IMG/VR virus record: IMGVR_UViG_2740892441_000001
Source of the DNA: a virus
Taxonomy: Duplodnaviria; Heunggongvirae; Uroviricota; Caudoviricetes
DNA length: 64,000 bases
Direction: 5' to 3' (one strand)
Part shown: one piece after another, positions 1 through 64,000 of the stretch
How positions within the stretch are numbered: position 1 is the stretch's first letter
Layout: each line of letters opens with the position of its first letter
Program-made: the position numbers and the translations under genes
The notes under the pieces: model-generated
What the model was told of the DNA's origin: nothing
Database searches by the model: none
The model's input: only the letters and a program-made list of their open reading frames with translations

Positions 1-319
1 GAACCTGAATAGCCAACTGGTTGTTGGTGTCGGCCATAGTGGTCGCCAGGAATTTATCAACGTCTACGTCACCAGCCAGAATACGCAGTTTCGCAACGCA
101 TTCTTCGAAGGTTGCTGCACCTTCAGGGATGGTGTCGTTAACGTCGATGAAGGTAGCTTCACTCAGCGTTTTTTCACGGTTGTACAGATATGCCTTTGAA
201 TTAATTTTCATAAAAGGCAGGATGGCAAACAGGTCATCGCGATCGATGATGGTTTCAATCACGCCCTGTTCAAGTTCGTTGTTAGACAGCTTTTCAGCTT
301 CTTCACGCAGTAATGGCAT
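1..319 (-). CDS. Major capsid protein, N-terminal fragment (gene runs off the window start)
   Basis: Minus-strand ATG at 317-319 preceded by AAGGGA RBS; translation MPLLREEAEKLSNNELEQGVIETIIDRDDLFAILPF...; sits directly downstream of scaffold-like gene in terminase-portal-scaffold-capsid order. Plus-strand ORF 21-341 judged antisense artefact. Confidence 0.45.
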   Translation of the reverse strand, partial: MPLLREEAEKLSNNELEQGVIETIIDRDDLFAILPFMKINSKAYLYNREKTLSEATFIDVNDTIPEGAATFEECVAKLRILAGDVDVDKFLATTMADTNNQLAIQV

Positions 320-344
320 CTATCAATTCCCTTTGATTTAGATG

Positions 345-1232
345 TTACTTAAGTCCAATTTTCCCCAGACCGGAGGCCAACTTATCCATAGTCGACTTGT
401 TCTTCGGTTGGGATATTGTGTAGGTCGATTTGGAATGTGAGCCTACACCCTGCTTGGCTTCGCTACGCATCAATGCGTCAGCTTCCGGATCTGCCCGCAC
501 AATGCGTTCAATCGCGGATTCAAACGGCAACGGCTTACCTTCACCGTCAACCAGAACAGCTCGTTCTTTATGACCTGCCGGTTTGTCATAACCCACTACG
601 CTACCGTCTTCACCCACTTCAAAATGAGAACCGTAGATCACGCGGGCTTTTGCCGGAGTCATCAGAACTTTGTCACGTAGGAAGAGAGAGTTACTGAAGG
701 AAGTGCCCACGGTCATCTCGACTAATTGAGATTTCAGTGATGCGTTTTCACTTTCCAGTGCTGTATAACGTTCGTCACGCTGTGCCAGCTCTGCCTGGTG
801 TGCTTCGATCATCTGTTTTTTAACAGCATCGAACTCACCACGACGCTCCAGTTCAGCTTGCTCCGCCTCACGACGTGCATTTTCTGCGGCCTGTTCAGCT
901 TCTAAAAGCTGGCGAGCACGCGCCGGGTCGATATCACCGTACTGAGCAAGCTGATCGGCCAATGTGCGCTCTTTCTCTTTGCGCTTCATGTTCTCTTTCA
1001 GCAGTTCAGCACCAGCTTTCTTGGTTTTGCGAAGTTCGGCCAGTAACTCTTCATGAGTCATGCCAGCGTATTCGTCATCACCCTTCGGCTGCTCTTTTTG
1101 TTCACCCTGTTTGTCAGGATCTTGTGTACTCTGCTCATTATCAGCAGCTACACCGCCAGCGCCTCCACGCTCATGCGCTTCAGCAACATCCATCAGACCA
1201 CGACGGGCCAAAAGCATTTGCCACAGTTTCAT
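345..1232 (-). CDS. Head scaffolding-like protein (charged, coiled-coil rich)
   Basis: 295 aa, highly charged with long E/A/R/Q-rich helical stretch; located between portal-like gene and capsid start. Assignment by position and composition only. Confidence 0.45.
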   Translation of the reverse strand: MKLWQMLLARRGLMDVAEAHERGGAGGVAADNEQSTQDPDKQGEQKEQPKGDDEYAGMTHEELLAELRKTKKAGAELLKENMKRKEKERTLADQLAQYGDIDPARARQLLEAEQAAENARREAEQAELERRGEFDAVKKQMIEAHQAELAQRDERYTALESENASLKSQLVEMTVGTSFSNSLFLRDKVLMTPAKARVIYGSHFEVGEDGSVVGYDKPAGHKERAVLVDGEGKPLPFESAIERIVRADPEADALMRSEAKQGVGSHSKSTYTISQPKNKSTMDKLASGLGKIGLK

Positions 1233-1253
1233 AAAAATTCCCTTTGTTACTTA

Positions 1254-1622
1254 TCACTCGTTCTCTTGAGTAGATGAGTCCCCATTCCCTCGGGGTTGAT
1301 CTTGCCCGCTTTCTTGGGCTGCGTCTTGATCATAAGTAAGTACTGACTTATTTTCAAGGGTATTTAGATCATTTTTTGGCGGAAAATTCAAGAGATCTTT
1401 ATCAAATTCCTTCTTCATCGCCTCAGTGATGTTCGGGAAAATCTTCTCAATCAGCATTTCCATCTGGTGACGACGTACAGAGTCCGGTGCCTGAAGTAAC
1501 GACAGTTTCTCGGCAACAGAAAATTCATCAGTAAGGCCACGAATATCGAAACTTTCTGGATACGCAATTAAAGAGTGGTCTTCGTCCAGATCTACCCCCA
1601 TCCATTTCGCAACCAGTAGCAT
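1254..1622 (-). CDS. Hypothetical acidic head-module protein
   Basis: 122 aa ORF; start overlaps end of upstream portal-like ORF; no recognisable motif. Confidence 0.35.
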   Translation of the reverse strand: MLLVAKWMGVDLDEDHSLIAYPESFDIRGLTDEFSVAEKLSLLQAPDSVRRHQMEMLIEKIFPNITEAMKKEFDKDLLNFPPKNDLNTLENKSVLTYDQDAAQESGQDQPRGNGDSSTQENE

Positions 1623-2827
1623 GATTTGGCGTTCAGCCTTTCCAGACGCTCTGCTTTTGTGACAAGCAAGCTATTTACACGCTGGAAGTCATACATTTTT
1701 GCGGCACCAGATGAGTTATCGATTCCCTGTGCGTTGTCCTGCTTCGTTCGCTCACCAGCTACACCAACTGAATGGTAGATTTCGTTAATCACCGTCTTAA
1801 TCGTAGTGATGATCATCTGAGCTTGTTTCGGGTCTGGTGACAGATAAAACGGCTGGTTTCCACCTTCAGAATCGTAGGTGAAGACTCGCTTTGTGCCCAT
1901 TTCAAGCACTTTAGTGTGGTTTTCATCACCAGGTAAAAGCGACTGTACCGGTATAGCCAACTGGCTAAATGTCTGATCCTGAATAATGGCATCAAGGTTT
2001 GACAGATAGTTTGCAACCGCACGATCAAGATAAGCGATATCATCGATCAACGATGGGCTGAAATACGGTGATTCACTTTCTCCAATACAATCAACAGGAA
2101 ACACAGGAACTACGCCGAGATTATGCTCACCGCTATCCTCTAAAATAACTTTTGCCTGACGGCGACCTGCTCCACCAGCGCCCTTCTTCACTTCCTCACG
2201 GAACAGATACCACTCGTTTTGTGTCCACAGACGATAACGTTGGTATTCCTGACCTGTAGAAGTAAAAGGATCTGCGTCATCACGAGCGACTTCCACAATT
2301 AACGCCCACAACATATTCCCGTCGTCGTCCCATGCCACATCCAGCATTTGCTGAGGTGAAATCCAGTAGGCGTAGGCGCGAGCATCTTTCTTTTTCTCGT
2401 CAGCTACTGACTCAACATCACCACTCATCGTGCTATCGACAACAACCCATATGCGACCGTAAATAGACGACTGCAAATCAATAGCGGCCATAAATGAGTC
2501 AATAGAGGCATTCTGGCGGGTCGCACGTTTCCAGAAATTGCGGATCTGCTCTGGTGCCTCTTCGATATTTCTATGAATGTCTTCTTTAAAGAGATATTTG
2601 TTGATGAGGTTTACCACCTCACGAGTGTGGTTGAAGCGATAAGCACGCTCAACTCGCTCCTTAAACTCCTGATCTCCCTCTTTAAAGTAACGAAAGATAT
2701 TGTCTGTAAACCAACCACGCCCGCCAGCGTAAGTGCTGGCGAGGAAGTCCCAATGTTCTTTTTTCTTTTCGTATTCCGGGTGGCGTCGCGCCACCAGATC
2801 CTTAATTTGTTTGTCGTTCAATTCCAT
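1592..2827 (-). CDS. Putative portal protein
   Basis: 411 aa ORF immediately downstream of large terminase on the same strand; RBS AAGG upstream; assignment by synteny. Confidence 0.5.
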   Translation of the reverse strand: MELNDKQIKDLVARRHPEYEKKKEHWDFLASTYAGGRGWFTDNIFRYFKEGDQEFKERVERAYRFNHTREVVNLINKYLFKEDIHRNIEEAPEQIRNFWKRATRQNASIDSFMAAIDLQSSIYGRIWVVVDSTMSGDVESVADEKKKDARAYAYWISPQQMLDVAWDDDGNMLWALIVEVARDDADPFTSTGQEYQRYRLWTQNEWYLFREEVKKGAGGAGRRQAKVILEDSGEHNLGVVPVFPVDCIGESESPYFSPSLIDDIAYLDRAVANYLSNLDAIIQDQTFSQLAIPVQSLLPGDENHTKVLEMGTKRVFTYDSEGGNQPFYLSPDPKQAQMIITTIKTVINEIYHSVGVAGERTKQDNAQGIDNSSGAAKMYDFQRVNSLLVTKAERLERLNAKSCYWLRNGWG

Positions 2828-2853
2828 TTGAATAACCTTAGATAATTACTTAC

Positions 2854-4110
2854 CTATCGAGAACCACCAAGAATAACACGGTTTTTGACTGGATACCTAC
2901 GATGTACTGGATAGCCCAATGCGTCTGCACTATGCTCAATGCCACCTGTCTTATCCATATCTCGTGTTCCAGGCTTGTAGATGACCTTTTCCAGTGAATC
3001 AATCAAATGCTTGCACTTCGGATCGATATACAGCCGGATATCTCCAGATGCGGTCATCAGCATTCGGTTAACAGCATTAACACGATCCGCAATTGGCGGG
3101 TGCTTTTTCGAATAATCGACACGTAAGAATCCCTTCTCTTTGAATATGTCTACGTCAGACTCCCCGCGAGCATGTTGGCGATAAGCACCTGCCGGATCTG
3201 GAAATACCGTTATCTGTGATTTCCAGCGCCAGAAGCGCCTCTCAAGCTCATCACAAACCTCTGCCGTGTTAGAGGAAAAGAGCACCAATTCATCAATTGC
3301 CCATAGCTCACCATTTGGCTGAGGTTGCAAAATTACGGAAGACATCGGGTCAATGTTGAAGTCCTGTCCTACCCATATAGGCAACCGAGGGTTGAACTGA
3401 AGCGGTTTAACATGCACGTTTCGATCGAACGGGTAGTAAACGCGCCCGGACATATTTTCAAAGCTGGCCAGGTACTCCTGAGCGAACGATTTAGGGTCCA
3501 TATCGTTCTTAGCAGCTTCAATTTCCGCCGTAGGCACAAACGGCGAATCAGCAGTTACAAACTGCCAGCTCTTCCACTGTCCCTTTCTTTGCAGCTCTAC
3601 GTTCTGGCCTATAGTCCACAGTTTGTGAAATTCCGAGAAGCCTTTTGGCGTACCAATGATCAGTGCACCGCCGCGTGTCGATGAAAGAGTAGGTCGTAAC
3701 ACCTTGTACCAGGTGTCAGCCTTCATATCCTGAAATTCATCAAGCACTACAAAATGCAACGCTACGCCGCGCAGAGTGTCAGGTTTATCAGCACCTTTGA
3801 GGGCGATCTCCGAACCGTTCTTCAACACGATTGTCATCGTGGTGTCGTTCTTTTTCCTAACCCACTTACGGGGCAGAACTTCCTGTAGATCGTCCCACAA
3901 AATCTGGCGAGCCATCTGGTAAGTAGGAGCGACATACCAGACCCTTTGCTTTTTTTCCTTTGCCGCCGCACGAATAATAGTGGAGATCGACAACCGGGAT
4001 TTTCCCCAGCGTCGACCAGCACAAACAACTTTAAATCGATGCGGAGACTGGAAGACTTTCATCTGTCCAGAATGCAGTTGCACAAGACTGAGCGAGGACG
4101 GGATTGCCAT
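2854..4110 (-). CDS. terL: Terminase large subunit
   Basis: 418 aa; Walker A-like VVCAGRRWGKS, Walker B-like HFVVLDEFQD, C-terminal nuclease-like region with conserved acidic residues. Confidence 0.9.
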   Translation of the reverse strand: MAIPSSLSLVQLHSGQMKVFQSPHRFKVVCAGRRWGKSRLSISTIIRAAAKEKKQRVWYVAPTYQMARQILWDDLQEVLPRKWVRKKNDTTMTIVLKNGSEIALKGADKPDTLRGVALHFVVLDEFQDMKADTWYKVLRPTLSSTRGGALIIGTPKGFSEFHKLWTIGQNVELQRKGQWKSWQFVTADSPFVPTAEIEAAKNDMDPKSFAQEYLASFENMSGRVYYPFDRNVHVKPLQFNPRLPIWVGQDFNIDPMSSVILQPQPNGELWAIDELVLFSSNTAEVCDELERRFWRWKSQITVFPDPAGAYRQHARGESDVDIFKEKGFLRVDYSKKHPPIADRVNAVNRMLMTASGDIRLYIDPKCKHLIDSLEKVIYKPGTRDMDKTGGIEHSADALGYPVHRRYPVKNRVILGGSR

Positions 4111-4742
4111 TATTCGTCCTCCCCTTCACTTCCATCATCTGTCGCATCAAATTCGCTTAGAGCTTCTTCTTCCAACGTCTCAAGCAATTCGTCATCGATG
4201 ATTTCAGGCTCGTCGTCTTCCTGACGTAATTTCGCCACCTGGGAAGGCGTAAGCTCACCAAATACCAGGTTCGGAATTTCTTCCTCGTCATTTTCCGCAT
4301 GATCCATGCCCAATGCTTTGGACGAAACTTCAAAGCATTTTGCAAGGGTATTACTGGCTCTCTGTAAGCTCTTGAGAGAACCCTCAATCGCCCCTAAAGG
4401 CTTACCCTCACGTTTGGCCGTAGTGACTTCGACCATCACCATCTGCCCCAACGCATACGCCCAGCCGTCATAACGTGTACGACGTTCTTCTATCTTTTCC
4501 GCACGGGCTTTAGCGCGAAGCTCTGCGTCAGATTTAAGAGACTCACGAACCATCTTCCCAACAGAGTCCGCGCCTTTCTCTAATCCTCGCTTTTTGAAAT
4601 GTCTGGAGAGTGTTTCACGACGAATGCCGTACTCTTCCTCCAGCTTTGAGAGTGTATATTCGCCTGACGTCCATTTGGCTTCAGCTTCGGCCCACTCCGC
4701 TGGTGTCAGGCGAGTTTTTACCTCGTCTTTTTCGACAGTCAT
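4110..4742 (-). CDS. Putative terminase small subunit / DNA-binding packaging protein
   Basis: 210 aa immediately upstream of and overlapping terL start; N-terminal HTH-like segment, acidic C-terminus; GAGGGA RBS. Confidence 0.5.
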   Translation of the reverse strand: MTVEKDEVKTRLTPAEWAEAEAKWTSGEYTLSKLEEEYGIRRETLSRHFKKRGLEKGADSVGKMVRESLKSDAELRAKARAEKIEERRTRYDGWAYALGQMVMVEVTTAKREGKPLGAIEGSLKSLQRASNTLAKCFEVSSKALGMDHAENDEEEIPNLVFGELTPSQVAKLRQEDDEPEIIDDELLETLEEEALSEFDATDDGSEGEDE

Positions 4743-4838
4743 AGATCCCTCTAAAACACACAGAGCGCGTCCATGCGCTCTAAAACAACTTGTTTACTGC
4801 ATCTGCTAACCAACTTGTTTTCTGGTGTGTCTAATTAG

Positions 4839-4936
4839 GTCTGGGCATGTCTTACTAAGCCTGCTTCCGTATATATTTAATAAGTTACTTATTATTTATA
4901 TATACGGAAGCAGGTCTTTAAATAACGTCCCAGACC
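4839..4936. repeat. Long near-perfect palindrome (CCTGCTTCCGTATATAT ... ATATATACGGAAGCAGG) with outer GGTCTGGG/CCCAGACC arms
   Basis: Read directly; lies between stop of 4939-5205 gene and the terS promoter region; a second copy of the same arm sequence is at ~35979-36037. Confidence 0.7.
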
Positions 4937-4938
4937 GA

Positions 4939-5205
4939 TTACATCACCAGTAACTTCGCTTTGGCTCGACCTAAAGTGGTTAACCCAAGAGTCCGGCGGT
5001 GATAGCGATTGTCACTGCGTTGGCGCGTATGCCCTTTCTCCACCAGCCCCTTTTTTATCAGAGCGCGAATTGAGAACTGGATACTTTGCTTTGTTGTCTT
5101 GTACGGCAAAACTTCAAGCAATTCGTCCAGATCAAGTAGATGACCTCGCTCATAACCGAGATTGAGCGTTTTGATGATGTCCTTTTGTTTGTCGGTTAAC
5201 GTCAT
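4939..5205 (-). CDS. Small putative DNA-binding protein (winged-helix-like)
   Basis: 88 aa, basic C-terminus; first gene downstream of the 5215-8112 operon. Confidence 0.45.
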   Translation of the reverse strand: MTLTDKQKDIIKTLNLGYERGHLLDLDELLEVLPYKTTKQSIQFSIRALIKKGLVEKGHTRQRSDNRYHRRTLGLTTLGRAKAKLLVM

Positions 5206-5214
5206 GGCAAATCC

Positions 5215-6105
5215 TTATGCCGGTAAAGCAATTTCTAACGGTTTATCCAAAGGTTGTTTGTCGAATGCCAGCAGTGGCAGCGTGTCAGGCAGTCGACGAC
5301 CAAAGTCAGGGTTTCGATACACACCATACAACGGAGACGTAAAGCTCAGGTTGTGAATGTCCTTGAGCAGCTTCACAATGCTGGCCTCGTCCACCAGACT
5401 GTCGGCAATGTCCTGAATCGTCGTGCCACGATTCCGCCCAGCTTTTGCCAGGGAACTGTTCTTGTGGTAGTCCGCCACCAGATCACGCAGTGCACGGCGA
5501 CGACGTGACTCGCTCATTGCGAACAACTCTTTGACGATCGCCTCGTTATCACCCGGGTCGGAGCGGAAATGGCGCTGGAACACACGCAGTGCACTTTCAT
5601 AGCTCTTCGGTCGCTCAGGGCGGATGAACTTGAACCCTGCTTTCATGGCGAAGGGATTGTATTTGCTCATCGAGGATTGGATCTCAATGATTGGCCGGTC
5701 ATGCATCCTGCTAACCAGGTTAATCATTCGATAAGAGACGCCTACGCCACGGTACTGAGTATCCACAACTGAGCGGCTGATCACCGCAAAGTTGTTATTC
5801 ACGTACCGGCCCCAGTACTGGTTAGCCACGGTGGTATTGGTGGTTGGTTTCAACTTAGGAAACATGCGATGGCGAGGTGCCAGCAGAAGTTTCGGGTAAG
5901 CCATAACCACGACGCCCACCAGACGGTCATCCAGTTCGCAGCGATAGTATGTTGGCGCGAAAGGTTTGCCGTCTGTTTTGTAGTGAAGCGACTTAAGAGC
6001 GTGCCAGTCCTCTACAGTTCCCTTTGTGACAGTCATTCGCTCCAGAAAGTCCAGATGACGCGGAAACTCTTCAGGGCGGTAGCGTTTAATGATGATGTCC
6101 GTCAT
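5215..6105 (-). CDS. Hypothetical protein (possible acyltransferase-like fold)
   Basis: 296 aa; stop/start overlap with upstream ATPase gene implies operon; weak GNAT-like segment RCELDDRLVGVVVMAYP. Confidence 0.5.
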   Translation of the reverse strand: MTDIIIKRYRPEEFPRHLDFLERMTVTKGTVEDWHALKSLHYKTDGKPFAPTYYRCELDDRLVGVVVMAYPKLLLAPRHRMFPKLKPTTNTTVANQYWGRYVNNNFAVISRSVVDTQYRGVGVSYRMINLVSRMHDRPIIEIQSSMSKYNPFAMKAGFKFIRPERPKSYESALRVFQRHFRSDPGDNEAIVKELFAMSESRRRRALRDLVADYHKNSSLAKAGRNRGTTIQDIADSLVDEASIVKLLKDIHNLSFTSPLYGVYRNPDFGRRLPDTLPLLAFDKQPLDKPLEIALPA

Positions 6106-6767
6106 GAATGGACCTCATCATAACTACCATTGTGATATTCCACCTTCACGCGTTCTTTGTAGTGCTTGGTGATCTGCATATCCGGGCGCAGCGCGTTCTT
6201 CAGGTCTTCGTGAGTCGTCGCCACCATTACCGTCGCACCAACCTTTCGAGCGGCACGCTGGAGGTTAGATGCCACAACCTGAGCGGTTACACGGTCTAGA
6301 ACAGCACCGAACTCGTCAGCAGCCCACACTTTAGCGCCTGACTCAATCAGTTTGGCAATCTTGAGACGATATTTCTGACCGTCTGACATTTCAGAAGGCT
6401 TGCGAACAAACAGATATGCATCGTTCAGACCTGCCATAGATAACAACCCAAGCGCATCACTGGTAGTTTTGCCCAGTTGGTCAATGACGTTAACCTCATT
6501 ATCGAAGGTAAAGTCATCAATAGAAGCTACAGAAAGCCCTTCATCCTTCATCTGGCGTTGCAACTCGCGCAACACAACGGATTTACCTGAACCGGATTGG
6601 CCGGTGATGTACACCACATCGCCCTGCTTCACTTCCAGCTCCAGATTGTCGTAAAGCGTCCACTCTTTTTCGTCCAGGCCAAGCCCGAACGACTCAGCGA
6701 TTTCCAACGTGCGCGTGGTTTTATTTACGCGTGTCTGAAACGATACGTTGATGATGTATTTGCTCAT
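6102..6767 (-). CDS. ABC-type ATPase domain protein (soluble)
   Basis: Walker A GQSGSGKS, ABC-signature-like MSDGQKYRL, Walker B VWAADEFGAVLD, H-loop-like ATTHED. Confidence 0.65.
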   Translation of the reverse strand: MSKYIINVSFQTRVNKTTRTLEIAESFGLGLDEKEWTLYDNLELEVKQGDVVYITGQSGSGKSVVLRELQRQMKDEGLSVASIDDFTFDNEVNVIDQLGKTTSDALGLLSMAGLNDAYLFVRKPSEMSDGQKYRLKIAKLIESGAKVWAADEFGAVLDRVTAQVVASNLQRAARKVGATVMVATTHEDLKNALRPDMQITKHYKERVKVEYHNGSYDEVHS

Positions 6768-7432
6768 GCAGCCATCTCCCCGGAAGAGATCTTCTCCGCA
6801 TATGCCACAAATGCGTCTACCCCGCTTTCTCCCGTCATTTCTTCCATGTGGGCAAGCAAATCACCAACAACAATGGCAGAGCCAGCAGGGAGCGTTTTAA
6901 AGCCCAATACGTCGATAACACGTACTTCTTCCGCTGCAACTTCACGACTGATCTCGGTGTGTTCATCCTTCTGTCGTTTAGTTTCTTCGCCCAGATCGAT
7001 AACTAGCGAGTCGGTGTCCATTTCTTCTGTCATGCTGCCAACGAGAACATTCAACTCCCGCTCTTCAAAGCCGAAAACCTCGATATCGTCCAGAACAAGC
7101 GACTCAAGTTCTTTCTGTAGCTTAATTGCATCGTAATCAATGCTGGCAAGTCGGTTATCTTCAAGGCGCTTCGCACGAACCTCGTCATCACTGAGATCAT
7201 CGCGAACAATAACCGGTACGCGCTCAAGTCCAGCAAAAATTGCAGCCTCACGGCGGCCGTGGCCAGTAATAATTACGTCGTTCTTATCGACCGTAATTGG
7301 CTGGTCAAATCCGCGCTTTTTAATGGCTGCGGCCAGATCTCGGATCTGCTGTTCATCATGCTTTTTGGCATTCATCTCATAGGGAATAAGATCTGCCGGG
7401 TCGCGATATACGATTTCAAACTTTTTGGTCAT
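6764..7432 (-). CDS. ParB-like nuclease domain protein
   Basis: ParB N-terminal-like motif ITGHGRREAA...VPVIV; start set at MTKKFEIVY (ATG overlapping upstream stop). Confidence 0.6.
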   Translation of the reverse strand: MTKKFEIVYRDPADLIPYEMNAKKHDEQQIRDLAAAIKKRGFDQPITVDKNDVIITGHGRREAAIFAGLERVPVIVRDDLSDDEVRAKRLEDNRLASIDYDAIKLQKELESLVLDDIEVFGFEERELNVLVGSMTEEMDTDSLVIDLGEETKRQKDEHTEISREVAAEEVRVIDVLGFKTLPAGSAIVVGDLLAHMEEMTGESGVDAFVAYAEKISSGEMAA

Positions 7433-8112
7433 TACATACACTCCTTGTAGTAGTCGACCAGCCACACCAGAGCCTCACCAGCGTTCTCCATTTCATTACC
7501 GGTGTTAATAGCCTGCTCTTTGATGATGTTTTTTATGGTTTCTGCAACACGATCTGACGCATCGAAAGTTACTTTGAAGCGCATGGTCTGATGTTCCGCA
7601 CCCACACGTTCGGTTTTCTCTCGTTTGTCGGTATCGACAGGCTCATCACTACCACGAGACAACGCCTCCAGTGCTTCAAGGTCGATTGCCGCCTCTTTTG
7701 CTAAAACCATCGAGATTTCGTCGTCATACGGGGCGATTTCAGACAGTTGATAGTCAAGTTCTGACTGAATTTCTTCAATGAAGCGTTGCAATGCGATTTG
7801 GTCGTCTTCACCGTATCGCTCGTTGTCCACTAGTGACATCTGTTTAGCTACGACATCGCTAATTTTGCCCACAGAAAGCACCGGAACCGTTGAAATTCCT
7901 TGCTCAATAGCAGCACGCCAGCGATGTTCGCCGCCGAGGATTTCAAAAAATCCATCTTCAAGTTCACGAGCCAAAATTGGCTTAAAAAAGCCCAATTTTT
8001 CGATAGAACCTTTCAGTTTTTCAAAATTCTGCGCACCAACCGAATTGGTGTTCCAGGTATTCGGGCGAAGGTTGGCAACATCAACCTGCAAAATCGTGAT
8101 TTTTACATCCAT
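7432..8112 (-). CDS. ParB-like nuclease domain protein
   Basis: ParB/Srx signature FEILGGEHRWRAAIEQGISTVPV; first gene of the operon, divergent from helicase gene. Confidence 0.65.
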   Translation of the reverse strand: MDVKITILQVDVANLRPNTWNTNSVGAQNFEKLKGSIEKLGFFKPILARELEDGFFEILGGEHRWRAAIEQGISTVPVLSVGKISDVVAKQMSLVDNERYGEDDQIALQRFIEEIQSELDYQLSEIAPYDDEISMVLAKEAAIDLEALEALSRGSDEPVDTDKREKTERVGAEHQTMRFKVTFDASDRVAETIKNIIKEQAINTGNEMENAGEALVWLVDYYKECM

Positions 8113-8194
8113 TTTATTGCTACAATCAACTAAGTAATTACTTACTTATTATAATAGCCAAATAACATACAAAAGGCACTAAGGAAAGAGGTTT

Positions 8195-9754
8195 ATGACT
8201 GTTCGGATTGTATCTAACGCAGTAAATGCGCTTATTTCTGGCGCAGATGACAAGGTAAAGCAACTGGTGCAACAGATGTTGAGCTACGAAGTCGAGACTG
8301 GCGACTGGAAAGGCACAAGCACGATGTTCAACTGGAGTAAAAACTCGTTCCCTGCTGGCTTTGCCAAGCCTGTAGCGGCGAACTTGAACAAGGCGGGCAT
8401 CAAATGTGTTCATATCCGCAAAGACAAAGCCCCGGCGCTTGGAAAGCCAAATCCGGCGGTTAACCCATTCCCATACAATCCTGATTATGCGTATCAGGAT
8501 CAGACTGTGGAAACGCTAGTTCGCGAGGGAATGATGATTGCGCAGATCGCTACTGGTGGCGGAAAATCTAATGTTGCCTGCAAAGCAGCTGCACGTATCG
8601 GTCGAATGACATTATTTTTAACAACCCGCTCTGTTCTGATGTTTCAGATGGCCGAAAACTTCCAGAGATCCATCGACTACCGCGCCGAAAATGGCGAACC
8701 GTGGTTAAAAGACCAAAAGGTTGGAGTAATTGGCTCGGGTGAGTTCCAGGTATCGCGACATATCAACGTTGCTACAGTTCAAACTCTTGCAAGTTTCCTC
8801 GAAGAACCACCACGCGATGCAACACCAGATAAGAAAAGCTACCACCTCAAACGTCGGGAGTTGGTGAAACGCTTCCTTTCAAGTGTCTCTCTTCTTATTC
8901 TGGAAGAGGCGCATGAGTCTTCAGGCTCTAATTTCTATGACATTGCCAGATTATGTGCGAACGCAGACTATCGCCTGGCGCTTACGGCAACGCCGTTCAT
9001 GAAGGATTCTACGGAAGCCAACATGCGTCTGATGGCTGTGGCCGGGCGAATTGAAATAAAAGTCACGGAAAAGTACCTGATTGATAAAGGCATTCTGGCA
9101 AAGCCATACTTCCTTTATCATAAAGTTGCCTACAAACCGGACGAGGTCAGAATCAAGGCAGAACTTGCTAACAAACACCTCAATTTTAGAGTAGGTATGA
9201 GCACTGCCTACCAAAAGGCTTATCAGTTGGGGATCGTGTATAATTTGGGACGTAACGAGGCCATTGTGCGCGAAGCATTGCTCTATAAGCAACACTCTCT
9301 CAACTGCATGACTCTGGTTCGTCTTAAACGCCACGGGCAAATCCTGATGGAGATGATGAAGGAGTCCGGTCTTAGAGTTGACTTCATCTATGGGGAATCG
9401 AACCAGGCGACAAGGCAAGCAAAGCTGAACAGTTTAGCGTCTGGTGAAATAGATGTTTTAATAGGCTCGACTATTCTGGATGTCGGTGTTGATGTGCCAA
9501 GCGTTGGTGCGGTCATTCTTGCTGGTGGCGGGAAAGCAGAAGTTGAAATGAGACAACGTGTCGGTCGTGGCTTACGAGCCAAGAAGAATCAGGCAAACGT
9601 GTGTTTTATCACTGATTTCATTGACATTAGCAACAAATACCTGTTGTCTCACTCTTATGAGCGAAAACACATCATCGACACTACACCTGGCTTTGCAGAA
9701 GGTGTATTGCCTATTGATGGCGCATTCGATTTTGGAGTTCTGAAACGAGATTAG
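8195..9754 (+). CDS. Superfamily-2 DEAD/DEAH-box helicase
   Basis: Motif I IATGGGKSN, motif II ILEEAHE, motif III LALTATP, motif VI RQRVGRGLRA; RBS AAGGAAAGAGG. Confidence 0.8.
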   Translation: MTVRIVSNAVNALISGADDKVKQLVQQMLSYEVETGDWKGTSTMFNWSKNSFPAGFAKPVAANLNKAGIKCVHIRKDKAPALGKPNPAVNPFPYNPDYAYQDQTVETLVREGMMIAQIATGGGKSNVACKAAARIGRMTLFLTTRSVLMFQMAENFQRSIDYRAENGEPWLKDQKVGVIGSGEFQVSRHINVATVQTLASFLEEPPRDATPDKKSYHLKRRELVKRFLSSVSLLILEEAHESSGSNFYDIARLCANADYRLALTATPFMKDSTEANMRLMAVAGRIEIKVTEKYLIDKGILAKPYFLYHKVAYKPDEVRIKAELANKHLNFRVGMSTAYQKAYQLGIVYNLGRNEAIVREALLYKQHSLNCMTLVRLKRHGQILMEMMKESGLRVDFIYGESNQATRQAKLNSLASGEIDVLIGSTILDVGVDVPSVGAVILAGGGKAEVEMRQRVGRGLRAKKNQANVCFITDFIDISNKYLLSHSYERKHIIDTTPGFAEGVLPIDGAFDFGVLKRD

Positions 9755-9756
9755 TT

Positions 9757-10035
9757 ATGAGCGAAAAGAAAACAACTTATTGTCAGGTAGCATTGACTGA
9801 TAAGGCCAATGACAAACTGGGAAAATTTCAAATGAAACTAAAAGAAAAAAACATCAAAATGTCCAAGGCTGAAGTTATCAATACCATTCTGGAGACGATG
9901 ACGATGGCTGAATTTGACAAGGTTTCATCTGCCGTTGGCGTCTCTGCTAAGGCTCGTGAAAAAATCATGCGCATCTATGAGAACTCTAATATGACAAAGG
10001 AAGACCTAGAACAAATTCTAAGCAAACTGCCATAA
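9757..10035 (+). CDS. Hypothetical small protein, coupled to helicase
   Basis: 92 aa ORF starting 2 nt after helicase stop. Confidence 0.5.
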   Translation: MSEKKTTYCQVALTDKANDKLGKFQMKLKEKNIKMSKAEVINTILETMTMAEFDKVSSAVGVSAKAREKIMRIYENSNMTKEDLEQILSKLP

Positions 10036-10177
10036 CATTTCACATTCCCTCCATCCGCCAATTCCAAGATGTGCTTACTTGTAAAAGGAGCACATCAATT
10101 GATGTGGCAGAGAATGAATTTAATCAAGACAAACATTGAATGATTAATAGACTACGATAGTGTCCAACAGGGCATTC

Positions 10178-10200
10178 TCATGTGACATTTGTCACATTTT
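10178..10200 (+). terminator. Rho-independent terminator-like hairpin (CATGTGACA..TGTCACATTTTT)
   Basis: Perfect inverted repeat followed by T-run, downstream of 9757-10035. Confidence 0.5.
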
Positions 10201-10287
10201 TAACCGCATAAGTCTCCGGCTGAAAAAAGTTCTTGATTGGCTGAATGATATTTGTAGGCTTATCAATGTTTAGAGCCGGAGGTGTGA

Positions 10288-10830
10288 ATGGGTGTACTTG
10301 ACATTGATAGTAATTACTTAAGTGCAAGGCGAATAAAGGAATGTGTTCATATCTATTGTAAATCAAAGCAGTCTTGTTTAGAAAAGCAGGCGTACCTAAC
10401 ATCTTCTCAAAAAGGAGAGCACAAACTCATCAAATATAAACTAAAGGCTTCGCGCAAAGATCGTTATGAGCACTATATATATGTAAAGGATATTGAAGGC
10501 ACCAAGACAAATTGCGGTATTATCTTTTATCCCTATGATATATCAAGACTGTTCTCCATTATGAAATCCTGTGTCGGCGTAGCTCCAGGTAAATTAGAGT
10601 TGCATTCAAACTTATACGATTACCCAAATGCTCAAAAACAGATAAACGATAGCACTTCGCCCTATGGATTTTCGTTTCTCTTTAAGAATCATCTCGCATT
10701 GAAAGATTTCATCGAAAAATACAATGAAGGAATAATATCAGGCGAATTAAATTTCAACAAAATCTGCGGAGATATAAAAAGGGACGACCTCTTAATAGAT
10801 ATTTACAATAGAATCCAAGTTAACGTGTAA
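10288..10830 (+). CDS. Hypothetical protein (low-GC accessory gene)
   Basis: 180 aa ORF, AT-rich codon usage distinct from neighbours. Confidence 0.5.
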   Translation: MGVLDIDSNYLSARRIKECVHIYCKSKQSCLEKQAYLTSSQKGEHKLIKYKLKASRKDRYEHYIYVKDIEGTKTNCGIIFYPYDISRLFSIMKSCVGVAPGKLELHSNLYDYPNAQKQINDSTSPYGFSFLFKNHLALKDFIEKYNEGIISGELNFNKICGDIKRDDLLIDIYNRIQVNV

Positions 10831-10857
10831 CCATCCATTAATCATAGCCAGACAAAT

Positions 10858-11277
10858 ATGAAAGTAACAAACCTAATTATTCTGACACTAGCCACATCAC
10901 TAATTGGGTGTTCATCTTCATCTATATCTGTTTCAAAGGCAAAGTATGCGCCTCAAAGCAGAATATTTAAATATCAAACACCACATGAGTCTAGTCTAAC
11001 AATAGTTAGAGACAAAGGGCTGGTTGGTTCTGGATGTAACGCTTCCATATTCATCAATGGAGAAACGGCAGCAAAATTGGAACCTGGTGAAAAAGCAACT
11101 TTCTATCTTAATGAAGGAGATTGGATCGTTGGGACATCAATTGAAAGTTCAGGTCTTTGCGCATTTAACCCCTCTAGGATGGAGCGAGAAATAAAACTAA
11201 AGCAAGGCGACGCGAAAACATATCGGGTTTTCACTACCTGGGATGGTACAATGGATATATTGCCAACCACTTTATAA
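10858..11277 (+). CDS. Putative lipoprotein
   Basis: N-terminal signal peptide MKVTNLIILTLATSLIGCSSS with lipobox LIGC. Confidence 0.6.
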   Translation: MKVTNLIILTLATSLIGCSSSSISVSKAKYAPQSRIFKYQTPHESSLTIVRDKGLVGSGCNASIFINGETAAKLEPGEKATFYLNEGDWIVGTSIESSGLCAFNPSRMEREIKLKQGDAKTYRVFTTWDGTMDILPTTL

Positions 11278-11806
11278 TGATATGACGACGAAAGACATCA
11301 CCTACGGTGTGCCAGCAGAAGTCTGGCCTCGAGATTACACTAACGTTGAAAAACTACTGATGTTCTGGCGCAGAGAACAAATTCCTGTAAGGGCCACTCT
11401 AGAAGATGGCCAGGCGTTTTGCATGTACGTTTATGGCCTCATGCCATCTCGTAACAAAGTTGACCTTTGCCCAGCCCCTTTTGACAAAGAAAATCGTATA
11501 AGGCTCCCACTTGAACGCATTAGTACAATTGAATCAGGTGTGGTTGACAGTATCGCTCACGATTTCAAAGGTCGATTAACAGTTCACCCTGATTATGTCG
11601 ATAATCGGCCATCACGCCGCGATTTTTTTGCTATTTGCAACCAAGCCTATAAAGCAAACAAATCTATAAGGGTGTACATGGCGGATGGCCGTGAAATTGA
11701 GGGGGTGTCAGCAGGCGCAGATGCTTGTCAGGTTACACTACGTGTCGAGAACGGTAGAAAAATAGTTATTTTGTTCGATTGGGTTGAACGAATTTTGCCT
11801 TTTTGA
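11243..11806 (+). CDS. Hypothetical protein
   Basis: 187 aa ORF; true start may be the internal Met at ~11281. Confidence 0.45.
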   Translation: MVQWIYCQPLYNDMTTKDITYGVPAEVWPRDYTNVEKLLMFWRREQIPVRATLEDGQAFCMYVYGLMPSRNKVDLCPAPFDKENRIRLPLERISTIESGVVDSIAHDFKGRLTVHPDYVDNRPSRRDFFAICNQAYKANKSIRVYMADGREIEGVSAGADACQVTLRVENGRKIVILFDWVERILPF

Positions 11807-11809
11807 GTT

Positions 11810-12118
11810 ATGAAATCGATATTGTTACCACCATTATTTTTACTTTGCTCAGTTGCAGCAAATGCAATGGACTATAAGCCTGTCATTCAGTCGCTGATGA
11901 ATGACGTGTGCTCAACGTCTCAGAATGTATCAGTTTGCATGTATCAATTTTCGGCAGCCGTAAAAGCAGGAAAAGCGATAGGTGAGAATGTGGAACTGTG
12001 TAAGAAAGTGGCAAATGAAGAACGAGCAATGTTGGATTGCGAATCTAGCGAGTCATCGGCACAGTTCGTTGATGCGCTATTTGACACCAATCGTAAGGCT
12101 GTAGAGTCTGTCCAATAA
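11810..12118 (+). CDS. Small secreted protein
   Basis: Signal peptide MKSILLPPLFLLCSVAANA; 102 aa. Confidence 0.55.
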   Translation: MKSILLPPLFLLCSVAANAMDYKPVIQSLMNDVCSTSQNVSVCMYQFSAAVKAGKAIGENVELCKKVANEERAMLDCESSESSAQFVDALFDTNRKAVESVQ

Positions 12119-12337
12119 ATCTATAAGGTTAATAACCGGCTAAGTCCGGTTATTATTTTTCACATCACTTCTTTATATCTATAAATCAAACAACCTAAAT
12201 ATATAAGGTCGAAAGCCGGAATCGATTATTTATTTAGGGAACACCTTCGACGATCTCGCTTTTATTTCTAGGACTTTCATCCCTGCAAAAAAATTTAAAA
12301 AAACACTTGCAATCTTTTTTCGCGTATCGATAATTGA

Positions 12338-12399
12338 ACTCGTCGAAAGCGAAGATGCTAACGACAATAAATTTTAAATTTACATAAGGAAAAATTATC
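12338..12399 (+). promoter_or_regulatory. Sigma70-like promoter (TTGCAA - 17 nt - GATAAT) for 12400-13050
   Basis: Hexamers read directly upstream of RBS AAGGAAAAA. Confidence 0.5.
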
Positions 12400-13050
12400 A
12401 TGGCTAACATTATCATTTCTAAAAAATCCATCATTGAAGCTGCTTCCATTGTATCCGACGAGCTGCGCGAAAAAGCAGATCTGGCAACTCAAACATATAA
12501 CGAACATTATAAAAATGGTACGCACACTAAAGCAGACAAAGCAAATATGCAAGCTGCGACCACTAAACTTGCTTACTTCATCAACAACGTTGTAAACGCT
12601 GTTGAAGACGAAAAATTATGCTCTGTTTTCTACTATGCGATTAAAGCAAGCAAACAAGCGCCAGAAGTATTTTTCCGTGATGCAATGACTAATAGTTATT
12701 CACTGGAAAAACTGGTTTATCTGGTTAAATCTATTAAAGCTGGTAAATGCGTTTATTCCGTCGCTGATATGTCAGGATCTCGTGTATTCGCTTTAATCGA
12801 TATGATTAACGACGAGATCGACACGTTCACCAATGGCGCTGTTTTCGATTTAATGAATGAAGCTAAAAAAGCGTGTGAGATTAAATTGGACGCTGGCTAT
12901 ACTCAAGCCAACCAGTTGATCAATCTTTGCGAACGTCTCGGACTTGTTGAAAAAGTCAAAGGAGCTGGGAGCGCAAAAGCTGGTACTCAGCAATATCGCT
13001 TTATCAAGAATGATTTCTACAATTATCTAGCTGATGCTTTCAAAGCGTAA
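12400..13050 (+). CDS. Hypothetical protein
   Basis: 216 aa ORF with good RBS and own promoter; hairpin GCGCCCACTATGGGCGC at 13064-13080 downstream. Confidence 0.6.
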   Translation: MANIIISKKSIIEAASIVSDELREKADLATQTYNEHYKNGTHTKADKANMQAATTKLAYFINNVVNAVEDEKLCSVFYYAIKASKQAPEVFFRDAMTNSYSLEKLVYLVKSIKAGKCVYSVADMSGSRVFALIDMINDEIDTFTNGAVFDLMNEAKKACEIKLDAGYTQANQLINLCERLGLVEKVKGAGSAKAGTQQYRFIKNDFYNYLADAFKA

Positions 13051-13097
13051 TTAATGGAATCAAGCGCCCACTATGGGCGCTTTAAAGGAGCTTTAAA

Positions 13098-13301
13098 ATG
13101 GTCAGCTATGACAAGATCCGCGCGGAATATCGCGCAAAGTATCGCGCTTACAAACTGGAATTAATCGATGATTTGATCGCGCAACGCGACCAATTAAATT
13201 TTACGTTTTCTGATTTGCTTAACAGCAAGCGAGATTGCAAGCGCAAACGTGAATATTTACGTTTAAGCGCATTAATCGGAAAACTTCAAAATTCTATTTA
13301 A
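13098..13301 (+). CDS. Hypothetical small protein
   Basis: 67 aa, RBS AAAGGAG upstream. Confidence 0.5.
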   Translation: MVSYDKIRAEYRAKYRAYKLELIDDLIAQRDQLNFTFSDLLNSKRDCKRKREYLRLSALIGKLQNSI

Positions 13302-13321
13302 TTTTTTTAAGGAGCTTAATC

Positions 13322-13549
13322 ATGTTTGTTCTTATCGCTGGCGTTAACGTCCACAATGAATATTGTGTTAATGATATTGCTGGGATCGCTGGTTACGCTG
13401 GATCTGTTGAGCTTATAGATGAAACGACGCGCAAAATTGACTTATTGAGCGACCAGGAGCGAAAAAAAGCAGACGTGAACGACGCTGATATATTTTTAAT
13501 GTTAAAAGCGTTTGTAGAAATGGGATTTGAAATCAGTTTACATAAATAA
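13322..13549 (+). CDS. Hypothetical small protein
   Basis: 75 aa, RBS AAGGAG upstream. Confidence 0.5.
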   Translation: MFVLIAGVNVHNEYCVNDIAGIAGYAGSVELIDETTRKIDLLSDQERKKADVNDADIFLMLKAFVEMGFEISLHK

Positions 13550-13553
13550 AATC

Positions 13554-13578
13554 GAGCGCCCACTATGGGCGCTTTTTT
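13554..13578 (+). terminator. Rho-independent terminator (GAGCGCCCACTATGGGCGC + TTTTTT)
   Basis: GC-rich hairpin followed by T6; same stem as hairpin at 13064-13080. Confidence 0.8.
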
Positions 13579-13601
13579 CGTTTCCAATACTCCCACCATA
13601 A

Positions 13602-13628
13602 CGCGCCATCATTGGCGCGTTTTTTATT
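13602..13628 (+). terminator. Second tandem rho-independent terminator (CGCGCCATCATTGGCGCG + TTTTTTATT)
   Basis: Hairpin plus T-run read directly. Confidence 0.75.
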
Positions 13629-14029
13629 GTCTTTAACTCACTCCAACAACATAAAAATAAGCGCCAAAATAACGCCATAGACGCGATTTTATATCCTCGC
13701 CAGTACATACCCATTACTTAACACATTAACGCGCTTAAAACGCGTTATATTGCGCTATAGAGTATGGTTAATCGTTGGCTTTTAGTCTTGCTTTATGATC
13801 CGCGTTTATTTGTCGGCGCGGATCGGCATTTTGTTTTGTTCCGTATCCGCTCGCGTATTATGTGCGCGTGATTTTTCACATAATCACACCACTTAATCAC
13901 GTATGTGATTATGCTACGAAAGAAATCTGGATGTCTCAGGCGACGAAAGTCATCATAATTTTCCCCGCTCACCTGTCCGACAACCGCTGGTTGGATTCAA
14001 CCAGCTTCCCGATGTTTTTTCTATATAAA

Positions 14030-14160
14030 GGCGAATGCAGCCGTTTCCCGAAAAAATCCTGGCCGTTTCCCGTCGGCTCATGAATGCGTTCCTCGCCGTT
14101 TCTGAAAATTTCCCTGCGGCAGCTGGTGGCTATAGAGAAAGGGCCGTTTCTGGCCCTCTT
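14030..14160. repeat. Array of about 4 direct repeats of (G)CCGTTTCC(C/T)GAAAA-type units
   Basis: GCCGTTTCCCGAAAA, GGCCGTTTCCCGTC, GCCGTTTCTGAAAA, GGCCGTTTCTGGCC read directly; same repeat family recurs at 17640-17800. Confidence 0.65.
14131..14156 (-). terminator. Terminator-like hairpin (GGGCC..GGCCC + T-rich) after gene 14166-14648
   Basis: Minus-strand hairpin followed by TTTCTCTAT. Confidence 0.45.
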
Positions 14161-14165
14161 CTCAG

Positions 14166-14648
14166 TTACACGCCATCAAGGATGTGGATGCGGTTGCTTG
14201 CGTATACATTCAGCATAAAGTTAGCGCAAAACAGTTTCCATGTATCAACGCCAGCGGTATACGTAATGTTTTTGCATTTAATCGCATTGTTGGCGATCCG
14301 CATCCCCTGCGATACTGCTTCATCGTCGGAAAATTTGAACGACGATTGAGTTTTAATCCAGACAGAAATCTGCGTAGCGAACTCAATCAGCTTGGACTGG
14401 CAGAATCGCCCGGAGCGCACCGGAAAGACGAACGTTCCGAATCCAGAATTTACCACATACGCTTTCTCAAATACCCGCGAGTAACGACGATTGCCAATGA
14501 TGTCGCGTGCAATAATGCATTTTTCTTGTGCTGACAGTTCTACCGTCTCATTGTCGCGCCATGCACCAAGTACTCGTTTTTCAATGTCAGAGAACGTTAC
14601 AGCGATATTGCCATGTGCGGGTGCGTTTACAGTAGCGATAAAATTCAT
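14166..14648 (-). CDS. Hypothetical protein
   Basis: 160 aa; preceded by conserved promoter/leader element and RBS AAGGAAA. Confidence 0.55.
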   Translation of the reverse strand: MNFIATVNAPAHGNIAVTFSDIEKRVLGAWRDNETVELSAQEKCIIARDIIGNRRYSRVFEKAYVVNSGFGTFVFPVRSGRFCQSKLIEFATQISVWIKTQSSFKFSDDEAVSQGMRIANNAIKCKNITYTAGVDTWKLFCANFMLNVYASNRIHILDGV

Positions 14649-14725
14649 GATTATTTCCTTATCGTAAATAACAAATTGTTTTCTTGTTGGTGTTAATTAT
14701 CGTTGTACGAATAAGGCGTCAAAGT
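14649..14725 (-). promoter_or_regulatory. Conserved promoter/leader element (TTGACG ... GATAAT ... AACACCAACAAGAAAACAATTTGTT)
   Basis: -35/-10-like hexamers plus the conserved leader motif shared by more than 10 genes in the window. Confidence 0.5.
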
Positions 14726-14823
14726 GGAAAGTTGCGGTAGCCGGACGGGAACAGGTGGGTTTTTCGGTTGCCTGGAGGTAAGAGGTTGGTGTTTTTAGCC
14801 TGCGGGAAACAGGATGGTCATTT

Positions 14824-14847
14824 AAGGCCACCAATGCTGGTGGCCTT
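14824..14847. terminator. Conserved hairpin AAGGCCACCAATGCTGGTGGCCTT (terminator or processing site)
   Basis: Perfect stem-loop; near-identical copy at 15294-15320 and related copy at 16945-16963. Confidence 0.4.
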
Positions 14848-14852
14848 AGTCT

Positions 14853-15134
14853 TTAGTGGAGCAGACCGATGTCGATGGTATCCCCTGAATCCCCCACACG
14901 GATCATCAGCATGGCGAAGGCGTTTAGTGGATAACTGGCGTGCCATTCAGGGAAGCGGTCATCTCGCATGAAGTCGGCAATGTCGTAAACGCAGCCCTCA
15001 AAGTGGAAGAATCGCGTGCTTACCTGCTCGTCATATTCCACATGATCCATTTCTTGCTGTTCTGTTTCCGGCAAGTCCAGCCATGATTCAAGGAATACAT
15101 TTTGTGCTTTAGGGGTAATGGTGAAATCAGTCAT
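14853..15134 (-). CDS. Hypothetical small acidic protein
   Basis: Start reassigned to internal Met (MTDFTITPK...) because the conserved promoter element lies inside the longer ORF; RBS GAGGATA. Confidence 0.5.
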   Translation of the reverse strand: MTDFTITPKAQNVFLESWLDLPETEQQEMDHVEYDEQVSTRFFHFEGCVYDIADFMRDDRFPEWHASYPLNAFAMLMIRVGDSGDTIDIGLLH

Positions 15135-15469
15135 GAGCATATCCTCACTGCGTAAACATATTGTTTTCTTGTTGGTGTAATTATCGCAGTGTAGATAAGG
15201 CATAAAAGAAGTTAATACAGGCTGAATACACAAGAAAGGTTCTGGAAGTTGATAGCCAGGTTTCAAACTAACCTTCGGTTATTAAAAGTCATTTAAGACC
15301 ACCAATGCTGGTGGCCTTAATAATTATCGCCCGATTACGCTAAGGATCTTTTCCTCAACTGATTTGTTGTTGCGACTAAACTGCCTTGCGTATCTGATGA
15401 CAGAAGAGGCGTTTTGCTTTCTGACCATCTCGGCTCTTTCCTTCAGGCGTTTCTTGAAATCGCCCATAT

Positions 15470-15862
15470 TTACCACCAGGCGCAGAACGTCAGTCTGTTA
15501 TTGTGAAAGTCGTAATTATTAATCAGCTCTTCTACAAGTGCTTTCAACTCCCCCACGTCACGCCAGTAATCTTCGTCATAATCCATGCTGCCAAAGTAAA
15601 AACCTCCAGTCGGCTCGAACTCATCCTGAGTAGGCAGAAGGGCTTCGCAATTACTCTCGTTGAGACGAATCAGAGTAGCCTTTAGAGCGCAAAGATCATT
15701 CTTTGTAATTTCTAAAAATTTAAAACTATCAACTTTGCCTACGTTCCGATTCACCCACCCAACAAGCGCATTAAACTTATAAAAATAGCCTACTTCCTTT
15801 CTGGCTGCTTCGTTATTCAGATCGTTTTTTGGCTGCGTCTCGATATAGATATCAAGTCCCAT
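15470..15862 (-). CDS. Hypothetical protein
   Basis: 130 aa; RBS AAGGAAACC; upstream GGCAGAAAACAAATT element. Confidence 0.5.
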   Translation of the reverse strand: MGLDIYIETQPKNDLNNEAARKEVGYFYKFNALVGWVNRNVGKVDSFKFLEITKNDLCALKATLIRLNESNCEALLPTQDEFEPTGGFYFGSMDYDEDYWRDVGELKALVEELINNYDFHNNRLTFCAWW

Positions 15863-15986
15863 GATGGTTTCCTTATTAAGTATTAAGTTGCTTCAGTGAA
15901 AGCATTTTCACAAATCAGATAAGGCAGAAAACAAATTATTATCGGGCATAAGAAAATGGCGCGGTTTACGCGCCATTTAAAGAGGA

Positions 15987-16382
15987 TTAAGCGAATACGC
16001 TTTCAGGGATTAAGGTATCAGCAGGAATGCCGGATGTAATACGCAGACCGTACTGGCCAATCCAGGTGGTGCTGGTGTTCAGGCTGGAGGCGAATACGGA
16101 ATTAACCATATTCATCATGGTTTCAAACACCTCTTCATCAACCTGGCGGAAGTAGTTCTCGATTTTCAGCAGCAGCGGGTCAGTTGCATCGAGAATGGAC
16201 TGGTATTGAGTCGCGTACTCGCCGCCGGAGGCATCACCTTTACGCACGATCGTACTGGCCTGTACTTCGGCACCAGTTTCGGTGTTGTACGTAACAACGG
16301 TGATTTTTGCCACATTCTTACCTTCGGCGGTTTCAGAGGCATAGTAAACATCAACTGTCAGTTTTTCGCGTTTAACGGTCAT
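15987..16382 (-). CDS. Hypothetical protein
   Basis: Start set at MTVKREK; RBS GGAGAGTGAA; upstream palindrome GTAAGTACATACTTAC. Confidence 0.5.
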   Translation of the reverse strand: MTVKREKLTVDVYYASETAEGKNVAKITVVTYNTETGAEVQASTIVRKGDASGGEYATQYQSILDATDPLLLKIENYFRQVDEEVFETMMNMVNSVFASSLNTSTTWIGQYGLRITSGIPADTLIPESVFA

Positions 16383-16508
16383 TTCACTCTCCGTAGTGTA
16401 TTGGTTATTTTTATATTCTATGATCGTAAGTATGTACTTACAAAACAAAAAAGCCCCGTAAGGATGGCGGGGCTGTCGTACTGTCGACTAATTACCACTT
16501 GCACATTA

Positions 16509-16820
16509 TCAGGCTATTGCCATCACTGATGCTCTCTGAATCTCTTGCTGGGCCACGCGGTTAACTTCCATCAAAGCCAGTTCGAGCTGATGTTCCGGCC
16601 ACATTCTTTGAAACGCCATCCAGCCTTTTCCACGCTGGCGGCGAACATTCATTACATAACGAGTAAAGGTGTTTTTATCGAAAGACACCGCTGTTTCACG
16701 GAACAGACGAATAGAGGTTCCATTGGCAACGATGTCCAGCAAAGTTAATTGAGCAACCAGCGCAGGCTTCTCTTTTCTCTTCTGGTCTTTGTCCAGACCA
16801 AGAACCAATGATTTTTTCAT
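16509..16820 (-). CDS. Hypothetical protein
   Basis: Start set at MKKSLVLG (RBS GGAG) downstream of conserved promoter element at 16833-16865. Confidence 0.5.
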   Translation of the reverse strand: MKKSLVLGLDKDQKRKEKPALVAQLTLLDIVANGTSIRLFRETAVSFDKNTFTRYVMNVRRQRGKGWMAFQRMWPEHQLELALMEVNRVAQQEIQRASVMAIA

Positions 16821-16973
16821 CACAACTCCGTAAACAACTTGTTTTCTCAATGGCGTAAATAATACCAGTAAGAAAACGGCTACAAAGCATATTGATCAGG
16901 TGCATGAGCGATATGCAGGTTCTTCCCTGCGGCTATAGAGAAATTAAGCCAGCAATGCTGGCTTTGGTTGGGG

Positions 16974-17303
16974 TTACTCGAATACTTCAAGAAACTCCTG
17001 AACGTCCCAATGCTGGACGAGGTGAAGATAGACCTTAGAAATCACGTCATTTTCGCTATCGCATGTGAAGTAGTACTTCTGGCTGCGGTTGTATGTGTCC
17101 ACACAAAATTCGCTCATATCCATAAAGTCAGCATCTTCACCCATGTCGCAAATCATCAAAGCAGGTGCGTCATCACGAGTCATCAGCTCAAGCACCCACC
17201 GCGAATTGATCAGAGTGGAAGACCAACCTTCTAACTCATAAAACTGATCAAACTCTTTTTGAGTTAATTTCTTGATTTGGTTGATGTCGATATTTGCAAA
17301 CAT
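16974..17303 (-). CDS. Hypothetical acidic protein
   Basis: 109 aa; conserved promoter element at 17318-17350 immediately upstream. Confidence 0.5.
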   Translation of the reverse strand: MFANIDINQIKKLTQKEFDQFYELEGWSSTLINSRWVLELMTRDDAPALMICDMGEDADFMDMSEFCVDTYNRSQKYYFTCDSENDVISKVYLHLVQHWDVQEFLEVFE

Positions 17304-17639
17304 AAATCAATCCTTAAACAACATGTTTTCTTATTGGTGTTATTATCGCAATAACGCATAGGCGAAAAAGGATTTTATTCCGGTGAATGTGGTTTTGGCA
17401 GTGAGTTTTCAGGTTCAGTACCGAGTACACTTTTTACATTATTCTGATTTAGTAGCCGAAGGTGGCTGGTGGGCAGAATAATCATCTCCCCGAAAACCTA
17501 CTGAAATCGATTGTGACCCGCTGACTGTCTGGCACAATTACGCTGTAGTTGGGCATTCAGAGGGAATCCAGCGGTAAGTAAGTTCGCCTGCACGTGAGCG
17601 CCTCTCTTCTTCCCGCACATTACAGGTGGATAGCCGCAA

Positions 17640-17800
17640 CTCTCCCTCTCGCTATACCGGTACGCCGCCGTTCCTGAACCGGCATCGAGCCTTTTCCCGA
17701 AATCCACACAGGCAACTCGACCGTTTCCCTGAAAACCTCCAGCCGTTCCCCGAAGGCAACCCAGCCGTTTCTGTAGCGGGATGCAGCCTTTTCCCTGTAT
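17640..17800. repeat. Array of about 6 direct repeats of the CCGTT(T/C)CC(C/T)GAA family
   Basis: CGCCGTTCCTGAAC, AGCCTTTTCCCGAAA, GACCGTTTCCCTGAAAA, AGCCGTTCCCCGAAGG, AGCCGTTTCTGTAG, AGCCTTTTCCCTGTAT at ~22-30 bp spacing; contains DnaA-box-like AAATCCACACA. Confidence 0.65.
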
Positions 17801-17949
17801 GGACCGAAGGCTGACCGTAGGGGTGTTACGGGGGATAAAATCAGTAGTTGAATAAATACGAAAAAGGAGGCGACACCCCTCCTTCCCTCCCCACTTATAC
17901 ATACCTGGCTTCTTCGCTATGCATGTTGTGTTTTCTTCGTGTTTTATCT

Positions 17950-18500
17950 GTTTCAACCTCTCTATAGGCGTTAATGCTCACTCCTTCCAGAACGTTCTAT
18001 ACGGCAACTATTTCTGTTGGTGAATTGGGTGTGTTGTTTTCTCTGTCGGTGTATGTGGTTTCGTTCGTTTTGCGGTGGTTCTTCTATAGGGTGTTCTCGT
18101 CGTTTTGGTGATTGTTCTTCTCCGTCTATGGAGTAATGGCAGGTGGGCGATTCCTTTCGTTATTGTGTTTGAGTTGTTTGTCTGGAGTGCGTGAAGGGCT
18201 TTTGTAGTTATTCGTGTATTGGGTAATGGCGTTTCCCGTGATTGTTCTGTTTCGTGTCTTTTGGGATTGAAGAATCCTTGCGGTAACAGGCTTCGTTGGG
18301 GTTTCAGTGATTCTGGTGTTTCTTCGCTGTTTGGGTAATGGCGTGTCGTGGGTATCGCGCGTATGAATGTTTTCGGATTGCCTGTGAAAGTTAGGTTGGT
18401 TGTCCGGTAGCCTGGGAAGAAGAGGTGGGTCTTTTCGGTAGCCTGCCATAAAGAGGTTGGTTGTTTTTGGGAATGGCATATGCGTTATTTAGTTGTTTTG
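17950..18500. repeat. Strongly GT-skewed non-coding region built from degenerate tandem repeats
   Basis: Plus strand almost entirely G/T; repeated TTGGGTAATGGCGT units (~18135, ~18220, ~18335) and GGTAGCCTG units; overlapping ORFs have implausible T/P/Q/N-rich composition. Confidence 0.6.
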
Positions 18501-18866
18501 TTATGCCTGAAAATAAGTTGTTTATATGGTTATGTAACGCAACGGGAACGATTTTGAGCGTGTGTTTTTGTTGGTAGTGTGTTGGGTCGTCTGTGGTGAA
18601 AATTGGACGCTGTGGCGCTGTCTGCTGCGTAGGATTGCGGGTATAAGAAGTAATGTGTGAAAACGTCAATTTTTTAGACCAAATCGGGTGAAAGCGTTGA
18701 CGTTTCGTTGATCTGTTATTCAGTTGTTTTCTTGTTTGTATAAACAACTATAACCTATTGATATTTAAGGGTGTGATTGCAGGTATGGAAGGGGAGTAGT
18801 GGCGATCAACGGATTCTTATAGAAAAGAATCAAATTGTGACCGCCATTATCAATAAGTTGCAACCG

Positions 18867-19436
18867 TTAGTTGTTCAGATAAACATTTGGAACACGGACG
18901 TAGAAGTTCCTGTCACCGGTAAGTTCCAGAGTAATGTTAATGTCATTACCATTGTCTAGTGTAGCCGTTGCTCTATAGAACTTATCCGTCACCTTGTCCT
19001 CTATTGTCACCTTCATACATTTTGGTGCAGTCGAACCGTTATTCTCTTTCAGAATAGTTGTCACGAGAGGGCAGGCTGCTTCTTCAAGAGCAACCTCGTC
19101 CTTGTGTGGGATGCCGATGAAGATAATCCAAGCCAGCGACGCAACGATTATGATAAATGGCACTCTGCTGCCTTTTGTAATAGTCGCGCGCTTCCAGAGA
19201 TAGACAGGCAGGAGGAATACCCCCCATAGAATTGAAGGTGGTTCACAGCCAGACTCCGATAGAGCCATTCTGTCAGCTACTAACAAACCGATGGTAGTTA
19301 CACCCCCAATTATAATAGCGTAATTGGTATACTCTTCCGGCAATACTCCAAAGAAGAAAGGCATGAACGCTAGAATCCACGCATAAATGTTATTCAGAGG
19401 TTTTGTTTGTTGGTTCTGGGTTTCCATCACATCCAT
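18867..19436 (-). CDS. Putative membrane protein
   Basis: 189 aa with several hydrophobic helices (e.g. IYAWILAFMPFFFGVL, FIIIVASLAWIIFIGI). Confidence 0.5.
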   Translation of the reverse strand: MDVMETQNQQTKPLNNIYAWILAFMPFFFGVLPEEYTNYAIIIGGVTTIGLLVADRMALSESGCEPPSILWGVFLLPVYLWKRATITKGSRVPFIIIVASLAWIIFIGIPHKDEVALEEAACPLVTTILKENNGSTAPKCMKVTIEDKVTDKFYRATATLDNGNDINITLELTGDRNFYVRVPNVYLNN

Positions 19437-19588
19437 TCCATCACATAAAAATCGCTTTTATATATTATCAATTTTCTCACTTGTATAACCTAAATACGCA
19501 TCCGTTTATCAATCCACCTTCCACAAACATCAGCTTTGGCTATGAAAAATGACAATCTCAAAGTGAAACCATTATCATAGGATAACGA

Positions 19589-19774
19589 TTAGATGAGATG
19601 GTCTAATTCATCATCTATCATCGCTTTAACACTTGAGTCATTAACCCCGTATTGATTTATGAGCCGTTTCAGCTCCGGTGAAAACTGAAGGTAGATATCG
19701 TGGGCGTTTTTCACTGTAGGTTCAACGCCACGCATTTCAAGCGCCTTTAGTAGATATGAGTCTTCTTTAAGCAT
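19589..19774 (-). CDS. Hypothetical small protein
   Basis: 61 aa ORF in operon with 19811-20119. Confidence 0.4.
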   Translation of the reverse strand: MLKEDSYLLKALEMRGVEPTVKNAHDIYLQFSPELKRLINQYGVNDSSVKAMIDDELDHLI

Positions 19775-19810
19775 AAATTCTCCGTTATCTAGTATGAAGC
19801 GATTGCCGGA

Positions 19811-20119
19811 TTACCATTGCCAGCACTCAAGCCCTTCAACGACCGGTGCGCCACAATCAAAATGTACAGAGTCAAAGCCTACATCAAGTACTTTCTGAAT
19901 GTTCGCAATCGCGCCCTCGGATATACCATATCGACGCAACTCATCTTTCCAGTCATCGTCCTGTAACCCGGCGTGGACAATGCAACCGTACTCAATTTGT
20001 GAAACCCAATCCAGCTCATTGCTTGCGATCATGAATCGGCGAGCATCTTCCTCTGATGTATGAGATGAGCTGATCAATGCCACCTGGTAGGCTTGGGTAA
20101 TGTTCAACATTTCAACCAC
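19811..20119 (-). CDS. Hypothetical protein
   Basis: 102 aa; tandem conserved promoter elements at 20120-20195 upstream. Confidence 0.5.
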   Translation of the reverse strand: MVEMLNITQAYQVALISSSHTSEEDARRFMIASNELDWVSQIEYGCIVHAGLQDDDWKDELRRYGISEGAIANIQKVLDVGFDSVHFDCGAPVVEGLECWQW

Positions 20120-20271
20120 TCCGAAACAATTTGTTTTCTTATGTGGCTTATTATCTCAATCAACAAAAGGCAGAAAACAAATTGTTTTAGGGTTTGTTAA
20201 AGTCAGAAGGGATTGTGTCTATATGAAAATGCCCAGCGTATTGCCGGGCATTGTGAAGAATGGTTGCTTAA

Positions 20272-22305
20272 TTACTTAACCTGGTGGCCAGGTTTAGCAC
20301 CAGCATCCGGGCTTAACAGGAAGATGTCTTTCCCGCCGGGGCCAGCAGCCATCACCATGCCTTCGGAGATACCGAAACGCATTTTACGCGGAGCCAGGTT
20401 AGCCACCATAATGGTGTGACGGCCAATCAGTGCCTGTGGGTCTGGATAAGCGGAACGGATGCCTGAGAAGACATTGCGTTTTTCACCGCCGAGATCCAGC
20501 GTCAGGCGCAGCAGTTTGTCAGAACCTTCAACAAAGTCTGCGTTTTCGATCAGCGCCACGCGCAGGTCAACTTTGGCAAAGTCGTCAAAGGTGATGGTTT
20601 CCTGAATCGGGTCGTCTGCCAGCGGGCCAGTAACTGGCGCGGCAGTAGCTTTCACTTCTTCTTTAGACGCTTCCACCAATGCTTCCACCTGTTTCATGTC
20701 GATACGGTTATACAGTGCTTTGAACGGATTCACTTTATGGCCCAGCAGCGGTTGCTGGATACCATCCCAGGTCAGTTCTGTATTCAGGAATGCTTCTGCA
20801 CGTTCAGTCAGTTTCGGCAGTACCGGCTTCAGGTACGTCATCAGCACGCGGAACAGGTTAATGCCCATAGAGCAAATCGCCTGCAGATCGGCATCGCGTC
20901 CTTCCTGCTTCGCCACCACCCACGGAGCCTGTTCATCGACATAGCGGTTAGCCAGGTCAGCCAATGCCATGATTTCACGGATAGCTTTACCAAATTCGCG
21001 GCTTTCCCATGCTTCGCCAATCACTTCAGCGGCATCAGTAAAGGTTTTGTACAGTTGCGAGTCAGCCAGTTCGCTTGCCAGCACGCCGTCAAAACGCTTG
21101 TTGATAAAGCCTGCATTACGGGAGGCCAGGTTAACCACTTTGTTCACGATATCGGCATTCACGCGCTGAACGAAATCCTCCAGGTTGAGATCGATATCAT
21201 CAATGCGCGAAGAGAGTTTCGCAGTGTAGTAGTAACGCAGGCTGTCGGCGTCAAAATGATTCATCCAGGTGCTGGCTTTAATAAAGGTGCCGCGAGACTT
21301 GGACATCTTCGCGCCGTTCACCGTCACATAGCCGTGAACAAACAGGTTGGTCGGCTTGCGGAAGTTGCTGCCTTCCAGCATGGCAGGCCAGAACAGGCTG
21401 TGGAAGTAAACGATATCTTTACCGATGAAGTGGTACAGCTCGGCGGTGGAGTCTTTCTTCCAGTATTCATCGAAGCTGGTAGTGTCGCCGCGCTTGTCGC
21501 ACAGATTCTTGAAGGAACCCATGTAGCCAATCGGTGCGTCCAGCCAGACGTAGAAATATTTACCCGGCGCGTTCGGAATTTCAAAACCGAAGTAAGGTGC
21601 GTCGCGGGAGATATCCCACTGTTGCAGACCAGATTCAAACCACTCCTGCATTTTGTTTGCCACCTGCTCCTGCAACGCACCGCTGCGGGTCCATGCCTGC
21701 AACATTTCGCTGAAAGAGGGCAGATCAAAGAAGAAGTGTTCAGAATCACGCATTACCGGCGTAGCGCCAGAAACTACCGATTTCGGCTCAATCAGTTCAG
21801 TCGGGCTGTAGGTCGCGCCGCAAACTTCACAGTTATCGCCGTATTGATCTGGCGCTTTACATTTCGGACAGGTGCCTTTCACAAAACGATCCGGCAGGAA
21901 CATGCCTTTTTCCGGGTCGTACAACTGAGAGATAGTGCGGTTTTTAATAAAACCGTTCTCTTTCAGGCGAGTATAGATAAGCTCAGACAGCTGGCGGTTC
22001 TCTTCGCTGTGCGTCGAGTGATAGTTGTCATAGCTGATGTTAAAGCCTGCGAAATCAGTCTGGTGTTCCTGGCTCATTTCGCCAATCATCTGTTCCGGTG
22101 TGATACCAAGCTGCTGTGCTTTCAGCATGATCGGCGTACCGTGGGCATCGTCGGCGCAGATGAAGTTGACCTCGTGGCCGCGCATTCGCTGGTAACGGAC
22201 CCAGACATCAGCCTGGATGTGCTCCAGCATATGGCCGAGGTGGATTGAGCCGTTAGCGTACGGCAGCGCGCACGTCACCAGAATTTTCTTCGCGACTTGG
22301 GTCAT
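20272..22305 (-). CDS. metG: Methionine--tRNA ligase (methionyl-tRNA synthetase), enterobacterial type
   Basis: 677 aa from [26 protein letters not shown]... with HIGH (HLGH) and KMSKS motifs; recalled as near-identical to E. coli MetG; start reassigned to 22305. Confidence 0.97.
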
Positions 22306-22462
22306 AGTAGGCATTACTTCTTTGTAGTGAAAAGGGGCTTGATAGTAACAAAATGGCCTTATGTCTGCCATGTGATAACAGCATTTCTCATAAATGATTA
22401 AATGTCGTAGCTGGAGTACACTACAAGGCGACAATTGCGCAAATTAAAATAAAGGAGACGGG

Positions 22463-23563
22463 ATGAGCGAGTCCAAATCGCCGGATGCCCTGAGAGCAAT
22501 GGTAGCCGGTACGCTGGCTAATTTTCAGCACCCAACCCTGAAGCACAACCTGACTACGCTTAAAGCGTTACACCATGTTGCGTTGATGGATGACACACTG
22601 CATGTCGAACTAATCATGCCTTTCGTGTGGAATAAGCCTTTTGAAGACCTGAAAGAGCAATGTAGTGGTGATCTGCTCCGTATCACTGGCGCAAAGGCTA
22701 TCGACTGGAAGCTGTCGTACAACATTGCCACGCTTAAGCGCGTCAAAAACCAACCAGGCATTAATGGCGTTAAGAACATCATCGCCGTCAGCTCAGGCAA
22801 GGGCGGTGTAGGCAAATCGTCCACAGCAGTAAACTTGGCACTGGCGTTGGCTGCTGAAGGTGCGAAAGTTGGTATTTTGGATGCCGATATCTACGGTCCA
22901 TCAATTCCAACCATGCTGGGTGCGGAAAACCAACGTCCAACCTCACCGGACGGTACTCACATGGCACCTATCATGTCTCATGGCCTGGCAACCAACTCTA
23001 TTGGTTATCTGGTCACCGACGACAATGCAATGGTGTGGCGTGGACCGATGGCCAGCAAGGCGTTAATGCAGATGTTGCAGGAAACTCTATGGCCTGATCT
23101 GGACTATCTCGTTCTCGATATGCCGCCGGGCACTGGTGATATTCAATTGACGCTGGCGCAGAACATTCCTGTAACTGGTGCTGTTGTGGTAACTACGCCG
23201 CAAGATATCGCGCTGATCGATGCGAAGAAAGGCATTGTGATGTTCGAAAAAGTCGAAGTGCCGGTACTGGGTATCGTCGAAAACATGAGTGTGCATATTT
23301 GCAGTAACTGCGGTCATCACGAGCCAATTTTTGGCACCGGTGGCGCACAGAAGCTGGCCGAGAAATACAACACGCAGTTGTTAGGCCAAATGCCACTTCA
23401 TATCTCTCTTCGTGAAGATCTGGATAACGGAACACCAACCGTTATTAGTCGTCCAGATAGCGAATTTACGGCTATTTATCGTGACCTCGCAGATCGCGTT
23501 GCTGCCCAAATGTATTGGCAAGGTGAAGTAATACCTGGCGAAATCGCATTCCGCGCAGTGTGA
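22463..23563 (+). CDS. apbC: Iron-sulfur cluster carrier protein ApbC/Mrp (P-loop ATPase)
   Basis: 366 aa; deviant Walker A SGKGGVGKSS and CxxC motif (CSNCGH); divergent from metG with enterobacterial-type intergenic region. Confidence 0.95.
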   Translation: MSESKSPDALRAMVAGTLANFQHPTLKHNLTTLKALHHVALMDDTLHVELIMPFVWNKPFEDLKEQCSGDLLRITGAKAIDWKLSYNIATLKRVKNQPGINGVKNIIAVSSGKGGVGKSSTAVNLALALAAEGAKVGILDADIYGPSIPTMLGAENQRPTSPDGTHMAPIMSHGLATNSIGYLVTDDNAMVWRGPMASKALMQMLQETLWPDLDYLVLDMPPGTGDIQLTLAQNIPVTGAVVVTTPQDIALIDAKKGIVMFEKVEVPVLGIVENMSVHICSNCGHHEPIFGTGGAQKLAEKYNTQLLGQMPLHISLREDLDNGTPTVISRPDSEFTAIYRDLADRVAAQMYWQGEVIPGEIAFRAV

Positions 23564-23565
23564 TA

Positions 23566-23590
23566 AAAAGGTGGTGCAATGCACCACCTA
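23566..23590 (+). terminator. Hairpin GGTGGTGCAATGCACCACC after apbC
   Basis: Perfect inverted repeat immediately after apbC stop. Confidence 0.5.
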
Positions 23591-23600
23591 AACAGTTCTC

Positions 23601-23990
23601 CTACATCACAGGACAATCATCAAACTCGCCACTTCTTGCGTCGTTGATAATGTGAGTGATCACACCAAACACGGCATTGCTGCCCGTGCATCCATCATCA
23701 TCCTTTGGCAATGCTTCCTTCTTACCAGTTCTTAAATCCTCCAGATGCTGACGTGGATACTTCCGGTATCTTTTTACGCGATATTCCCCATCCAGAGCAC
23801 ATACAAGAAGAGATCCATCAACAGGAGTGAGTGAGGAATCGACCACCAGCAATGCACCCTGCAATATTCCCTCACGATGATGACTATCAGCCGCCCTCAT
23901 GAAGTAGGTCGCTGAAGGATGTCTAATTATCTGCTGATCAAGAGAAATACGGCTCTCTGCATAATCCGCCGCAGGAGATGGGAAGCCCAT
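23601..23990 (-). CDS. UmuD'-like S24 peptidase-fold protein (HumD-like, lacks UmuD N-terminal arm)
   Basis: 129 aa starting MGFPSPAADYAESR, matching E. coli UmuD from Gly25 onward; conserved Ser and Lys positions present; LexA box upstream. Confidence 0.85.
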   Translation of the reverse strand: MGFPSPAADYAESRISLDQQIIRHPSATYFMRAADSHHREGILQGALLVVDSSLTPVDGSLLVCALDGEYRVKRYRKYPRQHLEDLRTGKKEALPKDDDGCTGSNAVFGVITHIINDARSGEFDDCPVM

Positions 23991-24008
23991 AGCGTTTTCA
24001 CCTCAAAA

Positions 24009-24028
24009 TACTGTTTATATATACAGTA
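24009..24028. promoter_or_regulatory. LexA (SOS) box TACTGTTTATATATACAGTA
   Basis: Perfect CTGT-N8-ACAG palindrome 19-38 nt upstream of the UmuD'-like start, overlapping a TATACT -10-like hexamer. Confidence 0.8.
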
Positions 24029-24120
24029 TACATGAAAGAAACCCACTTAGTGCAACCGATCGAGACTCTTCACCAAACAAAAATATTTTTCTCAAATAAG
24101 AAAAGGCAGAAAACAAATTG

Positions 24121-24150
24121 TTTAAGGCCACTAGTTGTGGCCTTAATGGG
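24121..24150. terminator. Hairpin AAGGCCACTAGTTGTGGCCTT (terminator-like) after gene 24161-24685
   Basis: Stem-loop read directly; same family as 28300-28325. Confidence 0.4.
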
Positions 24151-24160
24151 GGAGGGGTGC

Positions 24161-24685
24161 TTATTGGCTATGGCTAAAAATCAAATGAGACACTTCATGT
24201 GGTTGTAGCTCGTCAAGATCCGGGGCCACAAAACCTTTTCCGAAAGACTTCACAAGTGATTCACCAGCCGCATCATTGTCACCTATTACGCGAAAGTCAT
24301 ACGGCAGCATTGCCAGTTGACGACGTAATCCTGCTGAGAAAGTCGAACCTAACAGCGCCCACGAATTTCCGCCCGCGTTGTGCACTGCTGCACTTTTAAA
24401 AATCGACTCAGTTATCCATATCGGTCCATCTTTTAAAGGAAGATAGGTTCCCCATAGTAGCTGTCTGCCGTGCGCTCGTGTGAAATACCGGGCCATCTTC
24501 GGATTGCTATGCTGCTTAGGAGCGCCTGGTCTGTATGTCTGATACCCGGCCAACATCCCATCAAACCTGTATAGAGGGAACGTAACAACTCCTTCGCTTT
24601 CATCGATCCACTGTCTATATGGATGCACATCATGGCGGTAGTTGCGAGTTAGCAAATGAGCTTCCAGCTTTCCAAATTTGGTCAT
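24161..24685 (-). CDS. TOPRIM-domain protein (primase-like fold)
   Basis: Start set at MTKFGKLEAH; segments ITESIFKSAAVHNAGGNSWALLG and VIGDNDAAGE resemble TOPRIM E...DxD motifs. Confidence 0.45.
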   Translation of the reverse strand: MTKFGKLEAHLLTRNYRHDVHPYRQWIDESEGVVTFPLYRFDGMLAGYQTYRPGAPKQHSNPKMARYFTRAHGRQLLWGTYLPLKDGPIWITESIFKSAAVHNAGGNSWALLGSTFSAGLRRQLAMLPYDFRVIGDNDAAGESLVKSFGKGFVAPDLDELQPHEVSHLIFSHSQ

Positions 24686-24698
24686 AACTTCGCATCCC

Positions 24699-25553
24699 TC
24701 ATAACACTTCCCATTTATCACCATATTTCTCCATAGCTCTTAGCCAGTAAACATGGCCACTAGGCATAGTGATGTGAGGCTCGCCAAACTCTTCTCCATG
24801 CACATCAAAGATGTCCCCAACAGAGAATTGGGGGATTTCTACGCCGTTTTCACCTATATGCGTAATTCGTATACGTTTCGGTTGAAATTGTCCACCTTTG
24901 AGCGAGTTGTTCACTGCTCTGGCAATTTTCTCCCGCAATTGCTGCGTTACGTGGTACTGAACCGCAATATCCCGCAACTCGTTCACCAGTTCTCTAATCT
25001 GGTGATCTTTAAGCTCATTATTTGGGTGATGGGCAACAACTCTGGTTAATTCACCCTTGTCTTTTGCTCTTACGTATGCAGCTCTTGTGCATTCGACCCA
25101 TGTATTACCGCCTACATTAACTTCGTAGATTAGGCTGGACTTATCTGTCAATTCGGAACAAATACGGGCCGTGGTCTGGCAACTAGAGCATTCGCAGTTA
25201 TCGCGGAAACCGTGGTCTACTGGCTGCGGTTTCACATCATCAACTTTTTCTACCCTATTGGAATTTAAATACTTCGAAGCCTTGCTATGCCAATCGCTGG
25301 TTTTAGGATCTTGTCCATCCATCAAACGCCAGGCTTCAGCGATTAACTCATAACTAGTGACTGTAGCTTCCTGCGCATCACCAATAAGTCGTGTAATCTC
25401 TCTTTCAAGCCGACCGCCTAGCTCTGTTTTAGTGCAATGTTCTGACCAATCGCCAGCCTCAAGCAGCGCGAGAATGCTTAAAATATCGTCCAATAGAACG
25501 GTAGTATTATCGACTTCCTTCTGAAACTCACCGGCTACTGATTTATGCATCAT
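24699..25553 (-). CDS. Hypothetical protein
   Basis: 284 aa ORF in operon with the TOPRIM gene; cysteine cluster CECSSC. Confidence 0.5.
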   Translation of the reverse strand: MMHKSVAGEFQKEVDNTTVLLDDILSILALLEAGDWSEHCTKTELGGRLEREITRLIGDAQEATVTSYELIAEAWRLMDGQDPKTSDWHSKASKYLNSNRVEKVDDVKPQPVDHGFRDNCECSSCQTTARICSELTDKSSLIYEVNVGGNTWVECTRAAYVRAKDKGELTRVVAHHPNNELKDHQIRELVNELRDIAVQYHVTQQLREKIARAVNNSLKGGQFQPKRIRITHIGENGVEIPQFSVGDIFDVHGEEFGEPHITMPSGHVYWLRAMEKYGDKWEVL

Positions 25554-25852
25554 TCGTCATCCTCATCCGAGTCATCCTCATCACAGGATGAGAGTAGTGG
25601 GTTAGTCATTCGCCCTACTTGAGTGGCGTAGCCACGCCGACAGAGATTGCGCAGCACACTGTATATTTCGAACATCTCGGTTCGTTCATCGCCAACATCA
25701 AGCTCAGATGCTATAGCGTGGCATTCAGTCGCGAGAGCCGATATTTTCTGAAATAACTCTGCTTTATTCACTCTTAGACTCCTGCGGAGGTTCTGGTAGC
25801 GGCATCCAGTGAGTTGCTTGCTCAATACCATTACCCGGCTTAATCGTTGCAT
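25550..25852 (-). CDS. Hypothetical protein with acidic C-terminal tail
   Basis: 100 aa ending CDEDDSDEDDE; start uncertain. Confidence 0.35.
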   Translation of the reverse strand: MQRLSRVMVLSKQLTGCRYQNLRRSLRVNKAELFQKISALATECHAIASELDVGDERTEMFEIYSVLRNLCRRGYATQVGRMTNPLLSSCDEDDSDEDDE

Positions 25853-26498
25853 CTCCGCGCCGAAAGGTGCTTCCGGTATAGCGTGCGGAGCATATTAGCG
25901 GTTCAACCAGAGAGCTATCGAAATTCACCGAAATAAGCACGTTCTGGCCCTTTTCAGGCATTCGCTCACTACAGCTTATCCAACCATCCGGAGTTACCGG
26001 ATTGTTGCCAGCCTCATACGCGACCCTTATCCAGTGCATAAGCATTTCAGTACTTACACATCCACAATCAACATCAATTTTGTCATGCTGCTGTTCCAGC
26101 CATTGCTCAAAAGTTAACTTGTAAGTTTGGCTTACAGGTTTGGCTTCCAGTTCTGCTATGTGATTTTTGGCTGATTCCAACTCAATCGACAATTTTTCCA
26201 ACTGCTCTTTATGATTTTTATATTCCTGATATGCGTGCCAAGACTGACCTTTGCGCACACTATCAGTGATATCAGCAACCTGCTCTGGTGTTAGCGTGGT
26301 CAGTGGCTGTGCTGGAAAAATCATCACTTGCCCGGCATCCCAATCAAAACCCGCCTGAATTGACTGAACCTCAACTGATGGTGTTGAACCGATGCGACCA
26401 GGCGAATGAACAACGATCGTTACATCCATATCGCGACGATGGCTGTGGTTGTTGGACAAAATACGATTCACCGACTCAGAAAATTTGGAAAATTTCAT
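25764..26498 (-). CDS. Hypothetical phage protein (DUF551-like C-terminus)
   Basis: Start set at MKFSKF; C-terminal WMPLPEPP segment typical of a common phage domain of unknown function. Confidence 0.5.
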
Positions 26499-26821
26499 GC
26501 TGACCCCTCTTTCTCTCCCCGGATAATTCTGTTGCACACATCCACACACTCGTCGCAGATGAAAACGGCGTCCCCAGCAATTAACTTTTTGACGGCGTAC
26601 TGGGATTTGTTGCAGAAGCTGCAACAAAGTGTTCGCCTGGCTGATAAGGATGGAGCGCCAGATGTCAGCCGCTCCATATCGTTCTTGCGACGCAATATCA
26701 CACGGCTGAACTCAACCAGTTTCTCCGGGGATATCTCCTCCTCCTCCGTAGCGAGCGTCTCTAGTCGTTCGAGTATGTGGAAGGCTTTTTCCTGGGTAAT
26801 TGCAGAATGCGATGTGGTCAT
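26495..26821 (-). CDS. Small protein with ClpX-type C4 zinc finger
   Basis: C-terminal [31 protein letters not shown] closely matches the ClpX N-terminal zinc-binding domain. Confidence 0.55.
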
Positions 26822-26822
26822 C

Positions 26823-27434
26823 TCACTCTCCTTTGATGCGAATGCCAGGGGCGCGTGGCACATTAACTTCCACGATGCGCACTGTTGGTTTGTACATCTC
26901 AATCGCTGTCAGCCAGTCAGCTCCTGTCATGCGCTTTTCCGCATCGCCATTAGTCCACTGAACCGGTACACCAATAGCCTTCATCGCGATTTCTATTTCC
27001 CCGGCAATGGCGCTTTTTCCGCAACCAGTAAAACCAGATACAACGACCAGAACTTCACCTTTGGCTGGTTTTATTTCCCGTGCTTCCAGTTCTGCAATGC
27101 GCTTACTTCCATCCGAGATAACGCCCTCGTAATACTCACGCTGCTCGTTGAGTTTTGATTTTGCCAACTCCAGTTGTTTTGTTAGTTCTGCAATACGACA
27201 AACATCGTTGATACGCGTTTCCTCTAATGCGTTGCTCTCATCCAGTAGCGCCAGCACGGTTTCTGGTCCGGCCAGAAATTTGAAGGCGTTGAGGGCATCA
27301 ATATCAACACCGCTATCTTTAAGTTCCTGTTCGCTTATCAGATCATCATCAACTGGCAACATTAACAGGCGTTCCATTGCCGGAATTGCACGCTCTGCCG
27401 CCTCACGCAGTGCCTGATAGTCAATCTTGCTCAC
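26823..27434 (-). CDS. Hypothetical protein (Ead/Ea22-like coiled-coil protein)
   Basis: 203 aa; coiled-coil N-terminus, resembles lambdoid ea22-type early proteins by composition. Confidence 0.45.
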
Positions 27435-27874
27435 TGGATGACTCCTTTACGAAGCAGTTCAGCAATACTTACGCATATCTCTGCGCCTCTAATCAGCCCC
27501 GGAACGTTCTTGTTTGGCCCAACTTCACCATCAACAAAATCAATCATCGCGTTACGAGCCATATCCACGCCCTGCGCACGTACTTCAGCCAGAAAAGCAT
27601 CGGTAGCTGGAGTTTCGCTGTGGTGCAGGGCATCGTTGATAATCATTGCAGCAACTCCGGCCTGCCCTGCATCCGTGACCGACACATGCTCAAGAGTTAC
27701 GGCCATTGCGTGTTTCAGCCCAGCGTTCTCTGCCACCAGCGCAGCGAGATTAGTCTCAAGCTCTGAAATTCGGCACGTGGCATCAATATTTGTGTCCTCC
27801 AGCCGCTTAATTTCATCCAGTAGTGCCAGCACATCCTGCGGATGCTCTTCGACCTCTTCAAATTCTTCTTCCAT
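27431..27874 (-). CDS. Hypothetical protein (Ead/Ea22-like)
   Basis: 147 aa acidic coiled-coil N-terminus; start overlaps upstream stop. Confidence 0.45.
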   Translation of the reverse strand: MEEEFEEVEEHPQDVLALLDEIKRLEDTNIDATCRISELETNLAALVAENAGLKHAMAVTLEHVSVTDAGQAGVAAMIINDALHHSETPATDAFLAEVRAQGVDMARNAMIDFVDGEVGPNKNVPGLIRGAEICVSIAELLRKGVIQ

Positions 27875-27908
27875 ATATCACCTCAAATAAGTGGTTTGCT
27901 GCCTGAGC

Positions 27909-28238
27909 TTATTTTGCTTTGAGCAACTTCATCGCTTCGTCAATGCGTGATTGTGTCCCTGCGTTTGGCTCCACTACCTGAAGGCGGCGGGCATCTTCAA
28001 GAAGTTTCGCAATCATTTCTTTAAGTACTTCGTTATCGTTATTCATGAGCGTGCTCCTGTCAGTTAGCTTTGAGTAACGCGCCGCGATTTGCATCTCCAC
28101 GGTTCCGTCATGCAATGCAACAATCTCTCGGACAGCAACCGGGTGGTTGATGTAGTCTTCGCCGGTATATTTTCTTTTCTGACCAACGCCACCATGAGCG
28201 CCAGCGGCGAACATATGAGCTTCGGAAATACTAGACAT
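27909..28238 (-). CDS. HD-domain protein resembling the RelA/SpoT (p)ppGpp-hydrolase N-terminal region
   Basis: AHMFAAGAHGGVGQKRKYTGEDYINHPVAV...ALHDG matches the SpoT/Mesh1 hydrolase motif including the HD dyad; only 109 aa so possibly truncated. Confidence 0.5.
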   Translation of the reverse strand: MSSISEAHMFAAGAHGGVGQKRKYTGEDYINHPVAVREIVALHDGTVEMQIAARYSKLTDRSTLMNNDNEVLKEMIAKLLEDARRLQVVEPNAGTQSRIDEAMKLLKAK

Positions 28239-28357
28239 TCTTAACTCCGTTGTTTTCTAGTTGTGGTTATTTTCACAAATAAGAAAAGGCAGAAAACAAT
28301 TTATTCAAGGCCACAACTTATGGCCTTTATTTATTCATGCCGAAGGATTTGTAGCGT

Positions 28358-28738
28358 CTAATTGCCGGATAAAATGGGGTGAGGTGCTTGCCAGTAGGCC
28401 CCACCGTTCCATGTGAACCCCATGCGAATAAGAGTGTTTATTGCGGCTTTGGTAGACTCCGATTCGACACTGGCTTTTCGAAACTCTTGAACCTCTTTCG
28501 CCAACTTGTATGTAATTGTGCAGGGGACGATTGCAGCCCAGCCTTTCTCATGACTGTTAATGACCATCTGGATGTGACCATCCAGAATAGGTTGATCAGG
28601 CATGTTATTGAAAACGTCTGCCTGTTTTTGAATGTGAAGAAAAAGCCTTGCCAGCTCCATTTGCTCACTACGAGACAAGGGATTATCAAGAGGGCTTTTT
28701 GCAAAAGCGGCTATACGCTGTGCGTCAATGCCAAACAT
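28358..28738 (-). CDS. Hypothetical protein
   Basis: 126 aa ORF. Confidence 0.5.
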   Translation of the reverse strand: MFGIDAQRIAAFAKSPLDNPLSRSEQMELARLFLHIQKQADVFNNMPDQPILDGHIQMVINSHEKGWAAIVPCTITYKLAKEVQEFRKASVESESTKAAINTLIRMGFTWNGGAYWQAPHPILSGN

Positions 28739-29442
28739 CAGCGCACCTCACCATCTTTATGGCTGGAGTTAACTTCCGCCATTAAATGTCTGACGTAATC
28801 GACAAGAGAGCCACCTGGTGGAATCTGGCATTCCTCAACTAACTGGAAGTAGATATCAGCAGCATTACGTGTATTGCTACCCGCGCATATTCTTTCTTCC
28901 CGAAGTGCATGAAGCTCGTTGATCAAACGGTCACACTCTCCGTTACGCTGATCCACAACAGCCTCAAGTTCTGCGACGCGTTCACCTGGCGTCTTACCTT
29001 CTTTGCGTTGGATGGTAACGACGAAATCGCCCATTTCAGGGACGTTGTAATCCAGCTCAAGGTAGTTTTTGGCACCGCTGCGGACGAACTCACCCGCGAA
29101 CATGGTGGCGAACATCGCAGAGGCCATTGTGCCGTTGAAAAGTGACTCCAGATCTAACGGAGTCCCGGCAGCCAGAGCCTCTTTTGCTGTATCCATTGCA
29201 TCCATGAACCGATCAAACTCATTGGCGCGCTTTTCCAGGTCTTTCCATTGCTCGCTCCAACGTTTGGCAACGAAGTCTATGAATGTTTTCGCGGATTCAT
29301 CAAAATCCCCCTCAAACTTAACGATGCCTTTATCAATAATGATCTGGCCTACCGCATCCTCTGCATAACCTTTCAATGTAAACTTGAAAGGAAAATCGGA
29401 ATGGCCTGTGACGTTAAAATGCTCTAACTGGAGGTTGCTCAT
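28738..29442 (-). CDS. Hypothetical protein
   Basis: 234 aa ORF, start overlaps downstream gene. Confidence 0.5.
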   Translation of the reverse strand: MSNLQLEHFNVTGHSDFPFKFTLKGYAEDAVGQIIIDKGIVKFEGDFDESAKTFIDFVAKRWSEQWKDLEKRANEFDRFMDAMDTAKEALAAGTPLDLESLFNGTMASAMFATMFAGEFVRSGAKNYLELDYNVPEMGDFVVTIQRKEGKTPGERVAELEAVVDQRNGECDRLINELHALREERICAGSNTRNAADIYFQLVEECQIPPGGSLVDYVRHLMAEVNSSHKDGEVR

Positions 29443-29503
29443 GTGTTTTTCTCTTATCGTTTAGTTACTACATTCTTACACAAATTAAGTAAGTATTTAC
29501 CTA

Positions 29504-31189
29504 TTATTTAACGCGTTTGAAAACGTATACGCTGACTGTGATCCCGGTATCTTCAAACTCGTTGGTAAACGACTTCCCTTTGGCATAAACGTAATTATCC
29601 ATCGTCATCCAGCTCAGGATTGGCGCAGTGCCCGGCAATACTGCTACAAGACGCCCGCCGACTTTCAGATGCCCCAGCGCAGCCAGCGTGTGCTCTCTAT
29701 GACGACCAAGCGAGTACGGCGGGTTCATAACGATTTTGTCGAACTGATAACCTGCGTTGTCCTCAGACCACTTTATGAAGTCACAGCAAATCGTGTTCGT
29801 ATACCCTTTTCCACGCAGGATATCAGCGAAGAGAGGTGCGATTTCTATGCAGGTAACATCTTCCAGATCGGCGTTAATATAGGCCAGAAGATCCCCACGT
29901 CCGGCTTGAGGCTCCAGCAGCTTCTCACCAGGCTTCAATTCAGTGGCTCTGGCAACGTACTCAGCAATCAAGCGTGGGGTAGGGTAGAACTGGTGTGATT
30001 TTGTATCCGGTATTAAACCGGTAGCCACAATCGTATTTAGCGTATGGCCGATGTCATACGGGAACTGCCAGTGCTTTTTCTCCTGCACGCCGCCAATGAA
30101 GCTCAGTGTGCGCTCAAGCTCTTCCACCTGCGACTTCTGGAGAGCTGAATCAGAGAAGTACCATACGCCTTTGTCTTTGCTCAATCGCCCGTCACGAAGC
30201 GCAGTGCGAACCGGCACGGAGATCGTCTTCTGGATTAAACCGAACTGCTTTGGTGCCCGTGTTTTTGGCGCAGTTCGGCATGGCGAGGGGATTGCAGCAG
30301 GCATACTGTAAGCCAGCACCTCATTCAACTTCCAGGCCACGTCAGGATGTATTTCAAAGTGAACGTTGCCGTTCTTGAACATCTTCACGCGCATCAGATT
30401 TCCATCGACGTTCATCCAGTCACCGGTCTGGCAGTCGTTTGCCCTATACGCAGCTGATAGCACCTCAGCAGTGCGGTTGATGGTAATAAATTCTTTGTGC
30501 GCGAAGAAATGAAGCAAGACACGCAGATCGTCGATGTAGTCCTCTTTGCGATAGTTCACGCTAACGCTGTCCCGCCAGAAATCAGAAATGCAGTCAGCGA
30601 TTATCAGACGCTCGCTGAAACCGTTTGTCTTATTTGTCTTGTGCGCAGGACTCAGCGCCTTAAACAAGCCATACACGCGCTCAGAGAGATATTTGTGCCT
30701 GTCATTCAGCAAATTAAGCATCGTGGGTATGACCGTTTCTGCTTTGAACTCCGGTACACCAACGAACTCTTTAACCTTCATCTGGTAGCCGGTTCTGTCG
30801 GTTTTGATGACTTCCTGTTTGCCCTCTATAAACTGCTCGCGCCACTCATCTCGACGGGAAGCTGGCATGATCAGCAAAACGTTAGTCATGTCCGTGACCT
30901 TCCTCCAGTACTCGGCCCAAATATTCTGTTTCACCCATTCCAGATCGACTTTATCCAGCCAAGCTCGATTCAAACGTGAGCGTTCTTCATCTGGTCGGTG
31001 GTTCAGTTGCAGCAGGCGATTAATCATGTTGTGGCGTTCGTCGCCATAAACGAAGTCGTGAACCTGGTACATGAAAGCGATCTCTTTCTCGCACTCGGCC
31101 ACAATTTCGTGGATGACGTTCATTTCCTGCCGATAGTCGATAGCAGTGTTTGAGTTGGCATCGTCGATGATGGAAAGGGCTGTATTCAT
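29504..31189 (-). CDS. DNA N6-adenine methyltransferase (gamma-class C-terminal domain) with large N-terminal domain of unknown function
   Basis: C-terminal motifs in order X-I-IV: YPTP, LEPQAGRGDL, IVMNPPYS; N-terminal ~390 aa unassigned. Confidence 0.8.
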   Translation of the reverse strand: MNTALSIIDDANSNTAIDYRQEMNVIHEIVAECEKEIAFMYQVHDFVYGDERHNMINRLLQLNHRPDEERSRLNRAWLDKVDLEWVKQNIWAEYWRKVTDMTNVLLIMPASRRDEWREQFIEGKQEVIKTDRTGYQMKVKEFVGVPEFKAETVIPTMLNLLNDRHKYLSERVYGLFKALSPAHKTNKTNGFSERLIIADCISDFWRDSVSVNYRKEDYIDDLRVLLHFFAHKEFITINRTAEVLSAAYRANDCQTGDWMNVDGNLMRVKMFKNGNVHFEIHPDVAWKLNEVLAYSMPAAIPSPCRTAPKTRAPKQFGLIQKTISVPVRTALRDGRLSKDKGVWYFSDSALQKSQVEELERTLSFIGGVQEKKHWQFPYDIGHTLNTIVATGLIPDTKSHQFYPTPRLIAEYVARATELKPGEKLLEPQAGRGDLLAYINADLEDVTCIEIAPLFADILRGKGYTNTICCDFIKWSEDNAGYQFDKIVMNPPYSLGRHREHTLAALGHLKVGGRLVAVLPGTAPILSWMTMDNYVYAKGKSFTNEFEDTGITVSVYVFKRVK

Positions 31190-31292
31190 AATTGCACCAT
31201 TAAGAAGTGATTTGTTTAATGGTGCAATTATTTCAAAAATGAAAAGGTACTAAATAGAAATAAACAGGCAATCCTTCAAATAAAGGCATTGG

Positions 31293-32191
31293 CTAATCAT
31301 ACTTGGAGGTATTTATCACCAGAATTTTGTTTGTATAAATCTTCTTAATATCCCATGTGACATTACCGGAATACCATTGACCGTTATATACTTGGTTTCC
31401 AGTTGCACCTGTCATTGTTACATAGACAGGTCTGTCGTAATCGGTTCGTCTATAGTTATATACCCCAACCATAGCAGGCATTACCGCACATGGATACCCC
31501 ATATCTATTGTAAATTGAGGGTCAGAAATAGTGATAAGTTTCGCATCAAGGGGCATCATCTCACCGTGATACACCATTGCGCCTGCGCTGTTATACATGG
31601 CAATGCCATAGCCAGAATGTGGTAACACCATATCAGAAAAAGCATAAACTGTTATTGTTCCGGGGCTACCATTTACCTGATGCAATCTGAGAGCATTGTA
31701 TCCGTTACTATGCTCATGAATAAACATCATGTTCGCCTTATTACTGCTTTTTATGAAAAAAAAACATGATTTGTTTGATGGGATTGATGTTTGAAAAACA
31801 GAACCTTTAGATGTAGACATTGTCCCTTTATTAATCAGATTTTGCGGAGTAAATTCTGGACTCATCCACAAACTTCCATCTGATTGAGTAATTGACATCC
31901 CGAACATAATTATCCCCAGTATGTGTATATGTAAGAACCAAGCCCTGTATATAAATTTGACCAACTAACCGTATTTCCATTAATTGTCACTGTTGGAATA
32001 GGTAAATCGATATAGTTGTCGTTGTTAAGAGGCATCAGTGACCATACAGCATGTAGCGATTTACCCGGTGGTGGATTGGAGTACGTCTTAGAGCCTGATG
32101 ACGCCGTAAATCGATCAAGAAAAAAAATAGGTGTAAGGAAGCCTGTAACGTTAATTCCTTTATTGTTGTAAATCCCTGTACCGTATGCCAT
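31293..32191 (-). CDS. Hypothetical protein(s); two overlapping ORFs (31910-32191 and 31293-31964) possibly one frameshifted gene
   Basis: Low-GC region; ORFs overlap by ~55 nt in different frames. Confidence 0.35.
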
Positions 32192-32245
32192 TTTTCATCC
32201 TTGTTTTTATCAACATAATATGGCCGATCATGCGGCCATATCAGA

Positions 32246-32815
32246 TCAATTAGAGCTTTGAAAGGCTTTGTGTGGCTGTGTTGCGAGGTTATGTCGATGA
32301 CTTAACTCACGCATCATGTCTTCAAGGCGACTCTTTGTGTCGTCGAGTTGATCAGCCATTGCTCCCAAAAGCTGACGAACGGCCATCGGATCGTCGCTGT
32401 TTAGTGATGGCATTTTATAACCCGCCTGAGAAGACATCAGATTGAACGCAGACATCAACATCGTTAGAGAGGATTTAAGCCCGGCAATTTCACGATCTTT
32501 GCTGGCAATAATCGTCTCACTTTTGTTACCGTCATGAGTTCCTTGAGTCTCGCTCACCATATCCAAAGTCGCTTGCAACTTATCAGCTCTCTCTTTTTCA
32601 GCAAGGTAATGAACACCGAAATGATGTGCTAAAGCTACAACCTGAGTTGGTTCTTCAAAGGTGGAATTAAAATTAAGTACTGTAAACAGTCTCTCAAATA
32701 TGGAAACGTCTTCTGTTCCCCGAACAATGCCTAACATTTTGACAAGTTCATTAGCATCCATTTCTTCGAATAGGGCGTTTTGTTCATCAGCTATTGCTTT
32801 GCATTTCTCGCACAT
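32246..32815 (-). CDS. Hypothetical protein
   Basis: 189 aa; conserved promoter element at 32828-32860 upstream. Confidence 0.5.
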   Translation of the reverse strand: MCEKCKAIADEQNALFEEMDANELVKMLGIVRGTEDVSIFERLFTVLNFNSTFEEPTQVVALAHHFGVHYLAEKERADKLQATLDMVSETQGTHDGNKSETIIASKDREIAGLKSSLTMLMSAFNLMSSQAGYKMPSLNSDDPMAVRQLLGAMADQLDDTKSRLEDMMRELSHRHNLATQPHKAFQSSN

Positions 32816-32954
32816 GTGTTTTCCTTAATGCTTAAACAAGTTGTTTTCTTATTGGCTTTATTGTGATGTGACATAAAAGGGGAGCAAGCTAAACGTAAAG
32901 GTGCAAACTCTCTATTTCGGTCAACGAAACACAAGGGCCAAATGGCCCTTGTCA

Positions 32955-33113
32955 TTAACACGTTGCTTTACGGACTAGCGGATAAGCGAAGTAGATCGCC
33001 AGACCAATGAGGACGCCATCAGAAATGACAGACATCATCTTTCCCGTAAAATCCACCAACACCGCCATCACCAGAAGAGCAATGACGGTCACAAGCCGGA
33101 ATCTCTCAAGCAT
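32955..33113 (-). CDS. Small hydrophobic protein (52 aa), translationally coupled to the TerB-like gene
   Basis: Hand-translated MLERFRLVTVIALLVMAVLVDFTGKMMSVISDGVLIGLAIYFAYPLVRKATC; ATG overlaps upstream stop; below the 60 aa ORF cutoff. Confidence 0.3.
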   Translation of the reverse strand: MLERFRLVTVIALLVMAVLVDFTGKMMSVISDGVLIGLAIYFAYPLVRKATC

Positions 33114-33538
33114 TAGAGATAAGCATCCAGTGACAACTGAAGCGCCTGGGCGATCTTTTTCAGCGCCAGCTCTTCTGGTTCATCAATGCCGTCTTGGTCG
33201 GCAATATCAAGGCACAGACACAGTACATCTACTGCATCATCAGTCCCGGCCACATCCGCCAGCTCACGTAAAGCCTGGGCATTAGCACGGCGCGGTGAGG
33301 CTTCGTATTGAGCGCGGATATTGGCGCTCATCTGGGCAATCTCACCAGCAAAAGGAGAAAATGCAGGCAGAGCTGCAATTGTTTTCTCAAGAATGGAAAT
33401 TTCTTTTGCGTCACATGTACCGTTGGCATAGGAGATCATGTACCCGCCCCACACGGTGGCTTCAACCGCATCACGGTTCTCCATTTTTTTGACTTCGATA
33501 ACTGCTTTACGAGTTTTCTTTTTGAAGAAACCTAACAT
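33113..33538 (-). CDS. TerB-like domain protein
   Basis: 141 aa; C-terminal DIADQDGIDEPEELALKKIAQAL resembles TerB-type repeats. Confidence 0.45.
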   Translation of the reverse strand: MLGFFKKKTRKAVIEVKKMENRDAVEATVWGGYMISYANGTCDAKEISILEKTIAALPAFSPFAGEIAQMSANIRAQYEASPRRANAQALRELADVAGTDDAVDVLCLCLDIADQDGIDEPEELALKKIAQALQLSLDAYL

Positions 33539-33631
33539 GTGTTTTCCTTTTGTTATTTGTCAAAACAAGTTGTTTTCTAGTTAAATAAATTGCTTACGCA
33601 AAGACGGTCAATGCATAGGCACTAACAGCCG

Positions 33632-33823
33632 TCAGAAATAACCAAGTACCGAACCAACTGGAAAAACAAAAATCCCAACTACACGAGCCAAGGTCATGCC
33701 AGCCTGAAACTGGAGATCACCAGAGCAAACAAGTTTTATAATGTTCGATACCCAACCGGCGGCCATGAGGCCAGAATTGCCAGCCAAATTTTTCCAAAGT
33801 GATTTGAAAACCAGTTCATACAA
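33632..33823 (-). CDS. Small putative membrane protein
   Basis: 63 aa, hydrophobic. Confidence 0.35.
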   Translation of the reverse strand: MYELVFKSLWKNLAGNSGLMAAGWVSNIIKLVCSGDLQFQAGMTLARVVGIFVFPVGSVLGYF

Positions 33824-33828
33824 CCGCC

Positions 33829-34323
33829 TTAGTCACAGCATGATCCTGAGTAACTGGATGAACTTGAGGTATCGCATCCACCGCCATCCCATCCAGAGTG
33901 ACAGGACGCTCCACTGGAGTGGTGGTAATTGTCGTCGACGAAGGTGTGGTGATGGATGAATCCGGCATCAAAAGGCTCTGACCGGCTGGAACGGCTACCG
34001 TCGCCAGTGAAACTATAATGAGAACGTAGGCCATTGGTTTCAGCCTCTTTCTTTGAAAATTTTCCATCCGAACGGTCCTTGTTATTTTTCTCCTTCACTA
34101 AAGGCCGTGCATTTTTCGCTTCACATGAAGAACTGGAGGTTACAATCGCCCCCACGTTCGCAACAACTGACGCTTGCTTATCTAAACGTGCCTTCAGCAC
34201 CAGAACGGTAGTTTCCAATTCATCAAGACGTGACAGAAGGCGACCGCTAAATAATTCGGCCAAAATTTGACGTAAAGAACGAGGGCGTTTAGTTGCAGGA
34301 GTTAAAAAAAATTGACGTGCCAT
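33829..34323 (-). CDS. Hypothetical protein (C-terminal part doubtful; alternative embedded ORF 33816-34067 has a signal-peptide-like N-terminus)
   Basis: N-terminal 80 aa coiled-coil-like; C-terminal Ser/Gly/Cys-rich tail looks non-native. Confidence 0.3.
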   Translation of the reverse strand: MARQFFLTPATKRPRSLRQILAELFSGRLLSRLDELETTVLVLKARLDKQASVVANVGAIVTSSSSCEAKNARPLVKEKNNKDRSDGKFSKKEAETNGLRSHYSFTGDGSRSSRSEPFDAGFIHHHTFVDDNYHHSSGASCHSGWDGGGCDTSSSSSYSGSCCD

Positions 34324-34468
34324 ATGGACTCCATCCAGTGTCAGAAAGAGTTGCGGCTGGCGATTGCCAGCCGCCTTTCTCGTTCCATCCTGGAACTGTG
34401 TCTTACCGACACATTGTCATCCTGACGCCGATAAGATACATGATTTAAAATGATAGGTAAACACTTAC

Positions 34469-35062
34469 TTACTGCTTGTTATAAACAAAACCAATATCTT
34501 TCTTGTGAGGCATATCTGCTGCGGAAAAAGCTGCGATCTTCGCGAGTCGATCACATATTTCATTTTCACGATGCCCGGCGTGACCTTTAACCCACTTCCA
34601 GCGAACATTATGTCGACTTGCGGCCTCATCCAGACGCTTCCACAGATCAACATTCTTTACCGGTTTTTTGTCAGAAGTCATCCATCCATTGCGTTTCCAG
34701 AATTTCATCCACTGTGTCATGCCGTTTTTCAGATACTGGCTATCAGAGTGCATAATAACGTTGCATGGATATTTCAAACGCTCCAGCCCGATAAGTGCCC
34801 CCATCATCTCCATGCGGTTATTGGTGGTGCTATGAAAACCATCTGAGAACTCGCGTTCCTCACCACGATACTGGAGAACTATACCGTAACCGCCCGGGCC
34901 ACCCGGATTTTTAAGGCAAGAGCCATCACTGAAGATTTTCACGGTTTTAAGCTGGGGATTGAACTCTACGACAGGCGTTGTGGGATTGGTGCGGGGAGAA
35001 TTTTTGTTTTTGTCTTTTTTGCGAGTTTTTGCTTGCGACCGGGCTGGTGTCTTCGACGTCAT
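34469..35062 (-). CDS. rnhA: Ribonuclease HI with basic N-terminal extension
   Basis: Core [18 protein letters not shown]...[11 protein letters not shown]...DSQY...[15 protein letters not shown] closely parallels E. coli RNase HI; start set at MTSKTPARS (RBS GGAG). Confidence 0.9.
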
Positions 35063-35119
35063 ATAAACTCCTGAATCAAGCGCCGCGCCGTTTTTTCCTC
35101 GCGCGTGCGCACACACGTG

Positions 35120-35640
35120 CGTGTAATAATTATTAAAATAAACAAATTACTTCCCAGTACAGGTTTTTATAAACCTGAACTGAACGAACGAAGTGAGTGA
35201 AGTTCACCTCGAACGAAGTGAGAGGTTGTCTTTTCAGGTAATACTCTCCCAGGGAGGTGAGTATAAAATTCCTCACCAACCTGGTCGTTTCATAACCTGA
35301 AAAGCTATGGTCTAAGTCTACTGCCAGCTTAGACTTGGGAAGTTATGGATGACAGCACCCCAGAACCGAGATCTTCCCACACTTTATGAAGGGGAGTACT
35401 GGATTCAACCTCTCGAAACACCCCAGACTCGACAATCATAAAGTGACCCTTGTCTCCGCTCACTTTGGTTCCCCCTTCCCCGACACCTAAACGGCACCGG
35501 TTCTACGCTGGTAGTGAGCTTTTTTAAACCTGACGCCAGTGACGCTTACCCCCACCCATCAGGTCGAGTCTCCAGTCTACGACTGGAAACTATCAGATCT
35601 TAGCACTTACAATTCATCTTATGAATAGTTTGTACTTATC
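35120..35640. other. ~520 bp ORF-free region with multiple hairpins and a 12 bp direct repeat (GAACGAAGTGAG x2)
   Basis: No ORF of 60 aa or more on either strand; hairpins CAGGTTTttataAAACCTG, GGTGAG..CTCACC, GTCTAAG..CTTAGAC; AGTGAGC + TTTTTT at ~35511-35526. Confidence 0.5.
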
Positions 35641-35642
35641 TA

Positions 35643-35897
35643 TCATTTCGATTGATTATTTTCTCGACCATGTAGTTGAACATTCAAGGCAAACACCTCG
35701 TTAATCAACTCACCTAAAAGCTGTTCAACAAGTTCGCGATGCTCCCCAAGATGCAAGCACTTAATTGCCCATTCGTACAAGTTGAAAGCCTGCTCGCGAT
35801 CTTTCATCATTTCACGGGCCTGGGCCAGAAAATCGCTCTCTACGAGCGCAACGACATTAGTCGGGTATGACATGTTAGTTTCCTTAAAGTGATTCAT
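35643..35897 (-). CDS. Hypothetical small protein
   Basis: 84 aa; start may be the internal MSYPTNVV. Confidence 0.4.
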   Translation of the reverse strand: MNHFKETNMSYPTNVVALVESDFLAQAREMMKDREQAFNLYEWAIKCLHLGEHRELVEQLLGELINEVFALNVQLHGRENNQSK

Positions 35898-35953
35898 AAA
35901 ATCGATTTTAAAGCGTCTGGGAAGGGGTTCTAGTGGATTCTGTAGTGATGTTC

Positions 35954-36045
35954 AGGTCTGGAGTCTCTGATACAAAACAGCCTGCTTCCGTATATTAATA
36001 ATTAATATGTAGTTATTTATATATACAGAAGCAGGCTAATTACAG
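35954..36045. repeat. Second copy of the long palindrome (AGCCTGCTTCCGTATAT...ATATATACAGAAGCAGGCT)
   Basis: Shares the CCTGCTTCCGTATAT arm with the 4839-4936 palindrome. Confidence 0.7.
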
Positions 36046-36058
36046 ACGCCAGAACAAA

Positions 36059-36652
36059 CTAAGCAGCCTTCTTTGATGGTCTTTTTTTCCTGATCACATT
36101 CGCAGGATCATACCCTCCCAGACTTTTCATGACGTCCAAAGGGATCTTGCTTATAGAGTGCCCAGCGTCCTGACAGAATCCTCGAAAAACAACGAGCATA
36201 CTGCCACCTGGGTTGATGTTTACTTCTACCTGACCCAGATTGACGTCAGGCTCGACAAACGCTACGCGGCCACCAGACAGAATAATCGTCTCATTCGCAC
36301 ACTCTGTTGCACGCTCATACCACTTTGTATCTAGGGATTGAGGAATTAGCATCACTGTTGTAACTCCGCGAGCCTGCTCACGTATAGCCGCATCAATCCA
36401 GGGGGAGATTTTGGAGTAGGGTGGATTGAGGAAGGCAATTGTACCTGGCTGTCCCCATTCAGATTTCAAAGCATCACGCTCAACGCCTATGAAATTAGGC
36501 AGCTTTGCATTGTCCTTGTTGCAGGCAACGTCAACATCAAATGTCACTCCAAGATAACGTTGAATGGCAGAAAACAGCCAGTCAGGTGTTCTCCAGAGGT
36601 CACGAAGAGAGTTGTCGCGCTTTCGCTGTTTGATTTTTTCGGCTGCAATCAT
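36059..36652 (-). CDS. Phage Dam-type DNA N6-adenine methyltransferase
   Basis: DLWRTPDWLF and AFLNPPYS motifs characteristic of the phage Dam family. Confidence 0.8.
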   Translation of the reverse strand: MIAAEKIKQRKRDNSLRDLWRTPDWLFSAIQRYLGVTFDVDVACNKDNAKLPNFIGVERDALKSEWGQPGTIAFLNPPYSKISPWIDAAIREQARGVTTVMLIPQSLDTKWYERATECANETIILSGGRVAFVEPDVNLGQVEVNINPGGSMLVVFRGFCQDAGHSISKIPLDVMKSLGGYDPANVIRKKRPSKKAA

Positions 36653-36835
36653 CTTCTTTCTCGATAGGTAAGTAAATACCTATTTTTGCATTTGATTTTA
36701 TGTCTGGCAATCAAATAAAACGCGCCAGAAATGCAAACGAGAAGCTCTCTGGCGCGTTTTTGTGGTGCTGGGTATGTGATTGGCTTACCCAGCACTATAA
36801 AGCTCTCTATGGGCTTTATTTTCAGTAGGGGAACG

Positions 36836-37645
36836 TCATCCAATAGTGTACTCCGCGACAAACTTCTTAACGATCGGTGATTCTTCGTTCAATGTTAGAT
36901 TTCCACCGCCTCTAACGGCAATTCCTGTCGCTGGAAATACAGCCATCATTTGCCCAGCCTGAGTTGACGCAGTGTTAAGCGGATACGGTTTTTCTGGATT
37001 GCTCATTAAAGCAATCTTAATACTATTACTTGTAGCCTTCTTTTCTGTGAGAAGGTGTCTCATGGAAATTACCGTGTAAACACTAATATCTGGACCTCCG
37101 CTAAACCAATTAAGAAGGTTTAATATCTTATCCTTTGCTTTGACAGGCGCGTTATCGTAAGCGTCTAAGAAAATATCTTTTTCTAAGCCCGCTTTATTGA
37201 AAAACGAATCATCTTTATCACTTAAAGTAAAACGAGGACCTCTTGCAGTACGAGCTTTTTTATTTGTATTGCTATCATTTGACTGTTGAACTTTTAATTC
37301 ATCATTAACCTCAACACACTCTTCAACCTCAATAAATCCCAATTGTTCTGGCTCGTTTTCGGCAGCTTCAACACTTTCAGCGTTAATTACGTTTATAGGC
37401 TCATGCGCTAACTCCAACTCATTTAAAGCAGAGCTGAAATCACCTGCTTTTTCTTCATTGAACAGTTCTTCGGCAACATCATCAGAACTCATGGCTACGC
37501 CAGCATCTAGGCCGAGCAGCAGATCGTCAATATCATCAGTATTTTCAACCTGTGCAGCTTTTTTTACTGGTTCATCAAGTGATTGCAACATGGCTGTCAG
37601 CTCGTCCAGATCATCATTTGTCATTACATTTTCAACCGAACTCAT
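36836..37645 (-). CDS. Hypothetical protein with highly acidic N-terminal half
   Basis: 269 aa; N-terminal ~110 aa extremely D/E-rich; terminator hairpin at ~36720-36755 downstream. Confidence 0.5.
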   Translation of the reverse strand: MSSVENVMTNDDLDELTAMLQSLDEPVKKAAQVENTDDIDDLLLGLDAGVAMSSDDVAEELFNEEKAGDFSSALNELELAHEPINVINAESVEAAENEPEQLGFIEVEECVEVNDELKVQQSNDSNTNKKARTARGPRFTLSDKDDSFFNKAGLEKDIFLDAYDNAPVKAKDKILNLLNWFSGGPDISVYTVISMRHLLTEKKATSNSIKIALMSNPEKPYPLNTASTQAGQMMAVFPATGIAVRGGGNLTLNEESPIVKKFVAEYTIG

Positions 37646-37803
37646 GTAAGTCTCCTTCTGTTTGGTTACATTTGCGTTTCGATGGCTACATTTTGACTAA
37701 ACCTATCAGGCGGAAAAGTATTAAATACAGGCAGGAAATGATTGAAAGGCGACTGTTCTTTAAAAGAAAGCCTACTTTAAACTTTTTAAAGTAGGCTTTT
37801 GTT

Positions 37804-38352
37804 TTACACAATTTCAGAGGGTAATTTAAAAAATCCGTACTTATTACGTGCCTTAAAGAAGCATTGCATCATTAAGTTTGTGTCATATAAGGCACTATGT
37901 GCTTTGGCATGATCGTATATAAAGCCAAGAGAGAAGGCCAACTCTTCAAGGCGGGGACGTTTACCGTCTTCTGTGGCCCACAGGGAAAATAGAGTGTCAA
38001 TCAATGGGATGTCTGGAAGCGAAAAACCGTAACTTTTCAGCTCATGCCTAATAAACGGAATATCGAACGCTTCGCCGTTGTGGGCTATCCAAATATCGGA
38101 AGAAGAGAGATACGAAGCGACAGATGAAGCGTGATCGGCTAGTAACGGCTCGGCGGCTAAATCTTCAAGACTGATGCCGTGTACCGCTTGCGCTTTCGGA
38201 TCGATACTGCGACGCGGGTTGAACCGCATTGCAAAACTATCAACCATTGTCTGTGTCTCAATTTCGTACTTCACCATTGCGATTTCAATGATTTTATGGC
38301 CTGAGAGGAAATCAAGACCTGTTGATTCGATGTCCACCCCTGTAGCAATCAC
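37804..38352 (-). CDS. DnaQ-like (DEDD) 3'-5' exonuclease
   Basis: Exo I VDIESTGL, Exo II IAHNGEAFDIPF, Exo III HSALYDT motifs. Confidence 0.8.
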   Translation of the reverse strand: MIATGVDIESTGLDFLSGHKIIEIAMVKYEIETQTMVDSFAMRFNPRRSIDPKAQAVHGISLEDLAAEPLLADHASSVASYLSSSDIWIAHNGEAFDIPFIRHELKSYGFSLPDIPLIDTLFSLWATEDGKRPRLEELAFSLGFIYDHAKAHSALYDTNLMMQCFFKARNKYGFFKLPSEIV

Positions 38353-39143
38353 TTTTTATCTCCTTTTACTGGTCGTTTGGACGGTGTGAAGATGGCAGCT
38401 TCAACATCCCACCCCCTCAAAATTCGCTGCGAGATAATGGTCGCAGTCAAGCCAACCTCTCTAGCCCATTCGGTAATTCGCTGAGTTCTGCCGCGACACT
38501 CGATCAGACGCTTACTATCTCGGTTGGCATACGTGTCGACGCTGGCGTTAAGCGCGCGATCTAATGGCCACCCTTTCTTGATTCGATAGTGAAGAGTTGA
38601 TGTCTGAATCCCGGCTCTTTTAGCCCATTGTGAGAGAGTCAGCTTTTCCCCCTTATGCTCCAAAATTAAGTTTGAACGCGTGTTATTGGCCTGTTCTTCA
38701 AAAGTCGCCCATCTGCAATTTTCAGGTTCGTAGTCACCATTCACATCTTTGCGATCAAGAGACATCCCCTCTGGTCGCTCTCCCATGTCAGCATAAAAGT
38801 TTTCAAATATTTGCCACCGCTCGCAGACTTTGATACCTCGGCCGCCATACCACTTATAGGCGTGATGGGTTGGTTTTTCACATCGTTCCCGCATACCCAG
38901 CCATATACGATAAATTGGCGTTTTACTCATACCATGAGGCTTTACGCTACGGCGATGTGCGTTGTAGACACAGCCACACGATATTGTCGCCCCGTGATTT
39001 AGCTTCCCGTAACTAACCAGGCAGGTGTTGCCGCAATCGCAGATGCAATCCCAAAGTCGCCCTTGTTTGTTTGAAATACCGGAATATTTAAGTGCAACCA
39101 ACTTTCCAAAACGTTTACCTGTTATGTCTACCGGTTGTCCCAT
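38349..39143 (-). CDS. HNH/AP2-type homing-endonuclease-like protein
   Basis: Cys cluster CICDCGN...CGC plus IYRIWLGMRERC...YGGRGIKVCERW...F.NFYADMG typical of phage free-standing HNH endonucleases. Confidence 0.65.
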   Translation of the reverse strand: MGQPVDITGKRFGKLVALKYSGISNKQGRLWDCICDCGNTCLVSYGKLNHGATISCGCVYNAHRRSVKPHGMSKTPIYRIWLGMRERCEKPTHHAYKWYGGRGIKVCERWQIFENFYADMGERPEGMSLDRKDVNGDYEPENCRWATFEEQANNTRSNLILEHKGEKLTLSQWAKRAGIQTSTLHYRIKKGWPLDRALNASVDTYANRDSKRLIECRGRTQRITEWAREVGLTATIISQRILRGWDVEAAIFTPSKRPVKGDKK

Positions 39144-39152
39144 TACTACTCC

Positions 39153-39571
39153 TTACAACTTCTTAGCGCCCTTAAGTAGTGCGCTACGTACAAATTGAGC
39201 CGCTTTTTTCAAAGTTTCTTCACTGGTTTCACAGACAACCGGATCTTTCCACTTACCTGACGCCGTGTTGAGAATGTTGATTTGGTTGCTATCCAGACAA
39301 ACAGAGACGTAAAGCACCGTGCCACCAGCCAGCATCAAATGCATAGGAAACAGAGGCTTTTTACTGCCTTCACTGAACTGAGACATGGCGATGTTAATGC
39401 TTCACCTACTTGTGCGCCAACAAGCCCTTGCGCAATTTCGAATACGGTACGAATAGCCAGACGAGCCTCTCGATCGCTCATAAGCGACCGGGAATGTTCG
39501 TCCGCTACACGAATCAAAGCCTCTGTTGTTTTCCGATCCAGTTCATCTTCAAGTAACATTTCACTAAACAT
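39153..39571 (-). CDS. Hypothetical protein; two overlapping ORFs (39335-39571 and 39153-39386), possible frameshift
   Basis: ORFs overlap in different frames; no motif recognised. Confidence 0.3.
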
Positions 39572-39632
39572 TTTTTATCCTTAACCCATTTTGAGAGTTT
39601 TATTGTCGCAATGTCGAAGAGGCGAACAATTT

Positions 39633-40277
39633 CTAATGAACGGTCACTCGGCCACAGAACCGGTTTTCTATCTTTTCTACAGCGTTATCTAGCATTCTCA
39701 TCACTGATCTGGCTCTTGCTTCAACCGTGCGATATCGGTTGGAAACGACGAAGGTTTGCAGATCCCCCCTTTGCGGATGCAGGTGAATTTTTGTCAGTTC
39801 CCCGCACATCAACGCATCAATACGAGCGACATACAGACGGTCTAATGATGCTCGTTGTGATCGCAAGTAATCTCGCTCTGAGAGAGCGACTCCCGGGCGT
39901 AAGCCAGCAATGGCGTTAAAGTTTGAAATAGCAGTTTTGTGGCAAAACTTTTCGATATCGAGGGCTAACTCAATACATCGATCTTCATTGGTATGGCCGA
40001 CCAAATCCAACGTGTAGGCCATAACATCAGCAGGTGTGCGATCGATAACAAAGCCTTCAACACCACGCGTAAGTAGCTCTATATGCTTTGCTATTTCCAT
40101 TTGAATCTGAAGCCGCTCATATAGAGGCATAGACTCACCTACTCGAACACCGAGTCGGCTCATCAAACTTCCGACACCAGCATCCACGTAAGGGATTCCG
40201 TAATGTTTGTCGATATATTTTGCCAGGGTTGTTTTCCCACTGCCCTGAGCACCAGTGATCCCAATCCGGTAATCCAT
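39633..40277 (-). CDS. P-loop NTPase, probable (deoxy)nucleotide kinase
   Basis: Walker A GITGAQGSGKTT at N-terminus; small size and position within the nucleotide-metabolism cluster. Confidence 0.55.
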   Translation of the reverse strand: MDYRIGITGAQGSGKTTLAKYIDKHYGIPYVDAGVGSLMSRLGVRVGESMPLYERLQIQMEIAKHIELLTRGVEGFVIDRTPADVMAYTLDLVGHTNEDRCIELALDIEKFCHKTAISNFNAIAGLRPGVALSERDYLRSQRASLDRLYVARIDALMCGELTKIHLHPQRGDLQTFVVSNRYRTVEARARSVMRMLDNAVEKIENRFCGRVTVH

Positions 40278-40752
40278 TACGACCTTCTGTATACGATCTG
40301 CGAAAAGCCAGGCTCTTCCTCGCTGGCTCGTTGGGTATAAGCTGTTTCAACAGGCACAAAGCCTAAGTTACGCATCATGCTTGCCGGGAAGAATGCATCG
40401 GCGTTTGGTACATCAACGCCGATGTGGGAGAGCCAAATCTCTTCAACATGCGGCATGAATAGCGAGTAAATTTGTTCCCCGCCAATCACCCACACAGGCT
40501 CTGGTAATCGCAACACATCATCCACACCAGCAGGTAGAATCCATTTGGTACAAAGCCATGAGAGCGCGTCAAAACGAGGTTATGACGCTCTGGAAGAGGG
40601 CGTTTGAGACTTTCCATCGTTTTACGCCCCATAACGACAGTGGCGTTTTTGGTGAGTCTCTTAAATAGCTTCAGATCGGTAGAACAACGCCAGGGGAGTT
40701 CATTCGCTATGCCGATCTCATAGTTACGGCCAACAGCAGCGATCATCTTCAT
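40277..40752 (-). pseudogene. Dihydrofolate reductase, interrupted by a frameshift (or sequencing error)
   Basis: N-terminal [25 protein letters not shown]...[11 protein letters not shown] and C-terminal ORF ...[10 protein letters not shown]... are DHFR halves in different frames; junction ~40525-40565. Confidence 0.75.
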
Positions 40753-41162
40753 TTGCTCACCTCATAGATGACCGGTCGATGGTGAGAGTCGGCTAAAGCG
40801 GCACGGAGTCGAGGATCGTGCACCAGCGCAGCGATAAGCAGATCGCCTTTATGCTCCGCTAATGTGCGCTTAATATGCTTCTCATAACTGGTGCCATTCG
40901 GTACGAGATGAAGCCAGTCATAATCAACGCCAAAATCTTTCAGCCATCGTTTAGTTGGCGCTTCAAGAGTTTCAGAGCGGCTACTGATAAGCACCACTTC
41001 AGCCCCTGAGCGAGCAAAACCACGCAACATACGGCTGGTGGGGAAAATGAGTTCATCACCGGCAATGAGCTGGCCTGCATCCGCGTCAGATACTGATTTA
41101 CGATGGCTGGCATTTGCCAGCACACCTTCAATTTCGCATAAGACATACATACCTCTTGCCAT
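40749..41162 (-). CDS. Hypothetical protein (possible degenerate HAD-like nucleotidase)
   Basis: Start set at [17 protein letters not shown]; weak resemblance to HAD motif I. Confidence 0.35.
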
Positions 41163-41163
41163 A

Positions 41164-42267
41164 TCACACCGCCACTGGAACCTTGATCCACGGTAGAGGG
41201 TCATAGCCAAGAATTAAAACCTCGTCCCATTTGAAATCATCCAACTCTGACCATTCATGAGGGAAAATAACGACCGGATCTGAATGCTCTGGAGCCTGTC
41301 GTTTCATTAGCTCACACACACCTTCCATGTGGTTGTTGTACAAATGCACGTCAAAGCCAAAATGCACAAATGCACCGGCCATGTGACCCGTAATCTTCGC
41401 GAGAAAATGAGTGAGAATGCCATAGCCAGCAATATTGAATGGCATACCAACAAAAGTGTCTACGCTACGCTGTACGAGGCAGGAGTTGAGGATGCGTTTG
41501 GGGATTCCAAGTTCATCCAGTTCAGCTTCAGTAACACTGCCGTCCATCTCCAGATCGTATAGCATCTTGGTGTAGATAGACTCGTAACCGAGGCGACTGT
41601 GTTGAAGACCAATGTCAGTTGCCATCGTTAAACGGGTTTCAAAATCCAGCTCACGACTCCACAAAGAGAAGACAAAGTGGCAAGGTGGCAGTTTCATATC
41701 CTCAAGCTCGCCTACGTTCCATGCGTTAAGCATGATGCGACGATCGGTGGGGTTCGTGCGCAGTGTATCGACAATACGCTGTAGCTGATCGATTTCACGG
41801 GACAGCACTACGCGATCTTCACTGATACCCAGGTATCCCTCGACTTTGTACCCGCGTTCACGGAAAGTATCGATCTTGCTCAGATATTCACTATGGCTCA
41901 CGATGCGGGTATCTTCCCATCGACGCCACTGCTTACCGTAAACCGGCCCCAAATCGCCATTCTCATCGGCCCATGCATCCCAAATCTTAACGCCGTTATC
42001 CTTGAGAAATTGGATGTTGCCCGTGCCTTTCAGATACCACTCAAGTTCGACAAGTAGTGGCTTAAGATTTACCGCCTTTCCAGAAATAAGCGGCACAGTC
42101 CCACCAGTAAGCATGTAGTAAGAGGGAACATAGCAGGTGCTTAAAGTACCAGTGCCTGTGCGATCATCAGCCTGCACGCCGCTTTTAAGCACCGTCTCAA
42201 TAACTTTTGCATACGATGCGTTTGTTACCTGACCGTTCGTATGCTCTCGATTCAAAAGGAGTGACAC
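41164..42267 (-). CDS. thyA: Thymidylate synthase (ThyA family, with insertions)
   Basis: DRTGTGTLS, WDAWADENGDLGPVYGKQWRRW, NAWNVGELEDMKLPPCH (catalytic Cys), GMPFNIAGY, GYDPLPWIKVPVAV parallel E. coli ThyA; 367 aa versus ~264 aa. Confidence 0.88.
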   Translation of the reverse strand: MSLLLNREHTNGQVTNASYAKVIETVLKSGVQADDRTGTGTLSTCYVPSYYMLTGGTVPLISGKAVNLKPLLVELEWYLKGTGNIQFLKDNGVKIWDAWADENGDLGPVYGKQWRRWEDTRIVSHSEYLSKIDTFRERGYKVEGYLGISEDRVVLSREIDQLQRIVDTLRTNPTDRRIMLNAWNVGELEDMKLPPCHFVFSLWSRELDFETRLTMATDIGLQHSRLGYESIYTKMLYDLEMDGSVTEAELDELGIPKRILNSCLVQRSVDTFVGMPFNIAGYGILTHFLAKITGHMAGAFVHFGFDVHLYNNHMEGVCELMKRQAPEHSDPVVIFPHEWSELDDFKWDEVLILGYDPLPWIKVPVAV

Positions 42268-42437
42268 AAAAACCTCACAAAGATAAGTAATTACTTATTC
42301 ATCGTGTGAGTTTACATTCATTGAGAGAACAAGACCAGACAGATAAAAAAATGGTGGCCATAGGCCACCAAAACGAATAGTCATTCCAGAGTTTTATTAC
42401 GCATGTTAAATATACACAGATAGATAACTACCTACAA

Positions 42438-43307
42438 TTATTTTTTGATCATTCCGTACATTGCTGAGGCTTTAGCTTGCTCAACAAAGGAGGATAAATC
42501 GACATCACTATAGGTTGGAGACTTCAGAATCTTTCCATCGGAAATTCGAAAACCGATCATCTTATCGGTGCCATCAGCATGGCGGAATCCCAGATCTGAA
42601 GAGTCGTATTTGCAGTTGGCCACAGCCTGGCGACGTTCCTCAACATCAGCAGGCCATAATTTTGTCATGTTAGACCGATGAATTTCGCCAACCAGCTCGA
42701 CGACATTGATACCGAGGAAATCAGCCAGTCGATAAGTCATCATGCACGCCACATAGATTTTGTTCATTACACGGCGCAGTTCCTGAATCAGCTCAGAATC
42801 CTTAACAGTCTTCTTCTCAAGTTTATCTGCCAGCTCTTCGAGCATACATGACGCCTCACGAGCTTCCTGAAATGGCATTGCCATATCATCGAAAACAGTG
42901 TTACCGGGCACAAAAATTGTCTGCATAAAGCGATCAATGCTCTGTTCCTGCGTGTAATAGGTCATGCCGGTAGAAATACCACCTTTGATGGAGACCATCG
43001 TACCAACACCAACGTATAAAAAGTCGGCCATTGCATCCAGCAGTTGCTCAATATCCCCATTCATTGCGGCTGGAATACCTTCCACTACAGCTTCTTCATG
43101 AATCAGGCTTGCACGGAGACGAAGCAGCTCTGGTGTCGGCATAACGCGTCTCGGATGCTGGAAGAGTTCATGAAACTGATCGACCATCTTGTAAATACTT
43201 TCAGTGGCTACACCATGGCCTTCATGCAACTCATATGGTTCTGGCTTAAATCCAATGAGTCGATCGGTGGCAAGTTTCAGGTGGTCAGTCAGTTTGGTAA
43301 AGTTCAT
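42438..43307 (-). CDS. Hypothetical protein, possibly MazG-like all-alpha nucleotide pyrophosphohydrolase
   Basis: Start set at MNFTKLTDHL; segment LIHEEAVVEGI...DIEQLLDAMADFLYV resembles the MazG/HisE EExxE motif region. Confidence 0.4.
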   Translation of the reverse strand: MNFTKLTDHLKLATDRLIGFKPEPYELHEGHGVATESIYKMVDQFHELFQHPRRVMPTPELLRLRASLIHEEAVVEGIPAAMNGDIEQLLDAMADFLYVGVGTMVSIKGGISTGMTYYTQEQSIDRFMQTIFVPGNTVFDDMAMPFQEAREASCMLEELADKLEKKTVKDSELIQELRRVMNKIYVACMMTYRLADFLGINVVELVGEIHRSNMTKLWPADVEERRQAVANCKYDSSDLGFRHADGTDKMIGFRISDGKILKSPTYSDVDLSSFVEQAKASAMYGMIKK

Positions 43308-43384
43308 GCTAGTTTTGTTCCTTCTTAATTCTTGTGATCCATTGTGGCCCAGCGTTGCCAGGCCACATAATGCTTTGTATCGGT

Positions 43385-44527
43385 TTACAGGTCTGCAAAC
43401 TGGCTTAGAGAAGCCTTGTCCACGGTAGAATCGATCTGACCTACCAGATATGTGCTTTGCTCTGCCTCTTGTGGTGCAATTTGCAGTGTGTCGGTTAACA
43501 ACCACTTGTTCATCCAGACCAGCGGATCTGTGGTAACTTCTGGAAATAAAGCCTTCAGGCCAAGACGATTCATAGCCAGATTGGTGCGGTATTTTACATA
43601 GGTCTTCAGAATATCCGCGTTTAAACCAATCATCGAACCGTCTTTGAAGAGATAGTCTGCCCAGTTCATTTCTTGTTCGGCGACTGATTTCATGGTGTCG
43701 TAAATGACGTTTTCTTCATCAGCAGCAATCTCTTTCCACAATAAACCTTCGCGACCGGTACGCATGAAGCGGATCATGCGTTCAGTTCCTTCGCAATGCA
43801 GAGCTTCATCACGGGCAATAAAGCGCATAATTTTGGTGTTACCCTCAAGCAACTTCCGTTCGCCAAAGGCAAACGTACATGCAAAACTTACATAGAAACG
43901 GATCGCCTCAAGCGCATTAATGGACACCAACGTGCGGAAAAGCTGACGGTGCAAAGGGTATGGCTCCCAGCCATATTCATTTACGTACAGACGTTCAAAC
44001 TCTTTCTCACCTAACGACTGGCGCTCGCAGGTCATCCCATAAAGCCTGTCATATTCAGCAGAGATACTGATCGCTCGGTTGATGATTTCTTCATCCGTAA
44101 CAATACCGTCAAAAACAATACTCGGATCGTCCACCATGCCACGAATAATGTGGGTGTAGCTGCGGCTATGGATAGTCTCAGAGAAAGACCACGTTTCAAC
44201 CCACGTTTCCAGTTCAGGAATAGAGATAAGCGGCAGCAGAGTTGCGTTTGGGCTACGTCCCTGAACTGAATCGAGCAACGTTTGATAACGGAGATTACTC
44301 AGGAAAATGTGGCGTTCGTGGTCCCGCAGCTTCGTATTGAAGTCGATGCGATCGCTCGAAATATCAACTTCTTCCGGCCGCCAGAAGAAAGACAATTGAC
44401 GTTCAATCAACTTTTCAAAATCACGGTATTTTTGTTGATCGTAACGAGCCACGTTGACAGATTGTCCGAGGAACATAGGCTCTTTGGTTGCATCATTAGC
44501 ACCCAAACGGAACGTTGAATATGACAT
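43385..44527 (-). CDS. nrdB: Ribonucleotide reductase class Ia beta subunit
   Basis: 380 aa closely paralleling E. coli NrdB ([43 protein letters not shown]). Confidence 0.95.
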
Positions 44528-44627
44528 GTGTTTTTCCTTTTTTGATGTGTTTAAACAAGTTGTTATCTTATGTGTTTAAACAAGGCTTACAAATCAAAGA
44601 TAAGGTGGGGATATACCCCACCATATG

Positions 44628-46942
44628 TCAGATTTTGCAGGCTCCGTCGCACTCATCTTCTGGCTCGACGGCTACAGCTTGCGTAAGTGGATTCTGCGCT
44701 TCGTCGTCATCACGCTTTCCTGCACCATCTCTGGTGTTGTGGTAGTAAAGCGTTTTAACTCCCATCTTGTAGGCGAGAAGCAAATCTGACAGTAGCGTCA
44801 TCATTGGGACTTTATCGCCTTCAAAGCGAGAAGGGTCATAGTTGGTATTGGCTGAAATAGCCTGGTCAAAGAACTTCTGGATGATCGCCACCTTTGTCAG
44901 ATAGCCGCGGTTGTCCGGCATATCCCACAGGTATTCATACTGTTCCTTCAGTTTTTCAAACTCAGGCACGACCATCTTGACGATGCCGTCCTTAGAAGAT
45001 TTCACTGACACCGGGCCACGAGGCGGTTCGATGCCGTTGGTGGAATTAGTGATCTGGCTGGAAGTCTCGCATGGCATTTGTGCCGTCAGTGTGGAGTTGC
45101 GAAGGCCGTATTTTGCAATACGTTCACGCAGTTCTTCCCACGGCATCTTTAACTCAAAGTTGGTTTCGCCGCTTTCGTCTAATGAAGAACGGTAATGGTC
45201 GATCGGCAACTGACCAATTGCGTATTTGGTCTGCTCAAACCAGTCACACTCACCTTTTGCTTCAGCAAGTCGGCAGCTGGCGTCAAGAAGGTAATACTGG
45301 ATAGCTTCGAACGTTTCATGCACCAGTTTATTGCCAGCGGTATCAGAATAACGAACGCCATTCTTTGCCAGGTAATAAGCAAAGTTGGTTACACCAATTC
45401 CCAGGCTACGACGAGCTTTGGCAGGCACTTCGGCTGCCTCCATCGGATAGTCTTGATAATCCAGTAACGAATCCAGTGCAGCAACGGCATAGAACGCCAC
45501 CTCTTTAAGAGACTCCAGTGAACGGATGGCTCCGAGGTTAAAAGCGGATAAAGTGCATAGCGCGATCTCACCGTTCGGGTCGTCGGTAAATGCCAGTGGA
45601 CGGGTGGGTAGAGTGATCTCCATGCACAGGTTTGACTGGCGAACAGGTGCAAGAGCAGGAATGAAAGCGCCATGCTCGTTAATATGATCGACGTTCGCAA
45701 TATAAATTCGGCCCGTGGACGCTCGTTCCTGCATCAGAGATGAGAACAGCTCAATGGCAGGTACTGACTTCTTGCGAATTGAATCATCGGCTTCGTATTT
45801 ATGGTACAGCTTTTCAAACAGATCCTGGTCTGTGAAGAAGGCTTCGTACATATCAGGCACATCATGCGGCTGAACAGAGTGATGTTCTCGCTTCTGACGA
45901 GTCGACGGTACATTAGACGGTTACTCATGACGCCGTAATCAAGATGGCGAACGCGGTTTTCATCAATACCACGGTTATTTTTCACCACCAGCAGACTTTC
46001 AACCTCAAGATGCCAAATCGGGTAAAACGCTGTTGCTGCGCCACCACGAACACCACCTTGCGAACAAGATTTAACAGCCGTCTGGAAATGCTTCAGGAAT
46101 GGAATAACTCCGGTATGGGTGGCTTCACCATTGCGGATCTCACTGCCCAGCGCACGGATACGGCCAAAACCAATACCAATTCCAGCACGACGTGAAACGT
46201 AGTCGATAATTGCGGCTGAAGCTGCACTAATCCCTTTCAGACTATCGCCAGACTCAATCAGCACACAACTGGAGAACTGACGGGTTGGAGTACGGACGCC
46301 GGCCATGATTGGTGTGGGCAGAGACAGCTTGAACGTACTTGTAACGTCATAGAAACCTTTGACCATCTCCATACGTGTTTTGCCCGCGCAGTCGTCTTCC
46401 CAATTCTGGAACAGACACATGCCCACCAGCATATAGATATGTTGCGGGCCTTCGTGAATCTCACCAGTAACACGGTTTTGAACGAGGTATTTGCTTTGCA
46501 ACTGCACCGTAGCTGCATAGCCAAAAAGATCGTCACGTTTCGGCTTAATGTAATTGCCGAGTTCTTCGATCTCTTCAAATGAATAATGTGTCAGCAAATC
46601 CTTGTCATAAACGCCCTTGTTAACGTTCTTGACAATGTGTTGGTAGAAGTTCGGATAGTCGTAACGACCGAAGGCATCTTTGCGGATTTTAAAAATGTTC
46701 AGGCGGGCAGCCACCTGCGAGTAATTTGGTGCATCTGGTGAGATCAAATCAGCGGCAGATTTAACCAAAGCCTCATGCAACTGGCTGGTGGTAATCCCAT
46801 CAAAAATGCTGGTCGCAGCTCCCATTGCTACAGCGGATGCGCTTACACCACGAATGCCTTCTACGCCATACATTACGACGCGGTTGTATTTTTCTTCGGA
46901 TAACGGCTCTGTTTGGCCGTTACGTTTTACGATGCTTATCAT
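44628..46942 (-). pseudogene. nrdA: Ribonucleotide reductase class Ia alpha subunit, split by a frameshift near 45860-45900
   Basis: N-terminal ORF 45734-46942 and C-terminal ORF 44628-45860 (ending ...ECDGACKI) together are about the length of E. coli NrdA but in different frames. Confidence 0.88.
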
Positions 46943-47015
46943 GTATCACCAAATAAAGAGGGCCACTATATTTAGTGGCCCATGTTAATAGATAAGCACT
47001 CACCTATCAATGAGA

Positions 47016-47585
47016 TCAAATGAGAGACTTGAGAACATCGCGCACCTGGCGAAACTGATCTGTTTGCATACCGGTATGGATGGCAGCCACCGCATCAGCC
47101 AAATGTTCGTTTTTGTTCACGAGAACATCCTGTCCAGATTGCTTACGACGCAGCCACGGTGCTTTAGGGTGTTTTTTCGTAGCCCACTGGATAATCTCTT
47201 CTTTCGATGTTGTAAGTTTATTGCCGACAAAATGTTTAATTTCGTTTGGAGTAACCTGGATCAATGGCTTATCTACGCACGCAAGTACACCGATGCAAAT
47301 ACCGTAAGACGTCTGCGAACGAGAGTTTTGGCTCCCAACCGGTAGCTCACAAAAAACCATATTTGCCTTATCAATGATTGGCTTCGCAACACGCCATATT
47401 TCACTGGCACGGCGCAGATCGTCACTGTTCACACGAACGGTCTTTTTGTTACTCCCCGCTTTAGTCTCAACAAGAGTAAGGCCGTGAATCTCAAGTTCGT
47501 CCGTTTCAAGGTCTAAAGTGCCCACAGCAAGCCCAAAGTTGCTCATAGAGGGATCAACACCAACTACGCTGATTTTTTTACTCAT
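47016..47585 (-). CDS. RuvC-like Holliday junction resolvase
   Basis: 189 aa; ISVVGVDPS (Asp), FCELP (Glu), HLADAVAA motifs of the RuvC/RNase H-like fold. Confidence 0.55.
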   Translation of the reverse strand: MSKKISVVGVDPSMSNFGLAVGTLDLETDELEIHGLTLVETKAGSNKKTVRVNSDDLRRASEIWRVAKPIIDKANMVFCELPVGSQNSRSQTSYGICIGVLACVDKPLIQVTPNEIKHFVGNKLTTSKEEIIQWATKKHPKAPWLRRKQSGQDVLVNKNEHLADAVAAIHTGMQTDQFRQVRDVLKSLI

Positions 47586-47594
47586 ATAGTCTCC

Positions 47595-48337
47595 TTACCA
47601 TGTTCCCCATAGAGGGTTTTCCAATAATCTCGCCTCCAACGAATTGGCTACTATTGCCGTTTGCAACGTTGGTTGGGGATAGTTTGCAAAGTCTGAATAC
47701 TCATTTTCCTGCGTGACACGTTTATCTACGGCATGTTTAACGCCACTTGCTATGAAATGACGCATGATACCCAACAGCCTCCGACTGTCTGCACTATCGT
47801 TTGCTAAAACATGAGGGAGCTGAAGTTCGATTTCTACCATTTCTCCATACTTACCAACAAACTGTAGTTTGTCCGCACTGTACTTTTTATCCCTCCTTTG
47901 GATAAGGAAACCAGTAAAAGCATCACCTGGCGATGCCAAACTATCCACCCGCTTATTGGCAAGTCGAATAAGGTTCGTGAAAGCCATACAGTGATGCGCC
48001 CCCATTCCCCCAAAGAATCCTTCGCTATTAATGTTAAGATCTTCAGTTTCATGGGATGCAATAAACCCAGGCCCGACGTTGGGAGATATCCCCCCTCAAC
48101 AAAAGGATTAATCAGGATCGGCGCAATACATCCAGGTGGTAGTGATTTCAAACTTTGCATCAATGGTGTCTCGGATATTAGACCAAGCAACGCGGCGAAT
48201 TGTACTCCGTCAATATTGTTGCTGCCCCACAGAATACGTGGAGCCGCACCATTGGAAGTATGCCCATTGATCAGTTTTATCGACTGCATCACTGCAAATA
48301 CCTGCAAAAACTGCGAGCGGCTTAATTTAAACGACAT
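47595..48337 (-). CDS. Hypothetical protein, apparently split into two overlapping frames (47834-48337 and 47595-48005)
   Basis: Two ORFs overlap by ~170 nt in different frames between recombination genes. Confidence 0.35.
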
Positions 48338-50243
48338 AGCTGCGCCCCTCTTTAACTTCCAGCGTAATAGTTTCCCGGAACCATGACTTCATCTCTTTAT
48401 GGGAGATAATCAGCACAGTACCTCGCTCGCGAGCTTTGGACTCCAGAATACCCATGAGGCGTTCAAGACCGGCTGTATCGAGTGCATCGTCAATTTCGTC
48501 GCCGATAAACAAATCGATGTTTTTACTCGCCCGGTTACTAACCAGATCCTGCAATGCCAAAGAACACGCAATGCGAACCTTCCGCTTCTCACCACCAGAG
48601 AGGGTTTGGAACGACTTACTTGAACCTTTCTTCTGCACACTAATGTTGAATTTGTCGCGATACTCACCTTTTTTAGTGACATCCATCGTCGACCACTCAG
48701 CAGTAATGTTCCCGTCAGACAACGTATTGAGATATTCTGCTGTGCGTGTATTCAGGAAAGGCGTAACAGACGTCAAAATATGAGAACGCACCCCGGCAGG
48801 AGAGTAGACCTGACGAGCTTTTTCCAATAGCAACGTTTGTTCCTGAATAGCCTTCAACTCATCTTTTAAGGACTTGAAGGTAGACTTACTGGATACCAGG
48901 TTATCTTCGTGTCTGGCGATAAGAGCAATAAACGGATTAATCTCTTTTGATATACGATCGACCTCAGTACGAGCACGAGTCACAAGAGACTCAATAGCAA
49001 CAACCTCCTTCTCACGATGACGCAAAGATGAGAGTTGTTTCGTAAGCTCTTCAATCCGGGCAATGATAGCCGTTACATCAGGTGTCGTTTTAACAAGGGC
49101 AGACTCAATGCTTAACGCTTTCTCAAGATTCGTTTTGTGTTTAGCCATTGCCTCTGCAAGTGTCTTCGCCTGACCAATTTCCTGACGTGCTTGTTCAATG
49201 AAATTCTCCTTCACCGTTGATAGATCTTCTTCGCAGTAGGCTTTGCCACAAGTAGGGCATGGTGATCCCACTTTAGTACCAACCTCTTCTGCTTTGGTCT
49301 TAAAATTACGCGCACGGTTCATTGCATCAGCCTGACTATTTTCTGTAGCTTTGATGCTTGCCCGAATATCAGTTATCGCACCACGAACTTTGAGCAACTT
49401 GGCGTCATGTTCTTCTTTTGAGGCTAACTTTTTGCGCTCACTTTCGATTGCCTTCTCGGTATCACGTATCTGTTCGGGAAGAGTGCGGATCTCAAGTTCA
49501 ACTTCCGTTAACTCAACTTCGGCACTGGCCAGCCCAGCCAGGGCATCGTCATAACGTTTAGAACGCTCTTGCTCCCATGATTCAGAGGAGGCTTTCGCTG
49601 ACTCAATTTCTGACTGTGTTGCCTCAATGGTCGAGATTGTCGACTCCAATTTGGTTTTAACCACATCCATACGTGCGGCAGCTGCATTAGCTCGCTCACG
49701 AGCAATAGCGTAGGCGCGTGTCAGTCTGTCAACGCCAGCGGCTTCTTCTACGATGGTTTTGAGGTTTTTGTCGGACATTCCAGGTAAATCTGGCATAGCT
49801 TCTTGGCTCGCATAGATGGAAGCCATGAAAACCTCTTTAGATGCACCAATCAGGCGTTCAACGAACTCCTGCGTCAGCGTGTCCTTGCCTTTGGTCATGT
49901 CACCGTCTTCACCGCGGACGATCAGCCGGTTCTTGAACTCTTTGTGTTTACGGTGACGAATGATCGCGTATCTCTTGCCTTCATCCTCAACAGTCACCAT
50001 TACACGACAGTTTTTCTCGTAGCCTGTAGACAGCACGTCGTCACCTTTGACTCCATGCGCAGTTTCGCCATACAGACACCACATCAGGCTGTTCATCAAA
50101 GTAGATTTACCAGCGCCATTACTTGATGCGGAACTATCATCACTATTAACACCCTGAATGAGCACTAAACCACGCTGATCTAACTCGACCTCCGCGCTGG
50201 CGATAGCCATAAAATTCTCAACCTGGAGCTTTAAAAACTTCAT
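48327..50243 (-). CDS. SbcC/Rad50-like recombination ATPase
   Basis: N-terminal Walker A GVNSDDSSASSNGAGKST, long central coiled coil with CPTCGK zinc hook, C-terminal signature/Walker B (LSGGEKRKV, DLFIGDEIDD). Confidence 0.88.
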   Translation of the reverse strand: MKFLKLQVENFMAIASAEVELDQRGLVLIQGVNSDDSSASSNGAGKSTLMNSLMWCLYGETAHGVKGDDVLSTGYEKNCRVMVTVEDEGKRYAIIRHRKHKEFKNRLIVRGEDGDMTKGKDTLTQEFVERLIGASKEVFMASIYASQEAMPDLPGMSDKNLKTIVEEAAGVDRLTRAYAIARERANAAAARMDVVKTKLESTISTIEATQSEIESAKASSESWEQERSKRYDDALAGLASAEVELTEVELEIRTLPEQIRDTEKAIESERKKLASKEEHDAKLLKVRGAITDIRASIKATENSQADAMNRARNFKTKAEEVGTKVGSPCPTCGKAYCEEDLSTVKENFIEQARQEIGQAKTLAEAMAKHKTNLEKALSIESALVKTTPDVTAIIARIEELTKQLSSLRHREKEVVAIESLVTRARTEVDRISKEINPFIALIARHEDNLVSSKSTFKSLKDELKAIQEQTLLLEKARQVYSPAGVRSHILTSVTPFLNTRTAEYLNTLSDGNITAEWSTMDVTKKGEYRDKFNISVQKKGSSKSFQTLSGGEKRKVRIACSLALQDLVSNRASKNIDLFIGDEIDDALDTAGLERLMGILESKARERGTVLIISHKEMKSWFRETITLEVKEGRSYVV

Positions 50244-50518
50244 ATAACACCTCTGATATCGTGTGTTAGCTTTTGGCCTTCTTTCAATCTGAACTCCGTA
50301 TGCGCCGGGAAGGATCTGCGCCTCAATACGCCTTTTCTTGTTAACCTTCCAAGATAAAACGCTACGGGATTTCCTTGTGGCGGGTAGGGCTTGTGAAACA
50401 TCACCGTCTGGCCTCGTTCAAGTCTTTTCATCGTGATGGCAAAGTCTCGAAAGCTCCCATAACGACTTTGCTTCACACAGCCTCCGAACTCTCCGCTTCG
50501 GTGAGGATTTCCTGACAC
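50240..50518 (-). CDS. Hypothetical small protein
   Basis: 92 aa between SbcD-like and SbcC-like genes; overlaps both ends. Confidence 0.3.
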   Translation of the reverse strand: MSGNPHRSGEFGGCVKQSRYGSFRDFAITMKRLERGQTVMFHKPYPPQGNPVAFYLGRLTRKGVLRRRSFPAHTEFRLKEGQKLTHDIRGVI

Positions 50519-51558
50519 AAAATATCCAATTTGCTCAGATCAAATCCGCCGTCAGTATCGTGGACAATCTTGCAATAAGCAGATACCGACTCTCCCAGGC
50601 TATCGATTTTGCTGGTTTCAGTTGTGCTGGCTGTCCCTTCCATCATTGATGACTTACGGATGAAGTTGCACACGACACCTTTTGCACCCATTGTTTTGAG
50701 GATGTTCTGGTACTTAATGCCTTCTTCATCGTTCTCAATTACGGCGCGGAAACGCACGTAGTTGCCGCGAATTTGGTCATCAGCAACATCATCTTCCAGG
50801 TTAATGAATTTAGGCGCACTGGTTTCGTAGTGACTGAAACTGCCGTCCGGGTTTACGATCATGTAGCCAGCCAGAGATCCAACATCTCCCCAATTTTGAT
50901 GAGTCAGTGCACCGACACTGATAACTCCAGGAATGACCTCTTTGTGGTTGTGGTAATGCCCACTAAGCACGAGACGAAAGCCGATATCCTTTAACTCCTG
51001 CGCATCGATACCGACGTCAGGCATTGTTGGAATGGCTTTGTTAATGGATGTATGGATAACAACGTCATGATTATCACCTTCTACGCTCTTACGTAATGCT
51101 TTCAGATCGCTGATAAGCTCCGCATGATTGTTACGCCAGCTAATCAGGTGGACAGTGACATCACCAATTTTTATTGAGTGTGGGCGTTTTCCACATACGA
51201 TTACCACGCCGATAGAACTCAGCGATGCTGCTGCGTTGGCGCTATATACTGAATCGTTGGTTTCAAGATCGTGATTACCGGCCAGCATTACTACTGTCAG
51301 ATCAAGCTCGTTGATAATCCACTTGTACGTTTCAGTTACGTAATGCAGAACAGAAGGGGACACAGTTCCTCGGACGTGAAATGTATCACCGGCAACCAAC
51401 ATGTACTTACAACCAGCCTTCTTCATGGCGATGGCGGCTTCTTTCGTTGCTTCCAACTGTATTTCAAGTCTGGAGTTAAGCCCCTCAGCGTTCGTCGTGG
51501 AGAACGCATCCCATTTGTGGTAGTGGCAGTCAGAAATGACGCCGTATGGCAAAGTCAT
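50473..51558 (-). CDS. SbcD/Mre11-like nuclease
   Basis: Start set at MTLPYGV; calcineurin-like phosphoesterase motifs (VAGDTFH, LAGNHD, GHYH). Confidence 0.85.
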   Translation of the reverse strand: MTLPYGVISDCHYHKWDAFSTTNAEGLNSRLEIQLEATKEAAIAMKKAGCKYMLVAGDTFHVRGTVSPSVLHYVTETYKWIINELDLTVVMLAGNHDLETNDSVYSANAAASLSSIGVVIVCGKRPHSIKIGDVTVHLISWRNNHAELISDLKALRKSVEGDNHDVVIHTSINKAIPTMPDVGIDAQELKDIGFRLVLSGHYHNHKEVIPGVISVGALTHQNWGDVGSLAGYMIVNPDGSFSHYETSAPKFINLEDDVADDQIRGNYVRFRAVIENDEEGIKYQNILKTMGAKGVVCNFIRKSSMMEGTASTTETSKIDSLGESVSAYCKIVHDTDGGFDLSKLDILCQEILTEAESSEAV

Positions 51559-51784
51559 GTGTTTTTCCTTTGTGGTTATTTTGATACAGATATTAAGTGT
51601 GTTTGAGAGGCGAACAATCCAGATAACACGGCCATTAAGAATGTTCACAGACACATGATTATGGCAAATTCATAGGTAAGTGAATACCTATTTTTATGGG
51701 CAACAAAGATTTCTAGATGTTACAAGCCACTCTATAATCGCAGTCACTTAATGATGACAACCAAACGAAAAAGGAGAACTGACG

Positions 51785-52288
51785 GTGAAACGCGTAATTA
51801 TAGGGACGATGGCCATTGCTCTGATCGGATGCGTACCAAAACCACCTCAAGATGAAAAGTCAGCTGGCGGGTACGTTGATATTTACTCCACTTCAAGCGT
51901 AGCAATTGCCCAAGACAGAGCCGACAAATTGTGTGGAAGCCATGCCTATTATGTCTCTAACGACAATGATTTAACCAAAGTCATGGGTAGATACGCGCCT
52001 TCATTCCCAAAAATCAGGTTCAACTGTGATCTTGAAATGGCCGCTTATCTGGGCAGCAAAGAGGCAAAGGAGATCAAAATGAAACGCATAGAGGAAGCCT
52101 ACAAGGAGATGTACAAGGCCCAATATGAGCTGAAAGAAGTGCGCCGTAAGAACGCTGATCCGAAGAAGCTGGAGTCTTACACAGAACGCGATCCGGACGG
52201 TACTATTCGCAGCTACAGCTTCTTGAATGGCAAGTCGTGCGAATCAATCGTGTACCCAGACGGCACGGGCAAAACGACTTGTGATTAA
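51785..52288 (+). CDS. Putative lipoprotein
   Basis: Signal peptide MKRVIIGTMAIALIGC with lipobox; RBS AAGGAGAA; terminator downstream. Confidence 0.6.
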   Translation: MKRVIIGTMAIALIGCVPKPPQDEKSAGGYVDIYSTSSVAIAQDRADKLCGSHAYYVSNDNDLTKVMGRYAPSFPKIRFNCDLEMAAYLGSKEAKEIKMKRIEEAYKEMYKAQYELKEVRRKNADPKKLESYTERDPDGTIRSYSFLNGKSCESIVYPDGTGKTTCD

Positions 52289-52290
52289 TT

Positions 52291-52325
52291 CTTCAGGAGC
52301 ACCTCGTATGGGGTGCTTTTTATTT
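52291..52325 (+). terminator. Rho-independent terminator (GCACCTCGTATGGGGTGC + TTTTTATTTT)
   Basis: Hairpin and T-run read directly. Confidence 0.7.
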
Positions 52326-52760
52326 TGGGTCGCGAAACAGCATGTCGGCCATTTGCGAGGATTTGACGTAGCACTTTGCCATCATCGGCTGACTAGGGTT
52401 TGATGCGATCATGTCGGACACCAGCATTGACCCATAGCCTTTTCCGCGAAGCTCTTTGACAATACTGACGGCACGGAGTTCAAGTCAAGGTGCGCCAGTC
52501 GGATCGAGTGCGGCACAGAACCAGATTAGTCCTACTTTTTGTCATCAGAACGATGCAGCAGGATGTAGATAAAATGCCCGGAGTATTGGCCCCGCTCGTT
52601 CGTCTTGATTGCCAGTCTGGTCTGCTGCTCAAAGGTTTTACCCCCCCTTTGATGTGAGGATCTCTTCGTAGAAGTGACCTTTGCGTGCGCCGTCCTCGAA
52701 CTCAGCCATGATAAAAGGCATGTCTGTCACAGTTGCTGCCCTTGAATAAAATTCACTCAT
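52326..52760 (-). pseudogene. GNAT-family acetyltransferase remnant with multiple frameshifts (one at a C9/G9 homopolymer)
   Basis: Hand translation gives MSEFYSRAATVTDMPFIMAEFEDG..., then in other frames ...VSIVKELRGKGYGSMLVSDMIASNPSQPMMAKCYVK... (GNAT motif A); homopolymer at ~52644-52652. Confidence 0.5.
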
Positions 52761-52816
52761 GTATTAATCCTAAAAGCCCTCAGTGTCTTTCTAATGCACC
52801 ATATTTTATGCCTCGG

Positions 52817-53479
52817 TTAAACCCTGAGATTACGTTTAAAACGTCTCAGTGGCTTTTTACGCGCTGCGTTTATGCTTATGACGCCAGCTTTTGGACGTGG
52901 GTCAACAAGGTTAAGCTCTTCTTCGCTGTGGTATTCGAGGTCGAACTCACGTTTTACATGTCTGATGTAGATTGCGGTGAGCAGGCTATCTTTGGTCAGA
53001 AAGTGTCCGTAGGATTTGCGGATCACTTCTTCTACCTTCTCGATTTTCTCACCACCCATACAGAGATGATTAAACCGGCTGTGTTTCCGCAACATTTCGT
53101 CTACTGGGCCTGAGTAAACCTTGTCTACTTTCCCAAAACGGATGATTTTCCCTGTGTCTGCGGATACGAGGCAAATCAGCTTGTCTGGTGATAAACGATC
53201 TCGCCACGTCACACCTGAACGGAGTGTGTTGAAGTAGGGCGCATCCAATCCGATGATCGGTTTACGAAATGCGAGCAATGGAACGTACCTGATACAACTA
53301 TTCAAATGAAAGTTCACACCAGCCTTATCAAGTTTAATTCTGGTTTCGTAGATCGGGCACTTCGCCGCTATACCGCAGATATCACAAAGTAACTTCTGCT
53401 TATTCAGGTTGGAATTTGATTCGATAGTGTAGGAGCCGTCCTCAAGACGACGAACCCAGCGCGTGCGTTTTAGATCCAT
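52817..53479 (-). CDS. Hypothetical protein
   Basis: 220 aa ORF with Cys pair CDICG; no family recognised. Confidence 0.5.
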   Translation of the reverse strand: MDLKRTRWVRRLEDGSYTIESNSNLNKQKLLCDICGIAAKCPIYETRIKLDKAGVNFHLNSCIRYVPLLAFRKPIIGLDAPYFNTLRSGVTWRDRLSPDKLICLVSADTGKIIRFGKVDKVYSGPVDEMLRKHSRFNHLCMGGEKIEKVEEVIRKSYGHFLTKDSLLTAIYIRHVKREFDLEYHSEEELNLVDPRPKAGVISINAARKKPLRRFKRNLRV

Positions 53480-53539
53480 AATCGTTTTTTCAGTAGTTAT
53501 TGGCCGATGCTACGATAACTCATTAGGCATACCTTAATC

Positions 53540-54220
53540 TGCATTTGCCTGTTTTACTTATCCCAGTTATCCACTGGATAGATCCAAATAAGAGATCCCA
53601 AGTAAGATCAAATAGAAGATCCAAAGAGATCCCCGATCGCCTCTAGCCGTTGCGGTTACTGGTCTGAAAGGGTGTTGCCATCCACTATGGAGAGCAAAGA
53701 AACCTCTGTAGAGAGCTGAATAACCGCTATGAAGAGTAAAACAACCACTCTGGAGAGCTGTATATATCCACTGTAGAGAGTAGAGCACATTGTCTTTTAT
53801 GGATAACTTAATGACTTAATTCTTCATTAACATACTGATATACATAGATATATTTTAAACTCTACTCTTAGTCATGATTCTTATGTCCTTAAATATCCAC
53901 AGAAGAGTAGAGTTACCTGTTCTTGAAATCCTCTGATTTTTATCCACAGGCCCGATCCAGTAATTCAGATCACAAAGAGAACCAAAGAGACCCATAAAGA
54001 CCCAATAAGATCCCCGCCCACCTCAAACCGTTGTGCCATCTGCCTTCAGACATGATCGATATCCACTATAGAGAGCGAATAATCCACTATAGGGAGCAAA
54101 GCAACCACTATAGAGAGGAGAAAAACCACTATAGACGGTAGGATAACCGCTGTGATGAGTGCTACTATCCACTGTAATCAGCAAAGGCCACCAAAGCCGT
54201 CGAATAACAAGAGACATTTG
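53540..54220. promoter_or_regulatory. Plasmid-type replication origin region: two arrays of 22 bp-spaced iterons, DnaA boxes, GATC clusters and an AT-rich segment
   Basis: Iterons (A/T)TCCACTATAGAGAGC-like at ~53681-53780 (5 copies) and 54061-54182 (6 copies); perfect DnaA box TTATCCACA at 53940-53948 plus near-matches at 53566-53574 and 53893-53901; 6 GATC in 53570-53640, 4 in 53960-54060. Confidence 0.75.
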
Positions 54221-54222
54221 GA

Positions 54223-55278
54223 ATGAGCGAAAACGGCAATAAAAACATAGCGATCGTTGAAGCATTTTCAGAAACAGATAAAAAGACAGGCGAAGTTGTT
54301 ACGTTGGTTCCTAACACTAATAACACTGTTCAGCCTGTTGCTTTGATGCGTCTGGGCCTCTTCGTTCCGACGCTGAAATCGACATCCAGAGGAAGAAAGG
54401 GGCAAATGGTCTCTATGGATGCCTCTGCTGAACTCAAACAGCTGTCTCTGGCAAAAGCCGAAGGGTACGAAGACATAAGGATCTCTGGCCTTCGGCTTGA
54501 TATGGATAACGACTTTAAAACGTGGGTGGGAATAATCCACGCGTTTGCCAAACACAAGGTCGTTGGCGATACTGTCACGTTGCCGTTCGTTGAGTTTGTA
54601 AGGCTGTGTGGCATTCCGACCGCCAGGTCATCAGCGAAGTTACGCAAACGCCTGGACAGTTCGCTAAGCCGTATTGCCACAAATACCATCTCGTTCCGTA
54701 GCAAAGGCTCTGATGAGTTTTACGTAACGCATCTTGTGCAAACGGCAAAATATAGTGTCAAGCACGATACGGTCGAACTGAAAGCAGATCCCAAGATTTT
54801 CGAACTCTACCAGTTCGACAAAAAGGTTCTTCTGCAACTCCGGGCTATAAACGAACTCTCAAGAAAAGAATCCGCTCAGGCGCTTTATACTTTTATTGAA
54901 AGTTTGCCGCCTGATCCGGCACCAATATCACTAGCCCGTTTACGCGCCAGACTTAATCTGACAAGTCGCACTATTACTCAGAATGCGACGGTAAGAAAGG
55001 CTATGGAACAGCTGCGAGAGATAGGATATCTCGATTACACGGAAGTTAAGCGCGGAAACTCGGTCTACTTCGTCATCCACTATAGGCGGCCAAAGTTACG
55101 CCAGGCACAAATATCAACAAAAATCGATAATGATGAGACGGAATATAGCCTCCCAGATGAGAATCAAGATGACATTATCGACGTTGTGCCTGACGAAAAA
55201 GAAGGCAAAATGGTCATGTTGAGTAAAGAAGAACTGGCGCTTCTCGAAGAGTTGCGCAAGGCAAAGACTCGCAAATAG
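54223..55278 (+). CDS. Putative iteron-binding replication initiator (RepA-like)
   Basis: 351 aa gene flanked upstream and downstream by iteron arrays; assignment rests on context, not a recognised sequence match. Confidence 0.65.
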
Positions 55279-55282
55279 CCCA

Positions 55283-55762
55283 ACCACTGTAGTTAGTAGT
55301 AAGGCTCACTATCCACTGTAGTGAGCCTTACTTATATCTGTAATTCGCTATCCACTATAGTGAGTATCGTTATCTGTTGATAACCACTGTAGGCAGTAGA
55401 ATGCAAATACTGAATCAAATGTTAGTGATCACTAACACTGATGAAACAAGGGCTGCGAGGTTAGTGGTCACTGGGTATCTTGGAAAATTTACTGTCTATA
55501 GTGGTTGTTGTCGCCCTCATCTTTGAGCGTATCCACTGTGGCGAGTGGATATCCACTGAAAACAGCAAAGGCTTACTCACCATAGTGGATACCCGCTGGA
55601 CATCTCACTCCAATACTCACCATAGTGGTTGTTTGATGCGAATGAAAGGCTGTCTACTCGCTACAGTGGTTAGCAGATATGTAGGAAGAGAGGACTGCAG
55701 ACCACAGTGGATAATGAGCTGATACGAATGCGGTGAGCTGGCTACTCACCGCAGTGGTTGGT
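55283..55762. repeat. Downstream iteron array in both orientations (incA-like control locus)
   Basis: ACCACTGTAG, ATCCACTGTAGTGAGC, ATCCACTATAGTGAGT, then inverted copies (CACCATAGTGGAT, CTACAGTGGTT, CACCGCAGTGGTT). Confidence 0.7.
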
Positions 55763-55766
55763 GCTA

Positions 55767-55979
55767 TTAGTGTATTTTCTTCAACAGGCCCCAAAGTGTT
55801 CCGGCTTTTGTAGTCAGTTTTCCTGTTTCTGGATCGTACATACGCCATTCACGCCGCTGGTGGACGATATACCCATCTTCACGTTCCAGACGCTCAAGAA
55901 TGCCAGGCTGCTTGAAACCCTTAGCACGCCAGTATCCGCTTGTTTTCTCGATTTCCAGACCTGCCAGTGTTAATGCCAT
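55767..55979 (-). CDS. Hypothetical small protein
   Basis: 70 aa ORF overlapping the next gene's stop. Confidence 0.4.
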   Translation of the reverse strand: MALTLAGLEIEKTSGYWRAKGFKQPGILERLEREDGYIVHQRREWRMYDPETGKLTTKAGTLWGLLKKIH

Positions 55980-56314
55980 TATCCAACCTCCTTGCAGTCA
56001 TCGAAAAGGTAGCTTTGCTGAGAAGCGTGCACGCCATAGAAGCCCTTGTATTTGTTGTATACGAAGTGGTCTTCTCCGACGCCGGTTAATTTGCCATTAC
56101 GGTTTGTGAGATATGGGGATGACAATACTCGATCGTCACGCACAACATAGAACTGGTCGCCGCTGTCTACGACCATCGCTCCATATGGTGCTTTTATGAC
56201 GTCGGTAAGAGCGCCATTCTTAACGTCGGCTACAGACATTTCACACTGATAAACAGTGGTGTCGGCCACAACGATCGAGGAAAGGAACAACAGAGCGAAT
56301 GGGATGGCCTTCAT
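55979..56314 (-). CDS. Small secreted protein
   Basis: Signal peptide MKAIPFALLFLSSIVVA. Confidence 0.5.
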   Translation of the reverse strand: MKAIPFALLFLSSIVVADTTVYQCEMSVADVKNGALTDVIKAPYGAMVVDSGDQFYVVRDDRVLSSPYLTNRNGKLTGVGEDHFVYNKYKGFYGVHASQQSYLFDDCKEVG

Positions 56315-56490
56315 GCTGCCACCTCTTTGATTACATCAAATGCTGAATTAAATACGAGCACGATAGCCAAAGCGTTTATGACTACATCGTTCACCGGGGA
56401 AAAGACTTTACGAATGACACCAGTGAAAATGCAGTCGATGACAAAAGCTATTGACACGATGAGTAACAAGTATTCAATAAAAATCTTCAT
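56314..56490 (-). CDS. Small membrane protein (58 aa), translationally coupled
   Basis: Hand-translated MKIFIEYLLLIVSIAFVIDCIFTGVIRKVF...; stop overlaps start of 55979-56314. Confidence 0.3.
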
Positions 56491-56529
56491 GATAGGTAGA
56501 TACTAACTTATATAAATTTTACTGTAAAC

Positions 56530-56805
56530 TCACTCAAAAGTGCTGATGCTTAAAATACGCTCAAGATGTGCGGCATCTTCATCACTGATTTGTTGAGTCT
56601 CTTCTACGTACCAACAGTTGCCGTTATGCCAACAAACACCATCATCATCAACCATCACTGAATCAGCGTCATAACCTGTATATCCAACGAGAATACGCTG
56701 GATCAGCGCGTCAGTTTCTTCGTCGTTAAGGCCATCGGCTTTGACCATAAAAAGCGGAAACACGTCATAGACAGTGCTGGTAACGATTCGAACTAAAACT
56801 CTCAT
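56530..56805 (-). CDS. Hypothetical small acidic protein
   Basis: 91 aa ORF. Confidence 0.45.
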   Translation of the reverse strand: MRVLVRIVTSTVYDVFPLFMVKADGLNDEETDALIQRILVGYTGYDADSVMVDDDGVCWHNGNCWYVEETQQISDEDAAHLERILSISTFE

Positions 56806-56860
56806 GTGTTTTTCCTTTTGTGGTTAGTGTTTACTTATTTTGTTAGTTATGAATAGGCGA

Positions 56861-57286
56861 TCAATCTTCTTGTTTAGGGAAAAACTGTTCAATAACTCTG
56901 TCAACGGCTGTGTCTATATGGAGTAGATGCCACACAACCATATCTTTGCTTCCCATGCCTTGTGTGAATATCACGTCATACTTACGCCATGCGCAGTGGA
57001 ACCAATATGCTGAGTCATCAATTGGTAAATCCTCTCCCGCCTCTTTGAAGTATTTCAGCAGCATTGCTTGCTCTGCCGTTGGCGTTGGGCCTATTTCCTG
57101 AGCGTACATACGGATAAATCGCTGCCAGTCTGTCTCGTCGGGGGTTGGATCTGGTGGGGTCATTTCTGCGATAGCGTTTCGTAGCTGATGTGCCCAATCA
57201 GGTTCAGGAAAGCCTTTTGATACTTCATCATCAATAACATCCAGAGCCACGTTTGCGGCATCGTAGAGTTTCTTAATAGCTGTCAT
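56861..57286 (-). CDS. Hypothetical protein
   Basis: 141 aa; conserved promoter element at 57302-57335 upstream. Confidence 0.5.
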   Translation of the reverse strand: MTAIKKLYDAANVALDVIDDEVSKGFPEPDWAHQLRNAIAEMTPPDPTPDETDWQRFIRMYAQEIGPTPTAEQAMLLKYFKEAGEDLPIDDSAYWFHCAWRKYDVIFTQGMGSKDMVVWHLLHIDTAVDRVIEQFFPKQED

Positions 57287-57333
57287 GTTTTCTTATCCTT
57301 TTAAACAAATTGTTTTCTTAATAAGATAATTGC

Positions 57334-57361
57334 GATAAAAAAGGCGTCCAACTGGACGCCT
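57334..57361 (-). terminator. Rho-independent terminator (AGGCGTCCAGTTGGACGCCT + TTTTTT)
   Basis: Hairpin plus T-run on minus strand after SPFH gene; same stem family at 58481-58500 and 62081-62098. Confidence 0.75.
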
Positions 57362-57377
57362 GAACTTTTTAGGGGAG

Positions 57378-58208
57378 TTATTTCACTGTAATGAAAGGAG
57401 TGTTAGCCCCTTGAGTCATGTACTGCGGTAACTGGCCATTCCATTTATTGATGGCTTCCAGTTCCATAACGTTCGGGTTTTGACGCAGAGCTTCACCGCG
57501 CAGACGAATGGCGTCTGCTTCTGCTTGCGCACGAGCACGGATAGCATCAGCTTCACCATTAGCCTGTTCACGTAGCATATTCGCCTCAGCTTTACGTTGT
57601 TCAACTTCCTGCTGACGTTGCAGAGTACGCTGGTTAGCCGTTACTTTGGCGTTAATAGATTCAATGACAGTTTTTGGGTAATCAGGCTTTCCAACCCATG
57701 ACAGGCTCAGTACCTCAATACCAACCGGAGACATCTCTTTCTGAATATCTTTCAGTGCGTTGTCCAGCAATTGTGCCTTACCACCGTCGATAAATGAGTC
57801 AGTGGTCATACGGCTGGCCAAACGGTTTAGAGAGTCGGCAATTTTCTGACGCAGATCTGATTCGGTGATATCGTCTACGCCTTTGCGATAGGTCTGGAAC
57901 ACCGTAGTTACCTTGTCACGATTAACCAGATACGCAACGCCAATTTTGTGACCAATAGCAGTACCGTCACTCATCTGGAATGTGAACGGCTCGTCGTAGG
58001 TCTTCATTTGTTTGAAGGTCGGGAATACGTAAAGTTCGGTGTTAAGACCTGTCCATTGGCGACCAACGCCAACCACTTCACCAATCCCTTTGTCTTCACC
58101 TAATTTGTTTACTTTGATGCCAACGTATCCAGGCTCAACGCGATCGCAGCCAGTAAGACCCATTGTGCAAATAGCCGCCAGAGCAACTGCAAGTAAACCT
58201 TTCTTCAT
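57378..58208 (-). CDS. SPFH/band-7 (stomatin/prohibitin-like) lipoprotein
   Basis: Lipobox LTGC after signal peptide; SPFH-like core and C-terminal Ala/Arg/Glu/Gln-rich coiled coil. Confidence 0.75.
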   Translation of the reverse strand: MKKGLLAVALAAICTMGLTGCDRVEPGYVGIKVNKLGEDKGIGEVVGVGRQWTGLNTELYVFPTFKQMKTYDEPFTFQMSDGTAIGHKIGVAYLVNRDKVTTVFQTYRKGVDDITESDLRQKIADSLNRLASRMTTDSFIDGGKAQLLDNALKDIQKEMSPVGIEVLSLSWVGKPDYPKTVIESINAKVTANQRTLQRQQEVEQRKAEANMLREQANGEADAIRARAQAEADAIRLRGEALRQNPNVMELEAINKWNGQLPQYMTQGANTPFITVK

Positions 58209-58211
58209 TAC

Positions 58212-58412
58212 TTACTTCTCCTTCGAATTGATGAGTGACTTTAGAAACTTACGACCTGCAATAAACCCGATCACAGGAGCACCAAAAGCAACGATGATTC
58301 CAAGCATTACGGCAATGTCGCTTTTAGCAGAGATCAGCGACGGAACCAGCAAACAGTAGATGAAAACTACAGATAGACCTGTAACTACTGCCATAAGATA
58401 GAGTTTGATCAT
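58212..58412 (-). CDS. Small two-helix membrane protein upstream of the SPFH gene
   Basis: 66 aa hydrophobic; 4 nt upstream of the SPFH gene. Confidence 0.5.
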   Translation of the reverse strand: MIKLYLMAVVTGLSVVFIYCLLVPSLISAKSDIAVMLGIIVAFGAPVIGFIAGRKFLKSLINSKEK

Positions 58413-58471
58413 GTGTTTTCCTATGTGGTTATTGTGTGCTAATGATAAGTAAGTACTTATACATTTTCAAC

Positions 58472-58500
58472 ATACAATAAAGGCGTCCGTTTGGACGCCT
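58472..58500 (-). terminator. Rho-independent terminator (AGGCGTCCAAACGGACGCCT + TTTATTGTAT)
   Basis: Hairpin plus T-rich tail after recombinase gene. Confidence 0.7.
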
Positions 58501-58505
58501 GATAA

Positions 58506-60845
58506 TTAATCTTCTAGTTCTTCTGTTGGTGATGTCTTCTCTCGTCGGTCATCTATCGCCTGTAACGCAGCAATGATTTCAGCCAGTGGCTTCTCCCGAT
58601 ACATCTCGACGATCTGCGATTTGGTGTATTTCTTGTCACCAATTTCAACTCTCCCGCTGGCGTTCTTTGGCAGGTATCCTTCTTCCAGCATGTACTCGAC
58701 GAGCGATTCGATAACGTCGAGGCCACGAGTAGGATCGAAGTAGAATTTCCAGGTGCATTTGCCATACGGTGGTGCAACTTTGTTTTTGATGCACTCTGCG
58801 CCTACGTCCTGACCGATCTTCTCTTTCCCATCCTTCATCACCGATGCACCGAGACGGATGCGCACAGAAGCGTAAAACTTCGGTGAATCGCCGCCTGGAG
58901 ACGTAGTAGGGTCGCCAAACATTACACCGATTTTTGTGCGAACCTGATTCAAGAAGATGATGCAGGCGTTGTATTTGCGTGCCCACAAAGCCAGAGTAGG
59001 GAAGTTCGCACTCGTCGCACGCGCCAGTGCCGTATTGTCGTTCATGTTTAGCTGATCTTTGTCTTTGGCTGTGCCTTCAGCCATCTTTTCGAACTTCTCG
59101 GCTTTGGAGTTCGGAACCATAGACGCAAGAGAGTCAGCCACGATACAGATAGGTGCTGATTCGGGGATAAGCTCTTCATCACGAACCAATTTAAGTATTG
59201 TGCCGATCAACTCTACAGAGTCTTCGAAGGTATCTGGCTGCTTGTATACCCACTGACCGTCATCCTCATCTGCATTCAAACCATTGGCTACAGCCAGGCC
59301 AACGTCAAAACTGTTTTCATGATCGAGGAATACCGCCAGACCATCTTGTTTTTGAGCGGAGATCATCGCTGCTGTTGCAAGGAATGTGTTGTGGCTGATA
59401 ATCCCGTTAGACCAGAAAGAGTGTGTTTCCGGCATCGCTACGTCGAACGTTGGTGCTTCACCTTCCTCAATAGCCACGACTTCGTCGTAGAACAAGTTAG
59501 AGCCAATTACCGCTGCCAGTTGTGCAAACAGATGCTCGTTAAAACGATTCTTTCTGCCAATGAAGGAGACATAGATTTCTCGCAGTTTGTCTATTCCGAC
59601 ACGATCGCCGCGGCCAATAACGTGGTCTACCAGAGCGTAGTCTTCACGGGTGGTCTTGGTGAGCGACTCGTAGAGTGATTTCACTAAGCCGCTGATGTGC
59701 GGAACATAGCCTGAGTAAGTGCGGTCAAAACCAATGTCCCGTTTGGTTGCCACTGATAAACGTGCCGGAGATTCGAAACCAATCGTTGACAGAAAAAGGT
59801 CGTAATTAGAGCCACTGAATGACAGCCGGTAATATGTATTTTCATAACCCGCGACGTGTTTTTCAGAGATAGTTGACGTAATCCCCAGATTCAGGAGCAT
59901 GAGGCGAATTTGCTGTAGCAGCAGCCCACTCGCGCTCACAACCTCAATGCAGCGACCATCATTGACGTGGCATTCCAGCTCAAAGTAGCCGCGAAGGAAT
60001 GCAATTTGAGCCTCGCTATTGGCGCGACGCACACTCAACGGAACCTGCTTGCCAGCAGCTTTCTCATACTCCAGACCATATTCTTTAAAAAGCAGCGAAC
60101 GCACCTCTTTGCTAAACAGCACATGGTCTTCCGAGCCGTTATGTTTTCTCGTAACTGGCATCTTGTCTGATACCAGCGAAATGAGGCGGTAGTACTCATC
60201 CTTGATGAAAGGATCTGTGTTAGAAAAATTCACTGAATTTTCAGAGGCCACGTATCCGTCAGCAATTAAATAGCCCATCAGTTTTGCGATATTGGCATCC
60301 AGGTGCTGATCGCCGAATTGATGTGTGCCAACCATTGAAGGAATCGTGTCGCCTACACTGATTTTTTCAGCATGTCGCCAGACGACATTACCTAAGTCGT
60401 CAACCACACGGATTGGGTGACGGAACGTAGCCTCGATATAACCGCCTGATGCCAGCTTAATACGCTTGAATTTGCGACGGTTGTTCCATGTCAGGTGTGA
60501 GGTCTTCTCTATCACGCCATTTTCATTGATGAGTCCAACGTTATGCTCTACATCGCGAGTAGTGCATGTCGCTTTGTACCCTTCAATCTCAAACAACTCT
60601 TTCACTGTTACCATTCCACGCTCCGTCAGCAGCATGGTGTCTGCGGTAACACATTTCCCCGCACTTGGAGGACCGAATACTTCGACGATACGACCACATG
60701 GGAAACCGCCATCGTAACGACCGGAAATCGCTTTGTTTAACGGAGGAAAGCCTGTGTCAATCCAATGAGTTACTTTCTGAATTTCGTCGTTGCTACCGAT
60801 TTTCTTTTTCAGAGCAAGTGCCAGTGCGGATTTTCCTTTTGCCAT
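58506..60845 (-). CDS. RecA/UvsX-like recombinase containing an intein in the Walker A P-loop
   Basis: 779 aa; extein reads FGPPSAGK | C...(422 aa)...SHN | TFLATAAM; removing residues 65-486 leaves ~357 aa, RecA-sized. Confidence 0.88.
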   Translation of the reverse strand: MAKGKSALALALKKKIGSNDEIQKVTHWIDTGFPPLNKAISGRYDGGFPCGRIVEVFGPPSAGKCVTADTMLLTERGMVTVKELFEIEGYKATCTTRDVEHNVGLINENGVIEKTSHLTWNNRRKFKRIKLASGGYIEATFRHPIRVVDDLGNVVWRHAEKISVGDTIPSMVGTHQFGDQHLDANIAKLMGYLIADGYVASENSVNFSNTDPFIKDEYYRLISLVSDKMPVTRKHNGSEDHVLFSKEVRSLLFKEYGLEYEKAAGKQVPLSVRRANSEAQIAFLRGYFELECHVNDGRCIEVVSASGLLLQQIRLMLLNLGITSTISEKHVAGYENTYYRLSFSGSNYDLFLSTIGFESPARLSVATKRDIGFDRTYSGYVPHISGLVKSLYESLTKTTREDYALVDHVIGRGDRVGIDKLREIYVSFIGRKNRFNEHLFAQLAAVIGSNLFYDEVVAIEEGEAPTFDVAMPETHSFWSNGIISHNTFLATAAMISAQKQDGLAVFLDHENSFDVGLAVANGLNADEDDGQWVYKQPDTFEDSVELIGTILKLVRDEELIPESAPICIVADSLASMVPNSKAEKFEKMAEGTAKDKDQLNMNDNTALARATSANFPTLALWARKYNACIIFLNQVRTKIGVMFGDPTTSPGGDSPKFYASVRIRLGASVMKDGKEKIGQDVGAECIKNKVAPPYGKCTWKFYFDPTRGLDVIESLVEYMLEEGYLPKNASGRVEIGDKKYTKSQIVEMYREKPLAEIIAALQAIDDRREKTSPTEELED
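59388..60653 (-). mobile_element. Intein (422 aa) with LAGLIDADG homing-endonuclease domain inside the recombinase gene
   Basis: N-terminal Cys after GPPSAGK, C-terminal His-Asn followed by Thr; LAGLIDADG-type motifs LMGYLIADGYV and IAFLRGYFELE. Confidence 0.8.
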
Positions 60846-60847
60846 GA

Positions 60848-61120
60848 TCAGGCTCCTTTTGTTTCGTTGATTCGTTTTAAAGCGGCGGATTCGTCGAATA
60901 CAATCGCATCGTGGTTAAGGAGTCTGGATACACGAGCGAGGATTTTTACGACCTGCTCGCTGACTAATCCAAACTCGCGATCTGTCGCTTTCATTCCGGC
61001 AGCGCCTAGAATTGACGGCAGTGCGATGACAGCGTACTCACCGTGATAAAAGACAATCTCTTTTGCCAGTTGGGCAGGGGTGGTTGTAGCGCCATTAATA
61101 ATCGATTTAAGCATTAGCAA
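60848..61120 (-). CDS. Hypothetical small protein
   Basis: 90 aa ORF between flap endonuclease and recombinase. Confidence 0.4.
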   Translation of the reverse strand: MLMLKSIINGATTTPAQLAKEIVFYHGEYAVIALPSILGAAGMKATDREFGLVSEQVVKILARVSRLLNHDAIVFDESAALKRINETKGA

Positions 61121-62108
61121 TACCTTTCGAATGGAAGAACAAACACTTCAAGGTCTTCAAGGAACGAACGGAAATTCAGCTCGTAGCACAGTTGCTCGAA
61201 TGCTTTCACGTCACGATTGCCTTTGATTGTTTCGATTTCGGTAGGCGGAAACTTCGTCTCAATCAGGTTCATTAGCGTGATGTTTCTCTTGAACGCTTCG
61301 AGCATTCGACAGCCTGTTTTCTCGTTGAAGGCATTCTTCGCTAGTTTGTTGAAGGCGGTCTTATGGCGTCCTTTGTCAACCACGATTGAGCCGTCGTTGA
61401 TGCCGCGTACCATCGTTGCGACACTTCCCCATTCATGCAGCAGCTCTTTCGCACCGCCAGCACCAATGCCACCAACACCGCTAATGTTGTCCGATTTATC
61501 GCCTTGTAATGCTTTTGCTTCCAAAAATGCGCGAGGAGTAGCGAATCCTGTCAGCTCCGCAAATTGCTCAAAATTAACCTGCTTGTTTTTGGCGTCTTCG
61601 CGCAGGCTTACCCAGCTTACGTTTTCGCGAACTAACTGAAGCCAGTCGCTATCGCCTGTTAACAGATAGATGTGTTCAACGGTTGGCTGCGCTGCCATGC
61701 GGGATACCAGCAGCCCGGCCAGATCATCCGCTTCTGCATCTTTTGCAATGAGTTGGGTAACTCCAAGCGCGGTCATCATTTTGAGGATGTATGGCTTCTG
61801 GATAGCAAAGCCTTCCTTCATCTTTTTCATATCAGGATCGTCGTCGCGATTTGCTTTGTAGTCCGGGTAAAAGTCGCGACGCTTGTCACTAAATCCATCC
61901 CAAAGAATCATAGGTCGGGCATGGAGGATGGAGGCATAACGACGGACGTTCTTAACAAAGCCGAAAGCAGCCTGTACTTCCATTTCGCCGTTGTGCAATT
62001 TGTCAGATTGTTGGTGGTAATAACCCAGCTATTGCCATCTACGAAGAGATAATTCACCGGTACATTCCTTCCAAAAAGTAAGGCGTCCGTAGACGCCTTA
62101 CTGGTCAC
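61114..62108 (-). pseudogene. 5'-3' exonuclease / flap endonuclease (FEN), N-terminus in a different frame (frameshift near 61990-62000)
   Basis: ORF 61908-62108 encodes ...YLFVDGNSWVI (FEN N-terminal motif); ORF 61114-61998 carries KDAEADDLAG and GDKSDNISGVGGIG (helix-hairpin-helix). Confidence 0.75.
62072..62098 (-). terminator. Rho-independent terminator (AGGCGTCTACGGACGCCT + TACTTTTT)
   Basis: Hairpin plus T-run after SSB gene. Confidence 0.7.
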
Positions 62109-62117
62109 GTAATGGGA

Positions 62118-63146
62118 TTACAGAGAGTCCAGCTCTCTCAGTAGGTCATCCAGACCTTCATCTTCCGTCGCAGATGCGGCTGCTACAGATGTCGCTGCGA
62201 CTGCTTCAGACTCTTTGACTGATACTGCAACGGCAGCGGAACTTGCTTCTGGTTTAAATTCAGTTTCAACGGCACGGAGGATTTCTTCATCAACCAGACT
62301 GGTTGGTTCAGAAGCCGGTGTGTGCGCGGTTGCTACAGCCGTCGCTCCTTCTGTATGACCAGTGACAGAGCCAAATCCAGGTAGTGCCGCAGCCGATGTT
62401 TTCGCGGTTGAGGAAATTGCTGGTGCAGATGCTGCGGCAGTTGGTGCAGCGATGCCAATCAGACGACCCATAGTGCGAACTGTCGACAGAAGACGAGTTT
62501 CATCAGCCTGATTTGCGTATGCGATCAGATCATGCTGGGTGTTCCAGAATTTATCTTCGATATCGCCTTTGTAGACTTTACGCTTAGGCGAGACGTCATA
62601 TTTGGTATCGCGACCAGAGCCAGTACGTTTAATCAGGAATGCGTAGCCTTCCTCTTTGCTCAGTGGATTGCCGATATCATCAGCGATGTCTTCGGTGATT
62701 GCTTTGCAGATATCATCGAATACAGTAGACGGCAGCTCGATTAACTGGCATTTCTCAGCATCTGCGAAATCCTCACGAGCAGAAAGAATGCCGTTGACCA
62801 GGTAGCGAGGAGTGGCACGCATTTGACCGATGCGTTCTTCCATTGCTTTGTTACCCTTGTGACGAGCGCGACCTTCCATCACCATTTCGCATAGCTGACA
62901 AGCGCGACCGTGAGTATGTTGCTCACAAATATAAGCGTTGGTTGCTTCTTTACCTTCCTCGTTCTGATACTTAACGTAGTGCATACCGAAAGTCTGGAAG
63001 AACTTACCGTTTGGGTCGTCTTTATTCGGGAAGATGCGGATATAGTTGACGCCGTCTTTTAAGCGAGTCAGATCAACGTTGTTGCCACGTTTGGCGGCAA
63101 TGTCTTCACGAGTTTTGTTAAGCAAATCAAGTAATGTCTTAGACAT
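62118..63146 (-). CDS. Single-stranded DNA-binding protein, T4 gp32-like
   Basis: His/Cys cluster YICEQHTHGRACQLCE consistent with gp32 zinc site; Ala/Ser-rich linker; acidic C-terminal tail EDEGLDDLLRELDSL. Confidence 0.65.
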   Translation of the reverse strand: MSKTLLDLLNKTREDIAAKRGNNVDLTRLKDGVNYIRIFPNKDDPNGKFFQTFGMHYVKYQNEEGKEATNAYICEQHTHGRACQLCEMVMEGRARHKGNKAMEERIGQMRATPRYLVNGILSAREDFADAEKCQLIELPSTVFDDICKAITEDIADDIGNPLSKEEGYAFLIKRTGSGRDTKYDVSPKRKVYKGDIEDKFWNTQHDLIAYANQADETRLLSTVRTMGRLIGIAAPTAAASAPAISSTAKTSAAALPGFGSVTGHTEGATAVATAHTPASEPTSLVDEEILRAVETEFKPEASSAAVAVSVKESEAVAATSVAAASATEDEGLDDLLRELDSL

Positions 63147-63263
63147 GTGTTTCTCCTTGTTGTGATTTGGCCGATGGCGCTATGCGCGTTGGGCTTTCGT
63201 TCATTCGTGGCTCTTTCGAGCTGTTAAATGATAGATCAGTACTTACTTATTATCTATCAAAAA

Positions 63264-63695
63264 TCAACGGGGAGTAATAAAGCGTTCAGAGCCTAATCGC
63301 TCTAATTCAACGATGGCCATCTTTGACGCCTGAACGATCATGTCTCGGCGATGCGAAAAGGCGGCGACAGCATGTTTGTATATGTCTGCGATGTGCCGTG
63401 CTTCATCCAACTTCTGCCGTTTAGACAGATACTGTGGGTTTGTTTTAACCTTAGCGTCCAGTACAGACTCGTTGAACTTAATGCCGTTCATACTCAAGTT
63501 CTTACGCTCTGTGTCGTATAGCTTTGCTTCAACAGCTTCAAGGTTAAGTTTTGCCTCTGCGACATCTCGATCTGCCTGCGCTAGTTTTGACCCATACTCC
63601 ATTAAAAGCCGTGGCTGTTTACGCCATACTTCCTCAAGGTTGTCGCGGTCGAACTCCAGATCGGCCATGATTTTAGAAAAAATATCAGTGTTCAC
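63264..63695 (-). CDS. Hypothetical protein
   Basis: 143 aa coiled-coil-like ORF. Confidence 0.5.
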   Translation of the reverse strand: MNTDIFSKIMADLEFDRDNLEEVWRKQPRLLMEYGSKLAQADRDVAEAKLNLEAVEAKLYDTERKNLSMNGIKFNESVLDAKVKTNPQYLSKRQKLDEARHIADIYKHAVAAFSHRRDMIVQASKMAIVELERLGSERFITPR

Positions 63696-64000
63696 TCTAA
63701 TAGGTTCCTACTTATAAAATCTGTATCAATTATATCAAACAGAGAACGGGTTTATGGCGTCATGTCAACTTTGTTCAGGGGAAGATATTGAGATCACCGA
63801 AGATAATTAGTTGTCTTATTTTGGTAAGCTGTGCTGACCATCTTTAGGTCACATACATGAGATGGATGGGGGTGTGGCATGAACGGATGAAATTCAGTCG
63901 CCGTTGACAGATGTCAACACTGTGAATAGAATACTATTATCGGAGGCGAATGAAGCAACATCCGAATAAGCATATTCAAGCAGCCATTGACTATGCATTA

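Follow-up and report, generated by a model that had tools for sequence, protein, structure and literature searches.

The segment 52320-52760 on the (-) strand of the virus record IMGVR_UViG_2740892441_000001, of which a stretch of 64,000 nucleotides (the window) was analysed, is in our estimate with roughly 90 per cent probability a real, fixed pseudogene of the SSU5_071-type GNAT N-acetyltransferase, carried by an SSU5-like E. coli phage-plasmid. It is an ordinary pseudogene, a member of the family by descent and not a functional GNAT member. A reading of the window made from the sequence alone (the sequence-only reading) had described a decayed GNAT acetyltransferase gene of accessory nature. 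Both points were borne out by the 89-93 per cent DNA identity to annotated intact GNAT genes (in SSU5 and in many plasmids), by four disabling lesions, and by the presence of intact orthologues in related elements (SSU5_071 and about 176 plasmids of PLSDB).

The locus and its intact counterparts

The window represents an SSU5-like phage-plasmid, and its GNAT region is 89.4 per cent identical to that of Salmonella phage SSU5. The counterpart in SSU5 is SSU5_071 (YP_006906703.1), a gene of 164 codons annotated as 'acetyltransferase', which is located between SSU5_072 (the orthologue of the lipoprotein gene) and SSU5_070; a metallophosphoesterase gene lies on one side of this group and a replication gene on the other. 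The window shares its gene order with SSU5 and with the E. coli plasmid CP088541, and the position between the SSU5_072 and SSU5_070 orthologues, near repA, is kept. Of the flanks named in the sequence-only reading, the lipoprotein gene is real, but the origin region lies one gene further off, with the SSU5_070 orthologue in between. The coordinates of these features are collected in Table 1.

SSU5_071 and its orthologues on pHCM2-like and on Enterobacter and Citrobacter plasmids (PHROG 15387) have the same position and orientation as the window copy, and the start codon, motif A, the stop codon and the downstream hairpin are alike. Unlike the genes of this group, the window copy can no longer encode the enzyme, being broken by a +1 and a -1 frameshift, a nonsense codon and a 54-bp deletion; the backbone flanking it is far more diverged from SSU5 than is the cassette in which it lies.

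Read on the (-) strand from the ATG at 52760, the gene yields MSEFYSRAATVTDMPFIMAEFEDGARKGHFYEEILTSKGG followed by a stop, then KTFEQQTRLAIKTNERGQYSGHFIYILLHRSDDKK in a second frame, and then, in the first frame again, VGLIWFCAALDPTGAP, a TGA codon and LELRAVSIVKELRGKGYGSMLVSDMIASNPSQPMMAKCYVKSSQMADMLFRDPK. The frame-repaired translation of the window copy comprises 147 codons as compared with 164 in the intact alleles. GNAT motif A, which the sequence-only reading had recognized in the pieces of the ORF, is indeed encoded there (ELRGKGYGSMLV).

Table 1. Features of the pseudogene locus in the window (lesions relative to intact alleles; bases of lesions 1-3 given for the coding strand, with the + strand in parentheses)
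Feature	Position	Strand	Remarks
Variable 1.25-kb cassette	51598..52845		Lipoprotein gene and GNAT pseudogene
Lipoprotein gene, intact	51785..52288	+	167 aa; lipobox LIGC; SSU5_072 orthologue; PHROG 18989
Hairpin, then T run	52295..52320	+	Between convergent lipoprotein gene and GNAT pseudogene; conserved in SSU5
SSU5_071-type GNAT pseudogene	52320..52760	-	ATG 52760-52758 to original TAA 52322-52320; from three-frame translation and DNA alignments
Lesion 4	52339..52343	-	54-bp in-frame deletion; junction within ATGCT microhomology between two ATGCT repeats
GNAT motif A, surviving	52419..52454	-	R-x-x-G-x-G acetyl-CoA loop; downstream of both frameshifts and of the TGA
Lesion 3	52485..52487	-	Nonsense TGA (TCA) for CGA (Arg92)
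Lesion 2	52536..52540	-	A5 (T5), -1 relative to A6; original frame restored
Lesion 1	52641..52647	-	G7 (C7), +1 relative to G6; frame shift after codon 40
SSU5_070 orthologue	52817-53479	-	PHROG 2105; directly upstream of pseudogene
repA	54223-55278		

Four lesions in the acetyltransferase gene

The lesions were defined base by base in an alignment of the window with SSU5 and then by comparison with 14 relatives. The sequence-only reading had counted three or more frame changes. This count has to be corrected: there are two frameshifts, whose net change is zero, plus one in-frame TGA and one in-frame deletion of 54 bp, the last of which was missed because it is not visible without a reference sequence. 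A frameshift in a homopolymer is present as claimed, but the run is C7 at 52641-52647, not about nine C/G at 52644-52652; it is the only homopolymer of at least six bases within 52281-52800. The 54-bp deletion takes out residues 141-158 (LKRRGFHLFDTSPKGTQM), including the invariant MLKRRGF block. Projected on the secondary structure of the model described below, strand beta6 is lost together with the last part of helix alpha4 and the first part of beta7. Among the observed alleles none was found that would be intermediate and could order the four lesions.

The window allele has kept its start codon and an AGGA element resembling a Shine-Dalgarno sequence. Translation from the start codon gives at most 75, 40, 93 and 76 aa for alleles with G6, G7, G8 and G9, respectively, and none of these products reaches motif A. 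No observed allele of the window's E. coli lineage can give a functional acetyltransferase.

Comparison with eight related plasmids

Eight E. coli plasmid records were aligned with the window (CP088541, KP792123, CP057251, CP058309, MG825385, AP027545, CP057560 and CP182204). Their sources are human blood (Korea), cattle and sheep faeces (UK), a giant panda and a rabbit farm (both China), a chicken, a human (Ecuador) and a laboratory strain. The -1 A lesion, the TGA codon and the 54-bp deletion were found in all eight. The length of the G tract is 7 in the window and in four records, 8 in three and 9 in one, and the records are otherwise 99.3-99.9 per cent identical at the GNAT region. The eight relatives constitute one plasmid lineage (about 99 per cent identical); they vouch for the reality of the lesions but represent a single evolutionary event. 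The sequence-only reading had named an intact ORF on resequencing as the result that would overturn it. Such an outcome is excluded, since three of the four lesions are common to eight independently sequenced E. coli plasmids and no tract length opens the frame.

It is hardly credible, therefore, that errors of sequencing or assembly account for the disruptions and that the gene is in reality intact. The window does contain many apparent errors of a kind that could suggest this. Compared with the 98.9 per cent identical CP088541, it is one base short in short homopolymers at 32203, 35123, 35268, 35959, 39398, 40532, 45867, 48083, 52850 and 62027. In every case of this series the base is missing from the window, from a run of two or three bases, and six of these deletions hit genes that are intact in CP088541. 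The nrdA gene, for instance, is split at 45867 into ORFs 44628-45860 and 45734-46942, and other single-base deletions fall in a dihydrofolate reductase (DHFR) gene and in an exonuclease gene. These deletions look like a systematic homopolymer sequencing error in the window, and two of the four GNAT lesions also sit in homopolymers. On the other hand, homopolymer errors do not produce a TGA substitution or a 54-bp deletion, three lesions recur in eight independent assemblies, and the RefSeq/GenBank records of near-identical E. coli plasmids have no annotated feature under the GNAT match. Because single bases seem to be missing from homopolymers elsewhere in the window, its own G-tract length of 7 may be off by about one base. 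As the window carries probable homopolymer errors, other apparent frameshifts in it should not be taken for biology without comparison to relatives.

Such a deletion also affects the neighbouring SSU5_070 orthologue, which has 220 aa in the window and 214 aa in all relatives. The private 1-bp deletion reported at 52850 (GGG>GG on the + strand) changes its C-terminus from ...RKKPTETF to ...RKKPLRRFKRNLRV and is probably a homopolymer sequencing error.

Tract length and the question of residual products

Variation in the length of a poly-G tract between near-identical isolates is also a feature of bacterial contingency loci and of pseudogenes with homopolymer tracts, and the locus could be viewed as a phase-variable gene in which slippage in the poly-G switches the acetyltransferase on and off. 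The variable tract (7, 8 or 9) in plasmids that hardly differ elsewhere at the locus fits this view, as does the G6 tract that intact SSU5-type alleles have at the same place. What makes it very improbable is that a full-length open frame was not found at any tract length: translation of G6 and G9 alleles ends at the -1 A lesion after 75-76 aa, and further downstream lie the TGA and the deletion of the MLKRRGF block. Unlike in contingency loci, switching at the G tract of the window cannot restore function, as three further lesions remain. Moreover, in the intact alleles on other E. coli plasmids the tract is interrupted (GGTTAG and similar), so it is not a conserved feature.

We consider it extremely improbable that a product is still made, either by programmed frameshifting (+1, then -1) combined with stop read-through, or in the form of a functional N-terminal peptide of 40 aa. 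The cancelling frameshifts and the retained start codon and AGGA element would be compatible with this, and gene callers did predict a 93-aa ORF in G8 alleles (P0027). However, the full product would require two recoding events and read-through of the TGA, and would even then lack beta6 and the adjoining parts of alpha4 and beta7. The length of the N-terminal ORF (40, 93 or 76 aa) and its C-terminal sequence vary with the tract, which leaves no single conserved peptide, and no RNA family was found in an Rfam search of 51500-54300 (E <= 1). A dead gene remains the preferred reading of the locus.

The intact family

The properties of the ancestral protein can be read from the intact orthologues. 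SSU5_071 passed the cut-off of the Pfam family PF00583 (clan CL0257) at the borderline (21.0 bits, cut-off 20.7), and its scores with the PF13508, PF13673 and FR47 profiles were below the cut-offs. PHROG 15387 ('acetyltransferase') matches SSU5_071 end to end (1.6e-108). NCBIfam gave only sub-threshold matches (to N-acetylglutamate synthase and ArsN2 models), thus no subfamily can be assigned, and in a search of PDB sequences with the intact protein the best match had E = 0.36. The motif A consensus Q/R-x-x-G-x-G/A is satisfied by R-G-K-G-Y-G within the motif segment. In an alignment of 14 full-length members G106, K107, G108 and G110 are invariant; so are the MLKRRGF block, P153, G155 and Q157, all of which fall inside the segment deleted in the window.

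The AlphaFold2 model of the intact orthologue (P0001) has a pLDDT of 91.5 and a pTM of 0.82, and its elements follow the GNAT order beta1-alpha1-alpha2-beta2-4-alpha3-beta5-alpha4-beta6-7. A Foldseek search against the PDB returned 590 matches at E <= 0.001. The best 50 of the 590 are all GNAT enzymes, with a probability of 1.0 to many, and the TM-scores of the GNAT matches are 0.6-0.74; no GNAT subfamily stands out among them. The predicted GNAT fold and the R-x-x-G-x-G loop are common to the intact orthologue and to solved GNATs such as SpeG, the phosphinothricin acetyltransferase-like 1vhs, RimL/RimJ and Naa50/Naa60, whereas the sequence identity is only 8-20 per cent. The ancestral protein is a 164-aa single-domain GNAT acetyltransferase, which we infer to have been an acetyl-CoA-dependent N-acetyltransferase. 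A complete domain of this kind is missing from the window copy, which is broken by the two frameshifts, the TGA and the 54-bp deletion.

The GNAT toxins TacT, AtaT, ItaT and KacT are likewise small single-domain GNATs found on plasmids. AtaT appeared at rank 45 of the structural matches, but the match was no better than to any other GNAT. A GNAT toxin-antitoxin module was rejected, as there is no adjacent small co-oriented antitoxin gene (RHH or DUF1778). The only co-oriented neighbour encodes the protein of 214-220 aa mentioned above, which has no Pfam, NCBIfam or PADLOC match and persists in relatives that have no GNAT gene; there is no co-inheritance. Among the titles and abstracts listed for SSU5, phage-plasmids and acetyltransferases none deals with the SSU5_071-type gene, and this accessory GNAT gene is little studied.

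Probable cassette exchange and timing of the decay

The pseudogene and the lipoprotein gene form a variable unit. The unit is absent from the E. coli phages PhiR41_1 and CMS-2020a. In PhiR41_1 about 225 bp of unrelated DNA take the place of window positions 51598-52845, and the flanks are 98.5 per cent (left, 50400-51597) and 91 per cent (right, 52846-53668) identical to those of the window.

Synonymous divergence (dS) between the window and SSU5 was 0.25 for the lipoprotein gene and 0.30 for the frame-repaired GNAT gene of the cassette, 0.77 for repA, 2.1 for the SSU5_070 orthologue and about 3.8 (saturated) for the metallophosphoesterase gene, the last two belonging to the backbone. The values in the cassette are thus about 10-fold lower than those in the adjacent backbone genes (0.25-0.30 versus 2.1-3.8). 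Judged by these sequence comparisons, such a sharp discontinuity between cassette and flanks implies that the cassette was exchanged horizontally between diverged phage-plasmid backbones. The low divergence of the cassette could in part come from stronger constraint and not from transfer, but a difference of this size at synonymous sites argues against it.

The dN/dS ratio of the frame-repaired window GNAT in comparisons with the SSU5, Salmonella and Citrobacter alleles was 0.10-0.12, which is indistinguishable from the 0.08-0.10 obtained between intact GNAT alleles. Most of the divergence therefore predates the inactivation, and GNAT function was lost recently as compared with the divergence from the SSU5 allele. 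The lipoprotein gene of the window is intact (100 per cent identical to an annotated CDS), and its dN/dS relative to SSU5 is 0.03.

These observations suggest the following course of events. An ancestral 164-aa GNAT gene and a convergent lipoprotein gene made up a two-gene accessory cassette, which is flanked by the metallophosphoesterase gene and the SSU5_070 orthologue and lies close to the plasmid origin. The E. coli lineage would have acquired or exchanged this cassette by recombination, probably from a relative of the Salmonella/Enterobacter type. After arrival, the lipoprotein gene was kept by purifying selection and the GNAT function was lost. The damage arose by slippage of +1 in G6, slippage of -1 in A6, a CGA>TGA change and a microhomology-mediated deletion of 54 bp, by which the best-conserved block of the family was removed. 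The G tract (7, 8 or 9) would now be drifting neutrally, and the loss itself was presumably neutral.

For biology at large the pseudogene matters little. It offers a small evolutionary example of a cassette exchanged between diverged backbones whose two genes met with different fates, and the four lesions are a clean marker of one clade of SSU5-like phage-plasmids in E. coli that has spread worldwide. In the records of the near-identical E. coli plasmids the region should be annotated as a GNAT pseudogene.

Distribution of the gene and possible selection for its loss

The family is narrowly distributed. A search of 5.8 billion non-redundant proteins gave only 27 clusters, all of them at least 57 per cent identical over the best aligned segment and most of them on contigs of about 85-113 kb. 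GNAT DNA was matched in 183 plasmids of PLSDB (Enterobacter 89, Salmonella 46, Escherichia 22, Citrobacter 21, Yersinia 0). The decayed allele (>=99 per cent identity) is present in 7 of the 183, all from E. coli. The other 176 plasmids match at 80-95 per cent identity, are without the lesions of the window and are mostly annotated as 'GNAT family N-acetyltransferase'. The lipoprotein gene was matched in 106 PLSDB plasmids.

In 5,426 complete E. coli genomes a near-identity search detected GNAT DNA on 14 plasmids and on no chromosome, and among 185,579 species-representative genomes there were only four loci (two in Kluyvera, one each in Rahnella and Buttiauxella), all on contigs of 58-109 kb. 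The origin from a host chromosome that the sequence-only reading had offered as an alternative is thus not supported: the intact orthologues that it proposed to look for were found in related elements, on plasmids and plasmid-sized contigs, and none was found on chromosomes.

The SSU5_070 orthologue was found in 459 PLSDB plasmids. Its counts are close to those of GNAT DNA in Enterobacter (88 versus 89) and Salmonella (44 versus 46), and differ from them widely in E. coli (226 versus 22) and Yersinia (63 versus 0); most E. coli and all Yersinia relatives are therefore without the GNAT gene. This distribution raises the question whether the loss was selected and not neutral, the enzyme being harmful or useless in E. 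coli, so that phage-plasmids there lack the gene or carry a dead copy. In line with this, 7 of the 22 E. coli GNAT plasmids have the decayed allele, the intact copies that were inspected lie in other contexts, and the partner lipoprotein gene has stayed intact under strong constraint. But the pattern is confounded with the phylogeny of the backbones, as those of E. coli type and of Salmonella type differ at dS above 2. In addition, intact copies do occur on other E. coli plasmids, decay is seen also outside E. coli, in Buttiauxella and Enterobacter, and the four lesions are what neutral decay produces. We therefore regard selected loss as unlikely.

In a more far-reaching version, which is decidedly speculative and which we rate as quite improbable, a mobile lipoprotein-GNAT cassette would hop between very diverged SSU5-like backbones, and in E. 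coli and Yersinia the GNAT gene would be counter-selected (lost, never acquired or killed) while the lipoprotein gene is kept. If this were true, the target of the GNAT enzyme would be host-specific and relevant for fitness, and the G6 tract of the intact alleles would be the first site of switching off. Neutral decay after cassette exchange remains our preferred explanation.

The SSU5_071-type GNAT gene has been lost repeatedly across the family. In Buttiauxella gaviniae (NZ_LXEP01000001, locus 2501-2909) there is an independent, out-of-frame deletion of 83 bp with TGC microhomology. Frameshifted or truncated, internally deleted or fused variants occur in Enterobacter, Salmonella and E. coli (P0003, P0011, P0019 and P0023-P0026).

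Intact GNAT copies are carried by the E. coli plasmids CP148484, CP060062 and CP025855 (85-101 kb; 84-90 per cent protein identity) in unrelated contexts, where the neighbours are IS1, IS4 and IS66 remnants and a yacAB (RelE/ParE) toxin-antitoxin pair. In these three plasmids the homology with the window extends no further than about 60 bp upstream of the GNAT start codon, which shows that the GNAT gene also travels without its lipoprotein partner.

Surroundings of the pseudogene

The hairpin between the two convergent genes, with its T run, is terminator-like in sequence and may serve the lipoprotein gene. A promoter scan showed no enrichment over shuffled sequences. With the GNAT protein and both neighbours PADLOC gave no match to a defence system, a HamB match (E = 0.0036, 13 bits) being noise.

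Upstream of repA, the origin region (53568-54180) has two clusters of iterons, at 53680-53780 and 54061-54180, with a spacing of 21 bp and the core ATCCACTATAGAGAG. Repeats of AGAyCCAAAGAGAyCC spaced by 10 bp are also found in the origin region, at 53617-53632 and 53978-54013.

Accessory DNA seems to collect preferentially at the site of the cassette. An IS91-family transposase gene (WP_000948429.1) adjoins the cassette in MG825385 (1-113), CP182204 (1-143) and AP045804 (1-504). Homology to the window starts at 52184 in MG825385 and at 52114 in CP182204, and the lipoprotein gene is truncated in both. In AP045804 only fragments of about 70-80 bp near the 3' end of the pseudogene are present (window 52276-52343 and 52339-52420), beside IS91 and an autotransporter gene.

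Follow-up and report, generated by a model that had tools for sequence, protein, structure and literature searches.

Replicons of the P1 and RepFIB type

The replicon of phage P1 is organised as oriR/incC - repA - incA, and its annotated record comprises a DnaA box, five Dam sites, five incC iterons in 21-bp phase which overlap PrepA, the repA gene and nine incA iterons. Dependence on GATC is common to P1 and to RctB, the initiator of V. cholerae chromosome II. In the systems of RepE (mini-F), pi (R6K) and RctB, the rep promoter carries an inverted partial iteron to which Rep binds as a dimer. For RepFIB, the iterons downstream of rep constitute the control and incompatibility determinant and those upstream are associated with the origin (PMC11983097). 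Among the phage-plasmids, a copy number of 5.5 per chromosome was measured for Cyrano (pLF82), which also produces virions (PMC9928086).

Identity of the replicon

The window, i.e. the entire 64,000-nucleotide stretch analysed, was assigned in a preliminary description to an element with a P1-like iteron replicon of incC-repA-incA architecture at 53540-55762, replicating as a low-copy plasmid while also encoding terminase, portal and capsid. All features detected fall within that span. As a whole, the locus is very probably the plasmid-prophage replicon of an SSU5/pLF82-type E. coli phage-plasmid, a member of the P1 RepA/RepFIB family of iteron-controlled theta replicons, including a control circuit and a tandem-duplicated origin that we infer below. 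The replicon itself is already known: public records annotate the gene as repA, and its type is IncFIB. What is added here is modest and anatomical, namely a precise map of sites, evidence for a conserved tandem origin whose copies have decayed unequally, and a palindrome conserved within the control locus.

The replicon DNA occurs with 100% identity in complete, circular and annotated E. coli plasmids of type IncFIB, and hundreds of circular plasmids carry the replicon; on an identical plasmid, IncFIB was the only replicon found by MOB-suite. Identity is 99.4% to the phage-plasmid Cyrano (pLF82) and 83% to SSU5. Positions 1-10097 of the window align at 97.8% to the capsid/portal/terminase region of pEcoFMU073332c, which places the replicon in an SSU5-type siphovirus setting with terminase, portal and capsid genes, as had been claimed. 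Colinearity with pEcoFMU073332c over the full window was rejected; outside the replicon, identity is 97-98%, with indels. Because Cyrano is a published plasmid of about five copies that makes virions, and because the DNA matches known plasmids, the preliminary interpretation is supported, and the present element would, judging by identical DNA in circular IncFIB plasmids and by the copy number of Cyrano, likewise replicate as a plasmid.

The RepA initiator

The repA gene (54223-55278, + strand) is an intact ORF of 351 aa, the length given previously, and encodes an iteron-binding initiator of the Rep_3 family (WH1-WH2) according to Pfam, homology and a fold model. With the curated Pfam cut-offs for Rep_3 (PF01051/PF21205), Rep3_N (WH1) is detected with E 1.3e-10 (42.2 bits, cut-off 22.4) and Rep3_C (WH2) with E 1.3e-4 (22.6 bits, cut-off 21.1). 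NCBIfam has no match for RepA, nor for either neighbouring gene. Cyrano and many plasmids encode a 100% identical protein; RepA is 91% identical to that of SSU5, pHCM2 and Y. pestis, 59% identical to E. coli RepFIB RepA (E 4e-146) and 49% identical to P1 RepA over 267 aa (E 5e-93). The likeness to P1 proposed earlier therefore holds for layout, with the same order of parts as in the annotated P1 record, and for homology, but among characterised initiators that of RepFIB (F/P307/pO157, IncFIB; 59-66% identity, E between about 1e-113 and 1e-146), rather than that of P1, is closest to RepA.

Sequence searches of the PDB with RepA, and with a profile of its relatives (36 sequences), matched no chain, and a fold search was therefore used. 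The AlphaFold model of RepA matches RctB domains 2-3, RepE, pi and TrfA with a probability of 1.0 and E-values from 2e-6 to 5e-4 (Foldseek: RctB domains 2-3, 2e-6; RepE, 1.5e-5; pi, 5.5e-4). TM-scores are modest (0.28-0.54) because the ends of RepA are disordered. Confidence in the model is moderate, with an overall pLDDT of 63.6; most 10-residue blocks in residues 61-290 average 70-89, and residues 191-220 reach only 49-60. The preliminary description had made its case depend on a winged-helix initiator fold comparable to RepA, RepE and pi, and this fold is present in the model. Domain matches and predicted fold together establish RepA, within the confidence of the model, as a two-winged-helix Rep_3 initiator.

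Iterons upstream of and within repA

Eleven iterons precede repA. This count agrees with the preliminary description, which had placed them at 22 bp; the period is 21 bp, and the iterons form not one run but two arrays, of five and six copies, 295 bp apart. The predicted RepA site is 19 bp long, with the consensus A(A/T)CCACT(A/G)T(A/G)G(A/T)GAG(C/T)A, and recurs at two helical turns (21 bp) in both arrays. The distal array (53678-53786, + strand, 22.9-28.0 bits, repeat families D1/D2) has iterons starting at 53680, 53701, 53722, 53743 and 53766, i.e. with spacings of 21, 21, 21 and 23 bp, and is kept in SSU5, pHCM2, Rahnella and Pantoea. The proximal array (54059-54185, + strand, 17.7-27.5 bits) lies directly 5' of repA in the position of P1 incC, with starts at 54061, 54082, 54103, 54124, 54145 and 54167 (spacings 21, 21, 21, 21 and 22 bp).

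A weight matrix trained on these 11 upstream sites and scanned over the window recovers 12 untrained sites 3' of repA (15.8-25.9 bits) plus one inside the gene, and only one single site of at least 15 bits elsewhere in the remaining ~61 kb. The iterons are non-random and confined to the replicon locus. Iteron variants are lineage-specific and occur in more than one array per locus: GACCGC is found in the distal and downstream arrays of Pantoea S18, and GCGAG in all three arrays of P. conspicua. From such variants, the arrays appear to evolve in concert with the lineage.

The iteron-like site within the repA coding sequence (55073-55093, + strand, 15.5 bits) is kept in SSU5, pHCM2 and Rahnella. 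A regulatory role is disfavoured, as the site in Pantoea S18 ignores the change of the iteron core; coding constraint is the likelier cause of the resemblance.

DnaA boxes, GATC clusters and AT-rich spacer

The DnaA boxes, the two GATC clusters and the AT-rich segment of the preliminary description were all recovered. The distal tandem pair of DnaA boxes, TTATCCCAG and TTATCCACT (53560-53575, + strand), aligns base for base with two boxes of P1 oriR and includes a one-mismatch box at 53567; further one-mismatch boxes are located at 53798 (- strand) and 53893. It is followed by six GATC (Dam) sites in heptamer-like repeats (53581-53638); P1 oriR has five homologous Dam sites. This cluster is the densest in the window, which elsewhere has at most 3 GATC per 80 bp.

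Between the distal iterons and the proximal DnaA box extends an AT-rich spacer (53787-53939), a candidate unwinding region with 72% AT (over 53787-53940) vs 54% in the window. Its base composition is maintained across relatives, its sequence is not. The proximal DnaA box TTATCCACA (53940-53948, + strand) is the sole exact copy in the window and less conserved, with 0-3 mismatches in relatives. The adjoining GATC heptamer cluster (53954-54012) is decayed and combines three GATC (53954, 53968 and 54009) with three degenerate heptamers (GAAC, GACC and GACC). An origin composed of DnaA box, GATC heptamers and 21-bp-phased iterons is present upstream of repA, and this arrangement occurs twice in tandem. 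GC skew over the window mostly tracks gene orientation, with no turning point and no origin signal at the replicon.

Downstream control array and palindrome

Three prime of repA, the second array in both orientations noted in the preliminary description comprises 12 iterons, six per strand. Their 21-mers start at 55280, 55309, 55348, 55380, 55529 and 55549 on the + strand and at 55488, 55572, 55612, 55653, 55694 and 55741 on the - strand, in a first group of four (55280-55400, + strand) and a second group with two in + and six in - orientation (55488-55761), both defined by the weight matrix. Start-to-start spacing is 20-47 bp, except for one gap of 108 bp which spans the central palindromes. 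Such a dispersed array with both orientations corresponds to incA of P1 and E-K of RepFIB.

The palindromic element in the middle of the array (55421-55475) is present in two copies, GTTAGTGATCACTAAC (55421-55436) and GTTAGTGGTCACTGGG (55460-55475). In 32 of 90 related loci its motif GTTAGT-N4-ACTAAC is found, 34 times in total and in every case 3' of repA, with about one occurrence expected. It is the only palindromic partial-iteron-like element of the locus.

ORFs beyond 55762 are small minus-strand genes (a Cra-like 70-aa product and hypotheticals), with no parA annotated within ~12 kb. The parAB-parS partition operon, which in P1 lies directly 3' of incA, is absent from this position; it is not a defining part of the replicon.

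Candidate promoter of repA and proposed control

A candidate extended -10 of the repA promoter (TGcTACTAT, 54160-54168, + strand) overlaps the last proximal iteron at a position analogous to the -10 of P1 PrepA and belongs to a block conserved between the window, SSU5, Rahnella and Pantoea; transcription of repA is predicted to start near 54173-54176. A consensus promoter scan (8 sites vs 4.2 expected) did not list this candidate because its -35 is poor, and listed other weak candidates. The best of the scan, at 53827-53854 in the AT-rich spacer, was not adopted, as SSU5 does not conserve it. Minus-strand ORFs of 73-80 aa running through the iteron arrays are annotated in no public record and were treated as spurious. 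A search of 53300-56000 against Rfam yielded no RNA family at E <= 1, and there is therefore no sign of antisense-RNA control.

Homology with P1 and RepFIB suggests that the origin would be opened through the joint action of RepA monomers bound at its iterons, host DnaA bound at the adjoining boxes and Dam-methylated GATC heptamers, the distal origin possibly using the adjacent AT-rich spacer. After firing, SeqA would sequester the hemimethylated GATC cluster, and RepA bound to the iterons adjoining repA would repress its own promoter. The 12 downstream iterons would keep the copy number low through titration of RepA and through pairing ("handcuffing") with the origin iterons.

A widespread group of phage-plasmids from E. 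coli, Salmonella and Yersinia would be maintained by this replicon. Among the relatives are carriers of CTX-M-15 and virulence plasmids such as pMT1. The iteron arrays are natural targets for incompatibility-based curing, as already shown for RepFIB.

Two origin-like modules in tandem

Upstream of repA lie two oriR-like modules in tandem, both of which contain a DnaA box, GATC heptamers and iterons; this doubling was missed in the preliminary description. The layout is found in 48 related loci, including those of Yersinia, Salmonella, Kluyvera, Rahnella, Erwinia, Pantoea and Cedecea. In the literature searched, no earlier description of the iteron layout of pMT1/pHCM2/SSU5 or of a tandem origin was found. 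Sequence comparison suggests that a P1-type origin was tandemly duplicated in the SSU5/pLF82 clade. Firing probably takes place at the distal copy (53560-53786), which retains all origin hallmarks; its proximal counterpart (53940-54185), with half of its GATC sites lost, would mainly act as operator and promoter of repA and as an extra pairing partner.

A broader proposal, tentative and possible rather than probable, joins this duplication to the palindrome. In the clade of SSU5, pHCM2, pMT1 and pLF82 together with many plasmids of Pantoea, Erwinia, Rahnella and Cedecea, an origin duplicated long ago would have divided its work, with DnaA/Dam-dependent firing at the distal copy and repA operator function plus intramolecular pairing at the proximal one, and the palindrome GTTAGT-N4-ACTAAC of the clade would be bound by RepA dimers, in the manner of the inverted partial iterons of mini-F or pPS10. 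If true, a dimer-sensing element, not known from P1-type control circuits, would be added to one.

The roles of the two modules could also be reversed, which we regard as rather unlikely: the proximal module, lying against repA like P1 incC/oriR, would then be the working origin, and the distal module either an accessory array for copy control or incompatibility, comparable to an incA placed upstream, or a stand-by origin. The proximal module indeed holds the only exact DnaA box of the window and occupies the position of the functional P1 oriR, and about half of the related loci retain 4-5 proximal GATC; furthermore, Klebsiella FIB(K) possesses extra upstream iterons in mixed orientation, resembling a control array. 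However, proximal GATC number varies from 0 to 5 across related loci, and three of the six proximal heptamers lack GATC in the window and in all relatives with RepA identity of at least 91%, whereas all 48 loci have preserved a distal cluster of 5-6 GATC and a distal DnaA box with 0-1 mismatch. The distal DnaA/GATC segment is also nearer to P1 oriR (67% identity) than the proximal one (59%), and in P1 methylated heptamers are required for origin function.

That both modules are independent functional RepA-dependent origins, redundant or fired alternatively, e.g. in plasmid vs induced mode, appears improbable. Each retains a DnaA box, phased iterons and its first and last GATC heptamers, these heptamers being unchanged in four divergent taxa, and many genera have kept the duplication; yet decay of the proximal heptamers is uneven between lineages, and for the replisome genes that the element itself encodes (DnaE, RNR, exonucleases) a role in lytic replication is more plausible. 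An inactive relic in an element maintained by another replication system is extremely improbable given the intact, highly conserved repA, the apparently concerted evolution of the arrays and the occurrence of IncFIB as sole replicon of an identical plasmid and in hundreds of circular plasmids.

Comparison with known systems

In its model, RepA has the WH1-WH2 fold in common with RepE, pi and RctB, at sequence identities of just 12-14%, and the iteron logic is also shared; unlike in those systems, the palindromic partial-iteron-like element is located downstream of repA, in the control region.

The replicon agrees with P1 in its tandem DnaA boxes, GATC heptamers, 5-6 iterons in 21-bp phase (which here overlap the candidate promoter region), repA and downstream array of mixed orientation. 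The DnaA/GATC stretch can be aligned to P1 oriR at the DNA level, and both replicons belong to phage-plasmids, although the present phage is an unrelated siphovirus. In contrast to P1, the iteron core is ATCCACTATAGAGAG instead of GATGTGTGCTGGAGGG, the origin module occurs twice in tandem, and the control array has 12 instead of nine iterons, contains an internal palindromic element which P1 lacks and is followed by a convergent Cra-like gene instead of parAB. RepA exceeds that of P1 by 65 aa; it is extended at the N-terminus and has an acidic C-terminal tail whose end is helical.

The likeness to RepFIB comprises a rep gene with origin iterons (BCDD'D'') on its upstream side and control iterons (E-K) on its downstream side, for which a handcuffing model applies, and a DnaA site and GATC cluster upstream of rep. 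RepFIB of E. coli and Salmonella differs in its single upstream module, its iteron core ATAAGCTGTAG and the lack of GTTAGT-N4-ACTAAC. Some sibling SSU5-like elements of E. coli (e.g. pECOH89) carry a different RepA, ~48% identical. SSU5, pHCM2, pMT1 and pLF82 (Cyrano) possess the same replicon, with the same two-module upstream layout and downstream array; SSU5 and pHCM2 differ in 2-3 extra downstream iterons (three in SSU5) and in a diverged first copy of the palindrome.

Replication initiator

The replicon lies at 53540-55762, where every feature listed in the preliminary description is present. Its repA (54223-55278, + strand) encodes the 351 aa protein noted there, with the Pfam domains Rep3_N (WH1) and Rep3_C (WH2), both exceeding the curated thresholds. 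The protein is 49% identical to P1 RepA (267 residues, E 5e-93) and 59% to the RepA of an E. coli RepFIB, the IncFIB-plasmid replicon (342 residues, E 4e-146); tblastn against plasmids returns thousands of RepFIB-type genes at 60-80% identity. RepA sequence searches of PDB gave no match. An AlphaFold model based on 36 homologues (mean pLDDT 63.6, termini disordered; most 10-residue blocks of residues 61-290 average 70-89, residues 191-220 only 49-60) matches RctB domains 2-3 (E 2e-6), RepE (1.5e-5), pi (5.5e-4) and TrfA. Given both Pfam domains and these fold matches, the protein thus possesses the winged-helix initiator fold on which the earlier reading depended. Relative to P1 RepA, residues 1-39 form an N-terminal extension and residues 294-351 an acidic, low-confidence C-terminal tail, closed by a conserved helix (335-350, consensus EELxLLEKxRKxK); the tail is common to RepFIB proteins.

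Related elements and flanking genes

The 2.3-kb replicon stretch recurs unchanged (100% identity) in complete circular E. coli plasmids, typed by MOB-suite as IncFIB and non-mobilizable; it matches Escherichia phage Cyrano (pLF82) at 99.4% and Salmonella phage SSU5 at 83%. At the DNA level, pHCM2-like Salmonella plasmids and 63 Yersinia plasmids are among the matches, and RepA is 91% identical in both groups and in a Y. pestis plasmid of pMT1 size. In every record examined of the identical plasmids, Cyrano and SSU5, the gene carries the annotation repA or RepA replication protein. The replicon is already annotated, typed IncFIB and known from SSU5-type phage-plasmids, and the preliminary reading is correct. 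A different RepA, ~48% identical, occurs in pECOH89 and other E. coli SSU5-like elements. Cyrano has a measured copy number of 5.5 per chromosome and yields siphovirus particles, with ciprofloxacin as inducer (PMC9928086).

Over its first 10 kb, the window aligns at 97.8% with the part of pEcoFMU073332c, one of the E. coli plasmids sharing the replicon, that holds capsid, portal and terminase. Identity to this plasmid outside the replicon is 97-98%, with indels. About 1.25 kb (51598-52845) are missing from pEcoFMU073332c and Cyrano, which are otherwise 98% identical; this insert contains a 167-aa ORF (51785-52288, +) whose N-terminus is lipoprotein-like and for which Pfam gave no match. The replicon is flanked by genes for a 70-aa product (55767-55979, -), annotated in Cyrano as "P1 Cra protein", and a 220-aa protein (52817-53479, -), annotated there as ASCH-domain; neither product has a match in Pfam or NCBIfam. 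Unlike in P1, no parAB operon was found adjoining the replicon.

Iterons

A position weight matrix, trained on the 11 upstream repeats only and run over the window, recovered 12 untrained downstream iterons (15.8-25.9 bits) plus one site inside repA, and just a single site in the remaining ~61 kb reached at least 15 bits. The repeats are therefore a genuine family specific to this locus, with the consensus A(A/T)CCACT(A/G)T(A/G)G(A/T)GAG(C/T)A; at position 14 the upstream copies mostly have A (GAGAG), the downstream copies mostly T (GTGAG). The preliminary count of eleven upstream iterons holds, but they do not form a single run: five distal (starts 53680-53766) and six proximal copies (starts 54061-54167) are separated by 295 bp. 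The 22-bp spacing reported for them was slightly off: within the arrays, seven of nine intervals measure 21 bp and the other two 23 and 22 bp. The second array described after the gene is likewise there in both orientations, with six iterons on + and six on - at irregular spacing (20-108 bp).

The intragenic site ATCCACTATAGGCGG (55073-55093, +, 15.5 bits) covers the codons for VIHYRRP of repA and is kept in SSU5, pHCM2 and Rahnella. It probably results from coding constraint, because the Pantoea S18 copy does not track the iteron change of that locus. In its "T" subtype, the 5' half of the iteron (ATATCCACT) agrees with the DnaA-box consensus TTATCCACA at seven of nine positions, and a one-mismatch DnaA box (53567) reaches 9 bits when scored as an iteron; from this resemblance, RepA and DnaA may share or compete for some sites.

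Tandem origin modules

The upstream region consists of two copies of one module (53545-53790 and 53918-54190, 67% mutual identity), each running from DnaA box through GATC heptamers to iteron array. Both GATC clusters of the preliminary description were recovered. The distal one (53581-53638) has six GATC and is the densest in the window, all other parts of which hold at most three per 80 bp; the proximal one (53954-54012) has three GATC and three decayed heptamers, with GATC turned GAAC or GACC. The only exact DnaA box in 64 kb, TTATCCACA, is at 53940, and further boxes with one mismatch are at 53567, 53798 and 53893. Between the modules lies the AT-rich segment (53787-53940), which is 72% AT where the window averages 54%.

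SSU5 and pHCM2 keep the two-module layout, and so do two further plasmids, a conjugative one from Rahnella and one from Pantoea, whose RepA proteins are 76% and 70% identical, respectively. The literature searched, which did not extend to the original pMT1 paper, contained no account of how the iterons of pMT1, pHCM2 or SSU5 are arranged. A RepA profile scan with one genome per species, in which upstream regions were classed by lag-21 autocorrelation and GATC density, gave 48 tabulated loci (Yersinia, Kluyvera, Buttiauxella, Rahnella, Erwinia, Pantoea, Cedecea, Franconibacter, Phytobacter and a Tolumonas MAG), all with a distal GATC cluster and nearly all with two iteron arrays. P1, E. coli and Salmonella RepFIB, a Pantoea large-plasmid group and others, in contrast, have a single module. 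The distal cluster possesses 5-6 sites in 48/48 loci, each time with a DnaA box of 0-1 mismatch at most 45 bp upstream; the proximal cluster varies from 0 to 5 sites and has a less regular DnaA box. Lineage-specific iteron variants recur in more than one array of a locus (Pantoea S18 carries GACCGC in its distal and its downstream array, P. conspicua GCGAG in all three), which argues that one cognate RepA reads them all.

Within the model of a plasmid-prophage replicon of the P1 RepA/RepFIB family, we lean towards the distal module as the firing origin, with the proximal module now serving mainly as operator and pairing array. The main rival takes the proximal module as the origin; its position is P1-like and the exact DnaA box belongs to it, and the constancy across the 48 loci lies on the distal side. 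Firing of both modules is a further possibility.

Candidate promoter and downstream palindrome

The last two proximal iterons are near-invariant in four divergent taxa, and so is TG(c/a)TA(c/g)TAT, which overlaps the beginning of the final one. In the window this element is TGCTACTAT (54160-54168); it corresponds in relative position to the -10 of P1 PrepA, and we infer it to be the extended -10 of the repA promoter, although it was not among the hits of a consensus promoter scan.

A palindrome, GTTAGTGATCACTAAC (55421-55436), and its degenerate copy GTTAGTGGTCACTGGG (55460-55475) separate the first four downstream iterons from the remainder. GTTAGT-N4-ACTAAC, with one mismatch allowed, occurs once in the whole window; among 90 related loci, 32 carry it, with 34 copies in all (~1 expected in shuffled sequence), always downstream of repA. 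P1 lacks it, as do the FIB loci examined from E. coli, Salmonella and Klebsiella. Its arm (CC)ACTAAC is similar to the invariant iteron 5' half (CCACT[A/G]T), and variants with a GGTT centre read TAACCACTAAC on the bottom strand. Dimers of mini-F RepE and pPS10 RepA bind an inverted partial iteron, and by this analogy the palindrome is, speculatively, a putative RepA-dimer site. The composite reading, a subfunctionalised duplicated origin together with a RepA-dimer site in the control locus, appears rather doubtful.

Proposed replication control

The data establish the family and fold of the initiator, the map of its sites, the homology to P1 and RepFIB, and the plasmid state of near-identical elements; the mechanism is proposed from the established behaviour of P1 and RepFIB. 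RepA monomers would occupy the phased iterons and DnaA the flanking boxes, and melting would occur either where the methylated GATC heptamers lie or in the adjacent AT-rich spacer. After initiation the hemimethylated cluster would be sequestered by SeqA. RepA on the promoter-proximal iterons would repress repA, and the 12 downstream iterons would keep copy number low by titrating RepA and pairing with origin iterons. The element encodes a Dam-family N6-adenine methyltransferase (36059-36652, -; PF05869, E 2.5e-38), which could keep the origin GATC cluster methylated independently of the host; P1 likewise uses its own methylase.

Comparison with known replicons

The P1-type architecture proposed earlier is borne out by the annotated P1 record, in which a DnaA-binding site, five Dam sites, five incC iterons, repA and nine incA iterons follow each other in the same order as in the window. 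P1 incC iterons start 21, 21, 21 and 22 bp apart, PrepA sits within them, and five of the nine incA iterons are on the opposite strand according to our iteron scan. The distal DnaA-box pair and GATC heptamers are alignable to P1 oriR at 67% identity (e.g. ACTTATCCCAGTTATCCACTGGATAGATCCAA in the window, ACTTATCCACATTATCCACTGGATAGATCCAA in P1), whereas the 5' half of the iteron core is unrelated. For RepFIB, upstream iterons have been assigned to the origin, and the downstream block by itself exerts displacement, consistent with handcuffing (PMC11983097). A more distant relative, the Klebsiella IncFIB(K) plasmid, has a single origin module adjoining rep and extra mixed-orientation iterons at -579 to -359 relative to rep (locus L011), a second upstream array added in a different way than in the window. 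The tandem origin and the palindrome are modest refinements of a known kind of replicon.

What the first reader, a model, noticed from the sequence alone, without database searches (positions are those of the whole stretch)
57378..58412. SPFH/band-7 lipoprotein with an upstream small membrane partner
The two-gene arrangement mirrors bacterial SPFH-NfeD-type pairs. In a phage or plasmid context such membrane-scaffold proteins are candidates for superinfection exclusion or membrane-associated abortive infection.
Basis: inference. Interest (0 to 1): 0.5.

Follow-up and report, generated by a model that had tools for sequence, protein, structure and literature searches.

The report
Phage SPFH lipoprotein with two-helix partner
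A phage-plasmid carries a self-contained two-gene unit, a tiny two-helix membrane protein plus a lipid-anchored scaffold protein of the SPFH family, and this same pair recurs in very different temperate and lytic phages, although nobody has shown what it does.

Summary
On the minus strand, 58212-58412 encodes a 66-aa two-helix membrane protein. Three bases downstream, 57378-58208 encodes a 276-aa SPFH/Band-7 protein with a lipoprotein signal (LTGC, Asp at +2). The window is an SSU5/Cyrano-like phage-plasmid.

The pair is a deeply conserved module. A partner profile hit exactly one ORF in 166 of 174 phage loci, always on the SPFH strand and directly upstream in 156. These loci include N4-like, rV5-like and T7-like lytic phages and P2-like and lambdoid prophages. 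No other neighbour is conserved.

The partner is not NfeD: it has no OB-fold, no Pfam family and no PDB match. Its conserved P-x-L-I-S loop is predicted to face the periplasm, where the SPFH domain sits. The SPFH model best matches HflK/C, prohibitin and erlin cages.

Here the unit has a conserved sigma-70-like promoter and flanking hairpins. It lies about 30 kb from the lysis cassette of the near-identical phage Cyrano. Neither protein matches a known defence system.

My best reading is a two-subunit periplasm-facing SPFH scaffold used during infection, with FtsH-type membrane quality control as the leading target. Superinfection exclusion remains a live rival. I found no experimental study of function.

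The parts
58481..58500 (-). Upstream hairpin AGGCGTCC-N4-GGACGCCT, directly after the RecA-like gene stop. It is terminator-like and insulates the cassette from the upstream operon.
   Evidence: Found by the terminator scan. It is one of only two copies of this 8-bp-stem hairpin in the 64 kb, against 0 expected. The stem is kept by a compensatory change in relative L036.
58442..58470 (-). Sigma-70-like promoter TTGAAA-17 nt-TATCAT. The spacer contains the perfect 10-bp palindrome TAAGTACTTA, a possible operator.
   Evidence: Best promoter-like site in 55.5-62.5 kb, matching 10 of 12 positions. The 29-nt block is invariant apart from two positions across six SSU5-like lineages (window, L014, L027, SSU5, L030, L036) whose flanks differ. 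The palindrome recurs at 14 sites against 1.2 expected.
58417..58422 (-). Ribosome-binding-site-like AGGAAA, 4 nt upstream of the partner ATG.
   Evidence: Read directly from the sequence.
58212..58412 (-). Partner gene: a 66-aa two-helix inner-membrane hairpin, predicted N-in/C-in, with the conserved periplasmic turn P24-S-L-I-S28-A-K-S-D and a K/R-rich cytoplasmic tail.
   Evidence: ORF; phrog_1130; two hydrophobic segments; AlphaFold2 two-helix hairpin; motif and charge distribution in 95 unique homologues; P24 invariant and S28 and G38 nearly invariant in 43 diverse members.
58149..58208 (-). Lipoprotein signal peptide of the SPFH protein (residues 1-20), including the first three lipobox residues L-T-G.
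   Evidence: Read from the sequence. The lipobox Cys is invariant in 13 diverse phage homologues, and a lipobox is present in about 168 of 174 loci.
58143..58148 (-). Codons for the lipid-modified Cys21 and for Asp22. Asp at +2 is the E. coli inner-membrane retention signal.
   Evidence: Read from the sequence. The +2 residue distribution across the family is. The sorting rule itself is established knowledge and was not tested here.
57378..58208 (-). SPFH/Band-7 lipoprotein gene (276 aa): SPFH1 beta region about 20-95, SPFH2 about 97-176, one long helix 179-243, and a conserved C-terminal W-x-G-x-x-P ... PF-x-x-K tail.
   Evidence: Pfam Band_7; phrog_200; AlphaFold2 model at pLDDT 78.7; Foldseek full-length matches to HflC/HflK, prohibitin and erlin at E about 1e-13; conserved columns.
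57333..57361 (-). Downstream intrinsic-terminator-like hairpin AGGCGTCCAGTTGGACGCCT followed by TTTTTTAT. This is the second copy of the flanking hairpin.
   Evidence: Terminator scan; pattern search; sequence.

Best explanation
The two genes encode the two subunits of one periplasm-facing SPFH membrane scaffold.

(1) The 276-aa protein is exported, lipid-modified at Cys21 and, because of Asp at +2, probably kept on the outer face of the inner membrane. Its SPFH1/SPFH2 domains and long helix would assemble into a ring or cage like HflK/C, prohibitin or erlin. The fold and the lipobox are shown. The oligomer and the membrane location are inferred.

(2) The 66-aa protein is a two-helix hairpin with both ends in the cytoplasm. 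Its only conserved feature, the P-x-L-I-S-A turn, sits at the periplasmic surface next to the lipid anchor and SPFH1. It is made in step with the SPFH protein: start and stop codons abut or overlap in most lineages, and the two are fused in one. It would supply the in-membrane 'fence' that HflK/C provide with their own transmembrane helices. This interaction is inferred.

(3) In this phage-plasmid the pair is an insulated transcription unit of hairpin, sigma-70-like promoter, two genes and terminator.

(4) Biological role, by inference only. The same module is kept under purifying selection in lytic and temperate phages of many bacterial phyla, nearly always among early or middle replication and recombination genes. 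I therefore read it as a host-takeover accessory that acts during infection on a conserved inner-membrane component. The most likely action is to mimic or compete with HflK/C-type control of the FtsH membrane protease and of membrane-protein quality control.
For: - Fold: Band_7 domain at 106 bits. The AlphaFold2 model has SPFH1, SPFH2 and a 65-residue helix. The best full-length structural matches are HflC/HflK (7vhq, 9cz2, 7wi3), prohibitin (8rrh) and erlin1/2, all at E about 1e-13, ahead of the NfeD-partnered QmcA (8z5g, 1.7e-7). To my knowledge those three top families all face away from the cytoplasm and work with membrane proteolysis.
- Lipid anchor: the lipobox Cys is invariant.
- Partner topology: mean K/R counts are 0.69 in the N-terminus, 0.58 in the loop and 4.10 in the tail, and the model is a two-helix hairpin.
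- Pairing: one partner hit per locus in 166 of 174 loci, on the same strand, directly upstream in 156; partner present in all members of 40 of 44 SPFH clusters at 70% identity. In 37 of 65 bacterial-genome loci the partner again lies on the SPFH strand, directly upstream in 34.
- Coupling: the partner stop and SPFH start lie within 30 nt in 30 of 40 lineages and overlap in most.
- Natural fusion: in L149 a single ORF reads two TM helices, a K/R linker, the signal peptide with lipobox, then SPFH. This only makes topological sense with the predicted N-in/C-in partner.
- Two-gene module: no other neighbour family is shared among 50 representative loci.
- Timing by position: the module sits in replication or recombination regions of N4-like, rV5-like, FelixO1-like, T7-like and Vibrio phages and next to the RecA-like gene here.
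- Local regulation: conserved promoter and flanking hairpins.
Against: - No experiment bears on function. The papers I found offer only the HflK/C analogy as speculation (PMC8540360, PMC4936722, PMC13239085).
- Sequence similarity to HflK/C is marginal: NCBIfam HflC 30 bits against a 134-bit cut-off and PDB HflK at E = 0.007.
- There is only one SPFH gene, not a K/C pair, and no transmembrane helix of its own.
- The +2 residue is Asp only in some lineages. Most clusters have Cys-Ser-Lys, and N4-like, rV5-like and FelixO1-like homologues have Tyr, Glu and Asn, so an outer-membrane location is possible for much of the family.
- The co-evolution signal between the two proteins is weak (Mantel r = 0.12, 104 of 2000 permutations at least as high).
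- An identical SPFH works with partners only 73% identical.
- Three lytic phage lineages (TL, phiCbK, phiEa104) have the lipoprotein without a detectable partner.
- An oligomeric cage and any contact with FtsH could not be modelled.
Confidence: 0.4

Rival explanations
1. Superinfection exclusion at the inner membrane. The pair is made early in infection, or from the resident phage-plasmid, and blocks genome entry of later phages at the periplasmic face of the inner membrane. This would be analogous to T4 Imm (a small two-helix inner-membrane protein) together with Sp, or to lipoprotein exclusion factors such as T5 Llp and Streptococcus phage Ltp.
For: - The predicted location is right: a periplasmic lipoprotein plus an inner-membrane hairpin.
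- The position is early or middle in lytic phages, like T4 imm.
- In this lineage the unit has its own conserved sigma-70-like promoter and terminators, a moron-like layout that could be expressed from the plasmid prophage.
- The cassette is retained intact in Yersinia pestis pMT1.
- In the N4-like phage Moo19 it directly follows a gene annotated as similar to the P22 gene 17 exclusion-related protein.
- Its patchy, accessory distribution within phage genera fits a competition gene (PMC8540360).
Against: - Neither protein matches any PADLOC model.
- No partner member matches the T4 Imm Pfam family.
- The SPFH protein is 35-71% identical across phages of Enterobacteria, Vibrio, Burkholderia and Desulfovibrio and across uncultured metagenome phages, and partner-linked copies sit in Leptospira and Bacteroidota genomes. 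These phages have quite different entry machines. To my knowledge exclusion proteins are usually narrow and fast-evolving.
- In P2/186-like and lambdoid prophages it sits inside early lytic operons rather than as a lysogen-expressed gene.
Confidence: 0.25
2. Membrane-integrity keeper or counter-defence. The scaffold stabilises or reseals the inner membrane during the latent period. It would act after the phage's own DNA injection, or against host abortive-infection effectors that depolarise or perforate the membrane, and so protect the burst.
For: - It is present in many strictly lytic phages, in host-takeover positions such as between T7-like DNA polymerase and exonuclease, where anti-host accessory genes cluster.
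- SPFH proteins take part in membrane surveillance and repair with PspA in Bacillus (PMC8581546).
- A need common to all phages of double-membraned bacteria would explain the broad host range.
Against: - There is no direct evidence.
- The Bacillus SPFH protein in PMC8581546 links cytoplasmic PspA to the membrane, which puts it on the cytoplasmic side, whereas this protein is predicted to be periplasmic.
- The idea explains neither the specific conserved partner loop nor why most phages do without the module.
Confidence: 0.15
3. Lysis-related function. The 66-aa protein would be a holin- or antiholin-like pore former gated by the periplasmic SPFH lipoprotein, or the pair would be an unusual inner-membrane plus lipoprotein spanin, setting lysis timing.
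For: - The partner has the gross features of a class II holin: small, two transmembrane helices and a basic C-terminal tail.
- An upstream inner-membrane protein gene overlapping a lipoprotein gene resembles two-component spanin gene layouts (spanin architectures as described in PMC3556154).
- The lipoprotein has a long helix.
Against: - In Cyrano, which is 98.8% identical here, holin, endolysin, Rz and Rz1 are annotated at 26.7-28.2 kb, about 30 kb from the cassette.
- None of the 13 annotated loci has the pair next to lysis genes.
- No holin Pfam family is matched consistently: 1 of 43 members, at E = 0.043.
- The inner-membrane protein has no periplasmic domain, unlike an i-spanin, and the lipoprotein is about five times the size of an o-spanin.
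Confidence: 0.05
4. Lysogenic-conversion surface or vesicle lipoprotein that benefits the bacterial host in animals, as reported for the prophage-borne HflK/C-like Pmorf0222 of Pasteurella multocida.
For: PMC9872710 reports a prophage SPFH (HflK/C-like) protein that is released in outer-membrane vesicles, activates TLR1/2 and contributes to virulence in mice. The cassette is common on plasmids of E. coli, Salmonella and Yersinia pestis.
Against:
- TLR2 activation is, to my knowledge, a generic property of bacterial lipoproteins.
- The module is widespread in lytic phages and in phages from environmental metagenomes, and copies occur in genomes of environmental bacteria such as Dyella, Saprospirales and Leptolyngbya, where an animal-virulence role makes no sense.
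Confidence: 0.05

Closest known systems
HflK/HflC, the E. coli periplasm-facing SPFH cage around the FtsH protease
   Same: SPFH1/SPFH2 plus a long helix, with full-length structural matches at E about 1e-13. The bulk of the protein is on the periplasmic side of the inner membrane (predicted here). It is the only PDB sequence match and the best NCBIfam match.
   Different: About 16-18% identity, far below the family cut-offs (30 against 134 bits). It is anchored by a lipid rather than an N-terminal transmembrane helix. There is one SPFH gene rather than a K/C pair. It has a dedicated 66-aa partner. It is encoded by phages. Any link to FtsH is untested.
SPFH-NfeD operon pairs (QmcA-YbbJ, YqiK-YqiJ, FloT-YuaF, PH1511-PH1510)
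   Same: An SPFH gene is transcribed together with an adjacent small membrane-protein gene, so the partner is plausibly a stoichiometric part of the scaffold.
   Different: The partner has no NfeD OB-fold domain, no Pfam family and no similarity to PDB chains, a set that includes the QmcA-YbbJ entry 8z5g matched by the SPFH model. The SPFH domain is exported here, whereas to my knowledge NfeD-partnered SPFH proteins face the cytoplasm.
Prohibitin and erlin complexes (eukaryotic SPFH cages that face away from the cytoplasm)
   Same: They are equally good structural matches. One phage homologue is annotated with the conserved domain cd03401 SPFH_prohibitin. The orientation is the same, towards the space equivalent to the periplasm.
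   Different: They are eukaryotic, anchored by transmembrane segments and hetero-oligomeric, with no small hairpin partner.
T4 Imm and Sp, and lipoprotein exclusion factors (T5 Llp, Streptococcus phage Ltp)
   Same: These are early-expressed small inner-membrane and periplasm-exposed phage proteins. Imm is likewise a small two-helix membrane protein, and Llp and Ltp are lipoproteins.
   Different: There is no sequence relationship: no Imm Pfam hit in 43 partner members. Those proteins are not SPFH proteins, and this family is far more widely conserved.
PHROG families phrog_200 ('lipoprotein') and phrog_1130 ('membrane protein', moron/host-takeover category)
   Same: Both proteins are full-length members (3e-108 and 1.3e-25), so the genes themselves are already catalogued.
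   Different: The catalogue records neither the obligate pairing nor any function.

Membership tests
SPFH / Band 7 superfamily (Pfam PF01145) | Band_7 domain above the curated cut-off | tested here: met
   106.2 bits against a 23.6-bit cut-off, residues 23-209.
SPFH / Band 7 superfamily (Pfam PF01145) | SPFH1/SPFH2 alpha-beta fold followed by a long coiled-coil helix | tested here: met
   AlphaFold2 model at pLDDT 78.7 with strands 20-95, alpha/beta region 97-176 and helix 179-243. Foldseek probability is 1.00 to HflK/C, prohibitin, erlin, stomatin and flotillin.
SPFH / Band 7 superfamily (Pfam PF01145) | Assembly into a large membrane-attached ring or cage | not testable with these tools
   Only single chains could be modelled. 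The C-terminal 250-276, which closes the cage in known structures, is conserved but has low confidence in the monomer model.
HflK / HflC (FtsH modulators) | Score above the NCBIfam equivalog cut-offs | tested here: not met
   HflC 30.2 bits against 134.4, and HflK 18.7 bits against 159.4.
HflK / HflC (FtsH modulators) | N-terminal transmembrane anchor and a paired K and C subunit | tested here: not met
   The anchor is a lipobox signal peptide. There is a single SPFH gene in the cassette, and no second SPFH family appears among neighbours.
HflK / HflC (FtsH modulators) | Physical and functional association with FtsH | not testable with these tools
   Needs co-purification or substrate-stability assays.
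SPFH-NfeD operon | Partner carries the NfeD C-terminal OB-fold domain (Pfam NfeD) | tested here: not met
   The partner is 66 aa, all of it two helices and a tail. There is no Pfam hit at E <= 0.01, no NfeD among matches at E <= 1 in 43 members, and no PDB match, although the PDB holds the QmcA-YbbJ entry 8z5g.
SPFH-NfeD operon | Adjacent, co-directional membrane-protein gene co-transcribed with the SPFH gene | tested here: met
   3-nt gap in the window. The partner is directly upstream in 156 of 174 loci.
Bacterial lipoprotein | Signal peptide ending in a lipobox [LVI][ASTVI][GAS]C | tested here: met
   MKK-GLLAVALAAICTMG-LTG-C21. The Cys is invariant in 13 diverse homologues, and a lipobox is present in about 168 of 174 loci.
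Bacterial lipoprotein | Inner-membrane retention signal (Asp at +2 in Enterobacteria) | tested here: inconclusive
   Met in the window (C-D-R) and in the enterobacterial temperate cluster, but most clusters have C-S-K. The actual location needs fractionation.
Known anti-phage defence systems (PADLOC-DB v2) | Match to any defence-system protein model | tested here: not met
   No family at E <= 0.1 for either protein or for the four downstream genes.
T4 Imm superinfection immunity family | Match to the Pfam Imm_superinfect model | tested here: not met
   Absent from the Pfam matches of 43 partner members at E <= 1.
Two-component spanin (Rz/Rz1 type) | i-spanin with one TM helix and a periplasmic coiled coil, a small o-spanin lipoprotein, and a location in the lysis cassette | tested here: not met
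   The inner-membrane protein has only a roughly 9-residue periplasmic turn, and the lipoprotein is 276 aa. Rz and Rz1 are annotated elsewhere in Cyrano.
Moron (autonomous promoter-gene-terminator insert in a phage genome) | Own promoter and terminator flanking the insert | tested here: met
   A conserved TTGAAA-17-TATCAT promoter-like site and two flanking hairpins, the downstream one followed by a T-run. These are consensus matches, not proof of activity.
Moron (autonomous promoter-gene-terminator insert in a phage genome) | Expression from the repressed prophage | not testable with these tools
   Needs RNA-seq of the lysogen. The promoter spacer contains a palindrome repeated across the genome that could be an operator.

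The most novel reading that the evidence does not exclude
Phages of double-membraned bacteria share a portable 'split HflK/C': a lipid-anchored periplasmic SPFH cage whose in-membrane wall is a separate 66-aa hairpin. They would use it to capture or fence off a conserved host inner-membrane machine during infection, either FtsH or another quality-control or transport complex. Equally novel, they might use it to shield the inner membrane against pore-forming abortive-infection effectors. Either way it would be a new class of phage host-takeover or counter-defence device built on a membrane scaffold.
Probability: 0.25. Interest if true: 0.7.

Novelty: new variant of a known kind. Interest (0 to 1): 0.45.

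Why it matters
SPFH scaffolds (HflK/C, prohibitin, stomatin, flotillin) are now understood as cages that enclose membrane clients, but what phage-encoded versions do is unknown. Papers that mention them say so explicitly.

This work shows three things:
- The phage lipoprotein form is nearly always tied to one unnamed 55-90-aa hairpin protein: at least 640 clusters at 50% identity, all labelled hypothetical.
- The two genes travel together as a unit between unrelated lytic and temperate phages.
- The module lies among replication genes, not lysis genes.

Together these turn a vague annotation into a defined two-protein system that can be cloned and tested. The cassette is common: 325 of 5,426 complete E. 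coli genomes, mostly on phage-plasmids of about 110 kb, and also Yersinia pestis pMT1. If it controls FtsH or blocks phage entry, it bears on lysis-lysogeny decisions, on phage competition and on phage therapy with N4-like and rV5-like phages that carry it.

Tried and rejected
- NfeD identity of the partner. Rejected: no OB-fold, no Pfam hit and no PDB hit.
- Known defence system. No PADLOC hit.
- Spanin or holin role. Rejected on position and architecture.
- Co-evolution test. The Mantel correlation of pairwise identities of the two proteins over 41 lineages was weak and inconclusive (r = 0.12, 104 of 2000 permutations).
- Structure of a partner-SPFH fusion, to look for a contact.
- Search for other conserved neighbours. 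None beyond the pair; two apparent 'families' were antisense shadow ORFs inside the SPFH gene.
- Second protein-database search with a diverse SPFH alignment. It returned only relatives at 65% identity or more and added little.
- Literature. Eight searches and six papers read found no functional study of a phage SPFH lipoprotein. The phiCbK genome paper does not discuss its band-7 lipoprotein, and the Pseudomonas SPFH survey does not mention phages.
- The flanking hairpin as a mobility signature. Both copies occur only in the Cyrano-like lineage, and other relatives keep one, so it is not a general boundary of the module.
- Timing from the promoter motif. A second full copy lies upstream of a structural-region gene, so the motif does not assign an expression class.
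Full report
**What is in the window.**
On the minus strand, ORF 58212-58412 encodes 66 aa and ORF 57378-58208 encodes 276 aa. They are in the same frame, separated only by TAA-GTA.

The larger protein starts MKKGLLAVALAAICTMGLTGC|DR, a lipoprotein signal peptide with lipobox L-T-G-C. It matches Pfam Band_7 at 106 bits against a 23.6-bit cut-off and phrog_200 'lipoprotein' at 3e-108.

The smaller protein has two hydrophobic segments and is modelled as two helices, 2-28 and 32-65. It matches phrog_1130 'membrane protein' and no Pfam family.

The region is 98.8% identical to Escherichia phage Cyrano, an SSU5-like phage-plasmid. The neighbours are a RecA-like gene that carries an intein, a 5'-3' exonuclease, a DUF7238 gene and RepA.

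**The pair is a conserved module, not a local coincidence.**
The same small gene sits directly upstream of the SPFH gene in SSU5 and in the P2/186-like phage P88. It also does so in the N4-like phage Moo19, where the two genes are annotated as similar to N4 gp19 and gp20. The same holds in a Vibrio phage, a Burkholderia phage and the T7-like Desulfovibrio phage ProddE. In the rV5-like phage 4MG it lies one gene away.

I built a profile from eight partner sequences and refined it once. It hit exactly one ORF in 166 of 174 phage loci among 13,347 ORFs on both strands. The hit was always on the SPFH strand: directly upstream in 156 loci, further upstream in 7 and downstream in 3.

Many loci are close relatives, so I also counted by SPFH clusters at 70% identity. 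In 40 of 44 clusters every member has the partner. RefSeq does not annotate the partner in phiP27, but the ORF is there at L004 2816-3004.

In 65 loci from bacterial genomes, 37 have the partner on the SPFH strand, directly upstream in 34. Hosts include Enterobacterales, Xanthomonadales, Cupriavidus, Leptospira and Bacteroidota.

No other gene family is shared among 50 representative loci, so the mobile unit is just these two genes.

The partner family comprises at least 640 clusters at 50% identity, and nearly all of the 150 best hits listed are 52-90 aa. Every named homologue is 'hypothetical protein', and none carries a Pfam domain.

**How the two proteins fit together (inference from sequence).**
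Across 95 unique partners, the mean K/R count is 0.69 in the N-terminus, 0.58 in the inter-helix turn and 4.10 in the C-terminal tail. By the positive-inside rule both ends are cytoplasmic and the turn is periplasmic.

That turn carries the only conserved motif, P-x-L-[IV]-S-[AS]-x-[SD]. P24 is invariant, and S28 and G38 are nearly invariant.

The SPFH domain is exported and lipid-anchored. Its Cys is invariant in 13 diverse homologues, and a lipobox is present in about 168 of 174 loci. The conserved turn and the membrane-proximal end of the SPFH protein are therefore on the same face of the same membrane.

The partner stop and the SPFH start lie within 30 nt in 30 of 40 lineages and overlap in most of them. 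This is typical of translational coupling and equimolar subunits.

In one metagenomic phage (L149) the stop codon is missing. A single ORF then reads two TM helices, a K/R linker, the signal peptide with lipobox, and SPFH. That arrangement is only coherent with the predicted N-in/C-in topology, and signal peptidase II would separate the two parts again.

Some evidence argues against a tight, specific interface. The Mantel correlation between the two proteins' divergence is weak (r = 0.12). An SPFH protein identical to the window's (100% aa, 99% nt) is found with a partner only 73% identical, because a recombination junction falls at the gene border.

**What the SPFH protein resembles.**
The AlphaFold2 model (pLDDT 78.7) has a beta-rich SPFH1, an alpha/beta SPFH2 and one long helix, 179-243. 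The conserved C-terminal tail has low confidence in the monomer.

Foldseek against the PDB gives full-length matches at E about 1e-13 to HflC/HflK, prohibitin and erlin1/2. Stomatin, flotillin and the NfeD-partnered QmcA rank lower.

By sequence the relationship to HflK/C is marginal, so this is a distinct SPFH subfamily. To my knowledge, the three best-matching families are the SPFH cages that face away from the cytoplasm and cooperate with membrane proteolysis (FtsH, the m-AAA protease and ER-associated degradation).

**Membrane sorting is unresolved.**
Asp at +2 predicts inner-membrane retention in E. coli. It is present in the window and in the enterobacterial temperate-phage cluster. Most clusters have Cys-Ser-Lys, and the N4-like, rV5-like and FelixO1-like homologues have Tyr, Glu and Asn.

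**Local regulation.**
The cassette is bracketed by the only two copies in the 64 kb of the hairpin AGGCGTCC-N4-GGACGCCT, against 0 expected. The downstream copy is followed by a T-run.

Between the upstream hairpin and the partner gene lies the best sigma-70-like site of the region, TTGAAA-17-TATCAT. The whole 29-nt block is conserved across SSU5-like lineages whose flanks diverge, and the upstream stem shows a compensatory change in one relative.

The spacer holds a perfect 10-bp palindrome, TAAGTACTTA. With up to one mismatch it occurs 14 times in the window against 1.2 expected. A second full copy of the promoter lies at 1329-1357, upstream of a structural-region gene. This looks like a phage-wide promoter or operator family, but it does not tell when the cassette is expressed.

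**Where the module sits elsewhere.**
- In lytic phages it lies among DNA polymerase, ligase, exonuclease and RNA polymerase genes.
- In P88-like prophages it lies in the early operon between cox and the replication gene.
- In phiP27 it lies in the leftward operon next to xis and int.
- In Cyrano the holin, endolysin, Rz and Rz1 genes lie about 30 kb away.

The tblastn search found SPFH homologues in 413 phage records, many of them strictly lytic.

The cassette occurs in 325 of 5,426 complete E. coli genomes, at 240 places on plasmids and 101 on chromosomes. It also occurs on Salmonella, Enterobacter and Citrobacter plasmids and on Yersinia pestis pMT1.

**Interpretation.**
At the structural level I am fairly confident that this is a two-subunit, periplasm-facing SPFH scaffold in which the small hairpin replaces the transmembrane helices that HflK/C carry themselves.

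At the level of biological role I can only rank hypotheses:

| Hypothesis | Confidence | Main reasons |
|---|---|---|
| Host-takeover function on a conserved inner-membrane target, with FtsH-type quality control as the leading candidate | about 0.4 for the whole statement | Structural kinship and orientation; conservation across phyla; presence in lytic phages; positions among replication genes |
| Superinfection exclusion during infection or from the plasmid prophage | about 0.25 | Location and the moron-like unit fit; no PADLOC or Imm match; unusually broad conservation argues against it |
| Membrane stabilisation or counter-defence | about 0.15 | Lytic-phage presence and host-takeover positions fit; no direct evidence |
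| Lysis control | about 0.05 | Partner resembles a class II holin; position and architecture argue against it |
| Virulence lipoprotein | about 0.05 | One report in Pasteurella (PMC9872710); lytic and environmental phages argue against it |

**Literature.**
The papers found only speculate. They propose an HflK/C analogy with lysogeny control, and note that lytic phages also carry the gene so the role 'is still not clear' (PMC8540360, PMC4936722). One N4-like genome paper guesses adsorption or DNA entry (PMC13239085). One paper reports a prophage HflK/C-like protein of Pasteurella as a virulence factor (PMC9872710). None mentions the partner.

**Verdict.**
The genes are real and already catalogued in PHROGs, and the SPFH fold is ordinary. 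What I did not find described is:
- the near-obligate pairing with an unnamed hairpin protein;
- the periplasmic lipoprotein format;
- the spread of this two-gene unit across lytic and temperate phages.

I rate it a new variant of a known kind, of moderate interest and directly testable.

Noticed in passing
window 58506-60845 (-): The RecA-like recombinase is 779 aa because an intein with a LAGLIDADG homing-endonuclease domain is inserted at about residues 73-486 (Pfam Intein_splicing, LAGLIDADG_3 and a split RecA match). The SSU5 orthologue is only 1077 nt. The extra DNA may explain why some close relatives align in several pieces here.
   Followed up: partly
window, 14 sites including 1337, 8131/8135, 16431, 29490, 42284/42288, 58450 and 63236: A palindromic motif TAAGTACTTA (core of ...AGTACTTACTTATnAT) is strongly over-represented: 14 sites against 1.2 expected with up to one mismatch, and 21 against 0.67 for the 18-mer with up to four substitutions. 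Several copies lie 30-45 nt upstream of start codons, for example before the gp32-like SSB gene, and overlap -10-like hexamers. This could be a phage-wide operator or promoter family of SSU5-like phage-plasmids.
   Followed up: partly
window 1329-1357 (-): A second near-complete copy of the SPFH-cassette promoter (TTGAAAAT...AGTACTTACTTATGAT, 3 mismatches in 29) lies inside the end of a 122-aa ORF. It is upstream of a 295-aa glutamate/lysine-rich ORF next to a portal-like gene.
   Followed up: no
L149 2782-3846 (IMGVR_UViG_2645727527_000001): A natural in-frame fusion of the partner and the SPFH lipoprotein precursor in one 354-aa ORF: two TM helices, a K/R linker, the signal peptide with lipobox, then SPFH. 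It is a single case and could be a sequencing error.
   Followed up: partly
window 58212-58505 compared with L014 3700-3997: There is a recombination mosaic junction at the partner/SPFH border. Against the CMS-2020a-like lineage, the intergenic region and partner gene are 80-82% identical, while the SPFH gene and everything downstream are 99% identical.
   Followed up: yes
L004 2816-3004 (phage phiP27, NC_003356): The partner gene is present but not annotated in the RefSeq record. It overlaps the start of the annotated lipoprotein gene L05.
   Followed up: yes
L240 4041-5075 (Yersinia pestis pMT1, NC_017158): The plague plasmid pMT1 keeps the intact two-gene cassette in the same RecA ... RepA context as SSU5. 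In all, 63 Yersinia plasmid records match.
   Followed up: partly
L007, L008, L009 and L158-L161: Pseudomonas phage TL, Caulobacter phage phiCbK and Erwinia phage phiEa104 have the SPFH lipoprotein but no detectable partner. Their upstream genes are a 72-aa protein with a C-terminal TM helix, a 116-aa three-TM protein and a 73-aa soluble helical protein. Four metagenomic loci without the partner also lack the lipobox and have an N-terminal TM anchor instead.
   Followed up: partly
window 55979-56490 (-): Downstream on the same strand are two more small envelope-directed genes: a 59-aa hydrophobic protein (56311-56490, phrog_2535) and a 111-aa protein with an apparent cleavable signal peptide (55979-56314, phrog_2077). 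Neither has a known function.
   Followed up: no

Follow-up and report, generated by a model that had tools for sequence, protein, structure and literature searches.

Inteins in the ATP-binding P-loop of RecA-family recombinases are known from archaeal RadA (site c1) and from enterobacterial RecA (site c2), and independent invasion of the two was inferred by Topilina, Novikova, Stanger, Banavali and Belfort (Topilina et al., 2015; NAR 43:6631, PMC4513877). The enterobacterial element is listed there as RecA intein 'c2 (65-486)', with E. coli (including MS 145-7), Enterobacter and Salmonella as hosts; it is treated as an intein of 'E. coli RecA', and no experiments on it are reported. The gene analyzed here, from a 64,000-nucleotide stretch of viral DNA (the window), carries the same element, inserted between the Walker A Lys and Thr, with residues 65-486 and the P-loop site identical. 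The c2 intein is thus already known, being published and, for some copies, annotated by NCBI PGAP as "intein-containing recombinase RecA", and it is common in enterobacterial plasmids. Beyond the 2015 description, we find that the gene is plasmid-borne only among E. coli genomes, that it resides in SSU5-like phage-plasmids and that it is spreading laterally. Our literature searches on inteins in SSU5, LF82, E. coli RecA and Enterobacter RecA returned only that study as relevant, a search on inteins in phage-plasmids gave incidental matches only, and no experiment on splicing or cleavage of the enterobacterial c2 intein was found in the literature searched.

The c1 intein of Pyrococcus horikoshii RadA (PDB 4e2t) also follows the Walker A Lys, precedes Thr+1 and adopts a HINT fold, but it is a mini-intein devoid of an endonuclease, has little sequence similarity to c2, and its splicing is regulated by the extein. 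The mycobacterial RecA inteins (PI-MtuI, M. leprae) likewise have Cys1 and LAGLIDADG motifs, and their splicing domain is structurally similar to that of c2 (2in0, 5i0a; Foldseek). The sequence-only reading had placed them at the P-loop, which is wrong: they occupy site a (252-691) in M. tuberculosis and site b (206-570) in M. leprae (PMC4513877), residues 252 and 206 being at the monomer-monomer interface, whereas the window insertion is in the P-loop at residue 65. Their +1 residue is Cys, while that of the window intein is Thr. The family model NF007072, in which the N-extein extends to about position 253, agrees; the window precursor scores 100 bits on it, where the cut-off is 1024. Because neither the site nor the family score fits, we rejected a mycobacterial-type identity. 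Over its full 422 residues, the window intein best matches archaeal endonuclease-inteins in both structure and sequence, namely TliVMA/PhoVMA (7qss, 7qst), PI-PfuI (1dq3) and PI-PkoII (2cw7), which also combine HINT with a nested two-motif LAGLIDADG domain; their hosts are V-ATPase, RNR and DNA polymerase, and their identity to the window intein is 15-22%.

The interrupted recombinase and its phage-plasmid

The precursor is encoded by an uninterrupted ORF with an ATG start (ORF listing) and an AAGGAG Shine-Dalgarno sequence about 8 nt upstream, and phrog_9666 matches the product over 779/779 positions (1866 bits). A Walker A motif split by a 422-residue insert with LAGLIDADG blocks had been described from the sequence alone. 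Indeed, the ORF and motifs confirm this, as do Pfam matches above gathering scores (RecA, E=3.4e-36; LAGLIDADG_3, E=2.4e-17; Intein_splicing, E=2e-11). GPPSAGK (residues 58-64) is followed by Cys65, and the insert ends with SHN at residue 486, directly before Thr487, which restores Walker A as GPPSAGKT. The features of the locus are as follows.

58506..60845, minus strand: precursor gene, RecA-family recombinase plus intein, 779 aa plus stop (single ORF; Pfam; phrog_9666)
60654..60845, minus strand: N-extein, residues 1-64; its last residues, GPPSAGK of Walker A, lie at 60654-60674 (translation; RecA alignment)
59388..60653, minus strand: intein, precursor residues 65-486, 422 aa, Cys1 to Asn422 (intein-less alleles; TIGR01445, TIGR01443)
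60324..60653, minus strand: N-terminal part of HINT, intein 1-110; carries Cys1 of block A and, at 60417-60428, the block B motif TFRH (AF2 beta-strands; mini-intein matches)
59499..60323, minus strand: predicted LAGLIDADG homing-endonuclease domain, intein 111-385 (PF14528; TliVMA alignment; Foldseek match to I-DmoI; dN/dS)
60249-60281, minus strand: LAGLIDADG motif 1, LMGYLIADGYV, intein 125-135, with Asp132 (motif position)
59964-59999, minus strand: LAGLIDADG motif 2, FLRGYFELECHV, intein 219-230, with Glu227 (motif position)
59388..59498, minus strand: C-terminal part of HINT, intein 386-422, blocks F/G, ending His421-Asn422 (TIGR01443)
58506..59387, minus strand: C-extein, residues 487-779 plus stop, starting at Thr+1 (59385-59387) (translation; RecA alignment)
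60848-61120, minus strand: small ORF, phrog_2207, upstream gene in the same recombination module (PHROG match)
61114-61998, minus strand: 5'-3' exonuclease, upstream gene in the same module (PHROG match)
62118-63146, minus strand: gp32-like SSB, upstream gene in the same module, which spans 60848..63146 (PHROG match)

The spliced extein (1-64 + 487-779) aligns without gaps to E. coli RecA through the GPPSAGKT that splicing would restore; the N-extein pairs with GRIVEIYGPESSGK of E. coli RecA, and the C-extein alignment is continuous, including the E96-, Walker B- and L2-equivalent segments. It matches Pfam RecA at E=2e-42 (145.7 bits against 27), RecA structures at about 1e-34 and phrog_97, 'UvsX-like', at E=1e-91. 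It shares the RecA core with the bacterial protein (E. coli RecA, 3cmu) and resembles RecA far more closely than it does T4 UvsX (3io5, E=1e-5). Its score against the recA equivalog TIGR02012 is 153.7 bits, below the cut-off of 325.3, and we therefore regard it as a phage-type paralogue rather than cellular RecA. As to phage UvsX/RecA systems, the neighboring genes here include the gp32-like SSB and the exonuclease. The gene order of the module is syntenic with the annotated loci of phages Cyrano and SSU5, and the Cyrano record has a UvsY-like mediator annotated beside its SSB and exonuclease genes.

The closest match of the window is E. coli phage Cyrano/pLF82 (98.8% identity to Cyrano), and terminase, portal and RepA-like genes all lie within it. 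By synteny, by identity and by the presence of phage structural and plasmid replication genes in one replicon, the host element is an SSU5-like phage-plasmid. Cyrano produces virions (PMC9928086) and carries a 98.8% identical intein-plus gene. Across 5,426 E. coli genomes, the gene was found at 252 plasmid places and at no chromosomal one.

Splicing and endonuclease domains

All residues looked for as splicing blocks are present. The precursor Cys65 is the class-1 nucleophile Cys1 and is conserved in relatives; block B reads T76-F-R-H79 and aligns with AT.NHP in relatives; and the insert ends in H485-N486 (intein H421-N422), with Thr487 as the +1 residue. The NCBIfam models of the intein N-terminal region (TIGR01445, 35.5 bits against a cut-off of 24.5) and C-terminal region (TIGR01443, 17.8 against 15.6) both match. 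The HINT fold is recovered by PF14890 (44.3 bits against 35.8) and by Foldseek matches to solved inteins, the best being TliVMA 7qss (E=2.5e-19, TMq 0.68), alongside PI-PfuI, PI-PkoII, PI-SceI, mini-inteins and I-DmoI. The AF2 model of the intein has a pLDDT of 79.8 and a pTM of 0.83, and is poor (pLDDT <50) at residues 409-422, the site of the C-terminal active site. In the C-terminal part the pattern PTFDV..PETHSFWSNG.ISHN is kept in relatives, and not a single substitution separates the compared E. coli-, Klebsiella- and Enterobacter-type copies there, while the more divergent E. albertii copy does differ. Judged by sequence and model, the insert is a class-1 intein that we infer to splice.

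The endonuclease domain matches PF14528 (E=4e-18) and contains two motifs, LMGYLIADG with Asp132 and FLRGYFELE with Glu227, both of which align with their counterparts in the TliVMA intein: the latter also has GYLIADG, and the acidic residues of the second motif coincide. Motif 2 is atypical, with ELEC in place of DxDG. Foldseek matches the domain to I-DmoI and the entire insert to full endonuclease-inteins. We thus predict a two-motif endonuclease nested in the HINT domain, with Asp132 and Glu227 as putative catalytic residues.

Among related RecA P-loop inteins, P0007 (carried by a metagenome-assembled genome), P0012 and P0013 are without one or both LAGLIDADG motifs.

Empty alleles, lateral spread and selection

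Intein-less alleles occur in phages CMS-2020a and SSU5 and in Klebsiella, Enterobacter and Escherichia plasmids. In these homologues GPPSAGK is joined directly to TFLATAAM, exactly at the intein borders, and the predicted spliced product equals their product residue for residue. In phage CMS-2020a, the DNA at the insertion point reads ...GGTCCTCCAAGTGCAGGGAAA^ACGTTCCTTGCAACAGCAGCG.... These alleles, together with the extein alignment, support the original reading of the locus as a phage-type RecA-family recombinase with a P-loop LAGLIDADG intein. A word-index protein search, of limited sensitivity, gave 13 matches; an exhaustive representative search revealed the family size, and P-loop inteins, this element among them, form a very large family. 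Among 829 plasmid records with the recombinase recA, 248 are intein-plus and 569 have an uninterrupted junction, an occupancy of about 30%. The insert is full-length in 240 records, and an assembly artefact was rejected because these are independent copies. In plasmid NZ_CP146657.1 of E. coli MS 145-7, the intein DNA is 100% identical to the window. Broken copies of the gene also exist: the C-extein is frameshifted in E. albertii p3RM15112, and CP059946.1 has an IS-like insertion of about 770 bp. As plasmids still carry such disrupted copies, plasmid maintenance may not require the recombinase, and its earlier description as an 'essential' recombination gene is unproven.

The intein is 96.8-99.8% identical across backbones whose exteins are 82-85% identical. 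In comparisons of divergence and flanks that covered 12 alleles out of the 829 records, the window and the Klebsiella-type allele differ by a dS of 0.09 in the intein versus 1.9 in the C-extein (C-extein dN 0.022), and the Klebsiella-type and Enterobacter-type inteins differ by 2 nt (dS 0.003) versus an extein dS of 1.2. The extein dS between Klebsiella intein-plus and intein-minus alleles is 0.05. The synonymous flanks, GCG GGG AAA before and ACA after the insertion point, are common to 6/6 intein-plus alleles, and 6/6 intein-minus alleles, from three lineages, differ from them at -7 and +3. In three different backbones, the tract of high identity stops about 3-16 nt from the intein borders. 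Occupancy is thus sporadic, the intein is younger than its host gene and the flanks are co-converted, the population signature of homing. From these comparisons the intein looks recently mobile and appears to be so still, and the earlier suggestion of a homing element, here taken as active now or until recently, gains support from the intein/extein divergence and the flanks. No compositional break was seen at the intein borders in the GC-content and skew profile across the gene, and this profile was therefore uninformative.

Judged by substitution counts, both parts of the gene are under purifying selection. The intein has a dN/dS of 0.15 (p=3e-8, from 25 synonymous and 13 non-synonymous changes; comparison with the E. 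albertii copy gives 57:19, p=2e-21), and the endonuclease domain alone has a dN/dS of 0.20. Selection on the exteins of intein-plus alleles is strong, with 17 synonymous and 0 non-synonymous changes between the window and Cyrano, and it lends the predicted splicing indirect support.

A probable homing intein and its alternatives

We consider it likely, at a probability of roughly 0.88, that the element is a P-loop class-1 homing intein in the RecA-family strand-exchange ATPase of a phage-plasmid, with its splicing and cleavage predicted. Translation would yield the 779-aa precursor, which could not form its ATP-binding loop because the 422-aa intein blocks it between Lys64 and Thr487. The steps of splicing would follow the standard class-1 intein pathway. 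An N-S acyl shift at Cys65 would be followed by trans-esterification onto the Thr487 hydroxyl, cyclisation of Asn486 aided by His485 and an O-N shift, releasing the free intein and a 357-aa recombinase with an intact GPPSAGKT. When phage-plasmids share a cell, the free intein, as the predicted endonuclease, would cut the uninterrupted P-loop DNA of an intein-less recA, its putative target being TTCGGTCCTCCAAGTGCAGGGAAA^ACGTTCCTTGCAACAGCAGCGATG, and repair of the break from the intein-bearing copy would convert the empty allele. On balance, we favor the view that the intein is now sweeping by homing through diverged SSU5-like phage-plasmids of Escherichia, Klebsiella and Enterobacter.

A challenge to homing would be an intein that still splices while its endonuclease is dead, so that its distribution reflected vertical descent and ordinary homologous recombination. 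Homing endonucleases commonly decay after fixation, and the three relatives that have lost one or both motifs are in line with this. General recombination does occur at the recombinase locus, because plasmid pHXH-2 (L014) is a mosaic of an E. coli-type N-extein and an SSU5-type C-extein, and ordinary recombination between co-resident plasmids could in principle account for the lateral spread. However, neither motif has been lost here and each keeps its acidic residue, the endonuclease domain has the low dN/dS given above, the stretch of high identity breaks off about 3-16 nt from the borders, as break repair at the insertion point would predict, and occupancy is intermediate (~30%) rather than fixed; we therefore regard a dead endonuclease as unlikely. 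A non-splicing domain insertion, leaving an inactivated recombinase or pseudogene, could draw on the broken copies in E. albertii p3RM15112 and CP059946.1, but it was rejected as highly improbable, since all splicing residues are conserved, the intein-plus exteins are under strong purifying selection (17 : 0 versus Cyrano; dN 0.022 / dS 1.9) and the borders match the empty alleles to the residue.

The intein might also have been co-opted as a conditional switch that keeps the ATPase inactive while the element is a plasmid (the lysogenic state) and splices on a signal such as DNA damage, a reading compatible with a homing intein. In P. horikoshii, the RadA intein occupies the equivalent position in the P-loop, and its conditional splicing is controlled by the extein (PMC4513877), and genotoxic stress induces Cyrano (PMC9928086). 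On the other hand, about 70% of the related plasmids do without the intein, and RadA-like locking of extein and intein was not feasible in precursor models (Topilina et al., PMC4513877); such a switch is doubtful in our view. If it were true, the recombinase would be ATPase-dead during plasmid maintenance and released on induction or DNA damage.

As a discovery the c2 intein matters little, being published, NCBI-annotated and part of a very large family. Its setting changes how it is read: the 'first E. coli intein, in RecA' of the literature is not in chromosomal recA but in the recombinase of a phage-plasmid, of a type that is widespread and often accompanies clinical Enterobacteriaceae. Almost the same intein in backbones that have diverged strongly, together with synonymous flanks that were co-converted, would make a clean natural example of ongoing homing and would mean that phage-plasmids of different lineages come together in one cell. 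If the intein is indeed sweeping by homing, it would offer a natural marker for tracing co-infection among SSU5-like phage-plasmids.

Precursor gene, insert and fold

The sequence-only reading had described a RecA/UvsX-like recombinase whose P-loop is split by a LAGLIDADG intein, and all of its coordinates and residue numbers for precursor and insert agreed with our ORF listing and translation:

58506..60845, minus strand: precursor ORF, recombinase plus intein; single unbroken ORF, 779 aa, ATG start
59388-60653, minus strand: intein; 422-aa insert in the precursor ORF

An AAGGAG ribosome-binding site lies immediately upstream of the precursor ORF. Precursor residues 58-64 read GPPSAGK and are followed by Cys65, and the insert ends in His485-Asn486, followed by Thr487. 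Pfam profiles for RecA (E=3.4e-36), LAGLIDADG_3 (E=2.4e-17) and Intein_splicing all matched the precursor, the last at 44.3 bits where the cut-off is 35.8, and the NCBIfam models for the intein N-terminus and C-terminus each scored above their own thresholds.

The insert also resembles known inteins in its splicing motifs, sequence and predicted fold. It carries Cys1, block B (T76-F-R-H79), blocks F/G with SHN as the last residues, and two LAGLIDADG motifs, LMGYLIADGYV and FLRGYFELECHV. The closest solved proteins by sequence are Thermococcus/Pyrococcus VMA inteins, PI-PkoII and PI-PfuI; in the alignment the TliVMA intein has an identical first motif (GYLIADG), and the Asp in its second motif aligns with the second acidic residue of the window intein, Glu227. 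An AlphaFold2 model built on ten relatives (pLDDT 79.8, pTM 0.83; weak at intein residues 409-422) was matched by Foldseek to the full endonuclease-inteins 7qss (E=2.5e-19, TMq 0.68), 1dq3, 2cw7 and PI-SceI; ranked lower were mini-inteins, including those of P. horikoshii RadA and M. tuberculosis RecA, and a match of the endonuclease domain to I-DmoI.

We considered whether the insert could instead be an ordinary domain of this recombinase family. Homologues lacking it do exist, but they are joined exactly at the intein borders, which rules this out: phages CMS-2020a and SSU5 encode 357-358-aa proteins reading GPPSAGK|TFLATAAM, precisely the predicted ligation product (95-97% DNA identity between the CMS-2020a and window exteins), and the same junction is found in intein-minus plasmid alleles of Klebsiella, Enterobacter, E. 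coli and E. fergusonii. This makes the insert a separate element whose borders are defined to the residue.

The recombinase and its phage-plasmid setting

With the insert removed, the extein gave a single continuous Pfam RecA match (E=2.3e-42), and the joined extein aligned to E. coli RecA without gaps over GRIVE.(F/Y)GP.S.GKT and onward through the equivalents of Glu96, Walker B and L2. It also matched phrog_97 'UvsX-like recombinase', although it is far nearer to RecA than to T4 UvsX. Judged by these profiles it is a RecA-family protein, under the cut-off of the cellular-RecA equivalog model (153.7 bits against 325.3).

The gene had been called phage-encoded, correctly so if a phage-plasmid is meant. 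It shares 98.8% identity with its counterpart in Escherichia phage Cyrano, known in E. coli LF82 as plasmid pLF82; Cyrano is a siphovirus phage-plasmid that is functional and can be induced (PMC9928086). The gene order around recA is conserved in Cyrano and in Salmonella phage SSU5:

SPFH protein, small membrane protein, recA, small ORF, 5'-3' exonuclease, gp32-like SSB

The Cyrano record annotates a UvsY-like gene directly past this neighbourhood; elsewhere the window encodes terminase, portal, helicase, SbcCD, RNR, ThyX and a RepA-like gene. The recA gene was present in 250 of 5,426 complete E. coli genomes, always on a plasmid and never on the chromosome, with the intein in 114 copies.

Three further features of the window were seen in passing. 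The 66-aa membrane-protein gene directly downstream of recA (58212-58412, minus strand) is only 79-80% identical to that of CMS-2020a and E. albertii, while the genes either side are 93-99% identical (C-extein 93-95%, SPFH ~99%), which makes it a small divergent allelic cassette. The RNR alpha gene (44628-46942, minus strand) is split near 45869 into overlapping ORFs, 45734..46942 and 44628..45860; relative to the single 2316-nt CDS of Cyrano one nucleotide is missing (TTCAG-CCGC) and the remainder is 98.8% identical, so the split reflects either a genuine frameshift or a mistake in assembling a homopolymer. Lastly, a 367-aa ORF (41164-42267, minus strand) matches thymidylate synthase PHROG families, its syntenic gene in Cyrano being annotated 'ThyX Thymidylate synthase'; with the RNR subunit genes it forms a nucleotide-metabolism block, to which Cyrano adds MazG-like, polynucleotide kinase and DHFR genes.

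Spread, constraint and probable activity

A blastn search of plasmid records with a 492-nt joined N-/C-extein query found 829 records with a window-type recA, the junction being uninterrupted in 569. The intein alone was found in 248 plasmid records (240 full-length, all at least 90% identical), from Escherichia (123), Klebsiella (71), Enterobacter (41), Citrobacter (6) and others; occupancy was 0/63 in Yersinia and 1/49 in Salmonella.

Divergence and flanks were compared in twelve alleles, six with and six without the intein. Between backbones of E. coli, SSU5/Enterobacter and Klebsiella type, intein identity stays at 96.8-99.8%, whereas the exteins are only 82-85% and flanking genes 72-82% identical. 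The window and the Klebsiella-type allele have a synonymous divergence of 0.09 in the intein, as against 1.9 in the C-extein; for Klebsiella-type versus Enterobacter-type the figures are 0.003 in the intein, where 2 nt in 1266 differ, and 1.2 in the extein. The exteins of one intein-plus and one intein-minus Klebsiella allele differ by only 0.05. All six intein-plus alleles share the synonymous flanks ...GCG GGG AAA | intein | ACA TTC CT..., while the six intein-minus alleles all depart from this, with A, C or T at -7 and G or C at +3 depending on the lineage; close to the junction, the Klebsiella pair shows virtually no other extein differences. Such a pattern is what short co-conversion tracts leave behind where a break has been repaired. 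A mosaic allele on E. coli pHXH-2 (NZ_MH257954.1), with an E. coli-type N-extein, an SSU5/Enterobacter-type C-extein and an intein 99.8% identical to that of the window, suggests a crossover at or beside the intein.

The intein has a dN/dS of 0.15 overall (25:13, p=3e-8) and 0.20 in the endonuclease domain, and comparison with the most divergent copy, from E. albertii, gave 57:19 (p=2e-21), pointing to purifying selection. The exteins of intein-plus alleles are constrained as well (17 synonymous and 0 non-synonymous differences between window and Cyrano), which argues that the recombinase is still made and thus that the intein splices. An active or decaying homing element had been proposed; divergence, flanks and purifying selection together suggest that the intein splices and that its endonuclease is active, or was so until very recently.

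Two copies are disrupted. That on E. albertii p3RM15112 (CP043255.1; 94% identity) retains all 422 intein codons within a broken recombinase gene, the C-extein being frameshifted past codon 128. An E. coli plasmid (CP059946.1) has a ~770-bp insertion, probably an IS1-like element, in the intein coding region (equivalent to window ~60223-60230), with an 8-bp target duplication; the interrupted gene carries no annotation in that record.

Related inteins and published precedent

Searched exhaustively, 1.84 billion representative proteins yielded 189 relatives at E<=1e-30. We surveyed 160 proteins, comprising the best representatives listed and earlier matches: 101 have a RecA-like extein, 91 of them with the intein directly after the Walker A 'GK', so the RecA P-loop is a commonly occupied intein site. 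In another 34 the intein follows the 'GK' of other ATPases; P0055, P0065, P0120 and P0128 are examples of such non-RecA hosts. Among their flanks, ...AGSGK|C...HN|TRVLT is reminiscent of helicase motif I, and ...ATNGGK|C...HN|TE... recurs in ~1000-aa proteins. Three P-loop relatives in canonical cellular-type RecA (P0007, at L008 3001-5166 with its gene on a 550-kb contig, P0012 and P0013) have lost one or both LAGLIDADG motifs, so that their endonucleases have decayed, unlike the phage-plasmid intein, which retains both.

The window intein is already known: of the five RadA/RecA insertion points defined by Topilina, Novikova, Stanger, Banavali and Belfort (NAR 2015; PMC4513877), 'c2 (65-486)' is entered in their Table 1 for eight strains of E. 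coli, two of Enterobacter and one Salmonella. The plasmid intein DNA of MS 145-7, a c2-listed strain, is 100% identical to the window, and PGAP annotates the gene variously as 'LAGLIDADG family homing endonuclease', 'Hint domain-containing protein' or 'intein-containing recombinase RecA'. The likening to P-loop inteins of mycobacterial RecA was wrong, because in that Table 1 the M. tuberculosis intein occupies 252-691 (site a) and that of M. leprae 206-570 (site b) (PMC4513877); the true P-loop precedents are archaeal RadA (site c1) and the c2 element itself. Save for that comparison and the unproven label 'essential' given to the gene, the observation was confirmed and its interpretation supported. 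Our literature search found no paper tying the intein to SSU5-type phage-plasmids or testing it experimentally. What the present analysis adds is the right genomic context, a phage-plasmid and not a chromosomal recA, and sequence-level evidence of ongoing lateral spread.
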